Sequence record: MN871449.1
Length of the DNA stretch: 64,000 bases
Direction: 5' to 3' (one strand)
The notes beneath the pieces are model-generated. The model did not search any database. It worked only from the letters and a program-made list of their open reading frames with translations, and was not told the DNA's origin. The translations under genes were made by a program, and so were the position numbers. This document shows, piece by piece, positions 1 through 64,000 of this stretch. Position 1 is the first letter of the stretch, and each line of letters opens with the position of its first letter.

Positions 1-31
1 TTTTTTTTTTATTTTACGTCGTTAACTAGTT

Positions 32-35
32 TATG
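32..35 (+). promoter_or_regulatory. Candidate TATG-type (phiKZ-like nvRNAP) promoter, TTATGAAC, upstream of gene 74-841
   Basis: TTATGAAC also occurs at 2572 and 4855, and TTATGAAAC occurs upstream of the capsid gene (48871). TATG is the published phiKZ late promoter core. Confidence 0.4.
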
Positions 36-73
36 AACAAACTTTATTTTCACTCTTATCGTAAGGAAATCAA

Positions 74-841
74 ATGGCTAAGTTACACGAAGTATTGGCA
101 GCAGAACCCACTCGCACCAAACAAGTGCAAGTCCTGATCGAAGACGCCAGTAAAAAATTCAATAAATCGGCTGAATATTTCAGCGGGTTTGATAAAACCC
201 TGAAACTGCACGAAGACAACGACGCCAACGCCGCGATCGAAAAAAGCGAAAGTACCAGCAAGGCAGTGATCACCACTGTTGCCGAAACGTTGCAGTACCT
301 CTTCGAATATTTCGCCACCGCAGAAGATCTTCGTCTGCAAAAAGCCCTGACTAACCAGGTCGCAAAAGCAGACATCATGTTCAAAGGCGAAGTCCTCGTT
401 TCTGGAGTGCCGGTAGATGAACTCCTGGGCCTGGAAAAACGCCTGGCGGAACTGCGCAAACTGATCGCCGCGGCCCCTACTCTGGATTCGTCCAAACAAT
501 GGGAACGCGATAGCAACAGCACCTACGGATTCCGTACCGTGACGGACGAAGTCACGACGAAAACCGAGAAAGTGCTCACTCCGGTTATCCTGGCGCCGGC
601 TACCGACCACCACCCTGCACAGGTGAAAGAATCGGAAAGCACCGTCGTAATCGGTAGCTTCACCCGTAAAAGCTATTCCGGCGCCTGCACCCCGATGCAG
701 AAAGCCAACGCACTGCGTGATATCGACGAACTGATCGTTGAAGTCACTAATGCACGTATGCGTGCAAACTGCACCGAAGTTGTTCAGGGTTCTATCGGCG
801 AAGTGCTGACCAACGTGATTCTGAAAAACTTCACTGCTTAA
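74..841 (+). CDS. Conserved hypothetical protein (255 aa; MAKLxxxxAxE...HPAQV family), candidate partner of the downstream structured RNA
   Basis: Clean ORF, AAGGAA RBS, strongly optimised codons (CTG/ATC/ACC/AAC). Motifs A-D-I...VPVxxLLxLEKRL and ATDHHPAQV resemble, from memory, a widespread uncharacterised bacterial/phage family. Confidence 0.85.
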   Translation: MAKLHEVLAAEPTRTKQVQVLIEDASKKFNKSAEYFSGFDKTLKLHEDNDANAAIEKSESTSKAVITTVAETLQYLFEYFATAEDLRLQKALTNQVAKADIMFKGEVLVSGVPVDELLGLEKRLAELRKLIAAAPTLDSSKQWERDSNSTYGFRTVTDEVTTKTEKVLTPVILAPATDHHPAQVKESESTVVIGSFTRKSYSGACTPMQKANALRDIDELIVEVTNARMRANCTEVVQGSIGEVLTNVILKNFTA

Positions 842-850
842 TGTGTTAGT

Positions 851-1110
851 AATGGGTATTCTCACGAGTGCCCATTGATAATAAAGATTGAGGCCAACTT
901 TATCTTTATTGTTAGTCCGTGTTGCAGGTGTGATGACCCCACTGGAAGTTCGACTCTTTCTTCTCCCACCAAACTATGGGAGAATGGCGGAATTGGTAGA
1001 CGCAGTCATCAATGCACCCATAATGCGACCCGGATGGTTAGTGTTAACTTTATCTTATCGCCTCACACGCTTAAAGATAAAGAGTAAACAGTAAAATAGC
1101 GGACTGAACT
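851..1110 (+). ncRNA. Structured RNA domain containing circularly permuted tRNA-like module 1 (931-1011)
   Basis: T-arm GGAAG-TTCGACT-CTTTC (944-960), TTCTCCC-A-CCA (961-971), linker AACTAT, GGGAGAA (978-984, perfect complement), D-arm GCG-GAATTGGTAGA-CGC, then GTCATCA (1005-1011) pairing with TGATGAC (931-937). Confidence 0.8.
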
Positions 1111-1124
1111 TTCTTTCTCTTACG

Positions 1125-1245
1125 GAAAGAATTCTAGAGGTCGCGGATTCGAATTCCGCTCTGCCTACCTGGACACATTCACAGAGTGTTTCTTGGAGGC
1201 AGATAGCTCAGCCGGTAGAGCACTAGATTATAAAATAAAACTTCC
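1125..1245 (+). ncRNA. Circularly permuted tRNA-like module 2 (1133-1227)
   Basis: TCTAG-AGGTC-GCGGA-TTCGAAT-TCCGC-TCTGCCT-A (1133-1167), ~29-nt hairpin linker, then AGGCAGA-TA-GCTC-AGCCGGTA-GAGC-A-CTAGA (1197-1227). Acceptor and anticodon stems are perfectly complementary in permuted order. Confidence 0.8.
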
Positions 1246-1393
1246 AATCTTATTCTTAGATAGGTCGCGCTAAATTCTGTTTATAGCTGAATGGCTATGG
1301 GCGGTGTTGGGGATGGTTATATCCTTACCTCCGCCCTTCTTACCACAAAAGTTTCTTTTTCAAAGAGATCACTTTTTGATAAATAAATTAATC

Positions 1394-1432
1394 GAGAGAG
1401 GAGGGAATTCCCTCCTCTCTCCTATGCTTTTT
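1394..1432 (+). terminator. Intrinsic terminator-like hairpin ending the gene+RNA unit, followed by TATG
   Basis: GAGAGAGGAGGG-AATT-CCCTCCTCTCTC, then CTATGCTTTTTT. Confidence 0.75.
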
Positions 1433-1480
1433 TACGGTAAACTGTTTTAATGTAGAAGACACTTTTTAATTGAGGAATTT

Positions 1481-2368
1481 ATGGATAACTCAACCGTTGT
1501 CATTATTTTGACGTTGAGCCATAGGCTCCGTAAATCAATGACTACACTGGCTAATGAGAATAGCGATTGGATGATTCTCTCCCATTGCCTATTGGAATGG
1601 TCGGTGCAACAATTTGTTTCACGTAAACCGGTAGAATTGATCCCTATCTTCAAAGATCTCTACGAACGCTTTCTCAAAGAGCACGAAGAGGAATTTTTTA
1701 AGGTTCGGATGGGTTACGGGTTACAAAAAGCAGAATGGAAAGACGGTACGGTTTGGTTACACTTTGCAAATCGTGACCCTAAACATTTCCCGGATTGGAC
1801 TATCATTAACGGATTGAAGATTCCCGACGTTAATGATAAGACGATAGAGGGCGTTGTAGTTTACCATCCGAAAGACTCCGCGGTGTACTATAGTGAAGTC
1901 AGTCGAATGCCAAGGCACGCAGTAGTACAAACAGAAGAATTTCTTCGCCTGGGTATTCACAGTAGCAAAGTCCTTCAGAACGCTTTTGATGCTACCCCTG
2001 TCAATTTACTGGCGTCACGATTCTTGTTAGTGAATGACCATGAGAAATGCTGGGCAGTTTCAAAAGGTTTCTCTATGTGGTGGAAAGACACTCGTCAAGG
2101 TTACCCTACGGTTACTGAAGATCATAGCGACGACTACGGACAGGAAAGAAAAACCAAACCAGTTTGGCGTGATAAATTCGCCGAGTCTCGTCAGAAACCA
2201 AAAAGTAAAAATCCGAATAACCCTGATTACAAGCGAAGAGTGAAAGTAGGTAAGAAAGAGTACCAAAACGCTTTCAAATGCTCTCAGGGAGAATCTATTC
2301 AACCGAGAGAAGTTTACGCCCGTTGCTATTCTAAACGACCAGAATGGGCAGAGTGGAACTTTATTTAA
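1481..2368 (+). CDS. Hypothetical protein (295 aa, basic C-terminus)
   Basis: Long ORF with GAGGA RBS; no recognisable motif. Confidence 0.7.
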   Translation: MDNSTVVIILTLSHRLRKSMTTLANENSDWMILSHCLLEWSVQQFVSRKPVELIPIFKDLYERFLKEHEEEFFKVRMGYGLQKAEWKDGTVWLHFANRDPKHFPDWTIINGLKIPDVNDKTIEGVVVYHPKDSAVYYSEVSRMPRHAVVQTEEFLRLGIHSSKVLQNAFDATPVNLLASRFLLVNDHEKCWAVSKGFSMWWKDTRQGYPTVTEDHSDDYGQERKTKPVWRDKFAESRQKPKSKNPNNPDYKRRVKVGKKEYQNAFKCSQGESIQPREVYARCYSKRPEWAEWNFI

Positions 2369-2391
2369 TTCCCTTCAAGGAGGGACAGGTT

Positions 2392-2547
2392 ATGAAAAAG
2401 CATCACGAATACGAATGCAAAAATTGCTTGACCTCCCCAACAGATAAGCAGTTAAAGGAATTTAAACTGCAAGATAAACCGCTACTCTGTAAAAATTGCG
2501 GCTCGGATGATTTCCAGCAAACTCCTTTACCTGAAGACTCGAATTGA
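2392..2547 (+). CDS. Small zinc-ribbon protein (51 aa)
   Basis: GGAGGG RBS before ATG 2392; CKNC...CKNC (two CxxC). Confidence 0.7.
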   Translation: MKKHHEYECKNCLTSPTDKQLKEFKLQDKPLLCKNCGSDDFQQTPLPEDSN

Positions 2548-2572
2548 TCAAAAAATACTCTGCTCAGTCATT

Positions 2573-2990
2573 TATGAACCCAACCTTCAGGTTCCTTTTC
2601 ACGGTAGTAAACCCCCTGTCGTTGCGAATGAACGCCAAGGGAATCACAACAACTCTTTTATCTCAATGCGGGCTGGCTGGTAAGATAAACAGGTGATTCC
2701 TTTTCAAGGTTCTTTCCATGAATGGAGAGACGACGACACTTCTTCACCGACGCAGACGCCTAGCTAATTCAGGCGCCTGTCTTTTTACAATAGATGATAT
2801 CTACAGATAAGGCTGACCTTAAATCGGCATAATTCAACTTACTCCTACTGTGGCCCGGAATCCAAAGATAGGAAAGCTGAAAGTTTGTAGATGTCATCGC
2901 CCCTTTTGAGGGGCTGACTTGCAACTAACTTAATCTTAAACCCTTACAGGTAGCACGAAACAAAGGCGCCTCTTTATTCCGTGACATGAT
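2573..2990 (+). ncRNA. Structured non-coding region or long 5' leader upstream of the TAXI gene
   Basis: TATG at 2573. Helices 2637-2647/2693-2703, 2657-2663/2683-2689, 2799-2805/2886-2892, 2899-2914. Hairpin plus T-run at 2754-2786. Confidence 0.4.
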
Positions 2991-3082
2991 TAATGCACAT
3001 GTTGGGCCAACTTGTCAGCCCCTCAAATTCACTGTGGCGGTTATGCCGCTTGACACCCATACTTTCCTTAAAGGGAATGCAA

Positions 3083-3940
3083 ATGAAGAAACTTGCTTTT
3101 GCCGTGATTTCGGTAGCGTTACTTTGCATGAGTGCTGGCGTATCCGCGGCCGATGGCAAAATTGTTATTACCACCGGTCAACAAGGTTTAACTTATAACG
3201 CCGTTTATGGCGTAAACTTAGCCAGTGCTCTGAGCGAGTACGGTTACCAGACTTCGGTTGTCCCTTCTAAAGGCTCGCTCGATAACCTTGATCGTGTAGC
3301 CTCTGGAGAAGCCACTATCGGGTTTACCCAAGCTGATGCCTATCAGTTCTGGCGTTCGCGTCATGCCAACGAAGCACAGAACGTTGATATCATTGGCGAA
3401 CTGGCCAGTGAGTGCGTCTTTGTCGCCGTCAAGAAAGACGGTAAGGTCACCGGTAAAGGTGATCTAAAAGAAGGCACTAAAATCGCTGTGGGTGAACCTA
3501 CCTCTGGATCTTACGCTTCGTGGCAGTATCTCCAGACATTGGAGAAAAACTACGCGAAAGTTGAAACGTATGCCAAAGGCGGTATCCGTTCTTTGGCTAA
3601 AGTGAATACTGGCGAATACGACGCGTTCCTTTGGGTTTCTGCACCCGACCGGAATAATAAATTCCTGGACGCAGTCATGCAAAAAGACTCGGGACTCGAG
3701 ATCATTGATTTCAACTCCTGGAATGCTGATGCAAAACTGCCGAACGGTAAAGCGGTGTACACGATCGAAAAAGCAACAACCGATTCGGGTATCATTTTCA
3801 ATTCGACCGTAAAAGTCCCTTGCACTAAAACCCTGGTGGTAGCGAATACCTCAGGTGACAGCGACCAGTTCCTTGAAGATGCCTCTACAATTCTTCTGAA
3901 GAACTCTGCGCGCGTTCAGGGTACAGCGTCAGGAAAATAA
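3083..3940 (+). CDS. TAXI-family TRAP transporter solute-binding protein (secreted)
   Basis: Signal peptide MKKLAFAVISVALLCMSAGVSA. TAXI-like motifs ITTGQQGLTY, SKGSLDNL..V.SG...IGFTQAD, IAVGEPTSGS. True start is probably 3083 (AAGGGA RBS), not 2993. Confidence 0.8.
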   Translation: MKKLAFAVISVALLCMSAGVSAADGKIVITTGQQGLTYNAVYGVNLASALSEYGYQTSVVPSKGSLDNLDRVASGEATIGFTQADAYQFWRSRHANEAQNVDIIGELASECVFVAVKKDGKVTGKGDLKEGTKIAVGEPTSGSYASWQYLQTLEKNYAKVETYAKGGIRSLAKVNTGEYDAFLWVSAPDRNNKFLDAVMQKDSGLEIIDFNSWNADAKLPNGKAVYTIEKATTDSGIIFNSTVKVPCTKTLVVANTSGDSDQFLEDASTILLKNSARVQGTASGK

Positions 3941-3943
3941 GTT

Positions 3944-4108
3944 ATGCTGAAAAAGATCGGCTGGTTAATATTACTGGCCGTCATCTTTTTGGTGTTGTTT
4001 CGAATGGCAGGTGTATTGATTGATATTGTCCTGCTTATTATTCTCGCTGGTGCAATTGCCGTTTATGTGCAGCTTGCTTTCAGAAAGAAAAAGAAACAAT
4101 CGAGCTGA
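3944..4108 (+). CDS. Small two-TM membrane protein (54 aa)
   Basis: MLKKIGWLILLAVIFLVLFRMAGVLIDIVLLIILAGAIAVYVQLAFRKKKKQSS; starts 3 nt after the TAXI stop. Confidence 0.75.
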   Translation: MLKKIGWLILLAVIFLVLFRMAGVLIDIVLLIILAGAIAVYVQLAFRKKKKQSS

Positions 4109-4159
4109 CGGTATTTTACAAAGGGTACATTTATGTGCTCTTAATAAAACATCGTTTTC

Positions 4160-4235
4160 GGGTCCATAGCTCAGTGGTTAGAGCAGGCGACTCATAATCG
4201 CTTGGTCGCAGGTTCAAAACCTGCTGGACCCACCA
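4160..4235 (+). tRNA. tRNA-Ile2 (CAU)
   Basis: Cloverleaf, anticodon arm GGCGA-CT-CAT-AA-TCGCT, encoded CCA. D and anticodon arms match recalled enterobacterial ileX. Confidence 0.9.
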
Positions 4236-4240
4236 TATTT

Positions 4241-4325
4241 GCCCGGGTGGTGAAATCGGCAGACACAAGGGATTTAAAATCCCTCGCTTAATCGCGTGCG
4301 GGTTCGAACCCCGCCCCGGGCACCA
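4241..4325 (+). tRNA. tRNA-Leu (UAA)
   Basis: AGGGA-TT-TAA-AA-TCCCT, long variable arm, CCA. Confidence 0.95.
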
Positions 4326-4330
4326 TCTAC

Positions 4331-4405
4331 GTCCTCTTAGCTCAGCAGGATAGCAGCAACGGCCTTCTAAGCCGTAGGTCACTGGTTCGAATCCAGTAGA
4401 GGACA
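4331..4405 (+). tRNA. tRNA-Arg (UCU)
   Basis: ACGGC-CT-TCT-AA-GCCGT; acceptor GTCCTCT/AGAGGAC; CCA not encoded. Confidence 0.9.
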
Positions 4406-4484
4406 CTTCATTATATTCACCCACAGTTTTTGTTGGTCTTCCTATTTCGGTTTAGACCACTAACTTGTATAAGGTAAAAGTAAA

Positions 4485-4826
4485 ATGAATGACGTAACAT
4501 TTGCACACAGTCAAGAAGACATTGATCATATTTCTTATCGTCTTCCTTTAGCCTCTGATCGAACGATTAACGATCCGGCTTATTTGATTAAGTCGAAAGA
4601 CGTTTTCGATATGATCAGGGGAACAGAAGAACTTAATAAGATTGAGAGTTCGAATAATACACGGATAATACATCACTCTCAGATTTACCAGGGCCACTGG
4701 AAAGACCAATTTTTATCGCTGATCAATGCGGCCGCTAAACGCAACGGTTGGAATACCGTCACCCAATATGGCGGACAAATTCTTTTGGTTGCTGATATCT
4801 GGTTATCTGTAGGGAAATTCCGGTAG
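4485..4826 (+). CDS. Hypothetical protein (113 aa)
   Basis: ORF with AAGGT RBS between the two tRNA clusters. Confidence 0.65.
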   Translation: MNDVTFAHSQEDIDHISYRLPLASDRTINDPAYLIKSKDVFDMIRGTEELNKIESSNNTRIIHHSQIYQGHWKDQFLSLINAAAKRNGWNTVTQYGGQILLVADIWLSVGKFR

Positions 4827-5023
4827 GCAATCAAAATTTAAGTAATTCAATATCTTATGAACAAAGATTGTAACTTTCTCTCCGGAATGTTAAGACAACA
4901 ATCAACCTGTTCAAATATTGCGCAAGTCTCAGAGGGAAACCATACGCCCTGAGAAGAAACTAATAGTGCTCCTTGGCCCGAGAGTAAAGAATGCAGCGCT
5001 GAAATAATCGGGTCCCAAATTCA

Positions 5024-5107
5024 GGGGAAGTTCCAGAGTGGTCAAATGGGTCAGACTGTAAATCTGCTGCTTCGGCTTCGGTAGTTCGAATCTACCCTTC
5101 CCCACCA
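5024..5107 (+). tRNA. tRNA-Tyr (GUA)
   Basis: TCAGA-CT-GTA-AA-TCTGC, long variable arm, CCA. Confidence 0.93.
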
Positions 5108-5114
5108 GTTTTAT

Positions 5115-5189
5115 AGAAGCGTAGCCAAGCGGTTAAGGCCCCGGGCTTTGATCTCGGTACCCCTAGTTCGAATCTAGGCGCTTCTGCCA
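5115..5189 (+). tRNA. tRNA-Gln (UUG)
   Basis: CCGGG-CT-TTG-AT-CTCGG; acceptor AGAAGCG/CGCTTCT; G73; CCA. Confidence 0.92.
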
Positions 5190-5194
5190 TTAGC

Positions 5195-5270
5195 GCAAGT
5201 ATAGCTCAGTCGGTAGAGCGATGTCCTTCCAAGTCATAGGTCGCGAGTTCGAACCTCGCTGCTTGCTCCA
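5195..5270 (+). tRNA. tRNA-Gly (UCC)
   Basis: ATGTC-CT-TCC-AA-GTCAT; U73; CCA. Confidence 0.92.
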
Positions 5271-5277
5271 GATACAA

Positions 5278-5379
5278 TGTTCTCGTAGCTCAACTAGGTA
5301 GAGCGCCTGCATCGGCGGCCACTGCGCCGCCAACTGCTTAGCAGGAGGTTGCCGGTTCAAATCCGGAAGGGAACAACCA
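5278..5379 (+). ncRNA. tRNA-like RNA with an extended anticodon arm (30-nt structured loop)
   Basis: Acceptor TGTTCTC/GGGAACA, A-CCA, D-arm GCTC/GAGC, T-loop TTCAAAT. CCTGC/GCAGG encloses ATC-GGCGGC-CACTGC-GCCGCC-AACTGCTTA. Confidence 0.8.
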
Positions 5380-5386
5380 AACAAAA

Positions 5387-5461
5387 GGTGCTATCGTCTA
5401 GCGGAAAGGATACCTCCCTGTCACGGAGGAGACCGGAGTTCAATTCTCCGTAGCACCGCCA
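5387..5461 (+). tRNA. tRNA-Asp (GUC)
   Basis: CCTCC-CT-GTC-AC-GGAGG; G73; CCA. Confidence 0.93.
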
Positions 5462-5467
5462 AATAAT

Positions 5468-5541
5468 GACTCTTTAGTTCAGTTGGTTAGAACGGCAGCC
5501 TGTTAAGCTGTAGGTCCCAGGTTCAAGTCCTGGAAGAGTCG
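5468..5541 (+). tRNA. tRNA-Asn (GUU)
   Basis: GCAGC-CT-GTT-AA-GCTGT; acceptor GACTCTT/AAGAGTC; G73; CCA not encoded. Confidence 0.9.
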
Positions 5542-5550
5542 CATTTTAAT

Positions 5551-5640
5551 AGAGAGTTGGATGAGCGGTTTAAGTCGCTCCCCTGCTAAGGGAGTGTATC
5601 CGAAAGGGTACCGAGAGTTCGAATCTCTCACTCTCTGCCA
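5551..5640 (+). tRNA. tRNA-Ser (GCU)
   Basis: CTCCC-CT-GCT-AA-GGGAG, long variable arm, G73, CCA. Confidence 0.95.
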
Positions 5641-5893
5641 AATAATGACATCTTACTTAGACTAAAGGCAGGGGTTAACCAGGCGACTTAATGTTGCGGA
5701 GAGTTAATCTTGGCCTAAGGCAAAAGTTGACCTCGGCGTGCTGAGGGGGATGTCTCCTTGTTATCCCTACGTAAATCATCGACGAATAAATGAGCCGTTA
5801 AATACGACCCATTTAAGCATAATTGCATCTCGGCTAAACACCGGGCGCTGCTGGTGTAGATGATACTCATTGAGTGCTAGGGAACCTATTCAA
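5641..5893 (+). ncRNA. Unclassified structured RNA within the tRNA array
   Basis: Nested helices 5765-5769/5878-5882, 5775-5780/5859-5864, 5793-5797/5831-5835, 5798-5803/5811-5816, 5838-5844/5851-5857; hairpin 5731-5746. No ORF of 60 aa or more. Confidence 0.55.
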
Positions 5894-6001
5894 TGATAGG
5901 CTAGCTTAAAGGTAAAGCGCGGGCATTAGGCCCCCTCTCATACGAGGGGCGCCTTAACATGGGAGCCTGAGATAGCCGTTCGATTCGGTACCTATCAACC
6001 A
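5894..6001 (+). ncRNA. tRNA-like RNA with an extended anticodon arm (40-nt structured loop)
   Basis: Acceptor TGATAGG/CCTATCA, A-CCA, D-arm GCTT/AAGC, T-loop TTCGATT. CGGGC/GCCTG encloses ATT-AGGC-CCCCTC-TCATAC-GAGGGG-C-GCCT-TAACATGGGA. Confidence 0.8.
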
Positions 6002-6005
6002 AAGT

Positions 6006-6703
6006 TGGACTTAAAAGAGAGAGTGCGAGTTAATGGGTCGCACAACGCCACTAGGCGAGACACCGGAGTCAGTGGTGGCGCTAGTAGAAGAAGTCAGTTA
6101 CCGGTATGCGGCCGCAACAAATTAACTGATACCCATTCTACACTTTTAAAGTCCACGTAACCTTTACAATACTGCTCTAGTCAAGTGATATTGTTTACAG
6201 AGAGTGCAGGTTCGACTCCTGCTCGGTAGTAGAGGCTCGGTAGGAAGGGAGTTCGGAATCGTATCCGAATGATTTGTCCAATAAGCAATAACTTATTGGT
6301 AACTCTCGTGAGACAAAGACTTCGGCGACCCGCCGGTTAAACGCGCCGCGGAATCGGCCGAGGGGTACTAATTATGACGCCTGTCAATTTCGGCGGCCTA
6401 CGCCTTAGAGCGAAAATAGGCGGCCATAGACCATAGACCTCAGCCGGGGATTCCGGCGAAAGAGGTGCAAGGAGCCGGCAAAAATGTCCGGGGGCGTCAC
6501 CCTATTCGATCCATTTCTCCAACGTAGAAGGGATCGGGTATTAAAAATCTGGAAATTAAGCTAACTCGTATAGCCGAGAATAAACATGTTTCGGTGGCGA
6601 CCTTAACATGAAAAGGATGATGTGCGATAAGTCATTTATGAGCTAAACACTGAGATCCTTTTGACTATTAGTCAGTACGAGAGAGGGTCGAAAGACCCTC
6701 TCT
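6006..6703 (+). ncRNA. Large unclassified structured RNA region (one or several RNAs)
   Basis: Closed domain 6006-6155, isolated T-arm 6206-6222, many helices from 6252 to 6662, terminal hairpin 6680-6703. No ORF of 60 aa or more in ~700 nt. Confidence 0.6.
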
Positions 6704-6708
6704 TTATG
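6680..6708 (+). terminator. Hairpin ending the RNA array
   Basis: AGAGAGGGTC-GAAA-GACCCTCTCT followed by TTATG. Confidence 0.7.
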
Positions 6709-6764
6709 CTGTTAATTTTATGAACCATACATTTTCTTTTTCATCAATTGAAGGCGCAAAAAAA

Positions 6765-6917
6765 ATGATCGGTACTATTCTCGGTGTAGTAGTAGTTGCA
6801 ATTATTGCGATCTTTGTTTATCGTAAACACAAAGCTAAAATGGATCCGGCGCTGGACAAAGTAGCGGAAAAATTTAACGAAGTGAAAGACAAAGTTAGCG
6901 ATAAACTGGGCAGCTAA
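6765..6917 (+). CDS. Small single-pass membrane protein (50 aa)
   Basis: MIGTILGVVVVAIIAIFVYRKHK...; GAAGG RBS before ATG 6765. Confidence 0.75.
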   Translation: MIGTILGVVVVAIIAIFVYRKHKAKMDPALDKVAEKFNEVKDKVSDKLGS

Positions 6918-7114
6918 TTTAAATTAACAGTGGTGACCCGTTATTATGTAAACAGCACCACCTGTTAACCGAATCGCGATGCCAGCGCGGTAGCTTCGTC
7001 TGAGAAATCAGCGTGGCAACAATACGACTTTGCTTGTCGTGAGACATTCAAATAATCGGGCTAAGGGGAGGGCGGAAGCTCTTCCCTCTATGCCATCAAT
7101 TCAGGAGAGAAACT

Positions 7115-7591
7115 ATGGAATTTGTTTTATTACTGGGTCCTGAAGATCCAGAAGCTATCAAGTATGAAAAAGAACTTTTAGACATGTTTCATGTCATGGA
7201 TAAAAACGAAGCGACTTTATGGAAATCGAGAAGTAATCTCGACATCCTCACTAACGAGTTAAAAACAGAAAGACTCATTGATCGTTGGACTGACCAAACT
7301 AACATTCTTCTGGTAATAGATAAAGAGAATGTCGTAGGGTTTGTTGAGTATATACCACCTGTCGTAAACGGAAGTGTTACATGGATGTCGATTAATTATC
7401 TGTACATCAAACGACATTATCGAAAAATGGGCTACGGGAAGGCACTGGTAAAACAAGTTAGAATGTTTGCTAAGCACCTCTCAGTTGACCAAGTTAGCCT
7501 GTCTGTCCACGTCTCTAACGTAAATGCCCAGAAATTCTATGAGTCTCAGGGTTTCCTGGAACAAACCAAATACATGTGCGTAAAACCATGA
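7115..7591 (+). CDS. GNAT-family N-acetyltransferase
   Basis: Motif A LYIKRHYRKMGYGKAL and motif B VHVSNVNAQKFYESQGF; AGGAG RBS. Confidence 0.9.
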   Translation: MEFVLLLGPEDPEAIKYEKELLDMFHVMDKNEATLWKSRSNLDILTNELKTERLIDRWTDQTNILLVIDKENVVGFVEYIPPVVNGSVTWMSINYLYIKRHYRKMGYGKALVKQVRMFAKHLSVDQVSLSVHVSNVNAQKFYESQGFLEQTKYMCVKP

Positions 7592-7776
7592 CGTTCCAGT
7601 GGACCGGGATGGATTGCCCTATGTGCCAAGCTATGCACTGCTCTCAAGTATACGATGAGGACGACAATGAAATAACTTGGGAATGTAGGGAATGTAAACA
7701 TTTTTGGCTAGAACCTATCGATGCTGAAAAACCGACCAGAACAGAATTAAACCAAAGGAGGAATCATGTTCGCTAA
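7588..7776 (+). CDS. Small zinc-ribbon protein
   Basis: CPMC...CREC; ATGA overlap with the GNAT stop. Confidence 0.7.
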   Translation: MTFQWTGMDCPMCQAMHCSQVYDEDDNEITWECRECKHFWLEPIDAEKPTRTELNQRRNHVR

Positions 7777-7883
7777 GAACGCACTTACTATTTTTATCGG
7801 GATGCAAAGATTAAATCTGTTTTCTGTAGTTACAGCTAACCCGTATGAAAATACTCAGTTCAAGATAAAAGAGAGACCGAGCC

Positions 7884-8385
7884 ATGAACTTAACCGAACA
7901 CTTGCTCGAACGTCATTACGACGTAAACCGCTACCCGACTAATTGGTTAACGGAAACCAGCCTTACCGTACCTTTGTTTGGTTTCGATTATAAACTGCGC
8001 GGTTATCAGGTTTATACCCCCGACGCCCCTAAGAAAACAAAGAACCCAAAAGAAGCCCGTTATTTCACGAGACTTCTCGGTAATGTTGGTGTTTTTGGTT
8101 TAGAAATTAGAACTGAAACCCGGTCCCGTATTCTTAACGGAGTCTGTCTTTAAATCAGCCAGTCTTCATGCCCTGGGCTTAAATAGCTGGAGCGCATTAG
8201 GTTCTGACCTTTCCCCTCAACTAAAACAACAGTTATTGTTACTTCCTTACGAATTTGTTTGTTTGGGAGACGATGATAAGGCGGGTGAGAAGTTTAGTCG
8301 TAACTTCCGCAGAGGGTCGACTAGTCGAGATTTAGACGAACTAACAGAAGAAGAAAGATGGGCGGTATTAAAACCTTACTTATAA
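7884..8385 (+). pseudogene. TOPRIM (primase-like) gene split by a +1 frameshift near 8106
   Basis: The 7884 frame (LRGYQVYTP..KK.KNPKEARYFT..GVFGLE) stops at 8153. The +1 frame from 8107 reads LELKPGPVFLTESVFKS...GDDDKAG...DLDE... to TAA 8385, which are TOPRIM E and DxD motifs. Confidence 0.75.
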
Positions 8386-8467
8386 CTGACAGATTGGAGA
8401 CATCAGTCTCCAATCTGTTTTGTGTATATATCACTGTAATGAATAACATAATTCGGAGGATTAAATT

Positions 8468-9022
8468 TTGAACGATAAAATTTATTTCGTTACAATACTT
8501 GTCAAGCAGTTCAGTAAATTGCTCTATGAGATCGAAACTCAGCTTTTATTAGCGCGTATATATTCGACAGAATCGGTTAATAAGAAACAATTACAAATAA
8601 CGATACGGAGAGCAGAATGGTGTTATTTATTACTCGTTAGACTGCGAGGATTCAGTTATGGACTTACCGGGTCGTTGCTGGGCGTAGGTCATCAGGCGGT
8701 TAGAGAGCGCACAAGGAAAGGAGCGCGATTCTTCTGTAATTTAAGTTTCCCGGGAAACCGAGAAAAAAGAGATCAATTTTTTACATTTCTCGATGGGCAA
8801 GCTTATTGCAAGGATAGCCAGATCCCAACAGCAATAAAACAGTTTAATGAAGATCAGAAACTGTTAAAAGGTTACCAAGAAGCTTATTACTCTATCTGGC
8901 CGATGTATAATGCCCCTAATACTTTTAGTAAAACAAAAGAAATTTTATCGGATAAATCGACTGTGATGAAAGAATTGGAAAAAATTATCACGATAAAAAG
9001 TGCGCTGTTGAGAAAGCTATAG
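8468..9022 (+). CDS. Hypothetical protein with a sigma-70 region-4-like HTH
   Basis: TTG start after GGAGG; RGFSYGLTGSLLGVGHQAVRER resembles the region-4 HTH pattern. Confidence 0.65.
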   Translation: MNDKIYFVTILVKQFSKLLYEIETQLLLARIYSTESVNKKQLQITIRRAEWCYLLLVRLRGFSYGLTGSLLGVGHQAVRERTRKGARFFCNLSFPGNREKRDQFFTFLDGQAYCKDSQIPTAIKQFNEDQKLLKGYQEAYYSIWPMYNAPNTFSKTKEILSDKSTVMKELEKIITIKSALLRKL

Positions 9023-9075
9023 CGAAAGGCGAAATAACAAATAAAGTTAAATCAGATATTACGAAAGTACGTCGA

Positions 9076-9345
9076 ATGTTTGCTACACTGGCCAGAGCTA
9101 AAGGCGCAACGTTTGCAAAGATCGGATTGGCTTTAGACATCACTAATGAACGTGCTCGCCAACTGGATGCATTCGGGTACCGAGATTTTAAATATCCGCA
9201 TTATATCGATGAGAAGGGTATTGAACGAAGAATTAATGAGGTCAGTAATCGGAACCGTAAAGAAAGTTTATGTTCTGAAACTGAATTGAACGAAGAAGGC
9301 GCCCTGATAAAAAGCTATTTCAAAAAATTAAATGAGGTAAAATAA
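9076..9345 (+). CDS. Sigma-70 region-4-like HTH protein (5' end uncertain)
   Basis: GATFAKIGLALDITNERARQL. The frame is open back to 8956 with no canonical start codon or clear RBS. Confidence 0.6.
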   Translation: MFATLARAKGATFAKIGLALDITNERARQLDAFGYRDFKYPHYIDEKGIERRINEVSNRNRKESLCSETELNEEGALIKSYFKKLNEVK

Positions 9346-9881
9346 TGAACACTGTCCTGACAGAAGACCAAGTTAAGAAACATGTTGAACTCGCCGCAAA
9401 AAGATTTTTATCTGAGAACGTCACAGCGTGTAATTTTTATTACACTGACATGTACGACTTTAAGTTCCAATCGACGTCTGTACCAACCCCAGGTGAAAAG
9501 ACACCTTGGGAAAACTTTCTTTACCACCTTAATCTCATCGGCGTCAAAGGTTTCAGTTACTGTTTTGACCGCAACGAACTTTACTTTATCAGCCCGATCA
9601 TTAGCGAAGCTCCGTCACATCGAGTTAATACAACCGCGATAATTACGATACGGGAACTATTCACCGAACCATATCTTCGTAATTGTGCCGCGAGTCATTT
9701 CGATATCACAGAACAGCAGCGGCTATTCTACAAAGAGTTCTGTCCACAGCGCTACGCTTCTGCGACCGAATTTGCTCACGCTCTCGGTGAAAGGTTTGAT
9801 ACTTTAACATATTTCGAAGCGCTTAAAGCGGCCAGTCTCTATCGTGATCTTGGTATCACTTCCATCGAGTACAATGGCTAA
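9345..9881 (+). CDS. Hypothetical protein, paralog of 9956-10501
   Basis: GAGGT RBS; LTE..v.KhVe..AK.FL......CNF.Y and F.Y......LYF..PII shared with the next gene. Confidence 0.8.
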   Translation: MNTVLTEDQVKKHVELAAKRFLSENVTACNFYYTDMYDFKFQSTSVPTPGEKTPWENFLYHLNLIGVKGFSYCFDRNELYFISPIISEAPSHRVNTTAIITIRELFTEPYLRNCAASHFDITEQQRLFYKEFCPQRYASATEFAHALGERFDTLTYFEALKAASLYRDLGITSIEYNG

Positions 9882-9955
9882 GTTTCCGGTCAAAGTGAAA
9901 TTTATTTTTCATTTAGTGAATATAAACAAACTAAACTAATATTAAGGAATTTAAA

Positions 9956-10501
9956 ATGCGGATTAAATTAACTGAAGTCGTAATCGAAAAATATGTTGAA
10001 GCGTGTGCAAAAATATTTTTGGGGTCAGAGATTAAAGACTGTAACTTTCTTTACAGTAAGGGTATTGAATACAAATTTTGTCCGACGCACACGTATCGTG
10101 AAAACAATGAAAATGAACATTGGGGTCACTTCTTAAAATTTTTAGAAGCACTTGGCGTCCAAGCCTTTAGCTATGGCATCAATGACGGAACGTTGTATTT
10201 TGTCGGACCTATCATCACTGAGACTAGTAGCTACGATACTGACGCGCTGGCGGCGAGTGTAATTAAGGAACTTTATTCCGACATTATCGATTCTGTTTTG
10301 CCCCTTAAACCTGATTACGTTAACGACCCGGATGCAGGTAAAGTTAATTTTAAAACCTTCAACGTGAAAGACTATGAAAACATTGATGGTTTAACCATCG
10401 ACATGGTTCGTACGTTTGAACATTCAAGTTACGCTAACTGTAAAAAGTTGGCTGAAATAATTTTAGAACTTGGCATGGTTAATTTCGCCGTTAGTATTTA
10501 A
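9956..10501 (+). CDS. Hypothetical protein, paralog of 9345-9881
   Basis: AAGGAA RBS; visible alignment with the upstream gene. Confidence 0.8.
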   Translation: MRIKLTEVVIEKYVEACAKIFLGSEIKDCNFLYSKGIEYKFCPTHTYRENNENEHWGHFLKFLEALGVQAFSYGINDGTLYFVGPIITETSSYDTDALAASVIKELYSDIIDSVLPLKPDYVNDPDAGKVNFKTFNVKDYENIDGLTIDMVRTFEHSSYANCKKLAEIILELGMVNFAVSI

Positions 10502-10542
10502 ACATCCCCTCCTACTTACTTCAGTCAATAAGGAATTCATAA

Positions 10543-10926
10543 ATGAAAAACATTTTTATCGCGTTGATTCTCTCCGTCATTTCCGCCACCTCCTTTGCAG
10601 CAGAAGGATACGCATCGCCTGATGTTAAATATGCTAAACCGTGTGTCGCGGAAGCCAAACAAAAAGCGGCGATCATGCTCAAGACATACGCGGCGATGGG
10701 AGAATGGAATTACGATCAGGTTGATAACCTTCCCCCAGCGTTCCCTAAAGCGTTCAAGAACCCGGTTCGTCCAGAGCAATACATTCACCCTATCGAGTTT
10801 ACCGCGGCCGTCTCACGATTCAATGATACGCGTATACGGGTCATGTACGCTAACTCTTCGACCACTGACCCTTCTCTCTGTGTTTTCATGGGAATTGAAT
10901 TCCTTGATCTGACAGACGCAAACTAA
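10543..10926 (+). CDS. Secreted/periplasmic hypothetical protein
   Basis: Signal peptide MKNIFIALILSVISATSFA; two Cys; AAGGAA RBS. Confidence 0.8.
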   Translation: MKNIFIALILSVISATSFAAEGYASPDVKYAKPCVAEAKQKAAIMLKTYAAMGEWNYDQVDNLPPAFPKAFKNPVRPEQYIHPIEFTAAVSRFNDTRIRVMYANSSTTDPSLCVFMGIEFLDLTDAN

Positions 10927-10930
10927 TATA

Positions 10931-10987
10931 AGTTTCCCTACTGCCTAGTGGCAGTAGGGAAACTATCCGCTATATTCTTTTTTTTTG
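10931..10987. terminator. Bidirectional terminator between convergent genes
   Basis: AGTTTCCCTACTGCC-TAGT-GGCAGTAGGGAAACT followed by a T-run. Confidence 0.8.
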
Positions 10988-12952
10988 CTACGTGTATTGC
11001 GGAATGGCTTCAAGTGACCAAGCTTCCAGGGCTACCGCCTCCTCTTTCACACCAAGTATTTGGTTCACTTGTTCTTCCGACCAGGTTAAGATATCAAGTG
11101 TTCGACTACTGATGTTAGGTTCCGATGTCTCCAAATAGAATTTAAAGACATAAGTTTGGGCGCTTTGGTTAATACGGTCGATACGACCGATAGCCTGTTC
11201 CATGATGTAATCGCGGAATGGCGCGTTGATGGCTAAAATAACGTTCGCTGCGATCAAGGGAACCGAAGTAGACAAACTTTGATAGGTTGCAATCAATGGG
11301 TTGATGCTACTGTCATCAAAGAACCGTTTCACTTGTTTGGTTAAATCTTCACCTTCTCCGTAAACGGTTACAGGTTTGAATCCTTTCGATACCAGATAGT
11401 TTTCTGTCATTTCTACCGCTTTCACGTAGCTAGTAAAAATGATAGTTTTCTTCTCTGCCGCTTTAATGTATTTAGGAAGATCACACTCCGCGATTAAAGC
11501 AAGTGTAACTTCTTCTCTGCGCTTCCCTACGACGTTACCTAAACACTCACCACGAACTTTTAACGGTAAATATTTGATCACTGATTTGTAACTGCGGAAA
11601 TTCTTTAACTCTTCCCCGCGCAGTAAAGGCTCGATTAAATTCTTTTCAAACTTATTACAGAACATCATCTCTTCTTTCACCATTTGGTAATCGGTGGTTT
11701 TAGAGATTTGCTCAACAAAACGTCGGTATTGTTTTAATTGAGCTTCCTGTTCTTTAGTTTTAACCGTACGGGCGTATTTGTCTACGCCGGAATAGTAACC
11801 CAACTTAACTTGCGGTTCGAGTTTTTTCCAATACGCAATGCGTTCCAGAATATAATCTTTCATGTCCATTTTCAACGTAGACAATAAAAACTTCTCTGGG
11901 TCTTTCAGTTTGACCGGAACGTTCTCGATGATTGGGTTGGATTTAACCACCTCCACTTTAAATGTTACATTACCCATACGATGACGAATGATGTCGAAAC
12001 ATTTCTTACTTGACTTGCCGTACAGTTTCTTAAAGGCTTCCATAGCCTCTAACGTCATCATCTTATCAAATGTCGCCAGCATCGGGATGGCTTCAGAGCC
12101 ATATGCTTTGATAGGCGTAGCAGAAGCCCATAGTGTTGTAACAGGCTGAACACGTTTGCAGAATTGTAAAATATCTTGCGTACGTTGAGAACTAAGTTCA
12201 TTTAGTTTGTGGGATTCGTCGAGGATTAACGCAACTTTCTTACCAGTGAATCGCCCGGAATCTTCCAGTAATTTACCAATGGCTTCCATGTGGTAGATTA
12301 AATACTTCGGTAATGTTCCAGAGGGTAATGACCCATCACGCGCCTGAATCCAATATTCAGGTGTCTTTTTGTAATCGTTTTGCATCGCATCTTCCCAGAC
12401 ACGATAAATAGATGCCTTTAATGATATCATGACAATAATGTCAACGTTGAGCATTTCTGCAATCATTAGCGACGAGAGAGTTTTTCCGGAGCCGGTCCCC
12501 ATTGCAAGGCAGTACCCATTTAACTGCCATTTAGGAACGATGTCGTCATAGAGGTCGATGAATTCCATTTGATGACGAAGCGGGCTTTTGGTAAACAGGC
12601 TCAGTTTGCTCCGATCCAAAATAGGATCGTGATCTACCTGAGTAGACCTCATCCAAGTATTAGTGAGAATACCTTCTTTCACTTGTTTCAATGTTTTCTT
12701 CGCAATCATACTTCGCCCCTGTTTGGCGATAATCTGATCGAGAATGTAAACAAACTCTACCGCGAAGAAACTGTAAAATTCGATACTGTAAGGCGTAATC
12801 TTAGTGAACATACTTTGTTCGATACGAGAGGTACGCCAGGTATTATAAATTTCCCCTAAAGCGTCCTTAGAACGAATAGCGGTGATCTTAATCTTTCCGT
12901 TCGCTTCTTCTACTTCAACCATTCCAAACGCGGCTTTGGCAAAATTAAACAT
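10988..12952 (-). CDS. Superfamily-2 (SNF2/DExH-like) helicase, phiKZ gp75-like
   Basis: Walker A MGTGSGKT, motif II LILDESH, motif III SATP, motif VI QAIGRIDR. Confidence 0.9.
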   Translation of the reverse strand: MFNFAKAAFGMVEVEEANGKIKITAIRSKDALGEIYNTWRTSRIEQSMFTKITPYSIEFYSFFAVEFVYILDQIIAKQGRSMIAKKTLKQVKEGILTNTWMRSTQVDHDPILDRSKLSLFTKSPLRHQMEFIDLYDDIVPKWQLNGYCLAMGTGSGKTLSSLMIAEMLNVDIIVMISLKASIYRVWEDAMQNDYKKTPEYWIQARDGSLPSGTLPKYLIYHMEAIGKLLEDSGRFTGKKVALILDESHKLNELSSQRTQDILQFCKRVQPVTTLWASATPIKAYGSEAIPMLATFDKMMTLEAMEAFKKLYGKSSKKCFDIIRHRMGNVTFKVEVVKSNPIIENVPVKLKDPEKFLLSTLKMDMKDYILERIAYWKKLEPQVKLGYYSGVDKYARTVKTKEQEAQLKQYRRFVEQISKTTDYQMVKEEMMFCNKFEKNLIEPLLRGEELKNFRSYKSVIKYLPLKVRGECLGNVVGKRREEVTLALIAECDLPKYIKAAEKKTIIFTSYVKAVEMTENYLVSKGFKPVTVYGEGEDLTKQVKRFFDDSSINPLIATYQSLSTSVPLIAANVILAINAPFRDYIMEQAIGRIDRINQSAQTYVFKFYLETSEPNISSRTLDILTWSEEQVNQILGVKEEAVALEAWSLEAIPQYT

Positions 12953-13054
12953 AATCTGACCCTTCGTGATAAATTGATCTCATAACAAAAAATACGTACC
13001 CACAGCTACTATGAGCCCGCTAGGAGGCTCTAACAAAGAAAAGGTACGGTCAAG

Positions 13055-14011
13055 ATGAACCATCAAGTAAAAATTGTAAGTAACGACTCCATGATCGTTT
13101 ATTTCTCATTGCAGGATGTTGCTAAAGCCTGCCTGCTGCCCATTGATAAAGTAGCCCAGGTAATAAGCGCCGTAAAACAAACTACTCCGCCTATTTTGGC
13201 TTATGTTTCCGTTGTGTCTCGTGAAGAAGCTAAAGATAAAAATAACCAAATGGATTATTTCCCTTCTTTATCCGAAGCCAAATTCACCCTAAATACCCAT
13301 CAGCTTCAGGGCGATCTTTCCGGAACAATTTATTCGGTCAAAATCACATTACTGAACCCCAATACCCCACACGAACATTTCCTCCAGTATGCAAACGGAT
13401 TACGTGACGGTGAATTCAGTTTTTATCCACGTTTATCCGTCAATGGGCGTTATATTTATCCTACATTAGACACGAGTAAAGAAGCCGAGGGAAATAATGG
13501 TAATGTTAACATTACCGGATTCGATCTTATTTTTAATGGATATATCAACGACCAATTGGAAATTGCCCCTCAGCCAACCCATGAAGAACATATTACTGAA
13601 AAAATCAATGATATTTTTGGTAAATGTAAATCCCTAGATCTTTCATCGTATCGCACACCGCAATTCACGGTAACTGGGTTAATACCAAACGACCGCCCTG
13701 ATCCGAGTTTTACACCCACCCCAGTAAATGAAAGCTCGCGAAATAAGTATGTGATAGATCTTAATGACCCTGCTGAACTGAATTTTTTGACAGAAAAATT
13801 CATTAATATCAATTCACCTCTTATTGACCTCTCTCTGACTAATCCAGATGAGATAAAACGTCGTGTCGCTCTCCTCGCCCCTGATTACGATAATAAAAAA
13901 GAAGTCGTCGTAAAAGACCTTATTTATTTCTTTTTGGGAGATGGTCTTAACCAGACCCAAAAAGAAAAGTTGGTAGACCTTATTCTGTTGGAATGGGATA
14001 AAACGAATTAA
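13055..14011 (+). CDS. Hypothetical protein (318 aa)
   Basis: Long ORF ending at hairpin 14028-14066. Confidence 0.75.
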   Translation: MNHQVKIVSNDSMIVYFSLQDVAKACLLPIDKVAQVISAVKQTTPPILAYVSVVSREEAKDKNNQMDYFPSLSEAKFTLNTHQLQGDLSGTIYSVKITLLNPNTPHEHFLQYANGLRDGEFSFYPRLSVNGRYIYPTLDTSKEAEGNNGNVNITGFDLIFNGYINDQLEIAPQPTHEEHITEKINDIFGKCKSLDLSSYRTPQFTVTGLIPNDRPDPSFTPTPVNESSRNKYVIDLNDPAELNFLTEKFININSPLIDLSLTNPDEIKRRVALLAPDYDNKKEVVVKDLIYFFLGDGLNQTQKEKLVDLILLEWDKTN

Positions 14012-14069
14012 TTGAAATAACATATATTCTCCCCTCTTCCCGTAAACACGGGAAGAGGGGAGTTATAAC

Positions 14070-14708
14070 TTAACCGCTGATCGCCTTCACGAATTCAATC
14101 AGACGCTCACGGTAATCCGGTTTAGCGAATTCTGCCGCTCGTGCCAGGTTGTAACGCTGAATGATAGTTTTACGCACTGCGGGGGTAGCAAAGGCGCAAA
14201 CCATATCGACGAACGCAATGTATTTGTCGAGTTGTTTATCACCCTTCGCTAAAAGGCTCAGTCGACGGAAACGCATATTAGGCGCAAAGGCCCCGTCTTC
14301 GTATTTGCGAACCAGCGCAAACAGACGTTTCATGCAGACCGCAAAATCCGCAACATTGTCCAGATTAACCAGTTGCTCCAGTGTCCGATAGAGCACACTC
14401 TGATTTTCTTTCAGTGAAGATTCAGTCTGCGCTTTTTCCGGTGCCATTTTCAGAACGTAGTCTTCGAGGTGTGCAATGATCAATTTGACCGCATCACTTT
14501 CCCCGGCGTAAACATCGGCCGAAGTTTTAGCCGCAGTTTCAGAGACCGTGCTTACTTTCACGCTACCGCCTACCGCAGACTCGGTTGCCACGGTTGCTGC
14601 AACAGGAGCGTTGTCGTTCTCACCCGAAGCAGCCGTTTCTGCTACCGCATCTGCTGCGTCAGAGAGTTCCTGAGATTTCTTTTGGATTTTATCAAACTTA
14701 TTGGCCAT
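14070..14708 (-). CDS. Conserved hypothetical protein with an Ala/Thr-rich disordered N-terminus
   Basis: ORF with GAAGGA RBS, overlapping the upstream gene's stop, in the phiKZ-core block. Confidence 0.8.
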   Translation of the reverse strand: MANKFDKIQKKSQELSDAADAVAETAASGENDNAPVAATVATESAVGGSVKVSTVSETAAKTSADVYAGESDAVKLIIAHLEDYVLKMAPEKAQTESSLKENQSVLYRTLEQLVNLDNVADFAVCMKRLFALVRKYEDGAFAPNMRFRRLSLLAKGDKQLDKYIAFVDMVCAFATPAVRKTIIQRYNLARAAEFAKPDYRERLIEFVKAISG

Positions 14709-15084
14709 GGCCTTTTTCCTTCATCATTTGAACGTTAGGGACCGTAATACCCTGTTGGGAAAGTTGTGCCTCTAACTCTTTCGTTTCTTCCGATTTAGCA
14801 TTGACTTCTCGTTCACGCCACCGAATAGAAGTGTTGATTTGCTTTTCAACCATATCATTAGGTTGACTCACCCAATCCGTAAACGTAAAGTTGAAGTAAT
14901 CTTTAATCTGGTGCGTGTGATATTTTTCGAGTAACTCATCCCATTTCCCTTTGTTTGCAGCCGCTTCAGGTTCATGCATCGCAATAAGAGAGAATGGGAC
15001 TTTGGCATCTACTGCTTCAGAGTAAATCCCGTTATCGAGGTCGTACGCCCTGCGCAACGCCACTTTGGCGGAAAGGTTCCCCAA
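14698..15084 (-). CDS. Conserved hypothetical protein (128 aa)
   Basis: TTG start; in an operon with 15102-16826. Confidence 0.7.
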   Translation of the reverse strand: MGNLSAKVALRRAYDLDNGIYSEAVDAKVPFSLIAMHEPEAAANKGKWDELLEKYHTHQIKDYFNFTFTDWVSQPNDMVEKQINTSIRWREREVNAKSEETKELEAQLSQQGITVPNVQMMKEKGHGQ

Positions 15085-15101
15085 TCCGCCTGTCTTCTCA
15101 A

Positions 15102-16826
15102 TTAACCCTGAGCCTCGCTGGCCGATACCTTGGATAGCAAACCGGTCAGACCTAACGTCATTAAATTCGTCAGTGGCTCCGACCCCGCTTCCGTAATCTT
15201 GTGTTGCGCAAGGATAAAAAAACCCACAGCAGGGTTAAACGGAACAATGATTGTCGCTTCCCCGGTCTTCGAGAGATAGAACTTACCACAGGCCGGGCAA
15301 TTGACGTTAGGGAAACCAATGATAGTGCAGATGGCGTCATTGATGAAATCATTGATTGCCACGATTAAACCGTCACTGGCTTCGAAGTCACCCGAAATAT
15401 AACGCATGATATCGAGGATAGCATGGGAATCGGTAACAATCCCGTAGTTATCCGGGTTACCTTTTTCGTTGGTGTTCGGGATACGAATCTCACGAATGAA
15501 GTGCATGAACCGCGCTGTCTCTTCCGTGTTAAGAATTGACTTCATGCTCTGACCACGACGATAGTCATCGGTGATATCATCGCGCAGCGTTTCGGTTAAC
15601 GCACGGGAAACCGAAGTGATATACTCTCGACCTGACGTTAAGTACTCTTCGATCGTCGGCGAACGGAAGGTGAAGGTACGTTTGTTCCATTCCCATTTCT
15701 GGGTATTGAGGATTTGGAACTCTTCTTTGTATTTCTTCAGTTCTTCCAGCGTTGTCTTATGGCTAATCCCTTTGGCCATCTGACGGATCTGAACCTGCGT
15801 CAAACGCGACTCATCAACGAAACGCATACGGAGAAGGTTTGCTTTGACGTGACTCACACCACGGCAGCTCGGGCACGGAATGGCGATCTCACAACCGTCC
15901 GGGAATGCTGCTAATGCCATACCCCAGATCAGGTTGTCGATATCAAAGAAGTCAATAACCTCTTTTAATTCCATCGGGGATTTCGCAATCGGGATATTGG
16001 TTTCTACAACGAGTTTCAACGCCGCGTCAACGAGAATCTCGTCAAAGATCAAACGGTCATTGGCCCCAATCGCCCCAAAGACTTCCAGACCCAGCTCTTC
16101 ACGCGAGAAGGCTAAGGCACGGTCGATATCCGCTAAGAATGCAGCCGACGGTGCACGGAGTTTCACCCAAAAACCAGAGTGCCACAGCGGTACCGTGACA
16201 GGACGACCCAGGTTAGTTCCGGCAGTGAACATATCGATCGCATCGATACCTGAAACTTTGGTCGCCGGCTGATCAAAGATCTTATACGCACTGCGGTAAT
16301 CGCAAAGCGGAATTGCTGTCGTCGGGTTCTCGATCTGAGTCTTCCACTTTGCTCCGTTACGGATCGCCGCTTTCAGAAGACCGTTTCCGGGATACGCTGA
16401 ATCCGTCGCGTTACGAGTCGAGAGAATCCATTCAAGGTCTTCGTTAGTGACGTTATTCAAACTTTCTTCAAACGTCTCTGCGTCAGCACGCGTCGTGGGT
16501 AATACACTTAACGCTGCAATGCCGCGTTGATTAGGATCGATCCTGACAAAGATAGGGCGAGTCGGATCAATCACGATTTTATTCGGTTCGACGTCAAAGA
16601 GAAGATGTTCTTCTTCTTCTTTCTCTTCCGTCTCTTCTTCCGGTTTGGTTTCTTCTTCCGCCGGAGTGACAGTGTCTTCCTGAACAGTCTCATCGGAGAC
16701 TGCTACCGGTGCTTCCTCAAACACGTCGTCAGTGATAACGTGTTTGGTGACCGGAATACCTACACCCGTGGTAGGGATAGTAGGGGTTTCTTCAGTACCG
16801 GACTGTTCGTTTTCAAAATCAGACAT
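15102..16826 (-). CDS. Conserved phiKZ-like protein (gp77-like position), possible baseplate/tail assembly chaperone
   Basis: Acidic N-terminus, CPSC and CPAC zinc pairs. Function inferred from a loose resemblance to hub assembly chaperones only. Confidence 0.6.
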   Translation of the reverse strand: MSDFENEQSGTEETPTIPTTGVGIPVTKHVITDDVFEEAPVAVSDETVQEDTVTPAEEETKPEEETEEKEEEEHLLFDVEPNKIVIDPTRPIFVRIDPNQRGIAALSVLPTTRADAETFEESLNNVTNEDLEWILSTRNATDSAYPGNGLLKAAIRNGAKWKTQIENPTTAIPLCDYRSAYKIFDQPATKVSGIDAIDMFTAGTNLGRPVTVPLWHSGFWVKLRAPSAAFLADIDRALAFSREELGLEVFGAIGANDRLIFDEILVDAALKLVVETNIPIAKSPMELKEVIDFFDIDNLIWGMALAAFPDGCEIAIPCPSCRGVSHVKANLLRMRFVDESRLTQVQIRQMAKGISHKTTLEELKKYKEEFQILNTQKWEWNKRTFTFRSPTIEEYLTSGREYITSVSRALTETLRDDITDDYRRGQSMKSILNTEETARFMHFIREIRIPNTNEKGNPDNYGIVTDSHAILDIMRYISGDFEASDGLIVAINDFINDAICTIIGFPNVNCPACGKFYLSKTGEATIIVPFNPAVGFFILAQHKITEAGSEPLTNLMTLGLTGLLSKVSASEAQG

Positions 16827-17247
16827 TGACAGTTTCCTTTTGGTTAATGCGTTTTTCTACAATCTCCGCGATCTCTGCCATCGGCGCAATCACGTCTTCA
16901 GTGATCATTGAAATAAATTCAGCAGCACGTCCAACCAAATCGGCGAAGTGCTCTTCTTCCTTTTTACCCGGTGTCGCAACCAGCGTTTCGAAATCGGTTT
17001 TCAGTTCTTCGAGCGTCGTTCGAATAGAGGGTGCTTTCTCTGCGATCTTCTTGATCTCTTCTTTCCCTTTCAGGATTTCCCCTAAAGAAAGAGTTTTTTC
17101 ATCTAAGGCGTCGAACTGCACTACTATAGTGGCGGCTTCGGAGAGTAACTTCGGTGATTTCCGAATAATGTCATTGATGTATTGAAACCCGTGTAACTTC
17201 ATGTAACCGGGCTTTTTAGTGGGTTTCTTCTTACGTGCTTTAGACAT
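16819..17247 (-). CDS. Hypothetical protein (basic N-terminus MSKARKKK, helical)
   Basis: GAGG RBS before ATG at 17247; overlaps the next gene's start. Confidence 0.75.
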   Translation of the reverse strand: MSKARKKKPTKKPGYMKLHGFQYINDIIRKSPKLLSEAATIVVQFDALDEKTLSLGEILKGKEEIKKIAEKAPSIRTTLEELKTDFETLVATPGKKEEEHFADLVGRAAEFISMITEDVIAPMAEIAEIVEKRINQKETVNV

Positions 17248-17325
17248 GTCATTTGCCTCAGTTAGAAAAAGATTTTCATTCAAATTACGCTTACTGTGAA
17301 TTAAAATTTACATAAGGGCTCAATA

Positions 17326-18165
17326 ATGCTGATCGACAATTTACTCAACTATCTGACACGTACGGTGTCAGAAGCCAGAGTTTCAACATATAAAGTTGTA
17401 CTGCCGTTTTTGTATCGTTTAGACCCGGGTACGTTCGAGCTACAATTTAACCAGTTTACCACCTACCTCGATGAGTTTACGACGGTAGACAACGTCGCGC
17501 AATTCGATCAGATCGTCACCGACCTGTTGGCAGAAGGCATTGAGGAGTTCGGTCTATATCTAAGCGACGACCAGCCGCTTTACGGTAAACTCGAGCTCCT
17601 CGCAAAGATTTGTCAAGCGTTATACCACGTCGATTCACACGAGGATCTTCAGTCGGTTAAATACGCATTAGAAATCGCTGAAGACCCCAAAGAAAAAATC
17701 GCCGAAGTACTGCACGTGGTGGATAATACACTTGATCCTAATCAGATTCTTGAACTTACCGCCGAAGTCTCACCTTCATTGCTTTATCGCCTCCGAGATT
17801 ATCTCAACGAAATGACCTATCGCTTCCCCGAAGACGATTCGATTGACACCGCTCTGGTTGAAAGAACAAAGAACGCCCTGAATTTCTACGGAATCGAACG
17901 AGCAGTGCGTTTCTTCAAAGACGGCGGTAGTGTAGGTGAGCCATTAACTAATTTCCTGGATTATTACTTTTCAGAGGAAAAGAATACACCGGAGGTTATC
18001 GGTAAGTTAGCGGTTTTCTCTGCGATTGCTGCTGGTATTCCGAACGATAAAATCAAAGAGCGTATTGGCGAAGAACTGCCGCATTATTTCATCGACCCAA
18101 AAACGCTATTAACAATTTCAAGAATTGTGACTAAATTACCACTCCCGGAGTTTGACCATGCTTAA
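17326..18165 (+). CDS. phiKZ gp79-like virion-associated protein
   Basis: 279-aa ORF coupled directly to the vRNAP beta' gene, as in phiKZ-like synteny. Confidence 0.65.
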   Translation: MLIDNLLNYLTRTVSEARVSTYKVVLPFLYRLDPGTFELQFNQFTTYLDEFTTVDNVAQFDQIVTDLLAEGIEEFGLYLSDDQPLYGKLELLAKICQALYHVDSHEDLQSVKYALEIAEDPKEKIAEVLHVVDNTLDPNQILELTAEVSPSLLYRLRDYLNEMTYRFPEDDSIDTALVERTKNALNFYGIERAVRFFKDGGSVGEPLTNFLDYYFSEEKNTPEVIGKLAVFSAIAAGIPNDKIKERIGEELPHYFIDPKTLLTISRIVTKLPLPEFDHA

Positions 18166-19525
18166 ACGCGATTATTTATTAACTGCTCTGAACTACGGCA
18201 GTTTCCTTTATAAAGGATGGGTCATCGATGCTTTTGGTATCGTCAACTACCCGGAGAAAGACCCTGAGCGCAGACCGAACGGGAAGTACCCGCTTTACTT
18301 TAAAGATGAACCCCGTCGCGAAGATTTCGAGGAATACCCCTTTCAACTTTTCCAGGAAGACGGTCAGGTAGTCTTCTTTAATCCCTTCAGTAAAGAATGG
18401 GAAGTTCTTCAAGGTGCTGAACCAGGTATCGCCCCTTTCCGGTTCAAAGACAAAATTGATTTAGAACCAGGCGACCTCGTCAACGTAAAAGAGAAAGTCA
18501 CTACGCTTGTAGGGAATGTCATGGTTAACCAAACGGTACTTTGTTACCCTTTCAAAGACCGTATTCCTTTTATAGCGGGTGAGATCAAAATAGGCAAGAT
18601 CGAAGATAAGATTGCTGAACTGTTAGAAACACCCCCGGAAGACCCCAGTGAACGCGATCCACAGAAGATCTATACTGATGAACTGGAAAGTAAATACTAT
18701 CCGGCCGCTTTCTCTTTAACGGGCTGGTGTCAGCTCGCAACACCCGCTGCAACACCCTACACGATCGTTACTGCCCCTGACATGGCAAAACGCCGTACGG
18801 CACTGTACGAACAGTATAAGGACCAACTTGACGATCCTGCGATTGTCGCCAAAATCATGTCCGAACTGATCAAGTACGATATCGAATTCCAGTCCCAAGA
18901 CCCCGAGAAAGGATTCCTGAGACCCGGTTCTAAAGACTTCGATGTCGTCCGTGCTAAGGCTTATATCTCCCACGCTATCGAATACGACTTTGAAAACCGA
19001 AACAAAATCACGGTTATTCAAAACCCGCTGTCAGAGCAATGGGATATCAATAAACTTCCGGAGATGGCGAACTCCCTTATCGACGGTTCCTTCAACCGAG
19101 GCGCTATGACCGCCTTAGGGGGCGAGGCCGCTAAGTTCATTGGTCGCTTCTTCATGAACACGGCTATTGCAGAAGACGATTGCGGTTCCAGACTTGGGCT
19201 GGAGCACACGGTAACGAAAGAGAATGAGGAAGGTTTTCATTGGTCTTACTTCTTTGATGAGAAGAACGTACTCACTCTCATGACGCCAGAGATCGCTGCT
19301 GCCTCACACGGGAAACGTTATTTGTTCCGCTCACCGCTTTTTTGCCACACGACCGACGGTAACTTCTGCGTGAAGTGTATCGGGAAACGTTTCGAGAATA
19401 CGAAGACCGCTTTAGGGGCATTGGCTACGGAGGTCGGATCGATAATAATGGGTATCCAGATGAGTGCGATGCACGGTCGATCTTTAAAAGTGGAGAAGTT
19501 TGACTGGAAGAGTGCATTGAAGTAA
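18152..19525 (+). CDS. rpoC: Virion RNA polymerase beta' subunit fragment (phiKZ gp80-like)
   Basis: beta' motifs AEDDCGS, RSPLFC..., FCVKCIG and GALATEVGSIIMGIQMSAMHG (cf. [21 protein letters not shown]). Confidence 0.9.
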   Translation: MTMLKRDYLLTALNYGSFLYKGWVIDAFGIVNYPEKDPERRPNGKYPLYFKDEPRREDFEEYPFQLFQEDGQVVFFNPFSKEWEVLQGAEPGIAPFRFKDKIDLEPGDLVNVKEKVTTLVGNVMVNQTVLCYPFKDRIPFIAGEIKIGKIEDKIAELLETPPEDPSERDPQKIYTDELESKYYPAAFSLTGWCQLATPAATPYTIVTAPDMAKRRTALYEQYKDQLDDPAIVAKIMSELIKYDIEFQSQDPEKGFLRPGSKDFDVVRAKAYISHAIEYDFENRNKITVIQNPLSEQWDINKLPEMANSLIDGSFNRGAMTALGGEAAKFIGRFFMNTAIAEDDCGSRLGLEHTVTKENEEGFHWSYFFDEKNVLTLMTPEIAAASHGKRYLFRSPLFCHTTDGNFCVKCIGKRFENTKTALGALATEVGSIIMGIQMSAMHGRSLKVEKFDWKSALK

Positions 19526-19572
19526 ACCCGCAATAGAAAGACGATTCTTTGTCGATACTAAAGACACAATCG

Positions 19573-19604
19573 CTACTGGAACCCCGTTAAGGGTTCCAGT
19601 AGCC
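19573..19604. terminator. Bidirectional hairpin terminator
   Basis: GCTACTGGAACCC/GGGTTCCAGTAGC between convergent genes. Confidence 0.75.
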
Positions 19605-19634
19605 TCTCTGTGCCGTTACTTTTCTTTTTTGATA

Positions 19635-21371
19635 TCAATCCTCAAGTTTAATTCCCTTCGCCTTACAGAAGCGCTGAAGCATCTGTAATTGAGTAGGCGC
19701 TTTACAGAGCTTTGTCACAATTTCGACGGAGTTGACCCTCCCTGCACACAAGTTCAACCCTGCCCGTCTTTGTTCCTCGAAATCGACCCCAATGATTTTA
19801 CACATCGCCCGTTTCGTGGTTTCTTGCGACAGGTTCATCCATACCCCAGTAGAAGGATAGGAAGACTTAACGTCGATGTCCAATACCCACTTAACGATCT
19901 TAGTGAATGTACCCGGGTGCTCTTTAAGGACTTTGTTCCCCATCTCTTCGTGGATAAGATGCGCTGCTAACGTAGAGATCCAACCATCGAGTGGAACCAG
20001 ATGCTTGTCGAGCTCTTTCTCCATCTTATCGGACGTACCCGTTAAGACGTACCCTTTCTCTAAGAGATCAAAGTAAAAGTCATCAGCAAGTTTACGACCT
20101 TGAGAACCGTACGACTGCAGTTCACTGAATCCGCATTGAGCAGGAAACGTAGAACGTAAGTCTTCTGTTTTCTCGTCGAGGAGTTGGGCACCGATGTTAT
20201 CGAACATGTTGTAAACGCAGTAGAAAACTTTTTCTTCGCGCTGCATGTGTTTGTGCCAGTCGATCCCGGTGGAACGAACGCCCTTATCGCCTTTCAACTT
20301 ACCAAAACCCAATTCCTTGTACAGAATGTCGCCTAAGGCATAAGAGGGTTCTTTGTTCAGGTGTTTACGAACAGCACGACGAACAGACATCTGGTCAACC
20401 CAGAAGAAGTGCCCTGGAGATTGAACACGGTGCCAACGGTCACATGGGTCTTTTGATTCCCCTACGCCGTTCGCGTCAAAGATCTTCGCTTCGCCTTCTT
20501 TGAGGTTAAAGAACTTAAACTCGTCAGGGATAGAAGGATCATTGAAAACGTACTCACGTGGGATATTCCTCCGGTCTAATGCCTGCATCATCTTTTTGGT
20601 ATCGTAAGGTAGGTTCCAAATCGATAGCATATCAGGTTTTAAGACATTGTGGAGAATATTAAAGATCCATTGTACCGCATCAGCTTCGTCAGCGGCTTCG
20701 TAGATTTCGAGGTCAAAATGGTGATGAATCTTTTTATCTTTAAACTGCTTTATCTTCTGATCGACTTCGCGAAGGATAGGGACAACTTCCCTTTCGTAGC
20801 ACTGTTTGACTTTCTCAACGAAATCAATACTCGTTCCGATATAGGCTTTAGTGATCGCTTGAAAGACACGGTCACCACAGGACACCGAGATCATGTTGAT
20901 ACTGTTCGTTCCGTCGACCACGTCAAATTCAATATCGAGATGCGCGACACGGTATAAACTTTTAAGGTGCGGGAATTTCGTCATGTACTGATGTTTGATC
21001 AGAACAGAACTAGTGATATCAGTACCAAAAAGATATGGGTTGCGATTGAGTGTTTTTACGCCGCCTCTACCGGTTTTTAATTTGCGTTGAATATCAGAGG
21101 CTAAGGATGATTGCGTGCACTCGTAACGGCGCAGATTATCAAGGCTTTCCCAAACACGTTTTTCTTTGTACTTACGTTGGCTCTCACGAGTAACGTAATA
21201 AGGACGTTTAAAATCTTTGATAAAACGAAGATTAGGGACTTGTTCTTTATTTTTAAGATGAATAATTTCTTTAACGACTAATAGGTCGCTTCCAGGCGTA
21301 TTGGCAGACTGAACAAAAAAGGAGTTTTTAAACTCATAACCTTCAATGTCATCGCGCTTAATATTTTTCAT
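19635..21371 (-). CDS. Family-B DNA polymerase part (3'-5' exonuclease plus motif A), phiKZ gp82-like
   Basis: ExoI HLDIEFD, ExoII WNLPYD, ExoIII YNMFD, Pol motif A LDIDVKSSYPS; no KxY or YGDTD motifs in this ORF. Confidence 0.88.
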   Translation of the reverse strand: MKNIKRDDIEGYEFKNSFFVQSANTPGSDLLVVKEIIHLKNKEQVPNLRFIKDFKRPYYVTRESQRKYKEKRVWESLDNLRRYECTQSSLASDIQRKLKTGRGGVKTLNRNPYLFGTDITSSVLIKHQYMTKFPHLKSLYRVAHLDIEFDVVDGTNSINMISVSCGDRVFQAITKAYIGTSIDFVEKVKQCYEREVVPILREVDQKIKQFKDKKIHHHFDLEIYEAADEADAVQWIFNILHNVLKPDMLSIWNLPYDTKKMMQALDRRNIPREYVFNDPSIPDEFKFFNLKEGEAKIFDANGVGESKDPCDRWHRVQSPGHFFWVDQMSVRRAVRKHLNKEPSYALGDILYKELGFGKLKGDKGVRSTGIDWHKHMQREEKVFYCVYNMFDNIGAQLLDEKTEDLRSTFPAQCGFSELQSYGSQGRKLADDFYFDLLEKGYVLTGTSDKMEKELDKHLVPLDGWISTLAAHLIHEEMGNKVLKEHPGTFTKIVKWVLDIDVKSSYPSTGVWMNLSQETTKRAMCKIIGVDFEEQRRAGLNLCAGRVNSVEIVTKLCKAPTQLQMLQRFCKAKGIKLED

Positions 21372-21497
21372 AACGGGCTGGTTCCTGAGTCAAACTTTCA
21401 AGGTCTACAGGAATAGATAGCGTCTTCTTTTTGGAGCGTGTCGCTTTCTTGTGTAACCCTTCCTTTATGGTAGCGCTTTCCCCTGAGGAGCCACGAA

Positions 21498-22799
21498 ATG
21501 TTAGATGAAAAAATTACCCGACTCTCACTGCCTGCATTTGAGTCAATTGACTTTCAGGGCTACGACCCTGTTTGTAAGAAACTGATCATTACGATAGAAG
21601 ACTACCGTACAGAGAGTAACGGTGAGGTAAATGAAAAAGTAAACAAAGCATTCTGCACGATTTTTCAACGAATCCTGAGAGACCGTTTCAAACTGAAAGG
21701 ACTCACGTTCCAAATAATCCCGGAAAGAGGTTTCAACGCCATCGCCCAAACCCCGTCTATTGTTAAAAACAGCGTGATGGTCAGAACGTACAGCAATCAA
21801 CTTGGTCACGCGGGTGCCGGTAAAGCCGCAATAGATAAGAACCTCAATAATGGGGTAGGTTGGGTGAACCGTGCCACAGCGACAGTAGGCGGGTTTTTCC
21901 AGGAAATGCCGTGTTCGGTGATGGTGACCCAAGAGTTAATCTCTAGCCCGGATGTTAACCCAGACGAAGTGGTCGCTATCATTCTCCATGAAGTCGGTCA
22001 CATCTTTACGTATCTCGAGACCCTGGCTTATACTTTCAGTACCTGCTTTATCCTTGTTGATACAGTTAAACGTCTTGAGAAATCGAATTCACCAGAAGAA
22101 AAAGTCAAAATTCTGATGAGCGTGGAAAACTTCTCCGGGATTAAAATCAGCAATCTTGATGTCGTCGCCGAGGAAGACATCAATCCTGACGTATTGGCCA
22201 TTTCGATTTTCTCTGATATTTACGACCAAACGAAGTCTGAATTCGGTGCCAGCATTTACGACATGCGATCATGGGAGAGTCTGTCCGACCAATTTTCTTC
22301 CCGTATGGGTTTGACCGTACCGCTGGCCACTGGGTTGGATAAAATCCAAAAGAACATGACCGAGAAAACACTCAAAGATCATTTCCAGTTATGGGGAATG
22401 AAAATTATTCGGTTCTTCTTCATTCTTGGTTTTGCGGTAAACAAGTTCGGTTTTAACTTCCGTAAATACATTGAACTACTGGTACTTTTAATCAAACCCG
22501 TAGATCGCGTTTACGATAAAGCAGACGAGCGTTTAGAAAGGCTACGTCAGGATATTATCCAACGGATGAAAGAACCTGGTCTTCTGCCTGAAGAACGTGT
22601 GGAGCTGAGTCAGAATATCGATGTTATTGCCAATCTGAAAAGTAATCTCGATGAAGAAAGCTATTATGAAAAACTCTGGTTGTTCTTCTCGAGTAAGTTA
22701 CGCGACCAAAAAGAAAAACGTATCTTACTGCAAGATCTCCAAGCCGTGGCGAATAACAATCTCTTCGCTGCTGCGAATTTACTCAACACGTTGAAATAA
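21498..22799 (+). CDS. Virion head protein with a zincin-like HExxH motif (phiKZ gp84-like)
   Basis: AIILHEVGH; N-terminal AFE putative cleavage site; first gene of the head cluster. Confidence 0.7.
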   Translation: MLDEKITRLSLPAFESIDFQGYDPVCKKLIITIEDYRTESNGEVNEKVNKAFCTIFQRILRDRFKLKGLTFQIIPERGFNAIAQTPSIVKNSVMVRTYSNQLGHAGAGKAAIDKNLNNGVGWVNRATATVGGFFQEMPCSVMVTQELISSPDVNPDEVVAIILHEVGHIFTYLETLAYTFSTCFILVDTVKRLEKSNSPEEKVKILMSVENFSGIKISNLDVVAEEDINPDVLAISIFSDIYDQTKSEFGASIYDMRSWESLSDQFSSRMGLTVPLATGLDKIQKNMTEKTLKDHFQLWGMKIIRFFFILGFAVNKFGFNFRKYIELLVLLIKPVDRVYDKADERLERLRQDIIQRMKEPGLLPEERVELSQNIDVIANLKSNLDEESYYEKLWLFFSSKLRDQKEKRILLQDLQAVANNNLFAAANLLNTLK

Positions 22800-22805
22800 G
22801 GATTA

Positions 22806-23267
22806 ATGATGAATCGTCAATTCGTCCAAGACATCGTTGAACCGCTGACTAAAGTGGTTGGTGTCGACAAAGTCAGACTTTCTCTGGCACTGGCTATCGG
22901 TTTGGGGTACGCCTTACCTTTACCTAATGCCGCCGTTGAAAACCCGGCAGTTTGGTACCAGGAACAATACCGTTGGAAGGTCACCCAGTTTGTTTCTGAA
23001 TTTAACGAACGTTTCTTGGTGGATATTAATCTGGTACAGGCCGGCGTTCACGAAGTGTGGTTAGGACGCTACCGTGCCTGTCATGTCCATACCCAAGCCG
23101 AGGTGGAAGCGGTACTGACCGGTAATACGCCTGCTGCGGTATTCCTGGCGCAATACGCAGGTGACGGGATGGACTACTCGGTTGTTGCAAATGCCGCCTT
23201 CTTATTGAAGGACAAGATCACCCCGGTTATTCTCGATATGTCGCGTCCGGGAGCGGCAGTGAAATAA
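22806..23267 (+). CDS. Virion structural protein (phiKZ gp85-like position)
   Basis: ORF in the head operon; assignment by synteny. Confidence 0.6.
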   Translation: MMNRQFVQDIVEPLTKVVGVDKVRLSLALAIGLGYALPLPNAAVENPAVWYQEQYRWKVTQFVSEFNERFLVDINLVQAGVHEVWLGRYRACHVHTQAEVEAVLTGNTPAAVFLAQYAGDGMDYSVVANAAFLLKDKITPVILDMSRPGAAVK

Positions 23268-23279
23268 GGGTTTAAAAAG

Positions 23280-24299
23280 ATGACCATCACTACGTTGGAA
23301 TATCAGCGCCCGCATTTCCCTCCTGGTCTTCGTTGTCGAATCGCGGAGATGGTCAGTGATAAATCTACGGATACTGAAGCGCAATCGAGCGCTTCAGTGC
23401 TCGATGTCTTTTTACCGAAGATACATTACGTAGATGAGGGACTTGCGTTATTCTTTAGCGCCAAGAAAGCACTCGATAATCTTATCGAACAGAATACCTT
23501 AATCAATGATTGTCTGGTGTACATGCGAACGGTTCGCCCGCATACGCCGATTGATGATCCGGGTTTAAAAGTTGCGATTCAGGCACTCAATGCGAAACGC
23601 ACTGGGTTCACTGATCAATTTTATCGTAACGGTGTTTTGGTTGAAGAGTATTTTTCGGCCGTTAAAACGATCTACATGGATCTCCCTGACCTTATTCAAG
23701 GAACACGAAGTTTTTCTTCCGGGGTAATCCATCCGTTACTCGATAACGACCCAGAACTCATTGCGGAAACCTTCTCGAATTTAGAGAAATGCCGCGACCA
23801 GAATTACCACAAACATTTTGATTTACATTGCCGTCAATTACGGAACCGTGACGTCAGCGAATCGCTTCTCCCTACTATCGAAGAAAACTTCATCCCAACC
23901 TCAGGTAACGAAGTCTGTTGGCCAAACAGTTATTTGACCAATGACCCTATTCAGAACCTCAGAGAGTTTATCCCGGAAGTTATTCGAGAAGGCGTAGATG
24001 AAGTTAAATCCCAGGTTTTGGCGCTTCGTTTCAATATTGTAAAAAACACGCTAATTAAAACTTTACTGGCCGAAGCGAAAACACCGTTGCTCCAAGCTTG
24101 GACACGGACAGCCGAACAGATTCGTCTTTTAATGTTCCTTTTGGATACGCACCTTTCTGTCCAAGAGAGCGCTCTAACGATCCAGCGTCAATATCTAAAA
24201 TTACAATTAGATGCAGAGAAAGATACCGCTCTAAAAGCCGTCATTATGATTAAGCTGAAACCCATTTTAAGCGAGAACCAAGACAATGGAAACGAATAA
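23280..24299 (+). CDS. Virion structural protein (phiKZ gp86-like position)
   Basis: ORF in the head operon; assignment by synteny. Confidence 0.55.
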   Translation: MTITTLEYQRPHFPPGLRCRIAEMVSDKSTDTEAQSSASVLDVFLPKIHYVDEGLALFFSAKKALDNLIEQNTLINDCLVYMRTVRPHTPIDDPGLKVAIQALNAKRTGFTDQFYRNGVLVEEYFSAVKTIYMDLPDLIQGTRSFSSGVIHPLLDNDPELIAETFSNLEKCRDQNYHKHFDLHCRQLRNRDVSESLLPTIEENFIPTSGNEVCWPNSYLTNDPIQNLREFIPEVIREGVDEVKSQVLALRFNIVKNTLIKTLLAEAKTPLLQAWTRTAEQIRLLMFLLDTHLSVQESALTIQRQYLKLQLDAEKDTALKAVIMIKLKPILSENQDNGNE

Positions 24300-25521
24300 T
24301 CAAATTGTGAAGCCGGTACCCGGCGTATTCACGTTTGTCGGTGAGGACGGTAAAAATCTCCGCGATATCGTCATGGAGTTAAATAACCAGTGGTCGTTTT
24401 ACATGGTGAAACGTGTGGGTGACGATGCGCAACTTGAGGCACTGGAAGAGACACTCGAAGATGTGGAGAAGAACGGTGTTGATCGTGCCAGTATGGCGGC
24501 AGTGGAAGCTCTGAATATTCTCCCCTTCCCCGATCATTACCCGACTAACTCTTATACCCTGAAGCGTTCCAAAACACAACAGAACGTCGCCTGTGAAGAG
24601 ATCATTAAACAGATCGGTCATTCCATTTTAAGCATGATCAAACGGGCGTTAAAATGGGTGGGTGAGAAAATCAAAGCCTTTGGTGAATTTTTTAACAAGG
24701 CAATCGGGAAGGTCAAACGGGAAGAGACTGATGCGTTTCTGAAAAAGGTTGACGAACTGGGCTTCCAATTTAAGATGCGCAGCAAAGAAGAAATCGTTAA
24801 CGACGAAAAGCTTTCCCCTATCGCTGCTGCCATCAACGATAACTACAGCCAATATAGCGCCAGGGCGATCACGGATACAAACTTGCACAAAGCACTCGGT
24901 GCCTTTATTAGACATCCGGGTAAAATCGTTGACTATCTCGAGACGAACGTGGACCGCCTTGAAGCGTTAGTGAAGGCTGTAGTAACTGGGAAGTGGGACG
25001 AGGGTCACGAGATCACTTCCGCAGAGAGCACCGGGTTTAAGTCAACGGATCTCGAGAAGATCTTTAAGTTGTTGAACGCAGAAGGCGACAGCACACTGGA
25101 AAAAATCAAAAGTGGTTATCAAACATTGGCCGATCTTAAAGAAGTCGCCGTCAATAATGATATTGCTTTTGACAGCACCAAGATCGCCGACCTTTGTAAA
25201 CATGCGTACGATAACTTAAAAGTCGAAACCTCCCTGTTACTGTTCAGCGATGCCGATGGTGATCGAATCATTGCGGTTTCAAAGCGGGTACATGCTTCAT
25301 TGTCAGCGACCGAGAAGTTAGTTGAGCAGTCGAAATATAACGACCGTGATAAAACCGTTGTTCAGCAGATCCGTCACGTCAGTGAACACGTCCATGAATG
25401 TTTGACCATTCTGCAATTTGTGACGGACGTCTCGCTGGACTTTTACGATGACAACCGCCGCTGGTTGAAACGACTTTACATCTACATGGTTAGTGCACAA
25501 CCCGAATCTACCGATGCGTGA
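24286..25521 (+). CDS. Internal head/ejection protein family member
   Basis: ALE/AVE/ACE protease-type sites followed by the 'EEIIKQIG..ILSMIKRALKWV.EKIKAF' helix typical of phiKZ-like inner-head paralogs. Confidence 0.7.
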   Translation: METNNQIVKPVPGVFTFVGEDGKNLRDIVMELNNQWSFYMVKRVGDDAQLEALEETLEDVEKNGVDRASMAAVEALNILPFPDHYPTNSYTLKRSKTQQNVACEEIIKQIGHSILSMIKRALKWVGEKIKAFGEFFNKAIGKVKREETDAFLKKVDELGFQFKMRSKEEIVNDEKLSPIAAAINDNYSQYSARAITDTNLHKALGAFIRHPGKIVDYLETNVDRLEALVKAVVTGKWDEGHEITSAESTGFKSTDLEKIFKLLNAEGDSTLEKIKSGYQTLADLKEVAVNNDIAFDSTKIADLCKHAYDNLKVETSLLLFSDADGDRIIAVSKRVHASLSATEKLVEQSKYNDRDKTVVQQIRHVSEHVHECLTILQFVTDVSLDFYDDNRRWLKRLYIYMVSAQPESTDA

Positions 25522-25524
25522 TAA

Positions 25525-25556
25525 ATAGACTGAGAGGCGAATGCCTCTCAGTCTAT
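25525..25556. terminator. Bidirectional hairpin terminator
   Basis: ATAGACTGAGAGGC-GAAT-GCCTCTCAGTCTAT. Confidence 0.75.
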
Positions 25557-25561
25557 GTGCT

Positions 25562-28468
25562 TTAGTTACTTACCGTATGGTTTTTAAACAGAAACTCAAT
25601 GTTTTCTTTCACGGCGTATTTACCGTCCTCGGTGTATTCAATCACCCGATCAATGGTAGGTTGAACCGATGCGTCAGAAAGCGTGAAGGTGGTCATCTCC
25701 GTCCCTTGTGCGTACATGTTGATATCAAAGCCGACTACGTTCTCATCGAGCTGTGGTTTCAACAACGTAACCAGTGTTGAGACAGAAACGGTTTCGTTTC
25801 GGATACCATCGTTCAGAATCTTCGCGGCCAACGTCTGCAACGCAGCCCGATAGTCCATATCACGATACGCCGTCCCAGTTAAATAGAACTTCACGGAAAA
25901 GGTCAGTGACGAGTCAATAACTTTCTCCACCCCATCATCAACGACAACCGAAATTGGACCGAAGCCGCGTTTCGGGTAGAGGTAGATATTGGTTTTCTCC
26001 AGGACTGCGTTTCCTAATTCCGCTAATTTCTCGAGTTGCGTATTAGCCAGATTATTTGCTGTCCATTTCAAATCTGTCAAATCCGTATCCTGAGAGACGT
26101 AGGCGTAGTTACCGTCAAAGATCAAGAGATCGATGAGACGAAGCACTGGTCTTGCGGATACGGGAACCGGATTACCGCCACTGTCTAAAACGGGGTCGCC
26201 TGCCTTATGTAAGACAATCGGGTTACCCGAACTATCCACTTTTTGATCCCCTGCTTTGTGAGCATAAGAGATCACTGGTTGACCATTTTCAATGACAAAG
26301 ACCGGGACACCGTTTGCATCGTATTCCGGGATGTCTGCGGTGTAATAATCGTAGACGTCACTTGCGTAGGTCTGATATACGTAAGAACCGGCTACGTTAC
26401 GCGCACCGTGCCAGAGTCGCTCTAACGCTGTACCGAATTTCAGCGTAACAAACTCTTGCGAGATCCCTTTCGTGTCGTCAGGGAGTAAAAACTCACCGAG
26501 CAATCCGTCGATCGCCGAATACTGATAACCGTCGTCAACATCACCGCTGACCGCATGTAATAACATAAACTCCGTTTCTAACGGCAATGCCAGTTTACGC
26601 GGTTCTTCCTCAAAGATACTGAAGTTGGTGATAATGAGATTGTTGTCGCTGTCCAGATCGAAGTTGGTTTTAAAGTCAAACGCCCAGACTGCCGTTTTCC
26701 CGGTAATCCCCATAAAGGTTCCGTTCAGATAAGCATAAGCGTTTTCCCCGGCAGGGATAAAGGCCAACTGAACATGACGATTACTTGCCTCGATGTTTAA
26801 GTAACTCTGTCCCACTGTGCAAGCAATGGTCAGTCGGTAGCCTGTCGTCGTACGGGTGATGTTGAAACCGGTTGTACTGACATCAATCAGCAGCGTGGCG
26901 TTGTCACGGATAAAACGGCGTTTGGTTTGTTCCGGGTTTTGCAGGTAATACGGTCGTAATGAGAACGCATTCGAACTCGTATCTAATACGTAATGGAACG
27001 GAGTAAACGCGTAGTTCGCTTGGTTGATTCCGTTGACAAACGTTTCCGGGGTTTTATACAGTACTTCCGGTCGCATGTTATTATCGACCAGTGATAACAC
27101 CCCGTTCGTTAACGAGAATAGCACTTCCGGCGATAACGTAATACGATCACCGTTATCGTAAACACCCTGGACTTTCGTTAACTTTTCAATGCTGGTTTGA
27201 AGCGTCGTCATCGCTGCGGGAATCCCTGCATTGAGAATTGATTCCGGTGCAGTAGGCATATTCGTGGTCGCCAGATAAAGACGATCAACAATATCATCTC
27301 TGGATTTGACAATATCAAACCCTAATAGATTCAAGCGCGCAGAAATTTGTGCCGGGGTAATAGGGGTATTATCCACACTATTGGAAACGTTAAAAATACT
27401 TCTTTCACGAAGTTCCTCAAACGTCAAACCGTCTGATCCCCCAGTGATCGCTTCTGTTGACGTCCACGCATAAGGGAGGTTAGGGATACTCGATGAGTAG
27501 TTGTCGAGATCGGGAATCTCGGCGTCTTTCCCCCAGGTGATCTGAAACTTCTCGGTTGCGAAGTTGGTCAGGTCTTCGTAGATCTCGCCTTGCGTAGTAT
27601 AAACGTCGATGCGAAGGTTACCAGAGACTAAGCCCGCTGTGTAATAGATAGGCGGAATCGTAACGTTAAGAACCCCGTCGCCTACTTGCAATACCGCCGT
27701 GGGAGACGATGCGTCGTAAACCTGAAGAGAGTGCGTAGTGCCGAGTTCTTTCCAATTTCCGCTTGTTCCCTGGAAAACACGGGCGTAGTAATATTTGTCA
27801 GTGAACGGTACCGCGAAACGAGAGTTACCGTCGGAGATCTGTTCGATGATACTGTTCCTGGCCAACTGGAACATGGGGATCTCAATTTGCAAATAAGTTG
27901 CTTGATCGCCCGTGGCGTCTTTTAAGAACTGCCAGTTCAGAACGTTATCAGTCAAAGTTTGAATCGGACTGGTCTCGTCGGTGTTGAACACCACCTGTAA
28001 ACCGTCATGCGGGAGCTGTCGAATCTCAATCGGGTAGAGAAGCGTTAACGGATAATCACCGCCTGGTCTGACTTCGGTGTAACGCGGAATCACCACGCGT
28101 TTCAGGTTGGTGTCAGGAACCTCAATCATGCTGGCGATAATGTCATCGTAGCTCACAGTGTAGCGCATGGTGACTTTCCCCGGTGAACTAAAACGGCCGA
28201 GGTAATCAACGTCAGAAAGATGGCCATAAAGGTCCATGTAGTTCTGCGCAAGTAAACGATAATGGCGACGGTCTAACGCAAAGTTTTCTTGGATATGATA
28301 AGCCGCCATCGAACTGCTCGCTTCGAGCAAGTGAATGGCGGGCGCATTTACATCCACTAACGAGTCACCGTTCAATTTGCTCGTCAGGAATTCGATCCCT
28401 ACACGCTGAAAGGATTCCGGGTTAATCGGTGCGCGCGCTAACGCCGCACTAACGTCGTAATCAGACAT
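25562..28468 (-). CDS. Baseplate wedge-type structural protein (phiKZ gp87-like)
   Basis: 968 aa; GGSDGLTFEELRERSIF resembles the Baseplate-J/T4 gp6 'GG.d.Es.e.lR.R' motif. Confidence 0.75.
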   Translation of the reverse strand: MSDYDVSAALARAPINPESFQRVGIEFLTSKLNGDSLVDVNAPAIHLLEASSSMAAYHIQENFALDRRHYRLLAQNYMDLYGHLSDVDYLGRFSSPGKVTMRYTVSYDDIIASMIEVPDTNLKRVVIPRYTEVRPGGDYPLTLLYPIEIRQLPHDGLQVVFNTDETSPIQTLTDNVLNWQFLKDATGDQATYLQIEIPMFQLARNSIIEQISDGNSRFAVPFTDKYYYARVFQGTSGNWKELGTTHSLQVYDASSPTAVLQVGDGVLNVTIPPIYYTAGLVSGNLRIDVYTTQGEIYEDLTNFATEKFQITWGKDAEIPDLDNYSSSIPNLPYAWTSTEAITGGSDGLTFEELRERSIFNVSNSVDNTPITPAQISARLNLLGFDIVKSRDDIVDRLYLATTNMPTAPESILNAGIPAAMTTLQTSIEKLTKVQGVYDNGDRITLSPEVLFSLTNGVLSLVDNNMRPEVLYKTPETFVNGINQANYAFTPFHYVLDTSSNAFSLRPYYLQNPEQTKRRFIRDNATLLIDVSTTGFNITRTTTGYRLTIACTVGQSYLNIEASNRHVQLAFIPAGENAYAYLNGTFMGITGKTAVWAFDFKTNFDLDSDNNLIITNFSIFEEEPRKLALPLETEFMLLHAVSGDVDDGYQYSAIDGLLGEFLLPDDTKGISQEFVTLKFGTALERLWHGARNVAGSYVYQTYASDVYDYYTADIPEYDANGVPVFVIENGQPVISYAHKAGDQKVDSSGNPIVLHKAGDPVLDSGGNPVPVSARPVLRLIDLLIFDGNYAYVSQDTDLTDLKWTANNLANTQLEKLAELGNAVLEKTNIYLYPKRGFGPISVVVDDGVEKVIDSSLTFSVKFYLTGTAYRDMDYRAALQTLAAKILNDGIRNETVSVSTLVTLLKPQLDENVVGFDINMYAQGTEMTTFTLSDASVQPTIDRVIEYTEDGKYAVKENIEFLFKNHTVSN

Positions 28469-29643
28469 TAATTGTCTCCTGATTTCGTGAGGTCAAGGGT
28501 ATCCCAAACATTAGACTGATAACCGGTATAAGTGTCATCGGTGTCGTTAGGGAGTGCGTTATAGTCGTAGTTAGGAACAGCGTAATTGTTCGCCATGATT
28601 AAGTCATAAATCGGTTTCTCGATAAACCAGCAGAGTTCTCGAGTATATGGATGAATGAGAGGGTAGCAATAATAGTTCAGGTACTCTCGTTGATCGGGAG
28701 TGACACGGTAATAGTTGTTACTCTTCACCGCGATATTACTTTTGTTTAAACTGGTTTCATTGATGATACGCAGATCCGGGTTAAACATGGCCACGACTTT
28801 ATTAAATTGACGAATCAATAACGGGTCGTCATAAATCGCACCGTAAGCGTCAAACTGAATGGAAATCAGATCCGTACTGCGGTCGTAGTTATCGTCCGCG
28901 TCAAAGTTCATGACACCACCACGTGGGTTAGTGATAGGGAACGCGTAACCGGTGGCCCCAATCTGCTGAACAAAGCGGCGACCAGGGTCCAATATCAGAC
29001 GATAAATACGCGTGGTGTAATCCATTCGATTACGGTAAATATTTCGGCTCCACGGCTTCATCTTTTTGGTGCGGATATTTTCCATATAGCGTTCCCAGAC
29101 ATCGAAGAGTCTGAGAACCGGGGAACCGTCAACGTTAGCGAATGAAGCTGTCAATTGATAGTTACCACGGATGTTGTAATAACCGTCCGCCATCCCCCAT
29201 TGTTCACCGGCAATCCCTTCATTACTGGTGTATTTACCAATGGCGTTGTCAGGGAAACCTGAAACGCTTTTTAAGGTATTCGTTAAAACGCACATGAAAG
29301 GGTTACGCGGATTGACCAGCTTACAACTGTAATCAAAGTTAGGATCACTTGAGCCCACGGGGTCGAGAATCGCACGAATCGCACGAGGATACGTGATCTC
29401 GTCAGTGGAAATCAAATCGGTCAGCGTCCTATCTTGTGTAACGTTGTCCCTGTGTAAGTTCAGGTCTGGACGAGTAAAAAATGTGAGACCTACCTGATCT
29501 CGTTGCGCCGGAACGACCTGTCCTCTTGCTCGATAATTTAACCCGAACAACATTTCATAGGCCGCAGCACGACGAGAACCCAGACCACCCGCACGAAAAA
29601 CGAGGTCCAGGTTGTCTTGCATGATTTGGTTATATGAAGCCAT
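28468..29643 (-). CDS. Baseplate/tail-tube-related structural protein (phiKZ gp88-like)
   Basis: GLTFFTRPDLNL motif; coupled to the wedge gene. Confidence 0.65.
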   Translation of the reverse strand: MASYNQIMQDNLDLVFRAGGLGSRRAAAYEMLFGLNYRARGQVVPAQRDQVGLTFFTRPDLNLHRDNVTQDRTLTDLISTDEITYPRAIRAILDPVGSSDPNFDYSCKLVNPRNPFMCVLTNTLKSVSGFPDNAIGKYTSNEGIAGEQWGMADGYYNIRGNYQLTASFANVDGSPVLRLFDVWERYMENIRTKKMKPWSRNIYRNRMDYTTRIYRLILDPGRRFVQQIGATGYAFPITNPRGGVMNFDADDNYDRSTDLISIQFDAYGAIYDDPLLIRQFNKVVAMFNPDLRIINETSLNKSNIAVKSNNYYRVTPDQREYLNYYCYPLIHPYTRELCWFIEKPIYDLIMANNYAVPNYDYNALPNDTDDTYTGYQSNVWDTLDLTKSGDN

Positions 29644-29678
29644 TACTCCACTCCTTTATTTAACACAGAGGAAACTAG

Positions 29679-30920
29679 ATGAAACTGTCAGTAGAAAGTA
29701 TTGCCATTCCTACTATGAATGCAGTGATGAATGCAGTGAGTAGTAACTGGAAGGCAGAAGCCAAAAATAACCGAGCCAGTGATGTTTTTTCTGATTCACT
29801 CATTGAATACACTCAGCCGACCCGTATTGAGCCGCTCACGTTAGTAGAGCAAAATCTCTGGCGTGAACCGTATATGGAAGATCTGATGCAGACCCTGCTC
29901 AACATCTTCTCTGGGTATTACATGCAGGCTGTCGCCCTTGCTGCCGAAATCAAAGGGATCTCGGTAACCAAACGTTTAGAACGTTTTAATCCGAAACGTG
30001 ATCCGTTGAACAACCTTGCTGACGCCGTCATCGGTGCTGTCGCGCTTGAGGACGGTACCAAGTTTGGTTTGCCGTCTTTAGAGAACATGAATGTCTTGGC
30101 TAAGGCCAATCAAGTCGGGGCCATTAACTGGTCGGTTCATAGTACCGAGGCAATGCGCGTCGGTCACAACCCTAATCCGATGAGTAATGAGGGTATCGAC
30201 GAACAAAACGATAAACCAGCCCGCGGCGCTAAACCTATTTCCGCTGAACTGGTGTCGAAAGAAACTCTCCAGGCGTTACGTGACAACAGTAACCTGGCAG
30301 TGGGTAAAATGCTCGAAGTCACTGTGGCAGTTGACGAGAGCCAAATAAAAGTTCCGGTCAACGTTCGTCTGCAGACTGTCCCGGTCCCCACGCGCAGCAT
30401 GACTCTCTTCCTGACCGCTGGCGCCCAGAACCGCAGCCTCAAAGAACGCTGGTACGAATTCAAAGCGGATAAACTGACTTTCTTCGCTGACCTGATTGGC
30501 GTCCGCGATCTGTTAGACGAGCACCGTAAAAACATCATTAAAGATGAAACCGGTCTTTACCTGAAACAGATTCAGCAGAAGCGTAAGAACACCATGGCTG
30601 GTCTGATCTCCGGTCGTCCGTCCGTTGCCTCCGCTTCAAACATCGTGGTCATCACAGAGGAACAGCGCGTAATCCTGGAACGCGAACTGAACATTAAACT
30701 CTCCACTTTAGCAGGTCGCCGTACGCTCGAACGTAACTCCGGTATTATGTTATTGGTCGTCGTTGATCGGAGTTTCGAACAAGTTGAAATCTTCCACCGC
30801 GGGATTGAAGGGTCTACTGAGCTGTCAATCAACGCCATGAAAAATGCCTCGAAGAATACCGGGCCAGACGTCATGAAGATTTTCGAGATGTACAAATCAA
30901 TGAAAGCGCCTACTTTCTAA
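29679..30920 (+). CDS. Inner-body/head protein (phiKZ gp89-like)
   Basis: YT...R.EP..LVE motif; ALE/SLE/STE/SNE protease-type sites; synteny. Confidence 0.7.
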   Translation: MKLSVESIAIPTMNAVMNAVSSNWKAEAKNNRASDVFSDSLIEYTQPTRIEPLTLVEQNLWREPYMEDLMQTLLNIFSGYYMQAVALAAEIKGISVTKRLERFNPKRDPLNNLADAVIGAVALEDGTKFGLPSLENMNVLAKANQVGAINWSVHSTEAMRVGHNPNPMSNEGIDEQNDKPARGAKPISAELVSKETLQALRDNSNLAVGKMLEVTVAVDESQIKVPVNVRLQTVPVPTRSMTLFLTAGAQNRSLKERWYEFKADKLTFFADLIGVRDLLDEHRKNIIKDETGLYLKQIQQKRKNTMAGLISGRPSVASASNIVVITEEQRVILERELNIKLSTLAGRRTLERNSGIMLLVVVDRSFEQVEIFHRGIEGSTELSINAMKNASKNTGPDVMKIFEMYKSMKAPTF

Positions 30921-30934
30921 GGGAGAGCAAAATC

Positions 30935-31840
30935 ATGTTGAAAGATTTTTTCAGATCACTGGTCCCTAACTTCGAGCGCTCGCGCATTATCGAAGAATAT
31001 GAGCTGGCCAGAAAGAGCCTTATTGAAGAAACCCTGCCGCCGTATAAAACAGCCGCAGAGAACAAACTCTTCATCGGGAACAACCCGTTTAAATCACCAG
31101 CGATCAAACGTATCAACGCTTTGTACGTTCGTGAAACGGGCGCGCGTTCTAATTTCGTGAATTCACTGGCGATGGTTATCAGTAACCTGGCTGAGGGGAT
31201 GCCGAATTTAGAGGCCGCTTTAGATTCGTCGTTTAAAACCGAAGCCATTATGAAAAATGGTCTGACGTACAACAAAATCTCATTGATGCGCGTTGTCAGT
31301 CTGATCAATTTCTTCAGTCTCTACTCGCGCCGGGTGTTACTGTACACTTACGGTAAAGAGATTCCGGAGCTGGGTAAAGATTATGGTGCTACGGTTGAAC
31401 CGTTTACCAAAGGCGAAGTGAAATGGCTCGAAGATCACCTAGTGAACTTCTGCCGTTGTGCGAAAGTCTTTGCGCAACCTATGCGTCAGGTTCTGAACAC
31501 CCTTGAGTCTGTGCCTGATATCGTTTACGATCCGGGTAAAGAAGACGACGTGAATGCGATGGTTGGGAAACAGAAAGTCGACCCGCTGCGTATGGGATTC
31601 GTCCCTGTTGTCTCTGACATCATCTGGTTCATCGGTTCCCATTACGTTGAGTACCAGGCCGAGAGCTTCAAACGTGCCAAAGAAGAACGTCGTGCGCTGG
31701 AACTTCGTCTGGCACAGATGATGGCAGCAAAACAAGGTCAAGGCGACGCTGCACAGGATAAAGTCATTGAAGTCACCGAACAACGGCTCCGTGACCTTAA
31801 CTATAAGATTTCCAAATGGGAACGCGAATACGGAGTGTAA
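30935..31840 (+). CDS. Inner-body/head protein (phiKZ gp90-like)
   Basis: Optimised codons, C-terminal coiled coil (ELRLAQM...), synteny. Confidence 0.7.
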   Translation: MLKDFFRSLVPNFERSRIIEEYELARKSLIEETLPPYKTAAENKLFIGNNPFKSPAIKRINALYVRETGARSNFVNSLAMVISNLAEGMPNLEAALDSSFKTEAIMKNGLTYNKISLMRVVSLINFFSLYSRRVLLYTYGKEIPELGKDYGATVEPFTKGEVKWLEDHLVNFCRCAKVFAQPMRQVLNTLESVPDIVYDPGKEDDVNAMVGKQKVDPLRMGFVPVVSDIIWFIGSHYVEYQAESFKRAKEERRALELRLAQMMAAKQGQGDAAQDKVIEVTEQRLRDLNYKISKWEREYGV

Positions 31841-31845
31841 GTACG

Positions 31846-32373
31846 ATGAACATTCAGTCTTACCAATTCAGTCCGATTGGCTTCCGCTCCCCCCTCTATG
31901 AGGGGGGTAAAACCGAACCGGAGCCGGATGACCTGATTACTACCGCATGGGAAAAGTTGACGACTGATCCGAAAGGTGAGGCCAACTCCTGGGAGTTTCG
32001 CCGTAAGGTCATTAACCGCGCGATGGATCTGTTCCGTTTCTTCCCTGAGTGGTTACAGGCGCAAGAAGAAAACCCAAAACTCACGCCCCATATGCGCGCC
32101 TTTTTAGAGGATACACTTTCCTTTATTAATACAGGCCGGCGCCGGATGGCAATCGTCTCTCGCGCCTACTGCCTACAGGCAGAACGAGAGTTACCGAACA
32201 AACCAAAATACCGCCGTGGTCGTTCAACGCCAAAACTTAAAATGATGTTGAATATCGACGGCAAAGATTATATGTATCATTGGTTGAAGCACGATAACGG
32301 CTTTGAAGACCTCTTGGCGACCGTCAACGTCATCTTCGGCGAAATAAGTCACGTCGCCGGTAGTAGCCGGTAA
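31846..32373 (+). CDS. Structural protein (phiKZ gp91-like position)
   Basis: GGAG RBS before ATG 31846; synteny. Confidence 0.6.
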   Translation: MNIQSYQFSPIGFRSPLYEGGKTEPEPDDLITTAWEKLTTDPKGEANSWEFRRKVINRAMDLFRFFPEWLQAQEENPKLTPHMRAFLEDTLSFINTGRRRMAIVSRAYCLQAERELPNKPKYRRGRSTPKLKMMLNIDGKDYMYHWLKHDNGFEDLLATVNVIFGEISHVAGSSR

Positions 32374-32398
32374 ACCCCCTCTCCAGGAGAATTTGTAA

Positions 32399-34657
32399 AT
32401 GAAATTATCTTACACTCAACGTGTTCTTTCACGTAAAGCAAGCCCAGCGCTTGAGAATGAGAACACGGAAGAAGTCGTCGATCAAGCAGTTATCGATGCC
32501 CAGCCGTCTGAAGATATTCCGGTATCCGATGACGTCGCCGTTGATGAAACGGTTGTTAGCGAAGACCCTGCCGAAGAAGTTGTGGAAGAAACCACCGTAG
32601 AAGAGCCAGTAGCGACTGATGTCCCGGTAGACGGTATTGAGCCGATCGAACCCCCGCAGGTGGTTCCGGTAACTGACTCAGGCGAAGCCACAGTTGATCA
32701 GGTTGAAGCCATCGCCGCAGGTGACCCAGAAGCAGCTGCTGAAGTTGTTGCAGAAGTCGACAACGCAGAAGGCGGTGACACCACTGCTGAAGAAGTGATC
32801 GAGGAAGCAGAAGAAGTCGAAGCGGAAGCACCGGCGGAAACCGACGAAGTCGATGTCACCCCAGAAGCCACCGAAGAACTGACCGAAACCGAAGAAGCGC
32901 CAGTTGACGTTGCTGACGTCACCCCAGAAGGCGAAGTCCCTTCAAGTGACGAAGTGGTTGGCGATACCGAAGAAGTTGTGGAAGAAGTTTCCTCTGAAGA
33001 TTGCGCGTGTGAATCTGACGGCATTAATCCGCCGAATGAAGGCGGTACCGGTGCGGGTGAACAGCATCTCCCGTCTGAACAGGTTGCAGTCGACGAAGGT
33101 AAAGGCGAAGAAGTTAAACCCGTCCAGGAAAAACCGGTAGACGAAGGCACCGGTGAATCCGATATCGAAGTCGACCAGGAAAAACCTGCCGCAGAAGGTC
33201 AGGGTGAAGAAACTCTGCCGTGCGAAAGTGAAGTGGTGGACGAAGGTAAAGGCGAAAACACGCACGATGGCGAAATTGTTTCCGCTGAAAGTGCTGAGGT
33301 TGTGGAAGAGCAGGTTGTTGATGCGCCGTCTGAAAACACCCCGGAAGAAGTTGCCGCTGTTGTGGAAGGCGAAGTCCCGGTAGTCGAAGAAGTCGTCACC
33401 GAGACTCCAGAAGCAGAGGCACCGGCAGCAGAAGCGCCAGCAGAAGGTGTTGTCGAAGCGGTTGCGGAAGAACCCGTTGATCTGTCACCGGAATCTGACG
33501 ACGGCGACCTGGTGATTGAAGATTTCACCACCGGCACCGAAGATGAAGAAAGTATCCTGACCGAAGCGCTGGACACCTATCCTCAGGTGGTTGACGTCCT
33601 GGAAAAATCCCTCGACGGTAAGGGTGTTTCTGTTGAAGCCATGATGATTCTGAACATCTTCATGAAACGCGACGGTAACCCGCTGCAGTCTGATGTCTCC
33701 CTGGAGAACTACAACTTCACTTCTCGTACCCAGACTCGCTTAGCGGTTGAGTCGATTCAAGAAGACATGAAAGTGTGGTTCGAACGTATTATCGCGTTCA
33801 TCAAAGACAAAATGGCCAAAGGGAAAGAATTCATCCGTTCCGCCTTTAGCCGGACTGACATCCTGATTCGTAAGGCAGAAGCGCTGAAAGGTCTCGACCA
33901 GGGTAAAACACCGAACGGGTCTGTTTCAGGCGAGTTCCTTTCTCAGTTAACTACCGGCGGGAAAGTCGACGGTAACTTCGCTAAAGCGTTCAATGAGTTC
34001 AAAAACAAATCAACCGGGATGATCGATACCGTAGGGTTTGTTATTGACGCATCGAACGAAATCCACAAAGCAGTTCGTCAGAACGTTCTTGATAAAGTCA
34101 TGAACGGTGAAGACTACAGTGGTAATGGCGGTACACGCGAAGTCCTGAGCTCTCTTTACGAGAAATACAGCAACGTACTTAAACGCGGACCGTTTGATGT
34201 CGATGGCGAAGGGTTTAAATACAGCGCTAATCTGTTAGGCGGTAACGTGTTTACTGTCATCGTCACCGGTCACGAGTGGGCGAAAGAACCTGCTTTCCGT
34301 GTCGCCACTGAAAGTAGTGAAGTCAAAGAAGCGCCCGCGCTTTCTGTGGCTGATATCAACGCCGTTGCCGAGAGCGCTATTGAGATTCTGAAGAAAATCA
34401 AAAACTCTTCTCTGGCAGACGATATCAGCAAAACTGAGAGTGCGCTGCTCCCCGACCTCGATCGTTTACTGAAACTGTCGAACAACGTTGAAGGGACCGG
34501 TGAAAACGTTAAACAGGAAATCACTGCGCTGCGCGCATATTTCCAAAACACCGTTAGTTTCTTGAACGCGTTCAGTTCTAGTACGGTCTCTCTGTCTATT
34601 CGTACAGTGAATGCAGCACTGAATTATGCTGTAGCCTCAGCGAAAACCGCTGCGTAA
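32399..34657 (+). CDS. Major internal head (ejection) protein with a very long acidic propeptide
   Basis: ~380 aa Glu/Val/Pro-rich N-terminus, then SLE/AVE sites and 'ESIQEDMKVWFERIIAFIKD' (SPN3US gp53/phiKZ gp93-family-like). Confidence 0.75.
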   Translation: MKLSYTQRVLSRKASPALENENTEEVVDQAVIDAQPSEDIPVSDDVAVDETVVSEDPAEEVVEETTVEEPVATDVPVDGIEPIEPPQVVPVTDSGEATVDQVEAIAAGDPEAAAEVVAEVDNAEGGDTTAEEVIEEAEEVEAEAPAETDEVDVTPEATEELTETEEAPVDVADVTPEGEVPSSDEVVGDTEEVVEEVSSEDCACESDGINPPNEGGTGAGEQHLPSEQVAVDEGKGEEVKPVQEKPVDEGTGESDIEVDQEKPAAEGQGEETLPCESEVVDEGKGENTHDGEIVSAESAEVVEEQVVDAPSENTPEEVAAVVEGEVPVVEEVVTETPEAEAPAAEAPAEGVVEAVAEEPVDLSPESDDGDLVIEDFTTGTEDEESILTEALDTYPQVVDVLEKSLDGKGVSVEAMMILNIFMKRDGNPLQSDVSLENYNFTSRTQTRLAVESIQEDMKVWFERIIAFIKDKMAKGKEFIRSAFSRTDILIRKAEALKGLDQGKTPNGSVSGEFLSQLTTGGKVDGNFAKAFNEFKNKSTGMIDTVGFVIDASNEIHKAVRQNVLDKVMNGEDYSGNGGTREVLSSLYEKYSNVLKRGPFDVDGEGFKYSANLLGGNVFTVIVTGHEWAKEPAFRVATESSEVKEAPALSVADINAVAESAIEILKKIKNSSLADDISKTESALLPDLDRLLKLSNNVEGTGENVKQEITALRAYFQNTVSFLNAFSSSTVSLSIRTVNAALNYAVASAKTAA

Positions 34658-34756
34658 TTAAACATGCATACTTCCAAACCTACCGTCCCTGGTGGACGGT
34701 AGGTTTGTATGACTTTTCTTCCTAACACGCCTTCTCCCGGGAAAGGAATACTTAAA

Positions 34757-36196
34757 ATGACCAAGATTAAAAACGTCCTCGCACGACGTCCACAAGTCTC
34801 GATTGAGTCCGCCGTTGTAGAACCAGAAAAACAATCCGTCGAATCGTTCGACGAACGTCCCATCGGCTTCGACTCCAATGAAAGCGAATTACCCGACGAA
34901 ATTGATAACGCTCTTGATCCGGTAGATGCCGACATCATGGGTTTGACGTCTTTGACTGAAACCACGAATAAATACCAAGCGGTTTACGACGCCATCGCGC
35001 CAGAGATCAATGCAGGGCAATCTCTCTCTACAGAAGCCGCCGTGATTCTGAATATTTTCTCGAACAGCATGGGTATCCAAACTGCCCGTGCCTTTGTCGC
35101 CAATGAGTCTGCGTCGCATATCACGCCGTATGAATCGAAAGTTGCACTGGAAGGGATTAAAGAAGTCCTTCGTGAATGGTGGCAGAAATTCTCCGCCTTT
35201 TTGAAAGAAGCCCGCAGTCGGTTCGGTCACTGGCTTGAAAACGCCTTTAACGGCGCTGAACAACTTAAGAGTTTAGCTGAACAACTCAAAGAAGAAGTCA
35301 CCCACGCCAGGCCCGGCTCTGGTGACATTGAATTCTCGGAGAAAGGTAAACTACTCATCGAGGGTAACTGGCCTAATGTTCCGAATGAAATGATGCGTCT
35401 GGGTCGTATCTCCGATATGGTATTGAACAATGTCATCGAAGATACCTACAGCAACGCACAGGCGGTAGCAAGCGCAATTGGTAGCTACCAGCCGGGCGGC
35501 GAAGCTTCGTTCAATCAATTGTTTAAAACGCTCGCCGAAAACGTAAAACATCCGTCCGAAGCGATTGCAGGTGAACTCACCATTCGTTTACCAGGCGATG
35601 CTAATGAAGTGTTACTCAAAGGCGACGATTCTGTTAATGCCGTCGTTGAAGCGTCCGAACCTTTCTTAGGTAACGCGCGATTAGCGGCAGTTGTGGTCAC
35701 CGTTAACCCGACAGAAAATCCGATCGAAGGAATCAGAGCGCTGGAAAAGGCGTATAAGTTCTCCAAGGTTATAGTAGTTGATCTGTCGGCAGAGAATAAA
35801 CTTTGGAACTCACGTAACCACCAGGTTGAGGACAAAGAAGTCTCACGCTGTTCCCCGACAGACGCCGCGAAGATCGCAGATGGTGCCTTGGCGGTAGCGA
35901 ACGCGATGTTAAAACTGAAGAACTCGGGAAGTAAGAAGTCCCAAGTCGATCGCGCTGTTGATCAGGCTGGCCAGAACATCGCTAACATGAACATTAACGA
36001 AACCAGCGAAGGCGGCGGCAGCATTTCCTCAGCGTTACGCTCCATCGTTTCTACCGTTGCAAGTATGCCATCCTCAGTGACCAGTAGCCTAGTGAGTTTC
36101 TTCGGCTCCACTTCGCGTGCTGCGTTGAAATACGCTAAAGCTTCCCTTGAAGGCGAGAAGCAAGACGAAAACGAAAATAGCCAGAAACCAAATTAA
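34757..36196 (+). CDS. Internal head (ejection) protein paralog
   Basis: AAGGAA RBS before ATG 34757; SIE/SVE/STE/ALE sites then 'EGIKEVLREWWQKFSAFLKE'. Confidence 0.75.
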   Translation: MTKIKNVLARRPQVSIESAVVEPEKQSVESFDERPIGFDSNESELPDEIDNALDPVDADIMGLTSLTETTNKYQAVYDAIAPEINAGQSLSTEAAVILNIFSNSMGIQTARAFVANESASHITPYESKVALEGIKEVLREWWQKFSAFLKEARSRFGHWLENAFNGAEQLKSLAEQLKEEVTHARPGSGDIEFSEKGKLLIEGNWPNVPNEMMRLGRISDMVLNNVIEDTYSNAQAVASAIGSYQPGGEASFNQLFKTLAENVKHPSEAIAGELTIRLPGDANEVLLKGDDSVNAVVEASEPFLGNARLAAVVVTVNPTENPIEGIRALEKAYKFSKVIVVDLSAENKLWNSRNHQVEDKEVSRCSPTDAAKIADGALAVANAMLKLKNSGSKKSQVDRAVDQAGQNIANMNINETSEGGGSISSALRSIVSTVASMPSSVTSSLVSFFGSTSRAALKYAKASLEGEKQDENENSQKPN

Positions 36197-36213
36197 TTCT
36201 TAAGGTAGAAAAA

Positions 36214-37473
36214 ATGAGCGAACAACTTTTAAAAGACTTAGCGGTTTACAGCGAAGTAAAGGTTTCTTTGGAATCCTGTCAGGTTATTCCTACCGATGCC
36301 CAAAAAATTCTGGGTATTTTCATGGGTGAGCGCTCAGAGGTTTCCGTCGAAGCCGACCGTGAATCCGTGACAATCGACGGGGATAAAAATAGCACGCTTG
36401 GTAAAATTTCGAGTAGAATCAAAGAAACACTCAAAAACCTCATCGAATGGGTCATGGAACGTTTCCGTGATTTCAAAGAGTGGGCCAGAACGTATCTGAT
36501 TGGCGTAGAGCAGGCGGAAAAAGAAATTGAAGCCGCAAAAGGTCTGCTGTCAGAGCATCGTAACTTTAAAACAGAAAAGATTACGTTATTGCCAACAGTG
36601 ACAGGGGCGTTAGCTGTGCAGGGCTCTTTAGATGAAAACTTCCCGAATAAGTTTGTAAATCTTCGCGGCGTACTTGAAATGATGGTTAACGTTCGCGATG
36701 GTTTGTCCGACTTGGCCGAGAACGCGATGGCGGTCGCTGAAAAATGGATTAACGCAGAGGATCATTTCACGGGCCAGGAATCGAAAGAAGCCGCCGCAGT
36801 CATTCAGAGCTACGCCAAAGTCGCTGAACCTATTTCGAGAGTGCTGACTCAACCTAATGAATCAAAAACATTTTCGGGCCCTAATCGCGCACATAACGAA
36901 GCTATCTTCGGCGGTAGAAACTTTGAAAAAGTACAAGACGTCGCATCCCTCCCATTACCGGGTGGTTATGCAGTGACTTCTATTTTAGTTAAAAAGATCA
37001 ACGGTCAAGGTTTTATGGGCATGGACGACTCTTTCGTTAATGCTGTTGATACATTAATAAAAATGCTCGATGGGCTCTCACCTAACCTTGTGAAAGTATA
37101 TCAAAGTGGAATTACTTTCTCCGGCGCACCGTTGAACGCCGCCAAAGCAAAAATTATTATTGACGAAGGGGTAAATTTACTCAATATCGTAAAAAACAGC
37201 CGCGAAAGTTCAGGTAGCTACGATAAAGTAGAAAAACAGTTTAAAGCTATTATTCAGACTCTGGAAGACAAGAAAAGTCAAACCAGTATTAATATCGCTC
37301 GACTGGGTTCTTTAATGCGTTCTTCGGTGAAACTGATCGAAGGCGACCGTTTTAAAACCTACCGTTACGTTGTTAAAACAGTAAGGGCTTCGCTCCGGTA
37401 TATTTCTGCCTCTGTTGAGTCTACTGCGCCAGAGACAGTCTCATCTTCGATGCGCCTGAACGCGCCAGCGTAG
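36214..37473 (+). CDS. Internal head protein paralog
   Basis: SLE/SVE sites then 'IKETLKNLIEWVMERFRDFKEW'. Confidence 0.72.
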   Translation: MSEQLLKDLAVYSEVKVSLESCQVIPTDAQKILGIFMGERSEVSVEADRESVTIDGDKNSTLGKISSRIKETLKNLIEWVMERFRDFKEWARTYLIGVEQAEKEIEAAKGLLSEHRNFKTEKITLLPTVTGALAVQGSLDENFPNKFVNLRGVLEMMVNVRDGLSDLAENAMAVAEKWINAEDHFTGQESKEAAAVIQSYAKVAEPISRVLTQPNESKTFSGPNRAHNEAIFGGRNFEKVQDVASLPLPGGYAVTSILVKKINGQGFMGMDDSFVNAVDTLIKMLDGLSPNLVKVYQSGITFSGAPLNAAKAKIIIDEGVNLLNIVKNSRESSGSYDKVEKQFKAIIQTLEDKKSQTSINIARLGSLMRSSVKLIEGDRFKTYRYVVKTVRASLRYISASVESTAPETVSSSMRLNAPA

Positions 37474-37485
37474 CCGGGAGGTAAA

Positions 37486-38715
37486 ATGCAAGATCAATTT
37501 AGCGCTCCTTCTCTTGAGGAGGAGATCACCGCTGCCGAAGGCAGTGTTGAAACCCGCCGTGATCTTGATGAGATTGATTCTGAAATAAGCGAAATACGTG
37601 AACGCGAAGAACTGGGTCAACGTTATTTGACCCAGGAAGAACAGAAGGGGCGGTTACAAATCGCCCCTGAGGAAATTACCCAAGAAGAAATGGATATTAT
37701 CCTCGCATTCACTGAATCCCTTGCTGAAGGCACCGGTGCACAGTACGCCGCCGTGATGCCTTCTTCAGAATCGGCATTATCGGGTCACCCTGCATTAGAG
37801 TCACTGAATTCATTACTCTCGGAGCTCTTGAAAGCCGCCGCTGCTTTACTCGATACGCTCTGGGGGAAACTCACAGATTATTGGGAACACCACCGTATTC
37901 GTATTCGCGGTATGATTAACCTCTCTACCGCCATTCGTAATATGGCAGAAGAGAAGATCGGTCGACCCTACTCTAATAAGAAATTGTCGATTGTTTCCGG
38001 TAAAACAATCCGTCACCTTTCTGTTGGCAATAATACGGTTAAGGATTTCGGTGCTGTCCGTAAGCAGTATAGTACCCTCCAAAAAACCATATTGGATATT
38101 CTCAAAGGGTGGTGTAAGGACGTCGCTGACCAAGGTGAAAAGTCTGTTGAAAAAATCACCAGTGAAGGCCACGAGAACGTACTGAACGCAATTGAGCACC
38201 AGAACGAACTCGCTAAGGAACTCTGGAAGAAACTCCCGCGTGAACTCCAGACGCCACTCTCGCTCTTAGGGGGTGTTTCGTTAGTCGTAGACCGAACGGA
38301 TGTTGTGGCCGCCTCTACGTTGGAACTCGCAAAAGAACTCCAACGACAGAAAGTGATCATGATCTCTGACCCCGATTATATCGATAAAGAAAAGATCGCC
38401 TTTACGCCTTTCCAACCGCAAGAGGTAATCGATTTGATGGACGACGTGAAGTCGGTTGGGTTATCGGTACTCGGTTTTATCGAGGATCAACACTTCACTG
38501 GGTTAGAGCGTCGCGTGAAACAATTTACGAAAGACGCGTACCGGAAACTAGACGGTCTTCAGGAACCGAGGAACGTTCGGCTAAGTACCCTGATCGATTA
38601 TCCGATCGCTTATAGTCGCTGGGTCAAAACACCGGCTGTAGAACTGTCGAGTTTACTGCTCGATGTTTCCCGCACCTTGCAACAGCTTGCAAAAGAGTCA
38701 CTATTAAAAGCATAA
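37486..38715 (+). CDS. Internal head protein paralog
   Basis: SLE/ALE sites then 'LLKAAAALLDTLWGKLTDYW'. Confidence 0.7.
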   Translation: MQDQFSAPSLEEEITAAEGSVETRRDLDEIDSEISEIREREELGQRYLTQEEQKGRLQIAPEEITQEEMDIILAFTESLAEGTGAQYAAVMPSSESALSGHPALESLNSLLSELLKAAAALLDTLWGKLTDYWEHHRIRIRGMINLSTAIRNMAEEKIGRPYSNKKLSIVSGKTIRHLSVGNNTVKDFGAVRKQYSTLQKTILDILKGWCKDVADQGEKSVEKITSEGHENVLNAIEHQNELAKELWKKLPRELQTPLSLLGGVSLVVDRTDVVAASTLELAKELQRQKVIMISDPDYIDKEKIAFTPFQPQEVIDLMDDVKSVGLSVLGFIEDQHFTGLERRVKQFTKDAYRKLDGLQEPRNVRLSTLIDYPIAYSRWVKTPAVELSSLLLDVSRTLQQLAKESLLKA

Positions 38716-38795
38716 GCAGAAGGACCGTTAGGTCCTTCTGTTATTTTTGACTTTTTATCAGTTTAATTTGACACGTCGTTCAATAAGGAAACACT

Positions 38796-39695
38796 ATGTA
38801 TATTGTTATTCACTTTATCGCCGCTCCCTTTGAGCAATCGTTTTCCTACGAAGGTACCATCGAGGAATTCCAAAGGGGGATTTACACTATCCGTAATTTG
38901 GTCAACGTCGACAAAGCCGGGGAAAACATCTTTAACGTTACTCCGTCAGGCATCTCCACTGAGTTTGGTGTGAGTGGGTCGGCGCTGTACAAGAAACTGT
39001 TCGACCTGGTTAGTAAAGCTGATCCTCGTCTTCTTCGAATTAAGAACGACCAGTTCGAAGGAAACACCAGCGTAGATAACGGCCTTTATACGTACCAGTT
39101 CAAAGTTGGCGGGATCGATTCATTTACCTGTCAAGTCAATTCGCAGAACTCTGTCGATCATGTCCTGAATTATATCAGAGGTTCTCGAGCGATGTTTGAG
39201 ATCTTTGAGCAATTCCTGATCTCCGTTCGTAACGATTTCCCTGCGGACACCGCTGTGCCCCCGGTACCAAAAGAAGCACCGGCAGCAGAACCTCTCTTCA
39301 TTCCTGAGACTGAAGTCGCGCCTCGTGTGCCGGTGGAAGTAAAAAACGGTCGCCCTGTTGTCGCCGCTCAACGCGAAGAGAAAATGCAGGAATTAGGGAT
39401 TCTGGTTTGTCGGATCGGAAACCCTATCATTGAAGTTGTGCTGCGTTCCCCTATCGCACATCGTCTTCAGACCACTGCATTCGCTGAGACACTAAAAGGG
39501 TATCTCGATCAGAACGGTGTCCTCACCACGGCCGATAACGGACGTCGTCTGTTGGCAGTCTCTGAGGCACAAGCGTCCCGTTTCGAGGATTTGATCCGTT
39601 CCGCAGTACAAGACCACAACGCGCTGGAAGGCACCGAGTTTGGTCGGGAAGAATATCTCCCAGGAAAAGAAGTCCCAGGCCGTATCTACCTCTAA
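38796..39695 (+). CDS. Hypothetical protein (299 aa)
   Basis: AAGGAA RBS; flanked by hairpins 38718-38741 and 39703-39731. Confidence 0.75.
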   Translation: MYIVIHFIAAPFEQSFSYEGTIEEFQRGIYTIRNLVNVDKAGENIFNVTPSGISTEFGVSGSALYKKLFDLVSKADPRLLRIKNDQFEGNTSVDNGLYTYQFKVGGIDSFTCQVNSQNSVDHVLNYIRGSRAMFEIFEQFLISVRNDFPADTAVPPVPKEAPAAEPLFIPETEVAPRVPVEVKNGRPVVAAQREEKMQELGILVCRIGNPIIEVVLRSPIAHRLQTTAFAETLKGYLDQNGVLTTADNGRRLLAVSEAQASRFEDLIRSAVQDHNALEGTEFGREEYLPGKEVPGRIYL

Positions 39696-39763
39696 GAAAC
39701 CCGGAATGCAAGGCTTCTGGCCTTGCATTCCTATGACTTTTTCGGGCCCCAGAGGGAAGAATA

Positions 39764-41305
39764 ATGCCACGTTTCACATATGAGTTACCTGACGTTGACG
39801 TCATGATTACCCGCCCAATCGTGATGGCGGTCACTCGCTCGATCATCGGTGTAACCGGTATGCCCGAAGACACCTTTATCGAATACGCGGGCGATGAGCG
39901 AGGAATCCCCACTTGGCGAACCACGCTCAATCAACAAGAATGGGATCCTACCGATACCGCAAGGTTTGGGTTCTACGGGAAGGTAAAGGTCGCCTACAGC
40001 GAAGAACCAGAACCAGATAACATTCTAACCAGTGCGTACTATTACCCGGACAACAACATTGTTTGGGCGGATCCCAAAATCAACACGTACCTGACCACCT
40101 TCCGTGAACCGGTTAAAGCACGCCTGACGTTTACTTACCGAACTAAAGATAAAAACGAAGCCAAGAATTGGCAAAGTAGAATGCGTAAGTTAATGCGTAA
40201 CCATTTTATCGATCAATCGTTCTACGCCGATTTTAATTACGTATTACCGTACACACTGTTTGACTTCTTCGATCTCTTTTACAAAATGCGAGAAAGAGTC
40301 GAAGGTTACGGCGACAGCTTTAGCGAGTGGTTCAAACAAGGACTACTGGCTGACAACACCGTACTGGTTACGCAAGGGGCTGAAAAACCTCAGTTCGTTT
40401 TCCGTGAGACCCAGCTCGATATCTTAGGGAACTTTGAGTTTGATACCCCACCCATTGAAGATAAGGTCGATGACGGTACCGCGTACGAAATCGAGTTCAG
40501 TTATCGATTTGGTTTTGACCGCCCTATCGGCTTTATGATGAAACACCCGTTAGTTATCCACAATCAAATTGTTCCGAGAACCCATCGGACTCAAACTTCG
40601 TGGTATGACGCAGATCCTCTAACGGGTCGCGGGTCAATCAGTTCGACGCGTTACCGCAAATTGTTCCAGGAGCAGTATTTCTACAAGAATTTAAACAGAG
40701 GGAACATTGTCCCTTCGTTTGACGACTGGATGCCGACACAGGTGGCTGCCGATACCGCGAACCTGACCCAGTTCCTGATTCAAGTCGATACCACGAATCG
40801 GAAGAAGGTTTTGTCACTCACAGATCTCCCTAAGATGTCTTTTGATCCGCTACTGGTCGAATACATGAAGGAAACTCGTGCGTATTTAACCAAACGTACG
40901 GGTAGTTGGGTCCATGTCGCTGTCTATCAAAACGACCGCCCTTTAGATCCTCGTTCAATAACGATTGATGAAGACCTGACTATCTGGGTAGACACAGACC
41001 TTGATTTAAGGTCCCTGTATCACGTCAGAATCGGTTTATTTACACAATTGATGTCATTACAGCCTTTTGCTGTAGATCTTCTTAGAAAACGTCCTGAGTA
41101 CCTTAAAATGGCCATTGATGGCCTTGACCCAGAGTACGGTAAGAAATATAGCTACCCGACGGCAAAACCGGGGAGATTGGTATCGAAACTGGACTACGTT
41201 GACGCCGCCCGTAATTTGGCCGTCACCGCCAGAAGATTCTACTCGCCAAAATACCGGTACATTCTTCTCCCGACTCAACTCAACACTTTATTCACAGTTC
41301 AATAG
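39764..41305 (+). CDS. Virion structural protein (phiKZ gp98-like)
   Basis: 513-aa ORF starting the conserved gp98-101-like operon; synteny. Confidence 0.65.
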   Translation: MPRFTYELPDVDVMITRPIVMAVTRSIIGVTGMPEDTFIEYAGDERGIPTWRTTLNQQEWDPTDTARFGFYGKVKVAYSEEPEPDNILTSAYYYPDNNIVWADPKINTYLTTFREPVKARLTFTYRTKDKNEAKNWQSRMRKLMRNHFIDQSFYADFNYVLPYTLFDFFDLFYKMRERVEGYGDSFSEWFKQGLLADNTVLVTQGAEKPQFVFRETQLDILGNFEFDTPPIEDKVDDGTAYEIEFSYRFGFDRPIGFMMKHPLVIHNQIVPRTHRTQTSWYDADPLTGRGSISSTRYRKLFQEQYFYKNLNRGNIVPSFDDWMPTQVAADTANLTQFLIQVDTTNRKKVLSLTDLPKMSFDPLLVEYMKETRAYLTKRTGSWVHVAVYQNDRPLDPRSITIDEDLTIWVDTDLDLRSLYHVRIGLFTQLMSLQPFAVDLLRKRPEYLKMAIDGLDPEYGKKYSYPTAKPGRLVSKLDYVDAARNLAVTARRFYSPKYRYILLPTQLNTLFTVQ

Positions 41306-41316
41306 GAGCACGGTAA

Positions 41317-42690
41317 ATGTCCTTGTTTAACGAAGAAGACGATGCACCGTCACAGCCCCTTCCCCAGTTTAAAGCGAACAAAACCCCGTATCGGGATATT
41401 GCCATCGATACCGCCTATACGCCCGTAGGAACAATCCTGACGACGATAGAAGGGAAACGTTGGCCGGTGACGTGGTACAGTCAAATTCTGAACGGCGATA
41501 ACGCGCCAGCGGGCTTACAGGTTTCTCGTCTTGAAATCAACCAACAGTACAAGAAGATCAATAACCTTGAACTGAAAGTAACAGAACCTATTCAAGTCAG
41601 TCCAGAATTCCGACCAGAAATCCAGGAATTCACTGTTCGTGGTGGAGCGAACATGTACCCGGGCGTACGGCCAAACGTGGGAGACCTTTTCACGGCAACC
41701 CTGTTGGACGGACGTGTAGGGATTTTCCAGGTGTCAGCGCCACCGGAGCAACGCTCTATCTACATGCAGTCCACGTACCGCATTGAATACGTCATGCGGG
41801 ATTTCCTTAACGCTGATTACGCAAAGAAGCTCGTTGACAAAACGGTCGAAGAATACTTCTTTATTCCCAGCTTCCTGGATTCCGGGATTAACCCCGTTAT
41901 TTCAGATTCTGCGCATGGCGACTACCAAAGTCTGATGGAATGGCGAGAAAAGATCCCGATGTTCCATCTCAGCAAGTTCTACGATAAGGAATACGCCACG
42001 CTGACCTTACCGGGTCAAGGACGGAATATCATTTACGATCCTTTCCTGACCACCTTTGTAGCGGCGCTCTGGTCCCATGAAAATATCGGCTCGTTTCACG
42101 GGATGGCTTTCCTTAACGTGATGGACGGTACCATCAGAGAGATCAAAACCGTATTCGATGCGCTATTAGATCAAGAAGATATCATGATGGATATCGTCGA
42201 GACGAAGATCCCTGCCGTCGCCTCAAACTTCTTTTTGAATGATCCGTTCTTTCGTGGCCCACAGTACATGGGTATCCCGTATGTCTGTTTCCCTAATCGG
42301 TCTGACCGGTATCGGAACAGTTGGGAGGTGAAACCGAAAGCAGTTTCGTTGAAACAAGGCTACCGTACCCGACCAAAAGTACGTTATACCCTTGAGCAGT
42401 ATTTCCCGGAAGGGGTGCTCATTCCGTATTCCCAGGGATGGAACAAAGGGATCAAAGACGTTACGATTGACGATTACTACATTTTTAGTGAAGACTTCTA
42501 CGGACGTCGGACAGGGGAACTTTCCGTTCTCGAAACGTTAGTTTGGCAGGCCATCGAAAAAGGACAAGTATCGGCACAGGACGTTATGGCGTTGTTTAAC
42601 GACGCACGCAATTGGGACGACTTGAATCAGTTCTATTACTTGCCGATCCTTTACGCGTTGATCCCTGCCGCTTTAAGAGGGTTATCGTAA
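41317..42690 (+). CDS. Virion structural protein (phiKZ gp99-like, possible neck)
   Basis: GxRWPVTWY and PNVGDLF motifs; synteny. Confidence 0.65.
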   Translation: MSLFNEEDDAPSQPLPQFKANKTPYRDIAIDTAYTPVGTILTTIEGKRWPVTWYSQILNGDNAPAGLQVSRLEINQQYKKINNLELKVTEPIQVSPEFRPEIQEFTVRGGANMYPGVRPNVGDLFTATLLDGRVGIFQVSAPPEQRSIYMQSTYRIEYVMRDFLNADYAKKLVDKTVEEYFFIPSFLDSGINPVISDSAHGDYQSLMEWREKIPMFHLSKFYDKEYATLTLPGQGRNIIYDPFLTTFVAALWSHENIGSFHGMAFLNVMDGTIREIKTVFDALLDQEDIMMDIVETKIPAVASNFFLNDPFFRGPQYMGIPYVCFPNRSDRYRNSWEVKPKAVSLKQGYRTRPKVRYTLEQYFPEGVLIPYSQGWNKGIKDVTIDDYYIFSEDFYGRRTGELSVLETLVWQAIEKGQVSAQDVMALFNDARNWDDLNQFYYLPILYALIPAALRGLS

Positions 42691-43313
42691 TGACGACAAC
42701 CGTGGTCATTGAAACCGCACGCACCAAACCAAAAACTGCAGGTCAAATTATTTTTGACAAAATGTTTAGCGTGAGGATGTCCGTTGTGGACGCCATGGAC
42801 GAAAACGATGTTCATTCACGCGGGATGTTTACAACCGGTTATGCGGATATTGATGCACAGGCAGCAAAACGTCCTACCGTGGTCTGGCGAACGATTGCGG
42901 AGATGGTGGAGTTATGGCATGACGGCGTGGCGATGGAGTTGGTCAACGGTATGGTTGATGCCGAGAAGATCAACAAAATCATACAGGAACATTTAGCGGA
43001 CTGTACGCGTTGGCACCAATCGCAGCAGTACGGTCTTCGCAGAGAAGACCCAAGTGTCACACAGCAGCGTTTAGAAGATCTTCGTAAGATGGACGAATTC
43101 GCTCGCCAGATTTACAACAAAGTCCGTCAACACGGCAAAGACGATAACGTCACTGGATTGGCTAAGGTTATCAAGAGTGCTGCACCCGCGATTGGTCTCG
43201 ATCCTTTCGGTCAAAAAGCGGTGGTCTCTAAACGCAGTGCGGCGGATTATATCCCTATCGAAGAACGTATCGATTACGACGTCCTCAAGAAACGTAAGAG
43301 GTACCGTTCATGA
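42690..43313 (+). CDS. Conserved hypothetical protein (phiKZ gp100-like)
   Basis: ATG overlaps the upstream TAA at 42690; synteny. Confidence 0.65.
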   Translation: MTTTVVIETARTKPKTAGQIIFDKMFSVRMSVVDAMDENDVHSRGMFTTGYADIDAQAAKRPTVVWRTIAEMVELWHDGVAMELVNGMVDAEKINKIIQEHLADCTRWHQSQQYGLRREDPSVTQQRLEDLRKMDEFARQIYNKVRQHGKDDNVTGLAKVIKSAAPAIGLDPFGQKAVVSKRSAADYIPIEERIDYDVLKKRKRYRS

Positions 43314-44653
43314 ATACCCAATTACTTCGCCAGCAAATCATGACATTGGCGGCGAGTGGCGCCAACCCTCGTTACCAACTCCGGGCAATCTTTACGGTAC
43401 AAGGCGTTCAGTACCCCGTAAAGGCTGTTATCGGGAAACGAATCCGATCGGAGTACGGTGAGCGTTTTTGTTCGAATATCACCCTTGAGATTGCCATGAT
43501 TACAAAAGACTTTAACCAGCTCTTTGCAGTCAGAGACAATCTCTACCTGACACTGTTCCAGGAACAGGTGGATGCGGTGTCCGAAGTGAAGTTCAGTAAT
43601 GGCCTTACTATTCAGACGACATACCGGGCATTCTTTTCGAATAACGAAATCGCCTCATTAGGCGGGACACCCGGATTACAATCGACGCCTTATACAGACG
43701 GTTCTGATGATCTCCGAATCTTTCATGTGCAGTTAGTCGACCCGATCGCATTGAGCATGTCGGCTAAATCGGCACAGGGTGTATTCCGCTTCAGTACCGC
43801 CAGTGACGTTCTACGGGCGTATATCATTGCGAAAACGAACGAGGACAAGCAAGCGGGTCTTCCGCCGCTCTTAGGGCTGGAGATGGTTGATGCTGACGTC
43901 ACCGGAGAAAGCGCGATCCGTGAACAGATTATTGTTGACCATCAAGTGAAGATGACGAGTTTACCGCATTATCTTCAGGCGAAAGAGGGCGGGTTGTATA
44001 ACCACGGTATCGGTTCGTTTATTGAGAATCAGCGCTGGTTTATTTTCCCGTTGTACAACACGCAACGGTTTACTAAAACCGAAAAACGCCTCTCGGTCTT
44101 TGTGGCGGATTCGCTAAAACTCCCCACGGCAGATTGCACGTATAAGTGGGAAGGGTCAACGTTAAAGGTCATCGCCACCGGCGGCGCAAAGACGCAAGAT
44201 ATCTCTGTCTCCGGTAACGTGTCGTCTGGTAACGGTGTTCACTTCCAGAAAGCCAGTAATTTCTTTGAGAGTCCGGTGGTGGTTGATGGCGATAACCGCG
44301 CGGTTTACAACCGTGAAGCGGTCTCTGTCGATATCATGCGCAAGCCCCGTAGTGACGGGTTAACAATTGCTCATGTTTCAGATAATCCTATTACGGATAA
44401 CCTGGCGAGAGAACAATCGCGTATCGCTGCGTACGACGGGCTGATCATGGCAGTGAAATGGGAGCGGTCTGACATCCGGTTACTTACCCCCGGAATGCCA
44501 GTTCGCGTTTACTACGACAATGGGTCAGTGACAACGATCCTTGAAGGTACACTTATACGGGCAGAAGAACAGTGGAACACGGAAACTCCAGGACTGATGC
44601 AAAAATTACAAGTATCAGCCGCTTTACTCACCTTTTTCCTGGCGAAACCTTAA
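43310..44653 (+). CDS. Virion structural protein (phiKZ gp101-like, possible baseplate hub)
   Basis: ATGA overlap; C-terminal LLTPGMPVRV motif; synteny. Confidence 0.62.
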   Translation: MNTQLLRQQIMTLAASGANPRYQLRAIFTVQGVQYPVKAVIGKRIRSEYGERFCSNITLEIAMITKDFNQLFAVRDNLYLTLFQEQVDAVSEVKFSNGLTIQTTYRAFFSNNEIASLGGTPGLQSTPYTDGSDDLRIFHVQLVDPIALSMSAKSAQGVFRFSTASDVLRAYIIAKTNEDKQAGLPPLLGLEMVDADVTGESAIREQIIVDHQVKMTSLPHYLQAKEGGLYNHGIGSFIENQRWFIFPLYNTQRFTKTEKRLSVFVADSLKLPTADCTYKWEGSTLKVIATGGAKTQDISVSGNVSSGNGVHFQKASNFFESPVVVDGDNRAVYNREAVSVDIMRKPRSDGLTIAHVSDNPITDNLAREQSRIAAYDGLIMAVKWERSDIRLLTPGMPVRVYYDNGSVTTILEGTLIRAEEQWNTETPGLMQKLQVSAALLTFFLAKP

Positions 44654-45207
44654 CCGAACTACAGGTAGAGCACAGGGTAATAAATCCAGACGAAGAATTT
44701 AATTTAAACGGGAGTGAACTCGCCCAGCTGAATAAACTCACGTCGGAACTACAACAGCATCTTAATAAAGTCAATTGTCATCGGTTACAAATCCAGACGT
44801 TTACTGAAGCCGTACTTGAGGTGATGGACGTCCATCAGAAATCGGTTGAATTATGGCTACTGCGCGATGGCGGAAGAGTCGTCGGGTATGCAGTCAGTTT
44901 GATTGATCAACACCCCGTCATCGACACATTGATCATCGGTCAAAAATATCGAGGACAGGGATTAGGAACTAAATTACTCCAATCGATTCGAGCGGCGAAA
45001 AAGAATCACGCAATCAAGTTAATCGTTGTGCGCAAAGACAAGGTTGCTTTAGGGTTCTATCTCGCCCAAGGTGGCTTCGTTGACTTTGATCATCTTTCTC
45101 GTTTTACGCACTTAATCATTTTCCCGCCTTTGTCGTCAGACAGGAGTCTTTATGCTTTATCCCGAGAACCAGAAATGGGTACCGAAGGTCAAGGAATGGA
45201 TTACTGA
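44572..45207 (+). CDS. GNAT-family N-acetyltransferase (start uncertain)
   Basis: IDTLIIGQKYRGQGLGTKLL and ALGFYLAQG motifs. The 5' part overlaps the upstream gene, so the true start is probably later. Confidence 0.75.
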   Translation: MEHGNSRTDAKITSISRFTHLFPGETLTELQVEHRVINPDEEFNLNGSELAQLNKLTSELQQHLNKVNCHRLQIQTFTEAVLEVMDVHQKSVELWLLRDGGRVVGYAVSLIDQHPVIDTLIIGQKYRGQGLGTKLLQSIRAAKKNHAIKLIVVRKDKVALGFYLAQGGFVDFDHLSRFTHLIIFPPLSSDRSLYALSREPEMGTEGQGMDY

Positions 45208-45979
45208 CTCCTTGGCCCGAACCAAGACGTACAATCAACGCCAGCTTCTCACTATCGACGAAGTACTGAATCCGTGTTTTAGCGACCCGTGGGGACACAA
45301 CACGATCAATTACGCGATTTCATTAGTCGATGGCTATATCATGCCGAAGTTTCCAAAGGACGGGGTCTACGAACCTTTACTTGATCGTTACCCTATGGCT
45401 ATCGAAGCCACGCAAGAAATTGTTAACTTTTTGGAGACCGTCAGTTTTGATACCGATCAAAGCGATGAACTCATTCGTACCCATATTCAAAAACTCTTTT
45501 CATGGCTCTATGCGTGGAATACGGAGTTGATCTGGGTAGACAAAGTTCATCCGGAAGATATCTGTGTCAAAGTGCTATTCGGTAACGATCCGCCCACTTA
45601 CGCGGAACGTGCCGCGTTAGTGAATAATGAATCCCCGGATTTCTTTTTACGCGGGAAGGATTATTATGAAATTGAAACGTGGTTAACGAAGATCGATGAT
45701 TGGTCGGCTTTTGCCGTCAATCGTTTCCCGTATCAGGAAGAAAGCTTCAGTCTTTACTTCCCAGGACAAGGTTATAGTTTCGGTAAAGAACGTGCTGCAT
45801 TTGAAATGCAGTCGCAGGCCAGAGGCATCGCTTATTCGCTTTATGGGGTAATGGCGAAAGCCTTAACCGATAAAACGAAATTGACAAAGCAATTCTGGTC
45901 ACGGCGTTTAGCAGTATTGACCGATGCGGCAGTTTACTGCAATCCTGTTCTGTCGTATATCCTACGTTTCGACTTCTGA
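45152..45979 (+). CDS. Hypothetical protein (275 aa)
   Basis: ORF with AGGAG RBS. Confidence 0.7.
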   Translation: MLYPENQKWVPKVKEWITDSLARTKTYNQRQLLTIDEVLNPCFSDPWGHNTINYAISLVDGYIMPKFPKDGVYEPLLDRYPMAIEATQEIVNFLETVSFDTDQSDELIRTHIQKLFSWLYAWNTELIWVDKVHPEDICVKVLFGNDPPTYAERAALVNNESPDFFLRGKDYYEIETWLTKIDDWSAFAVNRFPYQEESFSLYFPGQGYSFGKERAAFEMQSQARGIAYSLYGVMAKALTDKTKLTKQFWSRRLAVLTDAAVYCNPVLSYILRFDF

Positions 45980-46060
45980 TGAGATTAGAAACCATTTGGT
46001 TACACTGGTGAGGGTTTCCTCACCAGTGGACTTTTTATTTCTTAATGAGGAATCACGAGA

Positions 46061-46234
46061 ATGAGCGATAATAAGGTATCTTACCATATCGACGCTGGCG
46101 GTGAGGTTGAACTCTCTCCACGTGCCTACCAGGAAACCGTGTTACAGTATCGCTTCGGTTATACCGAAGCTCAACTGGCCAATATGTCTGACAATCAAAT
46201 CGCACAACGGTATGCAGAACTAACTGAAGGATAA
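46061..46234 (+). CDS. Small hypothetical protein (57 aa; not in the ORF track)
   Basis: GAGGAA RBS; MSDNKVSYHIDAGGEVELSP...ELTEG*. Confidence 0.7.
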   Translation: MSDNKVSYHIDAGGEVELSPRAYQETVLQYRFGYTEAQLANMSDNQIAQRYAELTEG

Positions 46235-46237
46235 TCT

Positions 46238-46600
46238 ATGGCTGACTTGATTAATCTTGGCGAACGTCGTATGGAACGTATGACAACAACAGAACAGATA
46301 GAACACGTCTACCGACTCATCGATAAAATAGATCATTTCGTGATCAAGTCGGCCAGTGAAATGTTAGAACTGCTCAAATACAAACATCAACAGCAGGACA
46401 GTACCGCCGCTATCTGTCTCCATCTGATCTACGTCGGTTTCTTTACGGGAGACGAAGGTGCGGACTATACCGGCGATGAATTACTGAAGTTGGTGGAGGA
46501 TAACCTGACACGGTATAAAGGATGTCTTTACCGCAAGCTCAAACAGCAGTACCCGTGTAACCCCGAAGTAGACAAACTGAATCCGCTAAAAAGCGTATAA
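46238..46600 (+). CDS. Hypothetical protein (120 aa)
   Basis: AAGGA RBS, coupled to the upstream gene. Confidence 0.7.
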   Translation: MADLINLGERRMERMTTTEQIEHVYRLIDKIDHFVIKSASEMLELLKYKHQQQDSTAAICLHLIYVGFFTGDEGADYTGDELLKLVEDNLTRYKGCLYRKLKQQYPCNPEVDKLNPLKSV

Positions 46601-46610
46601 GCTAAAAAGC

Positions 46611-46642
46611 CTCCCATGGATAGCTTTCGCTATCCATGGGAG
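46611..46642. terminator. Bidirectional hairpin terminator
   Basis: CTCCCATGGATAGC-TTTC-GCTATCCATGGGAG between convergent genes. Confidence 0.75.
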
Positions 46643-46682
46643 CGGCACTATGCCGTTATTGAGTGAAAAGGTTATGAATGAA

Positions 46683-48242
46683 TTAGTTGAGTACGAAATC
46701 GTTGAGTTGGTCGTTAGTCTGGAACCAAGCTGCACCCCCACCCTGTCCTGCGGTCTGGGCACCTGGTTTTTTCATCGATTGGTCTTCGGTGTAAATGTCA
46801 TCAGGAATCCCAATGTCCGTAAAGCGGTAGGTACAACGTTGATCCTGAATTGGTGTGTTATCTACCCCACGGTGTTTACCGCGCCCCAAGTTTAAATACG
46901 CGACGCCATCGACAATTTGTTTTTGGATATTGACTTCAAAGTCTACTTCCTGAGCGATGGTTTTACATTCGTTATAGTAAGCTCGGTTAAGTATCTCATT
47001 AAGGAACTGCCCAGGGCGATCACGTTCGATGCTCAAGGCTTCAGTTGACAACTGGTGAGGCGTGATAAACAGAACATGACGCATGACCATAAAGTTACGG
47101 GTGCGTTTAAACATGGCTTGTTTCTCACGTCCAGTGATTCCACCGTTATCAAAACCTTTACTGGACATCATCGCCAAATAGTCGAACGTCATGACGACAA
47201 TTTCGTAACCGTCTGCTTCGAGACCTAACGTCAACGATTGCAGTGAAGAGAAAGTGAATTCATCCGGGTTAATGCGGAACATCAAGAAATGCCAACCATT
47301 CTCGGCAAACTTCTCTTTCATGAACTGTGCTGCAATATTAGGATCAATTTCGTTCTTCTTAATCTGACGTCCTAACGTCGGTTCAACACATTGCTTATAC
47401 ATGGTTTGCATGTTGATCGGCAGGTCGTTCTCAGACGATATCAGTACGATTGCCGGTTTCTTCGTCGGGTCTTTTAATTTAGGGATATTATAAAGTGCTG
47501 CGCCCCGAGTCATCATCATTGTCAGACCCGATTTGAAATGGTGTTGTAAACCACCGACTAAAACCATCTCACCACGACGACCACCCATTTGCTCACCAAA
47601 CATCCGATTGAGTCCCTGAAGACCAAACTTGATAATCTCGTCCGGAGAGATCTGATCACGAGCTCGAGTGAAGATTGCTTTCAGGGATTCTTCATCGTTG
47701 AAGTCAACGAAATCCATAACGCCTGGCGTATGTTCAGGCTTATCGCTTTTATCGTGCGCATAACCTTCAAAATGTGTGATCATGCTTCTGGCGACTTCGT
47801 TCAGCTGAAATTCTCCGTCGCCGTAAAGCACATCTTTACTGAATTCCTGGAAGCGTTTGCGAAACTCTGCTTTACGTATGACGTCGTTTAACTCCTGAAT
47901 CAGGAGACGACAATGGTTTTTGATGGCGGCTTCATCTAAGTGTAAATCGAGTGCTCCTTCAACAATGTCGACAACGTAAGGTTCATCCGCTGCAATCATT
48001 CTGACGTTCTGTACAATGAGTTCTCTATTCTTACAAAGATCCTGACGTGACGTCATCTTAAGAATGAGAACTTGTAACCCTTCGTAAATTTCTTTTACTC
48101 TGTCATTGTCGGTGGAGTTTTTACCGGGGTTAGCATACTGCATGATATTCTTGACGAGTGCCTTACTATCGCTTCCTGAACTAATCTGGTTTTCCCAGAA
48201 CAACAGCGCCAAGGCGTTCACAATCGTCATTTTATAATTCAT
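46683..48242 (-). CDS. dnaB: DnaB-like replicative helicase (phiKZ gp118-like)
   Basis: GGRRGEMVLVGGLQHHFKS (variant Walker A), ISSEN, TFDYLAMM, ITPHQLS, GKHRG; divergent from the capsid operon as in phiKZ-like phages. Confidence 0.85.
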   Translation of the reverse strand: MNYKMTIVNALALLFWENQISSGSDSKALVKNIMQYANPGKNSTDNDRVKEIYEGLQVLILKMTSRQDLCKNRELIVQNVRMIAADEPYVVDIVEGALDLHLDEAAIKNHCRLLIQELNDVIRKAEFRKRFQEFSKDVLYGDGEFQLNEVARSMITHFEGYAHDKSDKPEHTPGVMDFVDFNDEESLKAIFTRARDQISPDEIIKFGLQGLNRMFGEQMGGRRGEMVLVGGLQHHFKSGLTMMMTRGAALYNIPKLKDPTKKPAIVLISSENDLPINMQTMYKQCVEPTLGRQIKKNEIDPNIAAQFMKEKFAENGWHFLMFRINPDEFTFSSLQSLTLGLEADGYEIVVMTFDYLAMMSSKGFDNGGITGREKQAMFKRTRNFMVMRHVLFITPHQLSTEALSIERDRPGQFLNEILNRAYYNECKTIAQEVDFEVNIQKQIVDGVAYLNLGRGKHRGVDNTPIQDQRCTYRFTDIGIPDDIYTEDQSMKKPGAQTAGQGGGAAWFQTNDQLNDFVLN

Positions 48243-48299
48243 GGTTCCATCTCACTCAAATTTTATGTTAAAAAATATTTTTCACCCACAGGGGCCGTT

Positions 48300-48860
48300 A
48301 TGAAGATCACACCAATAAAACGTCTTCGTGTCGCGGTGGTTCCGAGTTGGTTGGATGAGGTAGTCACCGCATCCCCGGACCTCAGCTATCAAGATCTTCT
48401 TTGCTTTTCTAAATTGTTGGAGACGAAGTCTTCTATATTATCAGAGGAGCAAGTCATTATTTATGCGCTGACGCAGAATTTCGTGAATGCCTTCACGGAT
48501 CGCGCTTTCGAAGATATTCCTTCTATTGCTTCGACCGATGCCAACGCACTGTTCCTCGCCGATCGCAGTAAAAAGGTTGAGAACGTGCGTATCTCTGTTA
48601 ATGTGTCAGACGCTCTAGCCGAAAAGAACGAATCGCCGCTCTCATTCCAGGCAACGGGTTTGATGGCGAAAGAGTATTACCTGCCGTTACTGGTGGATTC
48701 CGATACATTAGTTCTTATAGGGAGCCGTGTCCCGGTTTTTCAGGATGAGCGTGCTTTCTTCAATGCTTTATTGGAAACCGTCGGTGGTAAATTGGAGTAC
48801 GGGGAATTCAAACAATACGAATTCTTTAAACGTTACCTTCGTGTAGCGGTATCCGGCTAA
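48300..48860 (+). CDS. Head-associated protein (phiKZ gp119-like position)
   Basis: ORF immediately upstream of the major capsid gene; synteny. Confidence 0.65.
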   Translation: MKITPIKRLRVAVVPSWLDEVVTASPDLSYQDLLCFSKLLETKSSILSEEQVIIYALTQNFVNAFTDRAFEDIPSIASTDANALFLADRSKKVENVRISVNVSDALAEKNESPLSFQATGLMAKEYYLPLLVDSDTLVLIGSRVPVFQDERAFFNALLETVGGKLEYGEFKQYEFFKRYLRVAVSG

Positions 48861-48974
48861 TTGTAGTATATTATGAAACATTACTGCATTCGTGTTTATT
48901 GAATCATATGACAATTTCTTGACAGCGCTGTCGAGAGAGTTTCTAAAATAACGTTATTAAAGGAACGTAATAAA

Positions 48975-51260
48975 ATGGCACGTCCTAAAAAAGGTCTACT
49001 GGGCGCCGGCGCTGCTGGTGCTATTAAATCACTGGTCGACAGCGTTCGCCAGTCCGTTGAAAAGAACCACACCCTGCTGCCGCAGGGCGCTGCCGCTGGT
49101 GTCATGTCTGTTGCGCTGGAAAGCTACGGTGAACTGGGCGTAAACCCGGAAGAAGTAGAATCCACCCTGGAAGCGGTCAAAGAGTCCCTGAACGACGCGG
49201 TCGATCAGATCAGCTCCATCACCGAATCTGCTGATGCAGTAGACGGCGAAGGCGAAGGCTTTGTTGACGGCGGTGAAGAACTGCGTGAACACCAGAAAGA
49301 AGTTGCGGTTGAAGCAGCTGCTGTCCTGGCGATGTCTCACAACGCACCGCGCGCTTACTACCGTGACGGTTACAGCATTCCGTCCTTTGAAAACGACGTT
49401 CGTGTTAACGAATTCGTTTCTGCGGGTGCTAACGGTTCCATTGCGACCCTGCCGGCCGGTTCCCTGCCGTCTCTGGAATCTTTCGACGAGAAAGAAACCG
49501 AAAAATGGCGTGAACACTCCTACGCGATCAACATGATCGTAGCGAAACAGCACGAGTTCGCTGAACTGTTCTATCGCACCTATATCGTGACCCCGGACCA
49601 GGCTGGCTTCCAGCTGTCTATCCGTCGTAACATGGTGTGGGAAGGCTGGACCGGTGAAGGTCTGGGCGGCGAGAAACAAGAAATCATCAAGCGTAACATC
49701 CTGCAGGGCCTGCTGGATTACACCACTCTGGAAACCAACAGCACTGAGCTGATCCCGGTTATCCAGTCTGGCGAAAACGACGACCAGTTCATCGCCCCGT
49801 CGGTTCTGGCTGCGCAGACCGTGAAACAGGGTAAAGACACCTTCGATACCAACTTCCTGAAATTCAGCGAAAACGGCGAAGGCTTCAACCTGCTGATGCT
49901 GGCGCAAACGCCGTCCCGTCTGAAAAAAGGTTCCATGACCTTTACCGACTCCCTGGACAGCCGTATTGCCCTGAAACAACTGCTGGTCTCCGTCACCAAA
50001 GGCGGCACCACTGAACTGCTGGCGCTGGACGTTAACCAGAACCAGTACGCTGCGTACACCGCGACCCGCGAATACAACTTCCGTCAGATGCAGCTGAAAT
50101 TCCATACCGCTATCGGTCTGGGCGATCAGACTCGTCTGGTGAACGGCGCTGAATCTACAATCTTCGGTTCTCTGTTCGATCAGGGTTATCGCGTTGAGCT
50201 GGACGTGAAAATCGACGGCGAAATGAACGTTGAAAACGGTAACGGCGACACCTCTCTGCGTTCTCTGCGCGTTGCTCGCGTCTTCGACAAAGACGGTAAA
50301 GAAATCGCGCTGACCGATTCGCGCGTTGCTGCGGTACTGTCCGGTCTGGAAGTGAAAGGCGAAGGCTATAGCCTGGAAGCTCGTCTGACCAACATCAACC
50401 AGCTGGAAATGGGTCTGCTGATTGACTCCGACGTACAGAAACAAGGTTTCATGATCCCGACTCTGCCGCCGCTGGTTATCGTTAAACCGGCCATGGTTGA
50501 AGACGACAAAACCTATCCGCGCCTGGAAGCTCTGACCACCGCGTATCGTATCCAGATGCGTAACAACGCCGTAACCACCCTGCTGAACCGCGCAGACACC
50601 CTGAAGTCCTATCTGGGCGTTGGCGTTCCGCACCCGATCGAGTCCAACCTGGGTCTGGAAGGTGTTGGTCAGTACTACGTGCGTCCGTACTTCAACGAAG
50701 CGACCATCGATGTTCTGAACGATCTGAACAGCCTGACCTCTGCTGCAAAACAGAGCGATATTCAGGGCCTGATCGTGTCCAAGATCAACGAAATGGTTTA
50801 CACCGCAGATCAGCTGACCGGTTACACCGCTGCTCTGGAAGCTGCCTTCTCTGGCCGTTCTCCGAAGCCGCACGTAGCTATCGGTACTGACATGCGTCTG
50901 CCGCAGTACATCCAGATCAACGGCGACGACCGCACCGTGGGTATCGGTTACGATTACACCATCGCGCGTATCTCCGATCTGCGTATGAAAGACAAGATCG
51001 TCATGACTTTCATCCTGCCGAACGAGTCTGAACCGCATCCGCTGCAGCACGGCGTTCTGGGCTTCATCCCGGAATACCTGGTTGATTTCAACATGATCCG
51101 TAACCAACGTATCGGTAAAGAAATCCGCCTGACTCCGCGCTACCGCTATTTCAACTTCCTGCCGATCATGCTGGTCATCAACGTGATCAACCTGGAAGAA
51201 GCGATCGCACAGCGTACCTCGCTCGACGTTAACGAAACTCAGGTTGTTCCTGCGTCCTAA
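48975..51260 (+). CDS. Major capsid protein precursor (phiKZ gp120-like)
   Basis: 761 aa, extreme high-expression codon bias, propeptide ending ...PSLESFDEKE, AKQHEFAELFYRT motif, strong terminator after it. Confidence 0.93.
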   Translation: MARPKKGLLGAGAAGAIKSLVDSVRQSVEKNHTLLPQGAAAGVMSVALESYGELGVNPEEVESTLEAVKESLNDAVDQISSITESADAVDGEGEGFVDGGEELREHQKEVAVEAAAVLAMSHNAPRAYYRDGYSIPSFENDVRVNEFVSAGANGSIATLPAGSLPSLESFDEKETEKWREHSYAINMIVAKQHEFAELFYRTYIVTPDQAGFQLSIRRNMVWEGWTGEGLGGEKQEIIKRNILQGLLDYTTLETNSTELIPVIQSGENDDQFIAPSVLAAQTVKQGKDTFDTNFLKFSENGEGFNLLMLAQTPSRLKKGSMTFTDSLDSRIALKQLLVSVTKGGTTELLALDVNQNQYAAYTATREYNFRQMQLKFHTAIGLGDQTRLVNGAESTIFGSLFDQGYRVELDVKIDGEMNVENGNGDTSLRSLRVARVFDKDGKEIALTDSRVAAVLSGLEVKGEGYSLEARLTNINQLEMGLLIDSDVQKQGFMIPTLPPLVIVKPAMVEDDKTYPRLEALTTAYRIQMRNNAVTTLLNRADTLKSYLGVGVPHPIESNLGLEGVGQYYVRPYFNEATIDVLNDLNSLTSAAKQSDIQGLIVSKINEMVYTADQLTGYTAALEAAFSGRSPKPHVAIGTDMRLPQYIQINGDDRTVGIGYDYTIARISDLRMKDKIVMTFILPNESEPHPLQHGVLGFIPEYLVDFNMIRNQRIGKEIRLTPRYRYFNFLPIMLVINVINLEEAIAQRTSLDVNETQVVPAS

Positions 51261-51293
51261 GTTAACGCGCGTAAGTTAGTTGACTAACTCTTA

Positions 51294-51325
51294 GCCCAGT
51301 CTCCCGCTTCGGCGGGAGACTGGGT
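51294..51325 (+). terminator. Terminator hairpin after the capsid gene
   Basis: GCCCAGTCTCCCGC-TTCG-GCGGGAGACTGGGT. Confidence 0.8.
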
Positions 51326-51454
51326 CTATGTCCGTCAAATCGAAAAATGTTCAGACCTATATTACCTTATTGAGAGTGTATAGAAGGATCCTTGAGAAAG
51401 ATCCAAACTGACCGGAACGAAAGTTCCATTTCAATTCACTAACAGGAAGTACGG

Positions 51455-52453
51455 ATGGTCTATAAGAGAGATAATCCTCGAAAAGAAAAGATGCCCCATG
51501 AGTTTCTAGTGATGGCAAATGATTACCGTACAGGGAATTGTGATTTATCCGTTACCATGGAGATCACTAACAACTATCGGTACGATCTTGCTGTACAGAA
51601 ATCCGATGGGACTGACAATGTTGTATTTTCTCACGGAACGGCAAAGTTACGTGGGTATTTGATCATCCACCTTACCGTACTCTATTGCACTGATACGGTC
51701 AATATTGACGACCCGAAGAATAATTATGCTGAGGCGAGCTTCGGCCTTTATGATGCTGTCAAAGGTAACTGCATGGTGCACTTTGACGAGGACCTACGTT
51801 GTTCGAGAAACCATTACAAATACCGTATGGTGTTCTTGATAGACGAAAGCGATTTCGATACGTTAGGGTCGGAGATTAGCGTCCCGGGTTTAGGGATGCG
51901 GATTTCTAAAGCGTCATTGGTTGATCGTGAAGAAACCATTCACGATATTGTCCAGGATGATATCGGGTGTAAAATCAGTAAGGTGTCAGGTATTGTCGTG
52001 AGTGCTGTCGACAAAGAACGATTTGTCGAAGGGCTTTATTATACCATCGGTAACCAGGTATTGAAAGTCAATATCTCTCGTGCGTCTAACGAGCCCGATG
52101 GCGTCACTGTTCAAAACTACGGCAAAATTAAGGAGGGACTTCGCTTATTAGCGACCAAAAGCTTCTTTTCTTTCGAAGATGCAATATCGGGAAACAATCC
52201 GTTAGGGATTAAGTTCCATACGTCCCGAGAAGCAGCTTTGAAAGAACTTGAGATGGAAAAGGCGTCGTTAAAGGAAGGGAAGCAAAGCGAAGATAAAGAG
52301 AAGAAAGCGAAAGTGGTCTCAGCCTGGATTAAAGCCGGCGGAGAATTTATTAAATCCATTCTACCGACTATGATGAAAGCCGGAAAATGGTTACTGTCTT
52401 TCTTGACGAAGAAGGCGGTGTTGGGTGCGACCGCGGCCGCGGTTGTGTTATAG
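51455..52453 (+). CDS. Conserved hypothetical protein (phiKZ gp122-like position)
   Basis: 332-aa ORF with an amphipathic/hydrophobic C-terminus, between the capsid gene and the nvRNAP subunit. Confidence 0.65.
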   Translation: MVYKRDNPRKEKMPHEFLVMANDYRTGNCDLSVTMEITNNYRYDLAVQKSDGTDNVVFSHGTAKLRGYLIIHLTVLYCTDTVNIDDPKNNYAEASFGLYDAVKGNCMVHFDEDLRCSRNHYKYRMVFLIDESDFDTLGSEISVPGLGMRISKASLVDREETIHDIVQDDIGCKISKVSGIVVSAVDKERFVEGLYYTIGNQVLKVNISRASNEPDGVTVQNYGKIKEGLRLLATKSFFSFEDAISGNNPLGIKFHTSREAALKELEMEKASLKEGKQSEDKEKKAKVVSAWIKAGGEFIKSILPTMMKAGKWLLSFLTKKAVLGATAAAVVL

Positions 52454-52476
52454 TTGATTGAAATAAGGATGCATGT

Positions 52477-54093
52477 GTGGCTGATATAGCATTGTTTAAT
52501 GACATTGTTGAACCGTTACCCAAGTTCAACAAAGACATTGCCGGTGGATTTGCTGTTAAGGATTTAGAGGATGCCGAACAGTATATCGATCGAATTGCGC
52601 ATTGTGCGGCACAGGACTTTCCTCCCGATGTCGAATACCTGGGGATGCGTAGACTGACGCCCTACGAAGAGTCTCAGGCGATCATTAAAGGGAATGAAAA
52701 GGCGGAACGTCGCGGGGAAGTTGATATTGCGCAAACTGACGCGGTGATGTCGGAAATGAAACTGCGTTTTCAGAAAATCCACATCCTACCACGGAACATC
52801 AATATTCCGTTTGTCAGGGAAGCAGGGACGTTATGGTTAGGCGGCTCACGTGCAACAATTCATCCGATCCTGGCGGATTTGGTTTTCTCGGTAGCCGGGA
52901 ATGATTTGTTCACGATCCTCTTCCGAGCGAAGTTCACTTTGAAACGGAGTATTTACAGTGTCCTACAAGACGGCGAATCAATCCCGTCCTTTGTAGTCTA
53001 CGGAAATATCTATCAAGGTAAAACAGGGAACGAAGGGAAGAAATCGTCGTTTAATTCGACGCTGGGTCATTACCTGTTCTGTAAGTATGGCGTAACGGAA
53101 ACCTTTAAACGTTTCTACGACATTGACGTCGTGATCGAAGAGAACCGTCACAACTTACGTGAGGATTACCCAGAGCAAGACTACGTGATCTTTACCACGC
53201 AAGGGTTACCGCCGCCGGAACGCCGCCGCGCAATCAGCGATTGGAAACCCACGAACCTGGCGTTGATCATTCCGCGTGAAGCGGTGTTGAACAACATAGG
53301 TGTTCAGTTACTGGCGACGCATTTCTTCTACGTCGTCGATCGTTACCCGCAACGCTTCAATTTGCAGTACATCGATATGCCAGACACGTGGCGCATTATC
53401 ATGGGTTTTATTCTGCATCAGGGGAACGAGAACGAAGGGAAACTGCTCAACAAGGTTGATCTCCATCTTAAGTCGCTCGACTCTTACGTCGATGGCGAGA
53501 CGAAGAAAAATCTTCGTCAAGAAGGGATCATGGCCAATGACCTTTACGAGTTGTTTATCCATATCCTTGAAACAATCCAGGATCGACTGAAAGACGATAA
53601 TTCGGGTAACATGTGGGGGAAATATCTCCTGGTGAAACGGTATGCGTTATCGGGCATCACGGAGAGTATCTTTAACTTTACCTGGCAGTTAGAAAAAGAA
53701 CAGAAAACGCTGCGACTGAAGCGGTTAACATGGAAGCTGTCTAGTTTCCTAACCACTAACGCATTCCTCGGTATCCAACGGGGACACGGCGAACTTAACT
53801 CTGTTCAGTACCCAGGCGATAACATGATTTTCAAACATACATGTATCGCTATCCGTCAAGTCAATGCTGTTATCGGTAAAGGTAAGACAAAAAGTTTCAA
53901 ACCTAACGAAACGGCTTACCACCTGCATTCAAGTATCATGGAATGTGGTTCAGTGTGCAACTTTGCGAAAGGTATCCCCGACGGCCGTGGACGTCTAAAC
54001 GTTTACGCCCACACCGACGACGCCGGGAAATTTATTCGTAATCCGAAAAACATTGAACTCCTCGATATGGTACAGCGGGAAATTACCGAATAA
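52477..54093 (+). CDS. Non-virion RNA polymerase beta subunit N-terminal part (phiKZ gp123-like)
   Basis: 538 aa, GTG start, LGHYLFCKYG motif, conserved position downstream of the capsid gene. Confidence 0.75.
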   Translation: MADIALFNDIVEPLPKFNKDIAGGFAVKDLEDAEQYIDRIAHCAAQDFPPDVEYLGMRRLTPYEESQAIIKGNEKAERRGEVDIAQTDAVMSEMKLRFQKIHILPRNINIPFVREAGTLWLGGSRATIHPILADLVFSVAGNDLFTILFRAKFTLKRSIYSVLQDGESIPSFVVYGNIYQGKTGNEGKKSSFNSTLGHYLFCKYGVTETFKRFYDIDVVIEENRHNLREDYPEQDYVIFTTQGLPPPERRRAISDWKPTNLALIIPREAVLNNIGVQLLATHFFYVVDRYPQRFNLQYIDMPDTWRIIMGFILHQGNENEGKLLNKVDLHLKSLDSYVDGETKKNLRQEGIMANDLYELFIHILETIQDRLKDDNSGNMWGKYLLVKRYALSGITESIFNFTWQLEKEQKTLRLKRLTWKLSSFLTTNAFLGIQRGHGELNSVQYPGDNMIFKHTCIAIRQVNAVIGKGKTKSFKPNETAYHLHSSIMECGSVCNFAKGIPDGRGRLNVYAHTDDAGKFIRNPKNIELLDMVQREITE

Positions 54094-54135
54094 ACCATTT
54101 TAAATAATTAACTAATCTCGCAGGAGTAATTCTAC

Positions 54136-56355
54136 ATGTATAACCGTCGTCGTAATGAGATGGATTTTAACGATCGCAACCTGGCTGCTTTCCTGGATGA
54201 ACGCATCAGCGAACTGTCCCGTGACGATCCGTTCTTCGAATACCTTGACGATGCGATTCGTCGCAGTCGTCAGACCCGTGAAAACTTAATCAACTTCGTT
54301 TTCGACTCCATGGAAATGTTAGTTGACCTCCGTAAAGAACCAGATGACCTTTGGGAAGGAGCAATTGAACTCGCCTCATTTTTTGCCGGGGCGCTGATCA
54401 AAGAAGACCGTAGTGTCGATATCCCCGATCGCCGTACAGAAGACGACATGCTGTTTTTGGCTGACAATGCTAATAAACTGCGTCGTGCACTGGAAGAGTA
54501 TGCGGAAGAAGCTGATCGTGGTCGCCGCTTTGGTGACCGTGGACGCGACGACCGCCGTGGTGGTTTTGGTCGTAGCAGTGGCGGCTTCGGCCGTGGGCGC
54601 GAAGAAGAGCGTCGTGGGCGTTATGAAGGCCGTGGTCGTGATGAACGCAGAGGTCGTTACGAAGATCGCGATGATCGTGGACGGAATTCCGGTGGTTTCG
54701 GTTCTCGTCCAGGCCGTTACGAAAGCGCTATCCCTACTCGTGGTCGTGCTGACTCTCGTCGGGAACCTGCGGTAGATATTAATGCTGCCCGTAACAATCG
54801 TCGTCGTGTTAACCCGTATGTCGCCACCGCCCGTATGCGCGAACAAGCAAACGGGAATGAAGTGAATCGTGACGAACGTGACGATTTCGAAATGCCAGAC
54901 CCACGCACCGCGAACGCCGCGCCGGCGTACGAGCGAGTAGAACCGCATGAAGTCACTCGTCCCGCTTCATTCAGTAAAAAGAAAGCCGCGCCGGCTGAAC
55001 CTGCACCGGGTTACTCGTCAAAAGGTAACCGCTTAGCGAATCGTCCTATTACCCGTGAAGACATTGAATCGGGTCTGATCAAATTAGACGATTACGAAGT
55101 GGTCATGTCTATCCCGCTCCATCCGAACGAAGTGAATAACCACCGTCCAATCGCATGGGAAGTGGACTCTGTTCGCCCTGTATGGGACATCACCAGTGAC
55201 GGTTATCGTTACATGGCGTTTGAACCGTTAACCGCTGAAGAGGTAAAAGAAGTGGATCGTAAAATTCACGAACTGAACGTCATCGGCGCAAAAGAAGCCG
55301 ATAATCGTTATCACCCGAAAAACGCCGAGATCCGTAAAGCGATCGCCGGCCCACGTTTTAACGTGAAAGCTAACCGCGAACTTCGTGACCAGGACCGTCA
55401 GGAGTACGAAGCCGTGGTTGCCAGTATCAAGGAAGAAAACAGCGCACTGCCGCCGGAAGAACAGAAAGTGGTTCCTGAAGCCCCGAACGCGGGAACAATC
55501 TCGTTCGAGAATATTCTCCGTTCAGATGAAACGGTGAAGGGGTTCGGTCTGGGTCATATCCGTATGCAGGAAATGTCTCGTACCGAAGAAATGACCAACG
55601 ATCAGAACGGTCACCTGCACACCAACTTCAATGCGTTCCAAACCGCCGCGGAATCCTACGAGCCGATTTACACTTGCGCTACGCCGGAAGAAGCACGGTT
55701 CACGCTGCGTCAACTGGAGATGACGGGTCTCAACTTCAATGACAATATTGAACTGAGCTATATTCAGGATATCCACGATAACCTGAAGCGTGTCATCGAT
55801 CGTGTTCCTGTTGCGCTGGTAGTGGCTGCGAAACGCCATATCGTCGAACTGGTGAACTCTATCTTCCGTCTGGAAATGGGTTGCGGTCTGCGCATTGAAA
55901 GCTTTGAAGATCTGGCGACGTTGGCGGATGACGTCACTAAAGCACGTGGCGCTGAGTTTGCGAAGAAACTGGCTGGCGCGTTCTCGTTCCACCTGGCTAA
56001 CTTCCAGATGTTTAAATTGGGTTCAGGGATTATTGGTGCCGGTGTCAACGAAACCACCGATGCGCGTACCATCTATGTGGTAAAACGTATCAATATGGTT
56101 ATCGCCCCGATGCTGGTTAACGACCTGAAACTGAGAATCAGTGCTGATGCTCAGCCGGGTGAAATCTTCTTCGTGTCCCAAGAAACCTCACCTAAACTGC
56201 ATAACGCGCTGAAAGCCATGAACTTTAATGCCGGTAGCGATATCGCGTGCCTGAACTATATCTGGTTCGCCGATAACAGCTGGTTAGAAGTCCGCAAAGA
56301 TTATCAGGATGCTAAATCCGATAGCTTTGTACTGGCTCTGCGTCGTCAAGACTAA
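54136..56355 (+). CDS. Conserved hypothetical protein with an Arg/Gly/Asp-rich disordered segment
   Basis: 739 aa, AGGAG RBS, RG/RGG-rich tract at about aa 125-200. Confidence 0.8.
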   Translation: MYNRRRNEMDFNDRNLAAFLDERISELSRDDPFFEYLDDAIRRSRQTRENLINFVFDSMEMLVDLRKEPDDLWEGAIELASFFAGALIKEDRSVDIPDRRTEDDMLFLADNANKLRRALEEYAEEADRGRRFGDRGRDDRRGGFGRSSGGFGRGREEERRGRYEGRGRDERRGRYEDRDDRGRNSGGFGSRPGRYESAIPTRGRADSRREPAVDINAARNNRRRVNPYVATARMREQANGNEVNRDERDDFEMPDPRTANAAPAYERVEPHEVTRPASFSKKKAAPAEPAPGYSSKGNRLANRPITREDIESGLIKLDDYEVVMSIPLHPNEVNNHRPIAWEVDSVRPVWDITSDGYRYMAFEPLTAEEVKEVDRKIHELNVIGAKEADNRYHPKNAEIRKAIAGPRFNVKANRELRDQDRQEYEAVVASIKEENSALPPEEQKVVPEAPNAGTISFENILRSDETVKGFGLGHIRMQEMSRTEEMTNDQNGHLHTNFNAFQTAAESYEPIYTCATPEEARFTLRQLEMTGLNFNDNIELSYIQDIHDNLKRVIDRVPVALVVAAKRHIVELVNSIFRLEMGCGLRIESFEDLATLADDVTKARGAEFAKKLAGAFSFHLANFQMFKLGSGIIGAGVNETTDARTIYVVKRINMVIAPMLVNDLKLRISADAQPGEIFFVSQETSPKLHNALKAMNFNAGSDIACLNYIWFADNSWLEVRKDYQDAKSDSFVLALRRQD

Positions 56356-56365
56356 TCGGTAATAA

Positions 56366-56427
56366 CCCTCCCACAGAGAGCTTTCGCTCTCTGTGGGAGG
56401 GAAGAGGGTTTGTGCCCTCTTTTTTTT
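56366..56427. terminator. Tandem bidirectional hairpins plus T-run
   Basis: CCCTCCCACAGAGAGC-TTTC-GCTCTCTGTGGGAGGG, then AAGAGGG/CCCTCTT and a T-run. Confidence 0.8.
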
Positions 56428-59221
56428 ATTCAGGTCCGTTTGTTTCTTCTGGTGTAGCGAAAGGATCTGCTTCCTCTTCAGTGGAAGTTTCTCCTCCTTC
56501 TAACTCGTCCGTGGCGAAAGGATCTTCCTCGGTATCTTCGAAGGAACCGAAGTCGCCACCGCCAAAGGCGTCGCCACCACCGGAATCGTTGTTGTCCCAA
56601 TCGTTTCCGGAACTGCCATTGTCCCAACCGCCGCCAGCGTCATTATTGGCTGTAAGGATCTCATGCTGTTTCGGGTTCTCTACTTCCATCCGTTTCAGTA
56701 ACGCGTCACGGGTGGCCGCCAATGCCGAGCTGAAATCGCCAAAGTTATGCAGCATATTGACAATGTCGGTAGTAAAGACTTTGATCATATCCAGCGACGG
56801 ATCTTCTTCCGTGACCGGCGACAGGATTTTCACAAAGCCCATATCGAAGCCTTGACTCTGTAACCAGTCGCGTTTCAGGTACGCTGTCATGTGTGCCCTG
56901 AGCATATCGATCTTAGATTGATCTTCCGGTGCAAATGCCCCCAGAAGTTCGCTTGAGATATAACAGTCGACAATGTCGTCAATCATATCTTTCACTTTGT
57001 CGAATTCTTCTTTTTGTTTCTCAATCCGGTTATTTTCCGGACGAGGTAACTCAAGGTAGAATGCGTCAAAATAAGCGTCGATCGCATCGAGGTATTTTAA
57101 ATCTTCCGGGATATGACTTTCTTTATCGAGACGATATTCTTCAGGGAGTTTATCGTTGTTCTCGGCAAAGATCTTCTGAATACGCCCGATTAAAACACCG
57201 TCCGAGTTCACGTATGATCTGACGAGCTTCTTCCCGTGCTTACAGGTGTCGTCTTGAATCATCATGATACGTTTAGCGTAGAGCTGGTTAGACGTCCAAC
57301 GGGTGATAGCAAAGTCTGCCTCGTCAGTCATGTCCACCATCGCCGGTGTAACAAAGAGACCCATATACTGTTGACGACGAAGATCATTGGTAAAGTTCTC
57401 ATCAATGATCTGTTTCTGAGATTGGTACTCATTAATGTCCACAGTAGTATTCGGGATACGTGGGTTACCCTGTACTTCAATCGTCGTCCCCATCATTCTG
57501 AGTACGCGGAACATTTCCGCCGAAGAACTGACATCCGTAGGAGTAACGGTGCTGGTCATTCGTTGATACTCATCAATCAAGATCGCATAAGCTTTCTCGG
57601 GGTCAGGTGTACGCGGGTCGATGTTCATCGTTACTTTGGTTCGTCCTACCGCATTCTTCACGCCCGCCATAAAGTTAGCGAAGGTGGTCATGGCTCGCAG
57701 TGCAGAGACCTGTTTGATGTCATCAAGCAACGATTTCCCCATCCCGTTACTGTCGTAGTCGTAAGCGAAATACGCGACTTGTTCAGCAGGGACAAAGACG
57801 AGGTTAGTACGTTGGTTCGCAAACTGACGGAACATCATGATACGCATGATATCTTCGTTCCAGGCCATCTTCACGTTACGACCGATCAAACCGTTTTTAA
57901 TACGGTTGAGGATGTTTTCCTCTAAGACCTGGTTATAGACGCGAATACGTTCTTCCGCCGCCATTTTGTCGGTATCCATACAGATACCGTTCTGCGCAAT
58001 GCGGGTTTGCTGGATCAAACTGGAGGTCATGTCCAGTTGTTGCTGAGCACCCATTGTACCGATCTGACCATTAGTGGCTGCCTGGTTCAGTTCATCGGTT
58101 AAGTTGATCGGGTTACCCAGCTCATCCAGGACAATGACGTAACCGATGTGGTTTCGCTCATCGCCTTTCGGGTAACACGGAATCACCGATTCTGAGGGAC
58201 ACTTAATGACCAGCGGATGACCAATACTGCTTCTGCTGGCTTCTGAGGCCGCAGGAATGACTTTAACAGGGTTAACGCTAGTTTGACCAGACCGTGAGTT
58301 GTAAAGCGTTCTCGCGACCGTCGAGACGTTGTTATGACCGTTTCTTGACCGGTACGCCTCCATCCCTGCTCCGCTACGTCCGTAGCGGTATTTGTTTCTC
58401 AAACGCTCTTCATTAATCTGGTTACGGATATGGCTCAAACCCATAATTCCGAGGTTATCGGTGATGGTGGCACTGTCATTAATACGAACCTGATTAGGGT
58501 TCATAACCGGCATGGAGAACATGCTTTCTAAAGACGGTGCCGGTGCACTACTGCGAATGTTCTTTTTACCTTTATTCGCATCACGGATTTCCTGATCGGT
58601 AATTCCTGGGTCACCTAAGATCCCGACAGACTTTAAGGTTCCGTCAACGAAATGCGTTTTCAGTTTCTCATTGAAACTTTCCGTGGCCAGATAACTGCCG
58701 ACTTCGCGAAGGTTGATGATGTCATCGATAACAGCTTCCGGGACAATTACACCGACCCACGCACCTGTTTCAAATAACGCCTCTCCGATGATCTCAGGGA
58801 GTTTATCGCGTAAGGGGTAGTATGACTCAAAATGATCCCGTATGACCTCTGTGACTTGATTGAGGACGCTTGGCGGGATCTCTGACGCCTCGGTTTTAAA
58901 TCCTAACTCTCCTTGGGTCATATCGACCGGAGAAAGGGTAGTGGAAACAATCATCTGTTTAATCAATTTAATGTCGGGCGCTAAAGAGATGATTGTTTCT
59001 GCGTCCAGGTTCTTTCTGGCGCGACGACTGACGAGACGGTCGAAAATCGTTGGGTCGGGAACATCGACACCATTTCCAGGTGTAGTCGTACGATGTACCG
59101 CATCCTGAACCAGTTTCGACATAATTGCCGTAGCCGAAGGGGTGCGTTGGAGCCAATCCTGTGGACGACTGGAAACTTTGATCCCGGTAGGATTCACCGT
59201 TTTCTTTTCGTAACTATTCAT
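56426..59221 (-). CDS. Portal protein (phiKZ gp129-like)
   Basis: 931 aa; HPLVIKCPSESVIP..., AYFAYDYDSNGMGKSLL motifs; acidic C-tail; ATE/SLE/GME sites; divergent from a baseplate gene as in phiKZ-like phages. Confidence 0.8.
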   Translation of the reverse strand: MNSYEKKTVNPTGIKVSSRPQDWLQRTPSATAIMSKLVQDAVHRTTTPGNGVDVPDPTIFDRLVSRRARKNLDAETIISLAPDIKLIKQMIVSTTLSPVDMTQGELGFKTEASEIPPSVLNQVTEVIRDHFESYYPLRDKLPEIIGEALFETGAWVGVIVPEAVIDDIINLREVGSYLATESFNEKLKTHFVDGTLKSVGILGDPGITDQEIRDANKGKKNIRSSAPAPSLESMFSMPVMNPNQVRINDSATITDNLGIMGLSHIRNQINEERLRNKYRYGRSGAGMEAYRSRNGHNNVSTVARTLYNSRSGQTSVNPVKVIPAASEASRSSIGHPLVIKCPSESVIPCYPKGDERNHIGYVIVLDELGNPINLTDELNQAATNGQIGTMGAQQQLDMTSSLIQQTRIAQNGICMDTDKMAAEERIRVYNQVLEENILNRIKNGLIGRNVKMAWNEDIMRIMMFRQFANQRTNLVFVPAEQVAYFAYDYDSNGMGKSLLDDIKQVSALRAMTTFANFMAGVKNAVGRTKVTMNIDPRTPDPEKAYAILIDEYQRMTSTVTPTDVSSSAEMFRVLRMMGTTIEVQGNPRIPNTTVDINEYQSQKQIIDENFTNDLRRQQYMGLFVTPAMVDMTDEADFAITRWTSNQLYAKRIMMIQDDTCKHGKKLVRSYVNSDGVLIGRIQKIFAENNDKLPEEYRLDKESHIPEDLKYLDAIDAYFDAFYLELPRPENNRIEKQKEEFDKVKDMIDDIVDCYISSELLGAFAPEDQSKIDMLRAHMTAYLKRDWLQSQGFDMGFVKILSPVTEEDPSLDMIKVFTTDIVNMLHNFGDFSSALAATRDALLKRMEVENPKQHEILTANNDAGGGWDNGSSGNDWDNNDSGGGDAFGGGDFGSFEDTEEDPFATDELEGGETSTEEEADPFATPEETNGPE

Positions 59222-59285
59222 AAATTCAGAATCCTTCTCTCACTCTGAAAAGGGGAATCGATTGTTCTATTGAGGAGACTGCTCG

Positions 59286-61730
59286 GTGGATACCACGCAG
59301 AAGTTATATTTAGATAGCGTTATGGCATTGGCACAGACATTGACGATTAAATTTCCTGCCGCCGCCACGATGCGTAACGAATACCTTTCACTTATCGGGT
59401 ATAACGTCGACCCAAGTGCACCTAGCACATGGGCGTACTATATGAATCTGGCAGGACAATACCATGCCAGCGATACCCCAATGACGGTTGTTTCTTTAGA
59501 TACACTCGAGACGATCGAGTTCACATATGATAACTTACTATTACACCGCGCCACGCGTAAAGCCTACGCGTACGGGACAAGTTATTATCAGAATCTGCTC
59601 TCCCGTTACCCTAATCAAGAAACGCTGATACGTGGGATTCTCAACCCGGTTCCCATGGAGACGATTCTGAGCGCGAAGAGTTGGGAAATCCTCTATTACG
59701 ATTCAGAGCACGTTGAGTCACAAGAGGTGTATTTAATCAGCGACCTGCAAGAGTGGATTAATAATTTTACCAACCGCTGGTACATGCCGCTCCCTGCTCG
59801 TGTACAACTGCAATATCCGGCGACCTTTTTTGGTTTAATGTTTTCTCACCTTCCTGGCGAAATTATTAATATCCGAAATCGGTACGTAAGAACGCCCCAA
59901 GTGCACAGTTATCATCTTTGGTGTTATCTGGGGTCGCATGGCCGACTCAATAAATTCAAAGACTACACGAGTCTCAAACAGGCGCTGTATCTGTACCGTA
60001 ACATTGAATACATCGAGGCGCACGCCGGGAAAACCAGTACCTTTGTTGATCTTATCGCGAATATCCTGACGGAGCGACGTATCCCGCTCACCGCGTACGA
60101 ATTACAACAAGATACGTCAAGTATCGGCGAAGGGATTTACAGCACTGGTACCGTGGCTAAGATCCCGCAGAATACCTTGGCTGAATCTGTCAGCGGTATT
60201 CAGTATATCACGATCGAAGACGCGTTAGAGAATGAAGTCGACTCTGCAAAAGATAATGCCGATTATCTTGAGACGCAAAAATCTACCGTGCCGGATATGG
60301 TTAAAAACGCGATCACCAACATACTCCCCACGAAAGTACTCGAATCGGTTATGGTCGACCAGTCTGATGCCATGCCGCGGAAGCTGACCGATACGTTATT
60401 AACGGAATGGATCTACCTCGCCTCTCACGGGAAGTACACTGCCAATATTATCTTAACTGACCCTATTTCGCAGGAAGCGATGTCAATGTCAGTGAAGGAG
60501 GCATTGGTACTTTGGGTCTACGCGGTGATGCAGCAGTTTGAAATAACGCTCACGGACATTCCTAAACTGACCGCTTTCTTCGCGCAACGTATTCCAAGTC
60601 CAACGTTCTCAGAGCTGCGTAAAGCAACGCAGAAAACGTACGTGACAGAACTCGGGATACAAGTGGCAATGACAGAGACGACCTCAGTAAGTACGATCAT
60701 CTCTACGGAAGCCTTTTATTCCACGGCAGTCGCTATACAAGGGAACTTGTCAGCCCACCGGATGATGTATACGTCAATGGAAGATCTTTACCAACGTGGT
60801 GAGTGGGAAGTCCTCTGTCGGAAATTCTATTGTGACGAACCTTGTACACTGGTCGATCAACCGACAACATACGCGACGTGGTTTAAAGAAAAGAACTGGA
60901 CATTGTCCATGTCAACCCCGCAGGAATGGTCAGATTTTGCACTGAGTATATTCACTATTGCGACAGGTTCAGATCTCCGGTCGACAATCAGTATCTCGGA
61001 TATTCACAGCGCAATGATCGGGATCATGACTCAACTTTCTTCTTACGGCGTTCAGTACGTCCACAAAACGATCGCTGCTCCAGGTATTGTTTTAGACAAC
61101 CTGGCGGTCCGTTACGGTAAAGTGGAAAGTAAGGGGTACGGTAAAGTTCAGCTGCCTTCGCGTGTAGAGGTCATTGACCAAAAACAGAAAGGAAAAAGTA
61201 GTACGGTGCTCCCGCCGTTTAAAGCGGTTGATCTCAACGTTAAAGAGATCTACGCTAACTACTATTACCGACTGGATTGGGGTATCGGATTACTTTGCGA
61301 TACAGCGATCAAAACGATTCATCGAATCCCGATTGCCGAGGTACGCTTTAAAGGAAGTCTGACAGAAGATATCACTATTGACGTGAAGAACACCGAACTC
61401 AATGGGTTGTGGCTGTACCACGTCGATTACCGTCCTCTTGACGACATCATTAAAACATTGGCGCTCCCCGGTCTTTGGGTTTACCCACCAGAAGCCGACG
61501 ACCTGCTTCAAACGGAAGTCCTCGTTCGAAATCTGGACGGTCTCTGGGTGAAAAAGATCGAACGTGATCCTGAGATTGTTTTAGGGGAAACGACTCTCGA
61601 CGGTATATGGGTAAGGAAGATCCCGCGTGTTCAGTTGTGGCAAGTTATGCCAGATAGACTCTTGGGGTTCACTGAGCCGCTGTTACTTAATGAGTTTTTC
61701 CCGACGTCGGTTTTATTGCCTTTCGAATAA
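59286..61730 (+). CDS. Baseplate-type structural protein (phiKZ gp130-like)
   Basis: WAYYMNLAGQYH.SD..M.V.SLDT.E.I.F motif; GTG start after GAGGAG; synteny. Confidence 0.7.
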   Translation: MDTTQKLYLDSVMALAQTLTIKFPAAATMRNEYLSLIGYNVDPSAPSTWAYYMNLAGQYHASDTPMTVVSLDTLETIEFTYDNLLLHRATRKAYAYGTSYYQNLLSRYPNQETLIRGILNPVPMETILSAKSWEILYYDSEHVESQEVYLISDLQEWINNFTNRWYMPLPARVQLQYPATFFGLMFSHLPGEIINIRNRYVRTPQVHSYHLWCYLGSHGRLNKFKDYTSLKQALYLYRNIEYIEAHAGKTSTFVDLIANILTERRIPLTAYELQQDTSSIGEGIYSTGTVAKIPQNTLAESVSGIQYITIEDALENEVDSAKDNADYLETQKSTVPDMVKNAITNILPTKVLESVMVDQSDAMPRKLTDTLLTEWIYLASHGKYTANIILTDPISQEAMSMSVKEALVLWVYAVMQQFEITLTDIPKLTAFFAQRIPSPTFSELRKATQKTYVTELGIQVAMTETTSVSTIISTEAFYSTAVAIQGNLSAHRMMYTSMEDLYQRGEWEVLCRKFYCDEPCTLVDQPTTYATWFKEKNWTLSMSTPQEWSDFALSIFTIATGSDLRSTISISDIHSAMIGIMTQLSSYGVQYVHKTIAAPGIVLDNLAVRYGKVESKGYGKVQLPSRVEVIDQKQKGKSSTVLPPFKAVDLNVKEIYANYYYRLDWGIGLLCDTAIKTIHRIPIAEVRFKGSLTEDITIDVKNTELNGLWLYHVDYRPLDDIIKTLALPGLWVYPPEADDLLQTEVLVRNLDGLWVKKIERDPEIVLGETTLDGIWVRKIPRVQLWQVMPDRLLGFTEPLLLNEFFPTSVLLPFE

Positions 61731-61804
61731 AAAGATTGTGTTACGGAAAAGGCGGGTCACCGCCTTTTTTGTTATGACATAACAGTTTTCACTTGGAGTC
61801 TATA

Positions 61805-62647
61805 ATGGCCACACCGAACGGTTACTACAATAAACCCACCGACGAACTCGTCTTTGATTTGATCAAAGAAGCGAACCCAGAAAGCGACTTTACGCAAGAT
61901 CAGGTGCGCCTGACCAATTTTACCGAAAATACAAACGGGGATCCCAAGCGCAACACCGCGGGTAAACTCGTTGCGATCTTAGGGATGGGCCGCGAAGGGG
62001 AAATCGCCCTGACCTGGAACCGTCCAGATATCGCTGAAATCTTTGCTGAAGTTGACGTTTATGTCTCTGCCAGCAACAAGTTTAAGAAATCCGATCTGTT
62101 AGCGGAGATCAATCTTAACTTTGGTTTTCAATTAGCCGCAGAAGACATTTACGACGAAGTACTCAACCTCAGCATCGTTCCGACTGTGACCCAGATTCGT
62201 ATTCGCCCAACCTGTCCGGCGTTTACGGGGATTCTGGAAGTCAACATCGGCGATCCGAAAAAGGCCATCGATACGGTTATTCGGAACAAAGACCTCGACG
62301 GTTTAGCTTACCCGACAAACCAGTCGGTGAAGATTCAGGGCCCGCTCTACCTCTATGCTCAGGATTACACTTACGACGCCGATAACATGCAGCGGTTTGG
62401 CTACGGTGATTTGATCGAGGGGGAACTCCTCACTATCCTCAACCGTAAGTCTCCAGAAGCCTGGATTAATACTCCAACCCCCGCCGCATGGAACATGGCT
62501 GGCGCCACCGTGTACTTTAACGGACTAACAACCTCTGCTCCCGTTTACGTCAACACTAACTACGAGCGTTGCGTCGTGATCCATTTAGACAGTACCTTAT
62601 GTACTAATGTTGCAGGACATTTAATTCTGCACTACAATTTAAGTTGA
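61805..62647 (+). CDS. Tail-associated virion protein (phiKZ gp131-family-like)
   Basis: GGAG RBS before ATG 61805; C-terminal WNMAGATVYFNG...LHYN domain typical of this family. Confidence 0.6.
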   Translation: MATPNGYYNKPTDELVFDLIKEANPESDFTQDQVRLTNFTENTNGDPKRNTAGKLVAILGMGREGEIALTWNRPDIAEIFAEVDVYVSASNKFKKSDLLAEINLNFGFQLAAEDIYDEVLNLSIVPTVTQIRIRPTCPAFTGILEVNIGDPKKAIDTVIRNKDLDGLAYPTNQSVKIQGPLYLYAQDYTYDADNMQRFGYGDLIEGELLTILNRKSPEAWINTPTPAAWNMAGATVYFNGLTTSAPVYVNTNYERCVVIHLDSTLCTNVAGHLILHYNLS

Positions 62648-62666
62648 TCAAAGAGGAAAATAAACG

Positions 62667-63203
62667 ATGGCGGTCTCATTAGATTTAACGAAAACCCCCA
62701 AAGCGGCCTTCTATGATTTATTGACTAAATCAACCACTGCTCTCCCTGAGGGTGAAGTATTCACTGACGCCGATTTGACCGCGTCCAATATCACCGCCGT
62801 TTCTGGACGTGAAGATGGCGCGAACACATCAGTACTGTTAACCCCGGTGGCCAGTTCAACGCTGGTTTACGGTGAAGCGAAAACGGTGTATTACCTCCGT
62901 AAAGATATCGCGGGTTACGCTATTGAAAAGGCGATCACTGATGACCTGGCTAATTGGGACGAAGCTGATGCCGCCGCCAGTGCGTTAGCGTACCTGGTCG
63001 ATAAATTTTCCTCTTCAATGGTAGCGAGTGACATTGTCGTCGACGCGCCGGTCACCAATGAAGATAGTACCGTTTCCGTTAAAGTGACGATGGCTGAAAA
63101 CCACCTGACCCTTTTCGGTACGATCACTCTGACCATCACCGCCGCTGAAACGCGAATGAACACCACCGACATCCCTGGTACCCAGGATGGCTTTGGTAGC
63201 TAA
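62667..63203 (+). CDS. Putative tail-associated virion protein
   Basis: GAGGA RBS; Thr/Ala-rich beta-type composition; in the tail operon. Confidence 0.6.
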   Translation: MAVSLDLTKTPKAAFYDLLTKSTTALPEGEVFTDADLTASNITAVSGREDGANTSVLLTPVASSTLVYGEAKTVYYLRKDIAGYAIEKAITDDLANWDEADAAASALAYLVDKFSSSMVASDIVVDAPVTNEDSTVSVKVTMAENHLTLFGTITLTITAAETRMNTTDIPGTQDGFGS

Positions 63204-63319
63204 TTAAGAAAAAGATACGGAAGGAGAGCGCTTAGCGCTCTCCTTCGCTTTTTATGACATTCGCCGTCCTGAGTCGGCGTACCTTCTTCTCGATTGAATT
63301 TTTCGCATAGGACTTAAAC

Positions 63320-64000
63320 ATGAGTGCCAGCACAAATACGAATCTCATCGCCCGGACGGCGTTAAGCGGACTGCTCCAGACCCATCTGTTAGCGGGCCTG
63401 CCGTTGACTGCATTAAAGTACACCACGCTAAACGAAAGACTCGCGGTAAATAGCGATGCCCAAATTGCTACCACTGATCGTCCTACGTTTGCTTACTACT
63501 GTATCGGTGATAAAGGACATTATAACGTCCCGACCGCCGATAACGAAATCATTATCGAACCTGCGCAACACACCGCCGCCGACTTTGGGCCGTTCAACAT
63601 GATCCCGTTTGTCATGCGTCTGGAAACCAATGATCTCTCTGTTGCTGAACGGGCGAACTACGGTCTCCGTAAATTAGAGAATCTGAACGGCGTGAACTAT
63701 TTTTCTTACTATTTGAAAAAGGTTGATCTCTCTGCTGCGAAACCGACCTTGCGCCATACCGTTGTAGTGGACGGGGAAGCAACCACTACCGAATTTGTCC
63801 CGAACTCATCGAACCTGTTCCCGACCCGCCCAACGCTGACCTCTGCCCAGGCGACCACAACGAACTCTGAGTACCTGACTGCCAGTATGGAAGTTGACGT
63901 ACCTTTCGACGAGAACGATGTTGCGGAACTGAATAATGTCGCCAGCATTCTCTACGGTTCACAGAAGCGTGCGATTATCTCGGAGATCGGTTTGGTTTCC
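63320..64000 (+). CDS. Virion structural protein, partial (runs off the window; phiKZ gp139-like)
   Basis: AGGA RBS, ATG 63320, open to the end: ...YYCIGDKGH...PFNMIPFVMR..NDLS..ERANYGLRK....GVNYFSYYLKK...ISEIGLVS. Confidence 0.7.
   Translation, partial: MSASTNTNLIARTALSGLLQTHLLAGLPLTALKYTTLNERLAVNSDAQIATTDRPTFAYYCIGDKGHYNVPTADNEIIIEPAQHTAADFGPFNMIPFVMRLETNDLSVAERANYGLRKLENLNGVNYFSYYLKKVDLSAAKPTLRHTVVVDGEATTTEFVPNSSNLFPTRPTLTSAQATTTNSEYLTASMEVDVPFDENDVAELNNVASILYGSQKRAIISEIGLVS

Follow-up and report, generated by a model that had tools for sequence, protein, structure and literature searches.

A conserved tRNA-like gene with a remodelled anticodon arm in the tRNA cluster of Klebsiella jumbo phages

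The tRNA gene clusters of phages are usually read as codon supply or as anti-defence spare parts. RNAs of tRNA shape also act as processing punctuation, a role established in T4 and in mitochondria. In the engineered 'tRNA scaffold' chimeras of Ponchon and Dardel, a recombinant RNA replaces the anticodon loop; these chimeras are reportedly expressed stably in E. coli, and their tRNA body is said to provide RNase P processing and nuclease resistance. Among natural RNAs, YrlA combines a tRNA-like body with an 'anticodon' side that is turned into a long helix, and is handled by RNase P, the CCA-adding enzyme, TruB, and DusA (PMC4201824). YrlA RNAs are also found in phages, with a link to RNA repair operons (Chen et al. 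2014, PMC4201824). Here, we analyze a gene from a phage tRNA cluster (hereafter, X2) that belongs to this general landscape of tRNA-like RNAs, together with a sister gene (X1) from the same cluster. Our literature search found no paper discussing phage tRNA-like RNAs of this design.

The window analyzed (bases 1–64000 of MN871449.1, i.e., 64,000 nucleotides) belongs to a jumbo phage deposited under the name Serratia phage KpXa_1, whose host is Klebsiella pneumoniae. KpXa_1 is a relative of Klebsiella phage vB_KpM_FBKp24 (Maaswegvirus), and the FBKp24 paper reports tubulin-spindle and nucleus-shell protein genes among its four described phages. Nine canonical tRNA genes (CAU, Leu-UAA, Arg-UCU, Tyr, Gln-UUG, Gly-UCC, Asp, Asn, and Ser-GCU) occupy positions 4160–5640 on the plus strand, followed on their 3' side by about 1 kb without convincing open reading frames, with a terminal hairpin and a U-rich tail near 6675–6705. 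X2 is located in this ORF-poor stretch, whereas X1 is positioned between tRNA-Gly and tRNA-Asp (Table 1). The region is organized as a chain of modules with recurring spacers after CCA ends, and X2 conforms to this layout: both its spacers (6–7 nt) and its encoded CCA resemble those of the neighbouring tRNAs. In every relative, X2 is directly upstream of the same conserved block of small RNAs (6150–6705 in the window), although in KpXa_1-type phages a 148-nt element is present between X2 and this block, with X2 itself unaltered.

Table 1 Coordinates of X2, its structural parts, and its sister gene X1 in the window.
Feature	Position	Strand	Evidence or remark
X2, whole tRNA-like gene, 108 nt, including encoded 3' ACCA	5894..6001	+	Rfam tRNA; ARAGORN -i; model R1, 139.5 bits; tRNA-OTHER in PQ182779.1
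Acceptor stem, 5' strand UGAUAGG, 7 bp	5894..5900	+	Pairs with 5991-5997; invariant in 7 haplotypes
D arm, 4-bp stem, 7-nt loop AAAGGUA with G18 G19	5904..5918	+	Fold; Rfam alignment
Proximal ('anticodon') stem, 5' strand CGGGC, 5 bp	5920..5924	+	Pairs with 5965-5969
Internal loop, 5' strand AUUA, 4 nt	5925..5928	+	Sequence; fold; invariant
Distal GC-rich hairpin, 9 bp (8 G-C) plus bulged C57	5929..5953 (5929-5937 with 5944-5953)	+	Fold
Apical loop UCAUAC, 6 nt	5938-5943	+	Fold
Internal loop, 3' strand UUAACAUGGGA, 11 nt (10 if A35-U61 pairs)	5954..5964	+	Sequence; invariant
Proximal stem, 3' strand GCCUG	5965..5969	+	Fold
T arm, 4 standard pairs plus A.A mismatch; T loop UUCGAUU	5974..5990	+	Fold; Rfam; ARAGORN
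Acceptor 3' strand CCUAUCA, then discriminator A and CCA	5991..6001	+	Sequence; fold; ARAGORN
X1, sister gene, 102 nt, ACCA end	5278..5379	+	Rfam tRNA, 38.9 bits; R1, 39.1 bits; ARAGORN -i

The cloverleaf is the minimum-free-energy fold of X2 (−39.1 kcal/mol) as well as the RNAalifold consensus. The folding energy (z −1.86) is by itself weak evidence, because 14 of 200 shuffled sequences fold equally well. The core nucleotides of a tRNA can be read directly in the sequence and in its Rfam alignment (U8, A14, G18G19, G26, A15/U48, and the UUCGAUU T loop), and the variable loop is short. Some details of the body deviate from the standard: the linker between acceptor stem and D arm comprises three nucleotides (CUA) compared to two in tRNAs, and the Rfam register assigns the first U to position −1 and has a C.A mismatch at 7:66. 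The main departure concerns the anticodon arm, where the 5-bp stem carries a 40-nt module (4 nt, the distal hairpin, and 11 nt) in place of the expected 7-nt loop. A first-pass annotation made from the letters alone had described this arm, and most of its description is accurate: the TG start and ACCA end, the 5-bp proximal stem, a 5' strand that begins with AT, the GC-rich distal helix, and the 6-nt apical loop are all present. Its 3' strand exists as well, but is 11 nt long rather than the 9–10 nt proposed, unless A35 pairs with U61, which leaves 10. The last five bases of this strand (UGGGA) are those at positions 34–38 of T4 tRNA-Pro.

In a local search restricted to 126 nt, the Rfam tRNA model (RF00005) scored X2 at 34.4 bits (gathering threshold 29, E-value 3.9e-6), with 36 nt treated as an insertion; larger searches passed over X2 at the filter step. 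Both X2 and X1 form cloverleaves that score above this gathering threshold, and X2 also carries the core nucleotides and 3' CCA expected of RF00005 members. A canonical 7-nt anticodon loop (U33, purine at 37) on the 5-bp stem is absent from X2, given that 40 nt separate the two strands. ARAGORN reported no gene at X2 in default mode; in intron mode, it called exactly 5894–6001 as 'tRNA-Pro(tgg)' with a 33-nt intron at 34/35, and X1 as 'tRNA-Ser(gct)' with a 23-nt intron. Both genes are annotated as tRNA-OTHER in the GenBank record of a relative (PQ182779.1). A comparison of body similarity with 435 distinct tRNAs from phage loci did not single out an isotype: X1 was nearest to Ala, Arg, Thr, and Pro types, whereas X2 was near none. 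The Rfam score, the ARAGORN intron-mode call, and the tRNA-like spacing and encoded CCA combined with strong conservation lift X2 above chance and confirm it as a real gene, in which a tRNA-like body carries an anticodon arm that has been remodelled.

X1 has the same design with a different arm sequence, consisting of a proximal stem CCUGC/GCAGG, a 5' strand AUC, a 6-bp GC hairpin with the loop CACUGC, and a 3' strand AACUGCUUA. The shared architecture that had been proposed for the two genes was recovered by a covariance model built from X2 alone (R1), which matched X1 end to end (39.1 bits, E-value 8e-9) and aligned the distal hairpin along with the AU... and ...AAC... strands; no other match to R1 besides X2 and X1 was present in the 64-kb window. 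In both genes, the initial U is able to pair with the base at the Rfam discriminator position and ACCA follows, and both have a mismatch at the Rfam 7:66 pair. In the X1 of phage Centimanus, the T-loop 54:58 partners are swapped, and the non-standard layers at the acceptor/T junction (G8.A and G49.A65) are replaced by G-C and A-U. A pattern for the body shared by X1 and X2 matched only this phage group in IMG/VR and one more contig in the JGI metagenomes, with no match in 185,579 species genomes. Homologues outside the genus were found neither by blastn (phages, E. coli genomes, and plasmids) nor by pattern searches of viral, metagenome, and genome collections. The family thus appears to be narrow and, judging from its sequence distribution, confined to Maaswegvirus-like jumbo phages of Klebsiella.

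To assess conservation, we compiled 16 related loci from phage records identified by blastn, from public-assembly loci reached through homologues of ORF113 (a protein gene inside the cluster), and from a pattern scan. The blastn search placed X2 in 13 phage records, all of them Klebsiella jumbo phages of the KpXa_1/FBKp24 group. The X2-built covariance model matched all 16 loci. X1 was present in 11 of the 16 and is the second, more dispensable member of the design. This retention contrasts with the fate of the surrounding genes. Varying parts of the tRNA cluster, and in several loci most of the canonical tRNAs, have given way to HNH homing-endonuclease genes; two loci (L183 and L186) retain only the CAU, Leu, and Arg tRNAs in addition to X2. 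The genes that are always kept are tRNA-Leu(UAA), tRNA-Arg(UCU), and X2, the two tRNAs being present wherever the locus extends far enough upstream. Compared to FBKp24, X2 differs at 3 of 108 positions, whereas ORF113 shows 75% identity and most of the 250-nt stretch ahead of X2 cannot be aligned. More generally, X2 remains 97–100% identical where its flanks show 75% identity or cannot be aligned, and its 40-nt arm is as conserved as its body.

The 16 copies of X2 comprise seven haplotypes with eight variable sites. Except for one G.U/G-C alternation (G28.U75 in the proximal stem of the window copy, which is G-C in most relatives) and one singleton mismatch, the helices do not vary among these haplotypes. 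Covariation statistics consequently have no power for X2, and the structure of the arm rests on thermodynamics and conservation. One paired change was found in the body: in the X2 of locus L191, the T-loop partners 54 and 58 are swapped together (U:A to A:U), independently of the corresponding swap in the Centimanus X1. Within the arm, the apical-loop and internal-loop sequences differ between lineages, which weakens any model that needs one fixed apical-loop sequence. Two haplotypes have U/A at loop positions 45 and 49 and the other five have C/G, on differing backgrounds at sites 75 and 81; this joint change could reflect a base pair, or linkage. Pairing of positions 45–49 with 65–69 in a pseudoknot is possible on paper, but by geometric reasoning a 4-nt linker cannot span the 9–10-bp helix, which favours a direct 45–49 pair. 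These data do not support the idea that the apical region is a displaced Met/Ile2 anticodon loop. The string CTCATAC on which it was based is present in the window, but most relatives have the apical loop CCAUGC, which puts a C at the U33 equivalent, and positions 45 and 49 change as if they were paired.

Judged from these comparisons, X2 is a gene under selection, in which the changes seen keep the structure. That every relative examined has kept it makes it very likely that X2 works, and the conservation together with the design shared by X1 agrees with the functional family postulated in the first-pass annotation. Alternatively, the retention of X2 could reflect linkage to the downstream RNA block, which is equally conserved.

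The reading that we prefer, with a probability of roughly 55%, is that X2 is a functional, processed, and non-decoding tRNA-like small RNA, i.e., a tRNA scaffold that displays a hairpin. Under this model, X2 would be transcribed with the phage tRNAs and small RNAs as part of a putative operon spanning 4160–6705. Host enzymes would probably release it, RNase P at the 5' end and 3' trimming up to the encoded CCA, since RNase P and the 3' processing machinery are known to recognize the acceptor/T stack and CCA. The RNA is predicted to adopt the tRNA L-shape, given that all of the core tertiary nucleotides are retained, and may accumulate as a stable species of about 108 nt. Its canonical 7-nt anticodon loop is replaced by a rigid GC hairpin that sits on an internal loop of asymmetric shape, and it would therefore be unable to read codons. 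The tRNA body may thus provide a scaffold for processing and stability as well as a handle for tRNA-binding proteins, whereas specificity would reside in the hairpin and its internal loop. The most speculative step places X2 in a phage-host conflict over tRNAs: as a decoy or sponge, it might occupy a host protein that recognizes the tRNA body, for instance a sensor or a defence nuclease that cleaves tRNAs. Equally speculatively, X2 might be the RNA partner of an RNA-handling protein of the phage or host. A phage-host conflict over tRNAs is suggested by the Tyr/Asp/Asn tRNA set of the cluster and by the presence of the RNA ligase RtcB in some relatives; the GUN anticodons of tRNAs for Tyr, Asp, and Asn are targets of colicin-E5-type nucleases.

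The ARAGORN intron-mode call of tRNA-Pro(UGG) with a 33-nt intron points to a different explanation, in which X2 is a pre-tRNA-Pro(UGG) and the insert, at 33/34 or 34/35, is removed by an endonuclease and a ligase such as RtcB to leave a decoding loop. Deleting 33 nt does produce the Pro-like loop that the first-pass annotation had noted (AUUGGGA), and six of its seven positions, including U33 and G37, are the same as in the UUUGGGA loop of T4 tRNA-Pro. However, U33 with a purine at 37 is expected by chance for about one in eight splice choices, several such choices are available, and a second one in X2, at 37/38, gives AUUAGGA, a Leu(UAG) loop. The acceptor stem also lacks the C1-G72 pair of T4 tRNA-Pro, and the linker has an extra nucleotide. 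The loop substitutions in X2 are all confined to the putative intron, the remaining invariant genes decode A-ending codons, and Pro(UGG) is a common phage tRNA, found for instance in T4; the UGGGA beside the stem and the fact that the other two invariant genes are true decoders fit a decoding role. Yet the sister gene offers no parallel: the splice loops available in X1 (CUGCUUA and AUCCUUA) have only pyrimidines at 37, so that it cannot give a canonical loop, and its GCU anticodon belongs to a long-arm tRNA type in bacteria. An exhaustive scan for a bulge-helix-bulge motif with flanking helices of at least 2 bp was negative in X1 and X2. The insert is also far below the size of group I introns (core P3–P9, usually >200 nt), and there was no match to Rfam intron or ribozyme families; we rejected a group I intron or small ribozyme in X2 on these grounds. 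Even though FBKp24 encodes RtcB (Pfam 4.1e-120), tblastn located this protein within the genus only in FBKp24, KpSz_1, KpZh_1, and KpZh_LPS_45, and neither in KpXa_1 nor in six other phages with an unchanged X2. Phage RtcB was accordingly discarded as the ligase for X2 because the two do not co-occur. No candidate splicing endonuclease is listed in the FBKp24 gene table, and no intron-less allele was found in any collection searched. Of the Pro codons in the window, 17% are CCA and 27% CCU, a usage that is neutral on this question. On balance, we regard splicing of X2 to tRNA-Pro as unlikely. Still more doubtful is an extended version, in which X2 would be a split tRNA-Pro(UGG) interrupted next to the wobble base, without bulge-helix-bulge or group I core, with the insert excised and the halves rejoined, during infection of an enterobacterium, through a protein-dependent pathway new to bacteria and phages that would also mature the modules at 935–1254; this we consider very improbable. 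The candidate splice sites coincide with the cuts of anticodon nucleases (33/34 for PrrC and 34/35 for colicin E5).

The main ordinary alternative to a scaffold is that X2 serves as punctuation, either as a tRNA-shaped processing signal or as a protective 5' cap through which RNase P and 3' nucleases would release or stabilize the RNAs at 6150–6705, with an arm that has no function in trans. The constant position of X2 directly ahead of the RNA block and the chaining of modules by spacers after CCA ends are what this idea would lead one to expect. Nevertheless, punctuation needs no 40-nt arm, yet the arm is as conserved as the body; the 148-nt element parts X2 from the block in KpXa_1-type phages and leaves X2 the same; and X1 has the same design in the midst of ordinary tRNAs, where there is nothing to release. 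We therefore judge a pure punctuation role to be rather unlikely. The UGGGA remnant adjoining the 3' stem and the fast turnover of the tRNA cluster could also be taken to mean that X2 is a dead tRNA-Pro, disrupted by insertion of a hairpin and kept by chance or linkage. This is barely credible for a gene that is found in all 16 loci while functional tRNAs vanish, that is nearly identical amid diverged or unalignable flanks, and whose changes preserve the structure.

Several further candidates were considered and rejected. As a near-exact copy of a host repeat, such as a CRISPR-repeat mimic, the arm of X2 gave no match by blastn. An exact-stem scan of the arm in the 185,579 species genomes, which likewise detects near-exact copies only, returned 101 single-copy matches and no arrays; among the titles listed, these were mostly from GC-rich taxa, and the one match labelled Enterobacteriaceae was an unrelated GC-rich sequence. 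Antisense targets of the X2 3' strand within the window were as frequent as expected by chance (five at two or fewer mismatches vs. 4.8 expected). ARAGORN found no tmRNA, and the X2 arm is a closed 25-nt hairpin. A potential Pistol ribozyme at 6564–6608 scored at chance level (19.5 bits vs. a gathering threshold of 34.5). VIPR guide RNAs, which have GGYNN repeat arrays, are unrelated to X2. As a partner protein of X2, ORF113 was dismissed because its homologues are limited to close relatives and one Shewanella phage, with no informative remote match; the protein had no Pfam match and only weak partial matches to PHROG families of unknown function. Using the upstream NMT1-like protein as bait, we obtained about 50 viral contigs (5–115 kb) of other phages and prophages that were uninformative on X2.

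RNAs of tRNA shape that are unable to decode are frequent in this setting, and such analogues favour the non-decoding reading of X2. As the first-pass annotation had noted, the window contains permuted tRNA-like modules: at ~935–1062 and ~1127–1254, the T arm is followed by the acceptor 3' strand, a loop, the acceptor 5' strand, and the D arm. The module at 1127–1254 matched Rfam YrlA with 37.6 bits (E-value 1.4e-6), which is below the gathering threshold of 69. In Erwinia phage pEa_SNUABM_10, the homologous cluster contains a tRNA-like RNA in which a 7-bp stem with a UUCG cap takes the place of the anticodon arm and which plainly cannot decode. Mini tRNA-like RNAs with one long arm are present in the same phage, and one occurs in Shewanella phage SXP01. 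We also scanned IMG/VR for D arms of class I (short-arm) type with 10 or more additional bases between them and the T loop. Most matches represented tRNA genes interrupted after position 37 or 38, chiefly tRNA-Tyr(GUA) with a short-arm body unlike that of bacterial tRNA-Tyr, and some of these contigs came from giant-virus bins. The other matches came from several unrelated contigs, apparently of phages, in which long closed arms occupy odd positions.

Should X2 prove to be a natural tRNA scaffold that presents a hairpin, it would define a class of regulatory or decoy RNAs in phages. Of the three genes that this lineage never loses from its tRNA cluster, one lacks a canonical anticodon loop, and genes of this kind are either omitted by annotation pipelines or entered as 'tRNA-OTHER', 'intron tRNA', or 'suppressor'. 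The scaffold reading, if true, would also provide a handle on the fifty-year-old question of the extra stable RNAs in phage tRNA clusters, such as T4 RNA C and D. Splicing of X2, were it to occur, would mean a new RNA-processing pathway in bacteria.

Compared to known systems, X2 shares features with several. Like intron-containing tRNA genes, it is an otherwise normal tRNA gene with additional sequence in its anticodon loop, but it differs from genes with archaeal and eukaryal tRNA introns or group I introns in lacking a bulge-helix-bulge, in not being interrupted at 37/38, and in having an insert too short for group I. X1 resembles bacterial tRNA-Sec (8/5 stack) in that its acceptor has an eighth layer and its T stem five, 13 in total, whereas X2 has 12 layers and the extra linker base; unlike tRNA-Sec, neither X1 nor X2 has a UCA anticodon, a long variable arm, or a 6-bp D stem. 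The design of X2 is identical to that of the engineered tRNA scaffolds, in which the body and anticodon stem are kept and a hairpin takes the place of the loop, and X2 and X1 would be natural examples of it. The small stable RNAs C and D of T4 (species 1 and 2; rnaC and rnaD) are encoded, as is X2, at the end of a phage tRNA cluster, where they are the classical precedent for unexplained RNAs; rnaC has a T arm and paired ends. Neither of them forms a full cloverleaf or shows sequence similarity to X2, which keeps the D arm, the T arm, and the core tertiary nucleotides. YrlA (RF02553) is non-coding and, as in X2, combines acceptor, D, and T arms and tertiary nucleotides with an extended arm. 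YrlA is circularly permuted, however, and ends in the long helix, with a loop closing the acceptor, whereas the acceptor ends of X2 are open and carry CCA, and its arm is closed. The Ro60-binding motif GNCGAAN0-1G is absent from X1 and X2, and Rfam YrlA had no match on X2; together with its ending in the acceptor stem, this led us to reject YrlA membership. A search of the FBKp24 gene table for the words 'TROVE' and 'Ro60' was negative, and the proteins beside the FBKp24 RtcB had no Pfam or PHROG match. We conclude that X2 is best regarded as a variant of tRNA-like non-coding RNA, a member of neither YrlA nor the T4 stable RNAs but near to both in kind.

The gene content of the tRNA cluster that includes X2, the tRNA-like gene of phage KpXa_1 in which a 40-nt hairpin module replaces the anticodon loop, is different in almost every relative. 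At seven loci from relatives (L175, L177, L183, L186, L190, L191, and L003), HNH homing-endonuclease ORFs either interrupt tRNA genes of this cluster or stand in their place. At L175, for example, tRNA-Gly is reduced to its 5' part and is followed directly by an HNH ORF, and tRNA-Cys is a gain in a single relative (L177).

Comparison of the region 3' of X2 showed that a 148-nt element with terminal inverted repeats was inserted immediately downstream of this gene in KpXa_1-type phages (coordinates of all features are listed in the table). FBKp24, Centimanus, and the metagenome relative L177 lack this element, and among the relatives that were read or aligned (FBKp24, Centimanus, L175, and L177), a counterpart of the next module lies immediately 3' of X2. 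One of the two T-arm-like hairpins of this module reads GCAGG-UUCGACU-CCUGC, and the other has the T-loop UUCAAUU in FBKp24. Further downstream, a stretch of about 200 nt with the closing stem GACGCC/GGCGUC contains no ORF and has no Rfam match. It shares ~98% identity with L177, compared to only 72% for the ORF113 protein of the same relative, and probably surpasses every other RNA of the region in conservation.

Features of KpXa_1 and related phages, in window coordinates unless a locus or phage is named
Feature	Position	Strand	Database match
Circularly permuted tRNA-like modules (n = 2)	935-1062 and 1127-1254	+	
ORF113, gene for a small protein within the tRNA cluster	4485-4826	+	
197-nt spacer upstream of tRNA-Tyr	4827-5023	+	
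Structured RNA (~130 nt) adjoining tRNA-Ser	5757-5890; L004:2443-2573; L005:2449-2573	+ (window)	
148-nt element with terminal inverted repeats GGACUUAAAAG / CUUUUAAAGUCC	6002-6149	+	
Module with two T-arm-like hairpins	6150-6290	+	
Conserved RNA stretch (~200 nt)	6376-6575	+	
Mini tRNA-like module composed of acceptor, a single long arm, T arm, and ACCA	L175:1903-1998; same place in L177; L005:3119-3204		
RtcB	within L174 (FBKp24 170.5-180.5 kb)		Pfam 4.1e-120

The RNA adjoining tRNA-Ser, for which a search of Rfam returned no matching family, is common to Klebsiella, Erwinia, and Shewanella jumbo phages, with an almost invariant core of 25 nt; in an RNAalifold analysis of three sequences, 11 of its 39 predicted pairs had changed on both sides with pairing retained. 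Two Klebsiella-phage relatives (L175 and L177) encode a mini tRNA-like module within the conserved RNA block downstream of X2. Because this module is homologous to one in the Shewanella phage SXP01, such modules seem to be mobile between jumbo phages.

A homologue of ORF113 is located within the tRNA cluster of SXP01 (30% identity, E 3e-10). The protein has no Pfam match and no informative remote homologues, and PHROG returned only weak, partial matches to families of unknown function. The spacer that follows ORF113 is 97% identical to that of FBKp24, far above the adjoining ORF (75%), and could serve as a promoter region or encode a further small RNA. Only a subset of the phages in the genus carry the RNA ligase RtcB. 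In FBKp24, the genes in the run around RtcB have no Pfam or PHROG match; one of them, a 563-aa ORF, begins 3 nt downstream of the RtcB gene.

Long closed helices in place of the tRNA anticodon loop were found in unrelated viral contigs of IMG/VR (L078, L108, L153, L165, L056-type, L071, and L122), and ARAGORN interprets these helices as introns located at positions 30-35. In L078 and L108 (contigs of ~137 kb), for example, the helix belongs to a hairpin whose 14-bp stem is almost perfect.

The permuted modules run from the T arm through the acceptor 3' strand (which carries ACCA in module one only), a loop, and the complementary acceptor 5' strand to the D arm; a strong terminator lies 3' of them (1394-1421). 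The second module scores 37.6 bits against the Rfam YrlA model (gathering threshold 69). At the equivalent position in four relatives (L177, L185, L186, and L189), ARAGORN calls a 'tRNA-Stop(tta)'. The same element may underlie the tRNA-Sup-TTA that the FBKp24 paper places at 46,041-46,120, ~3 kb upstream of the tRNA cluster.
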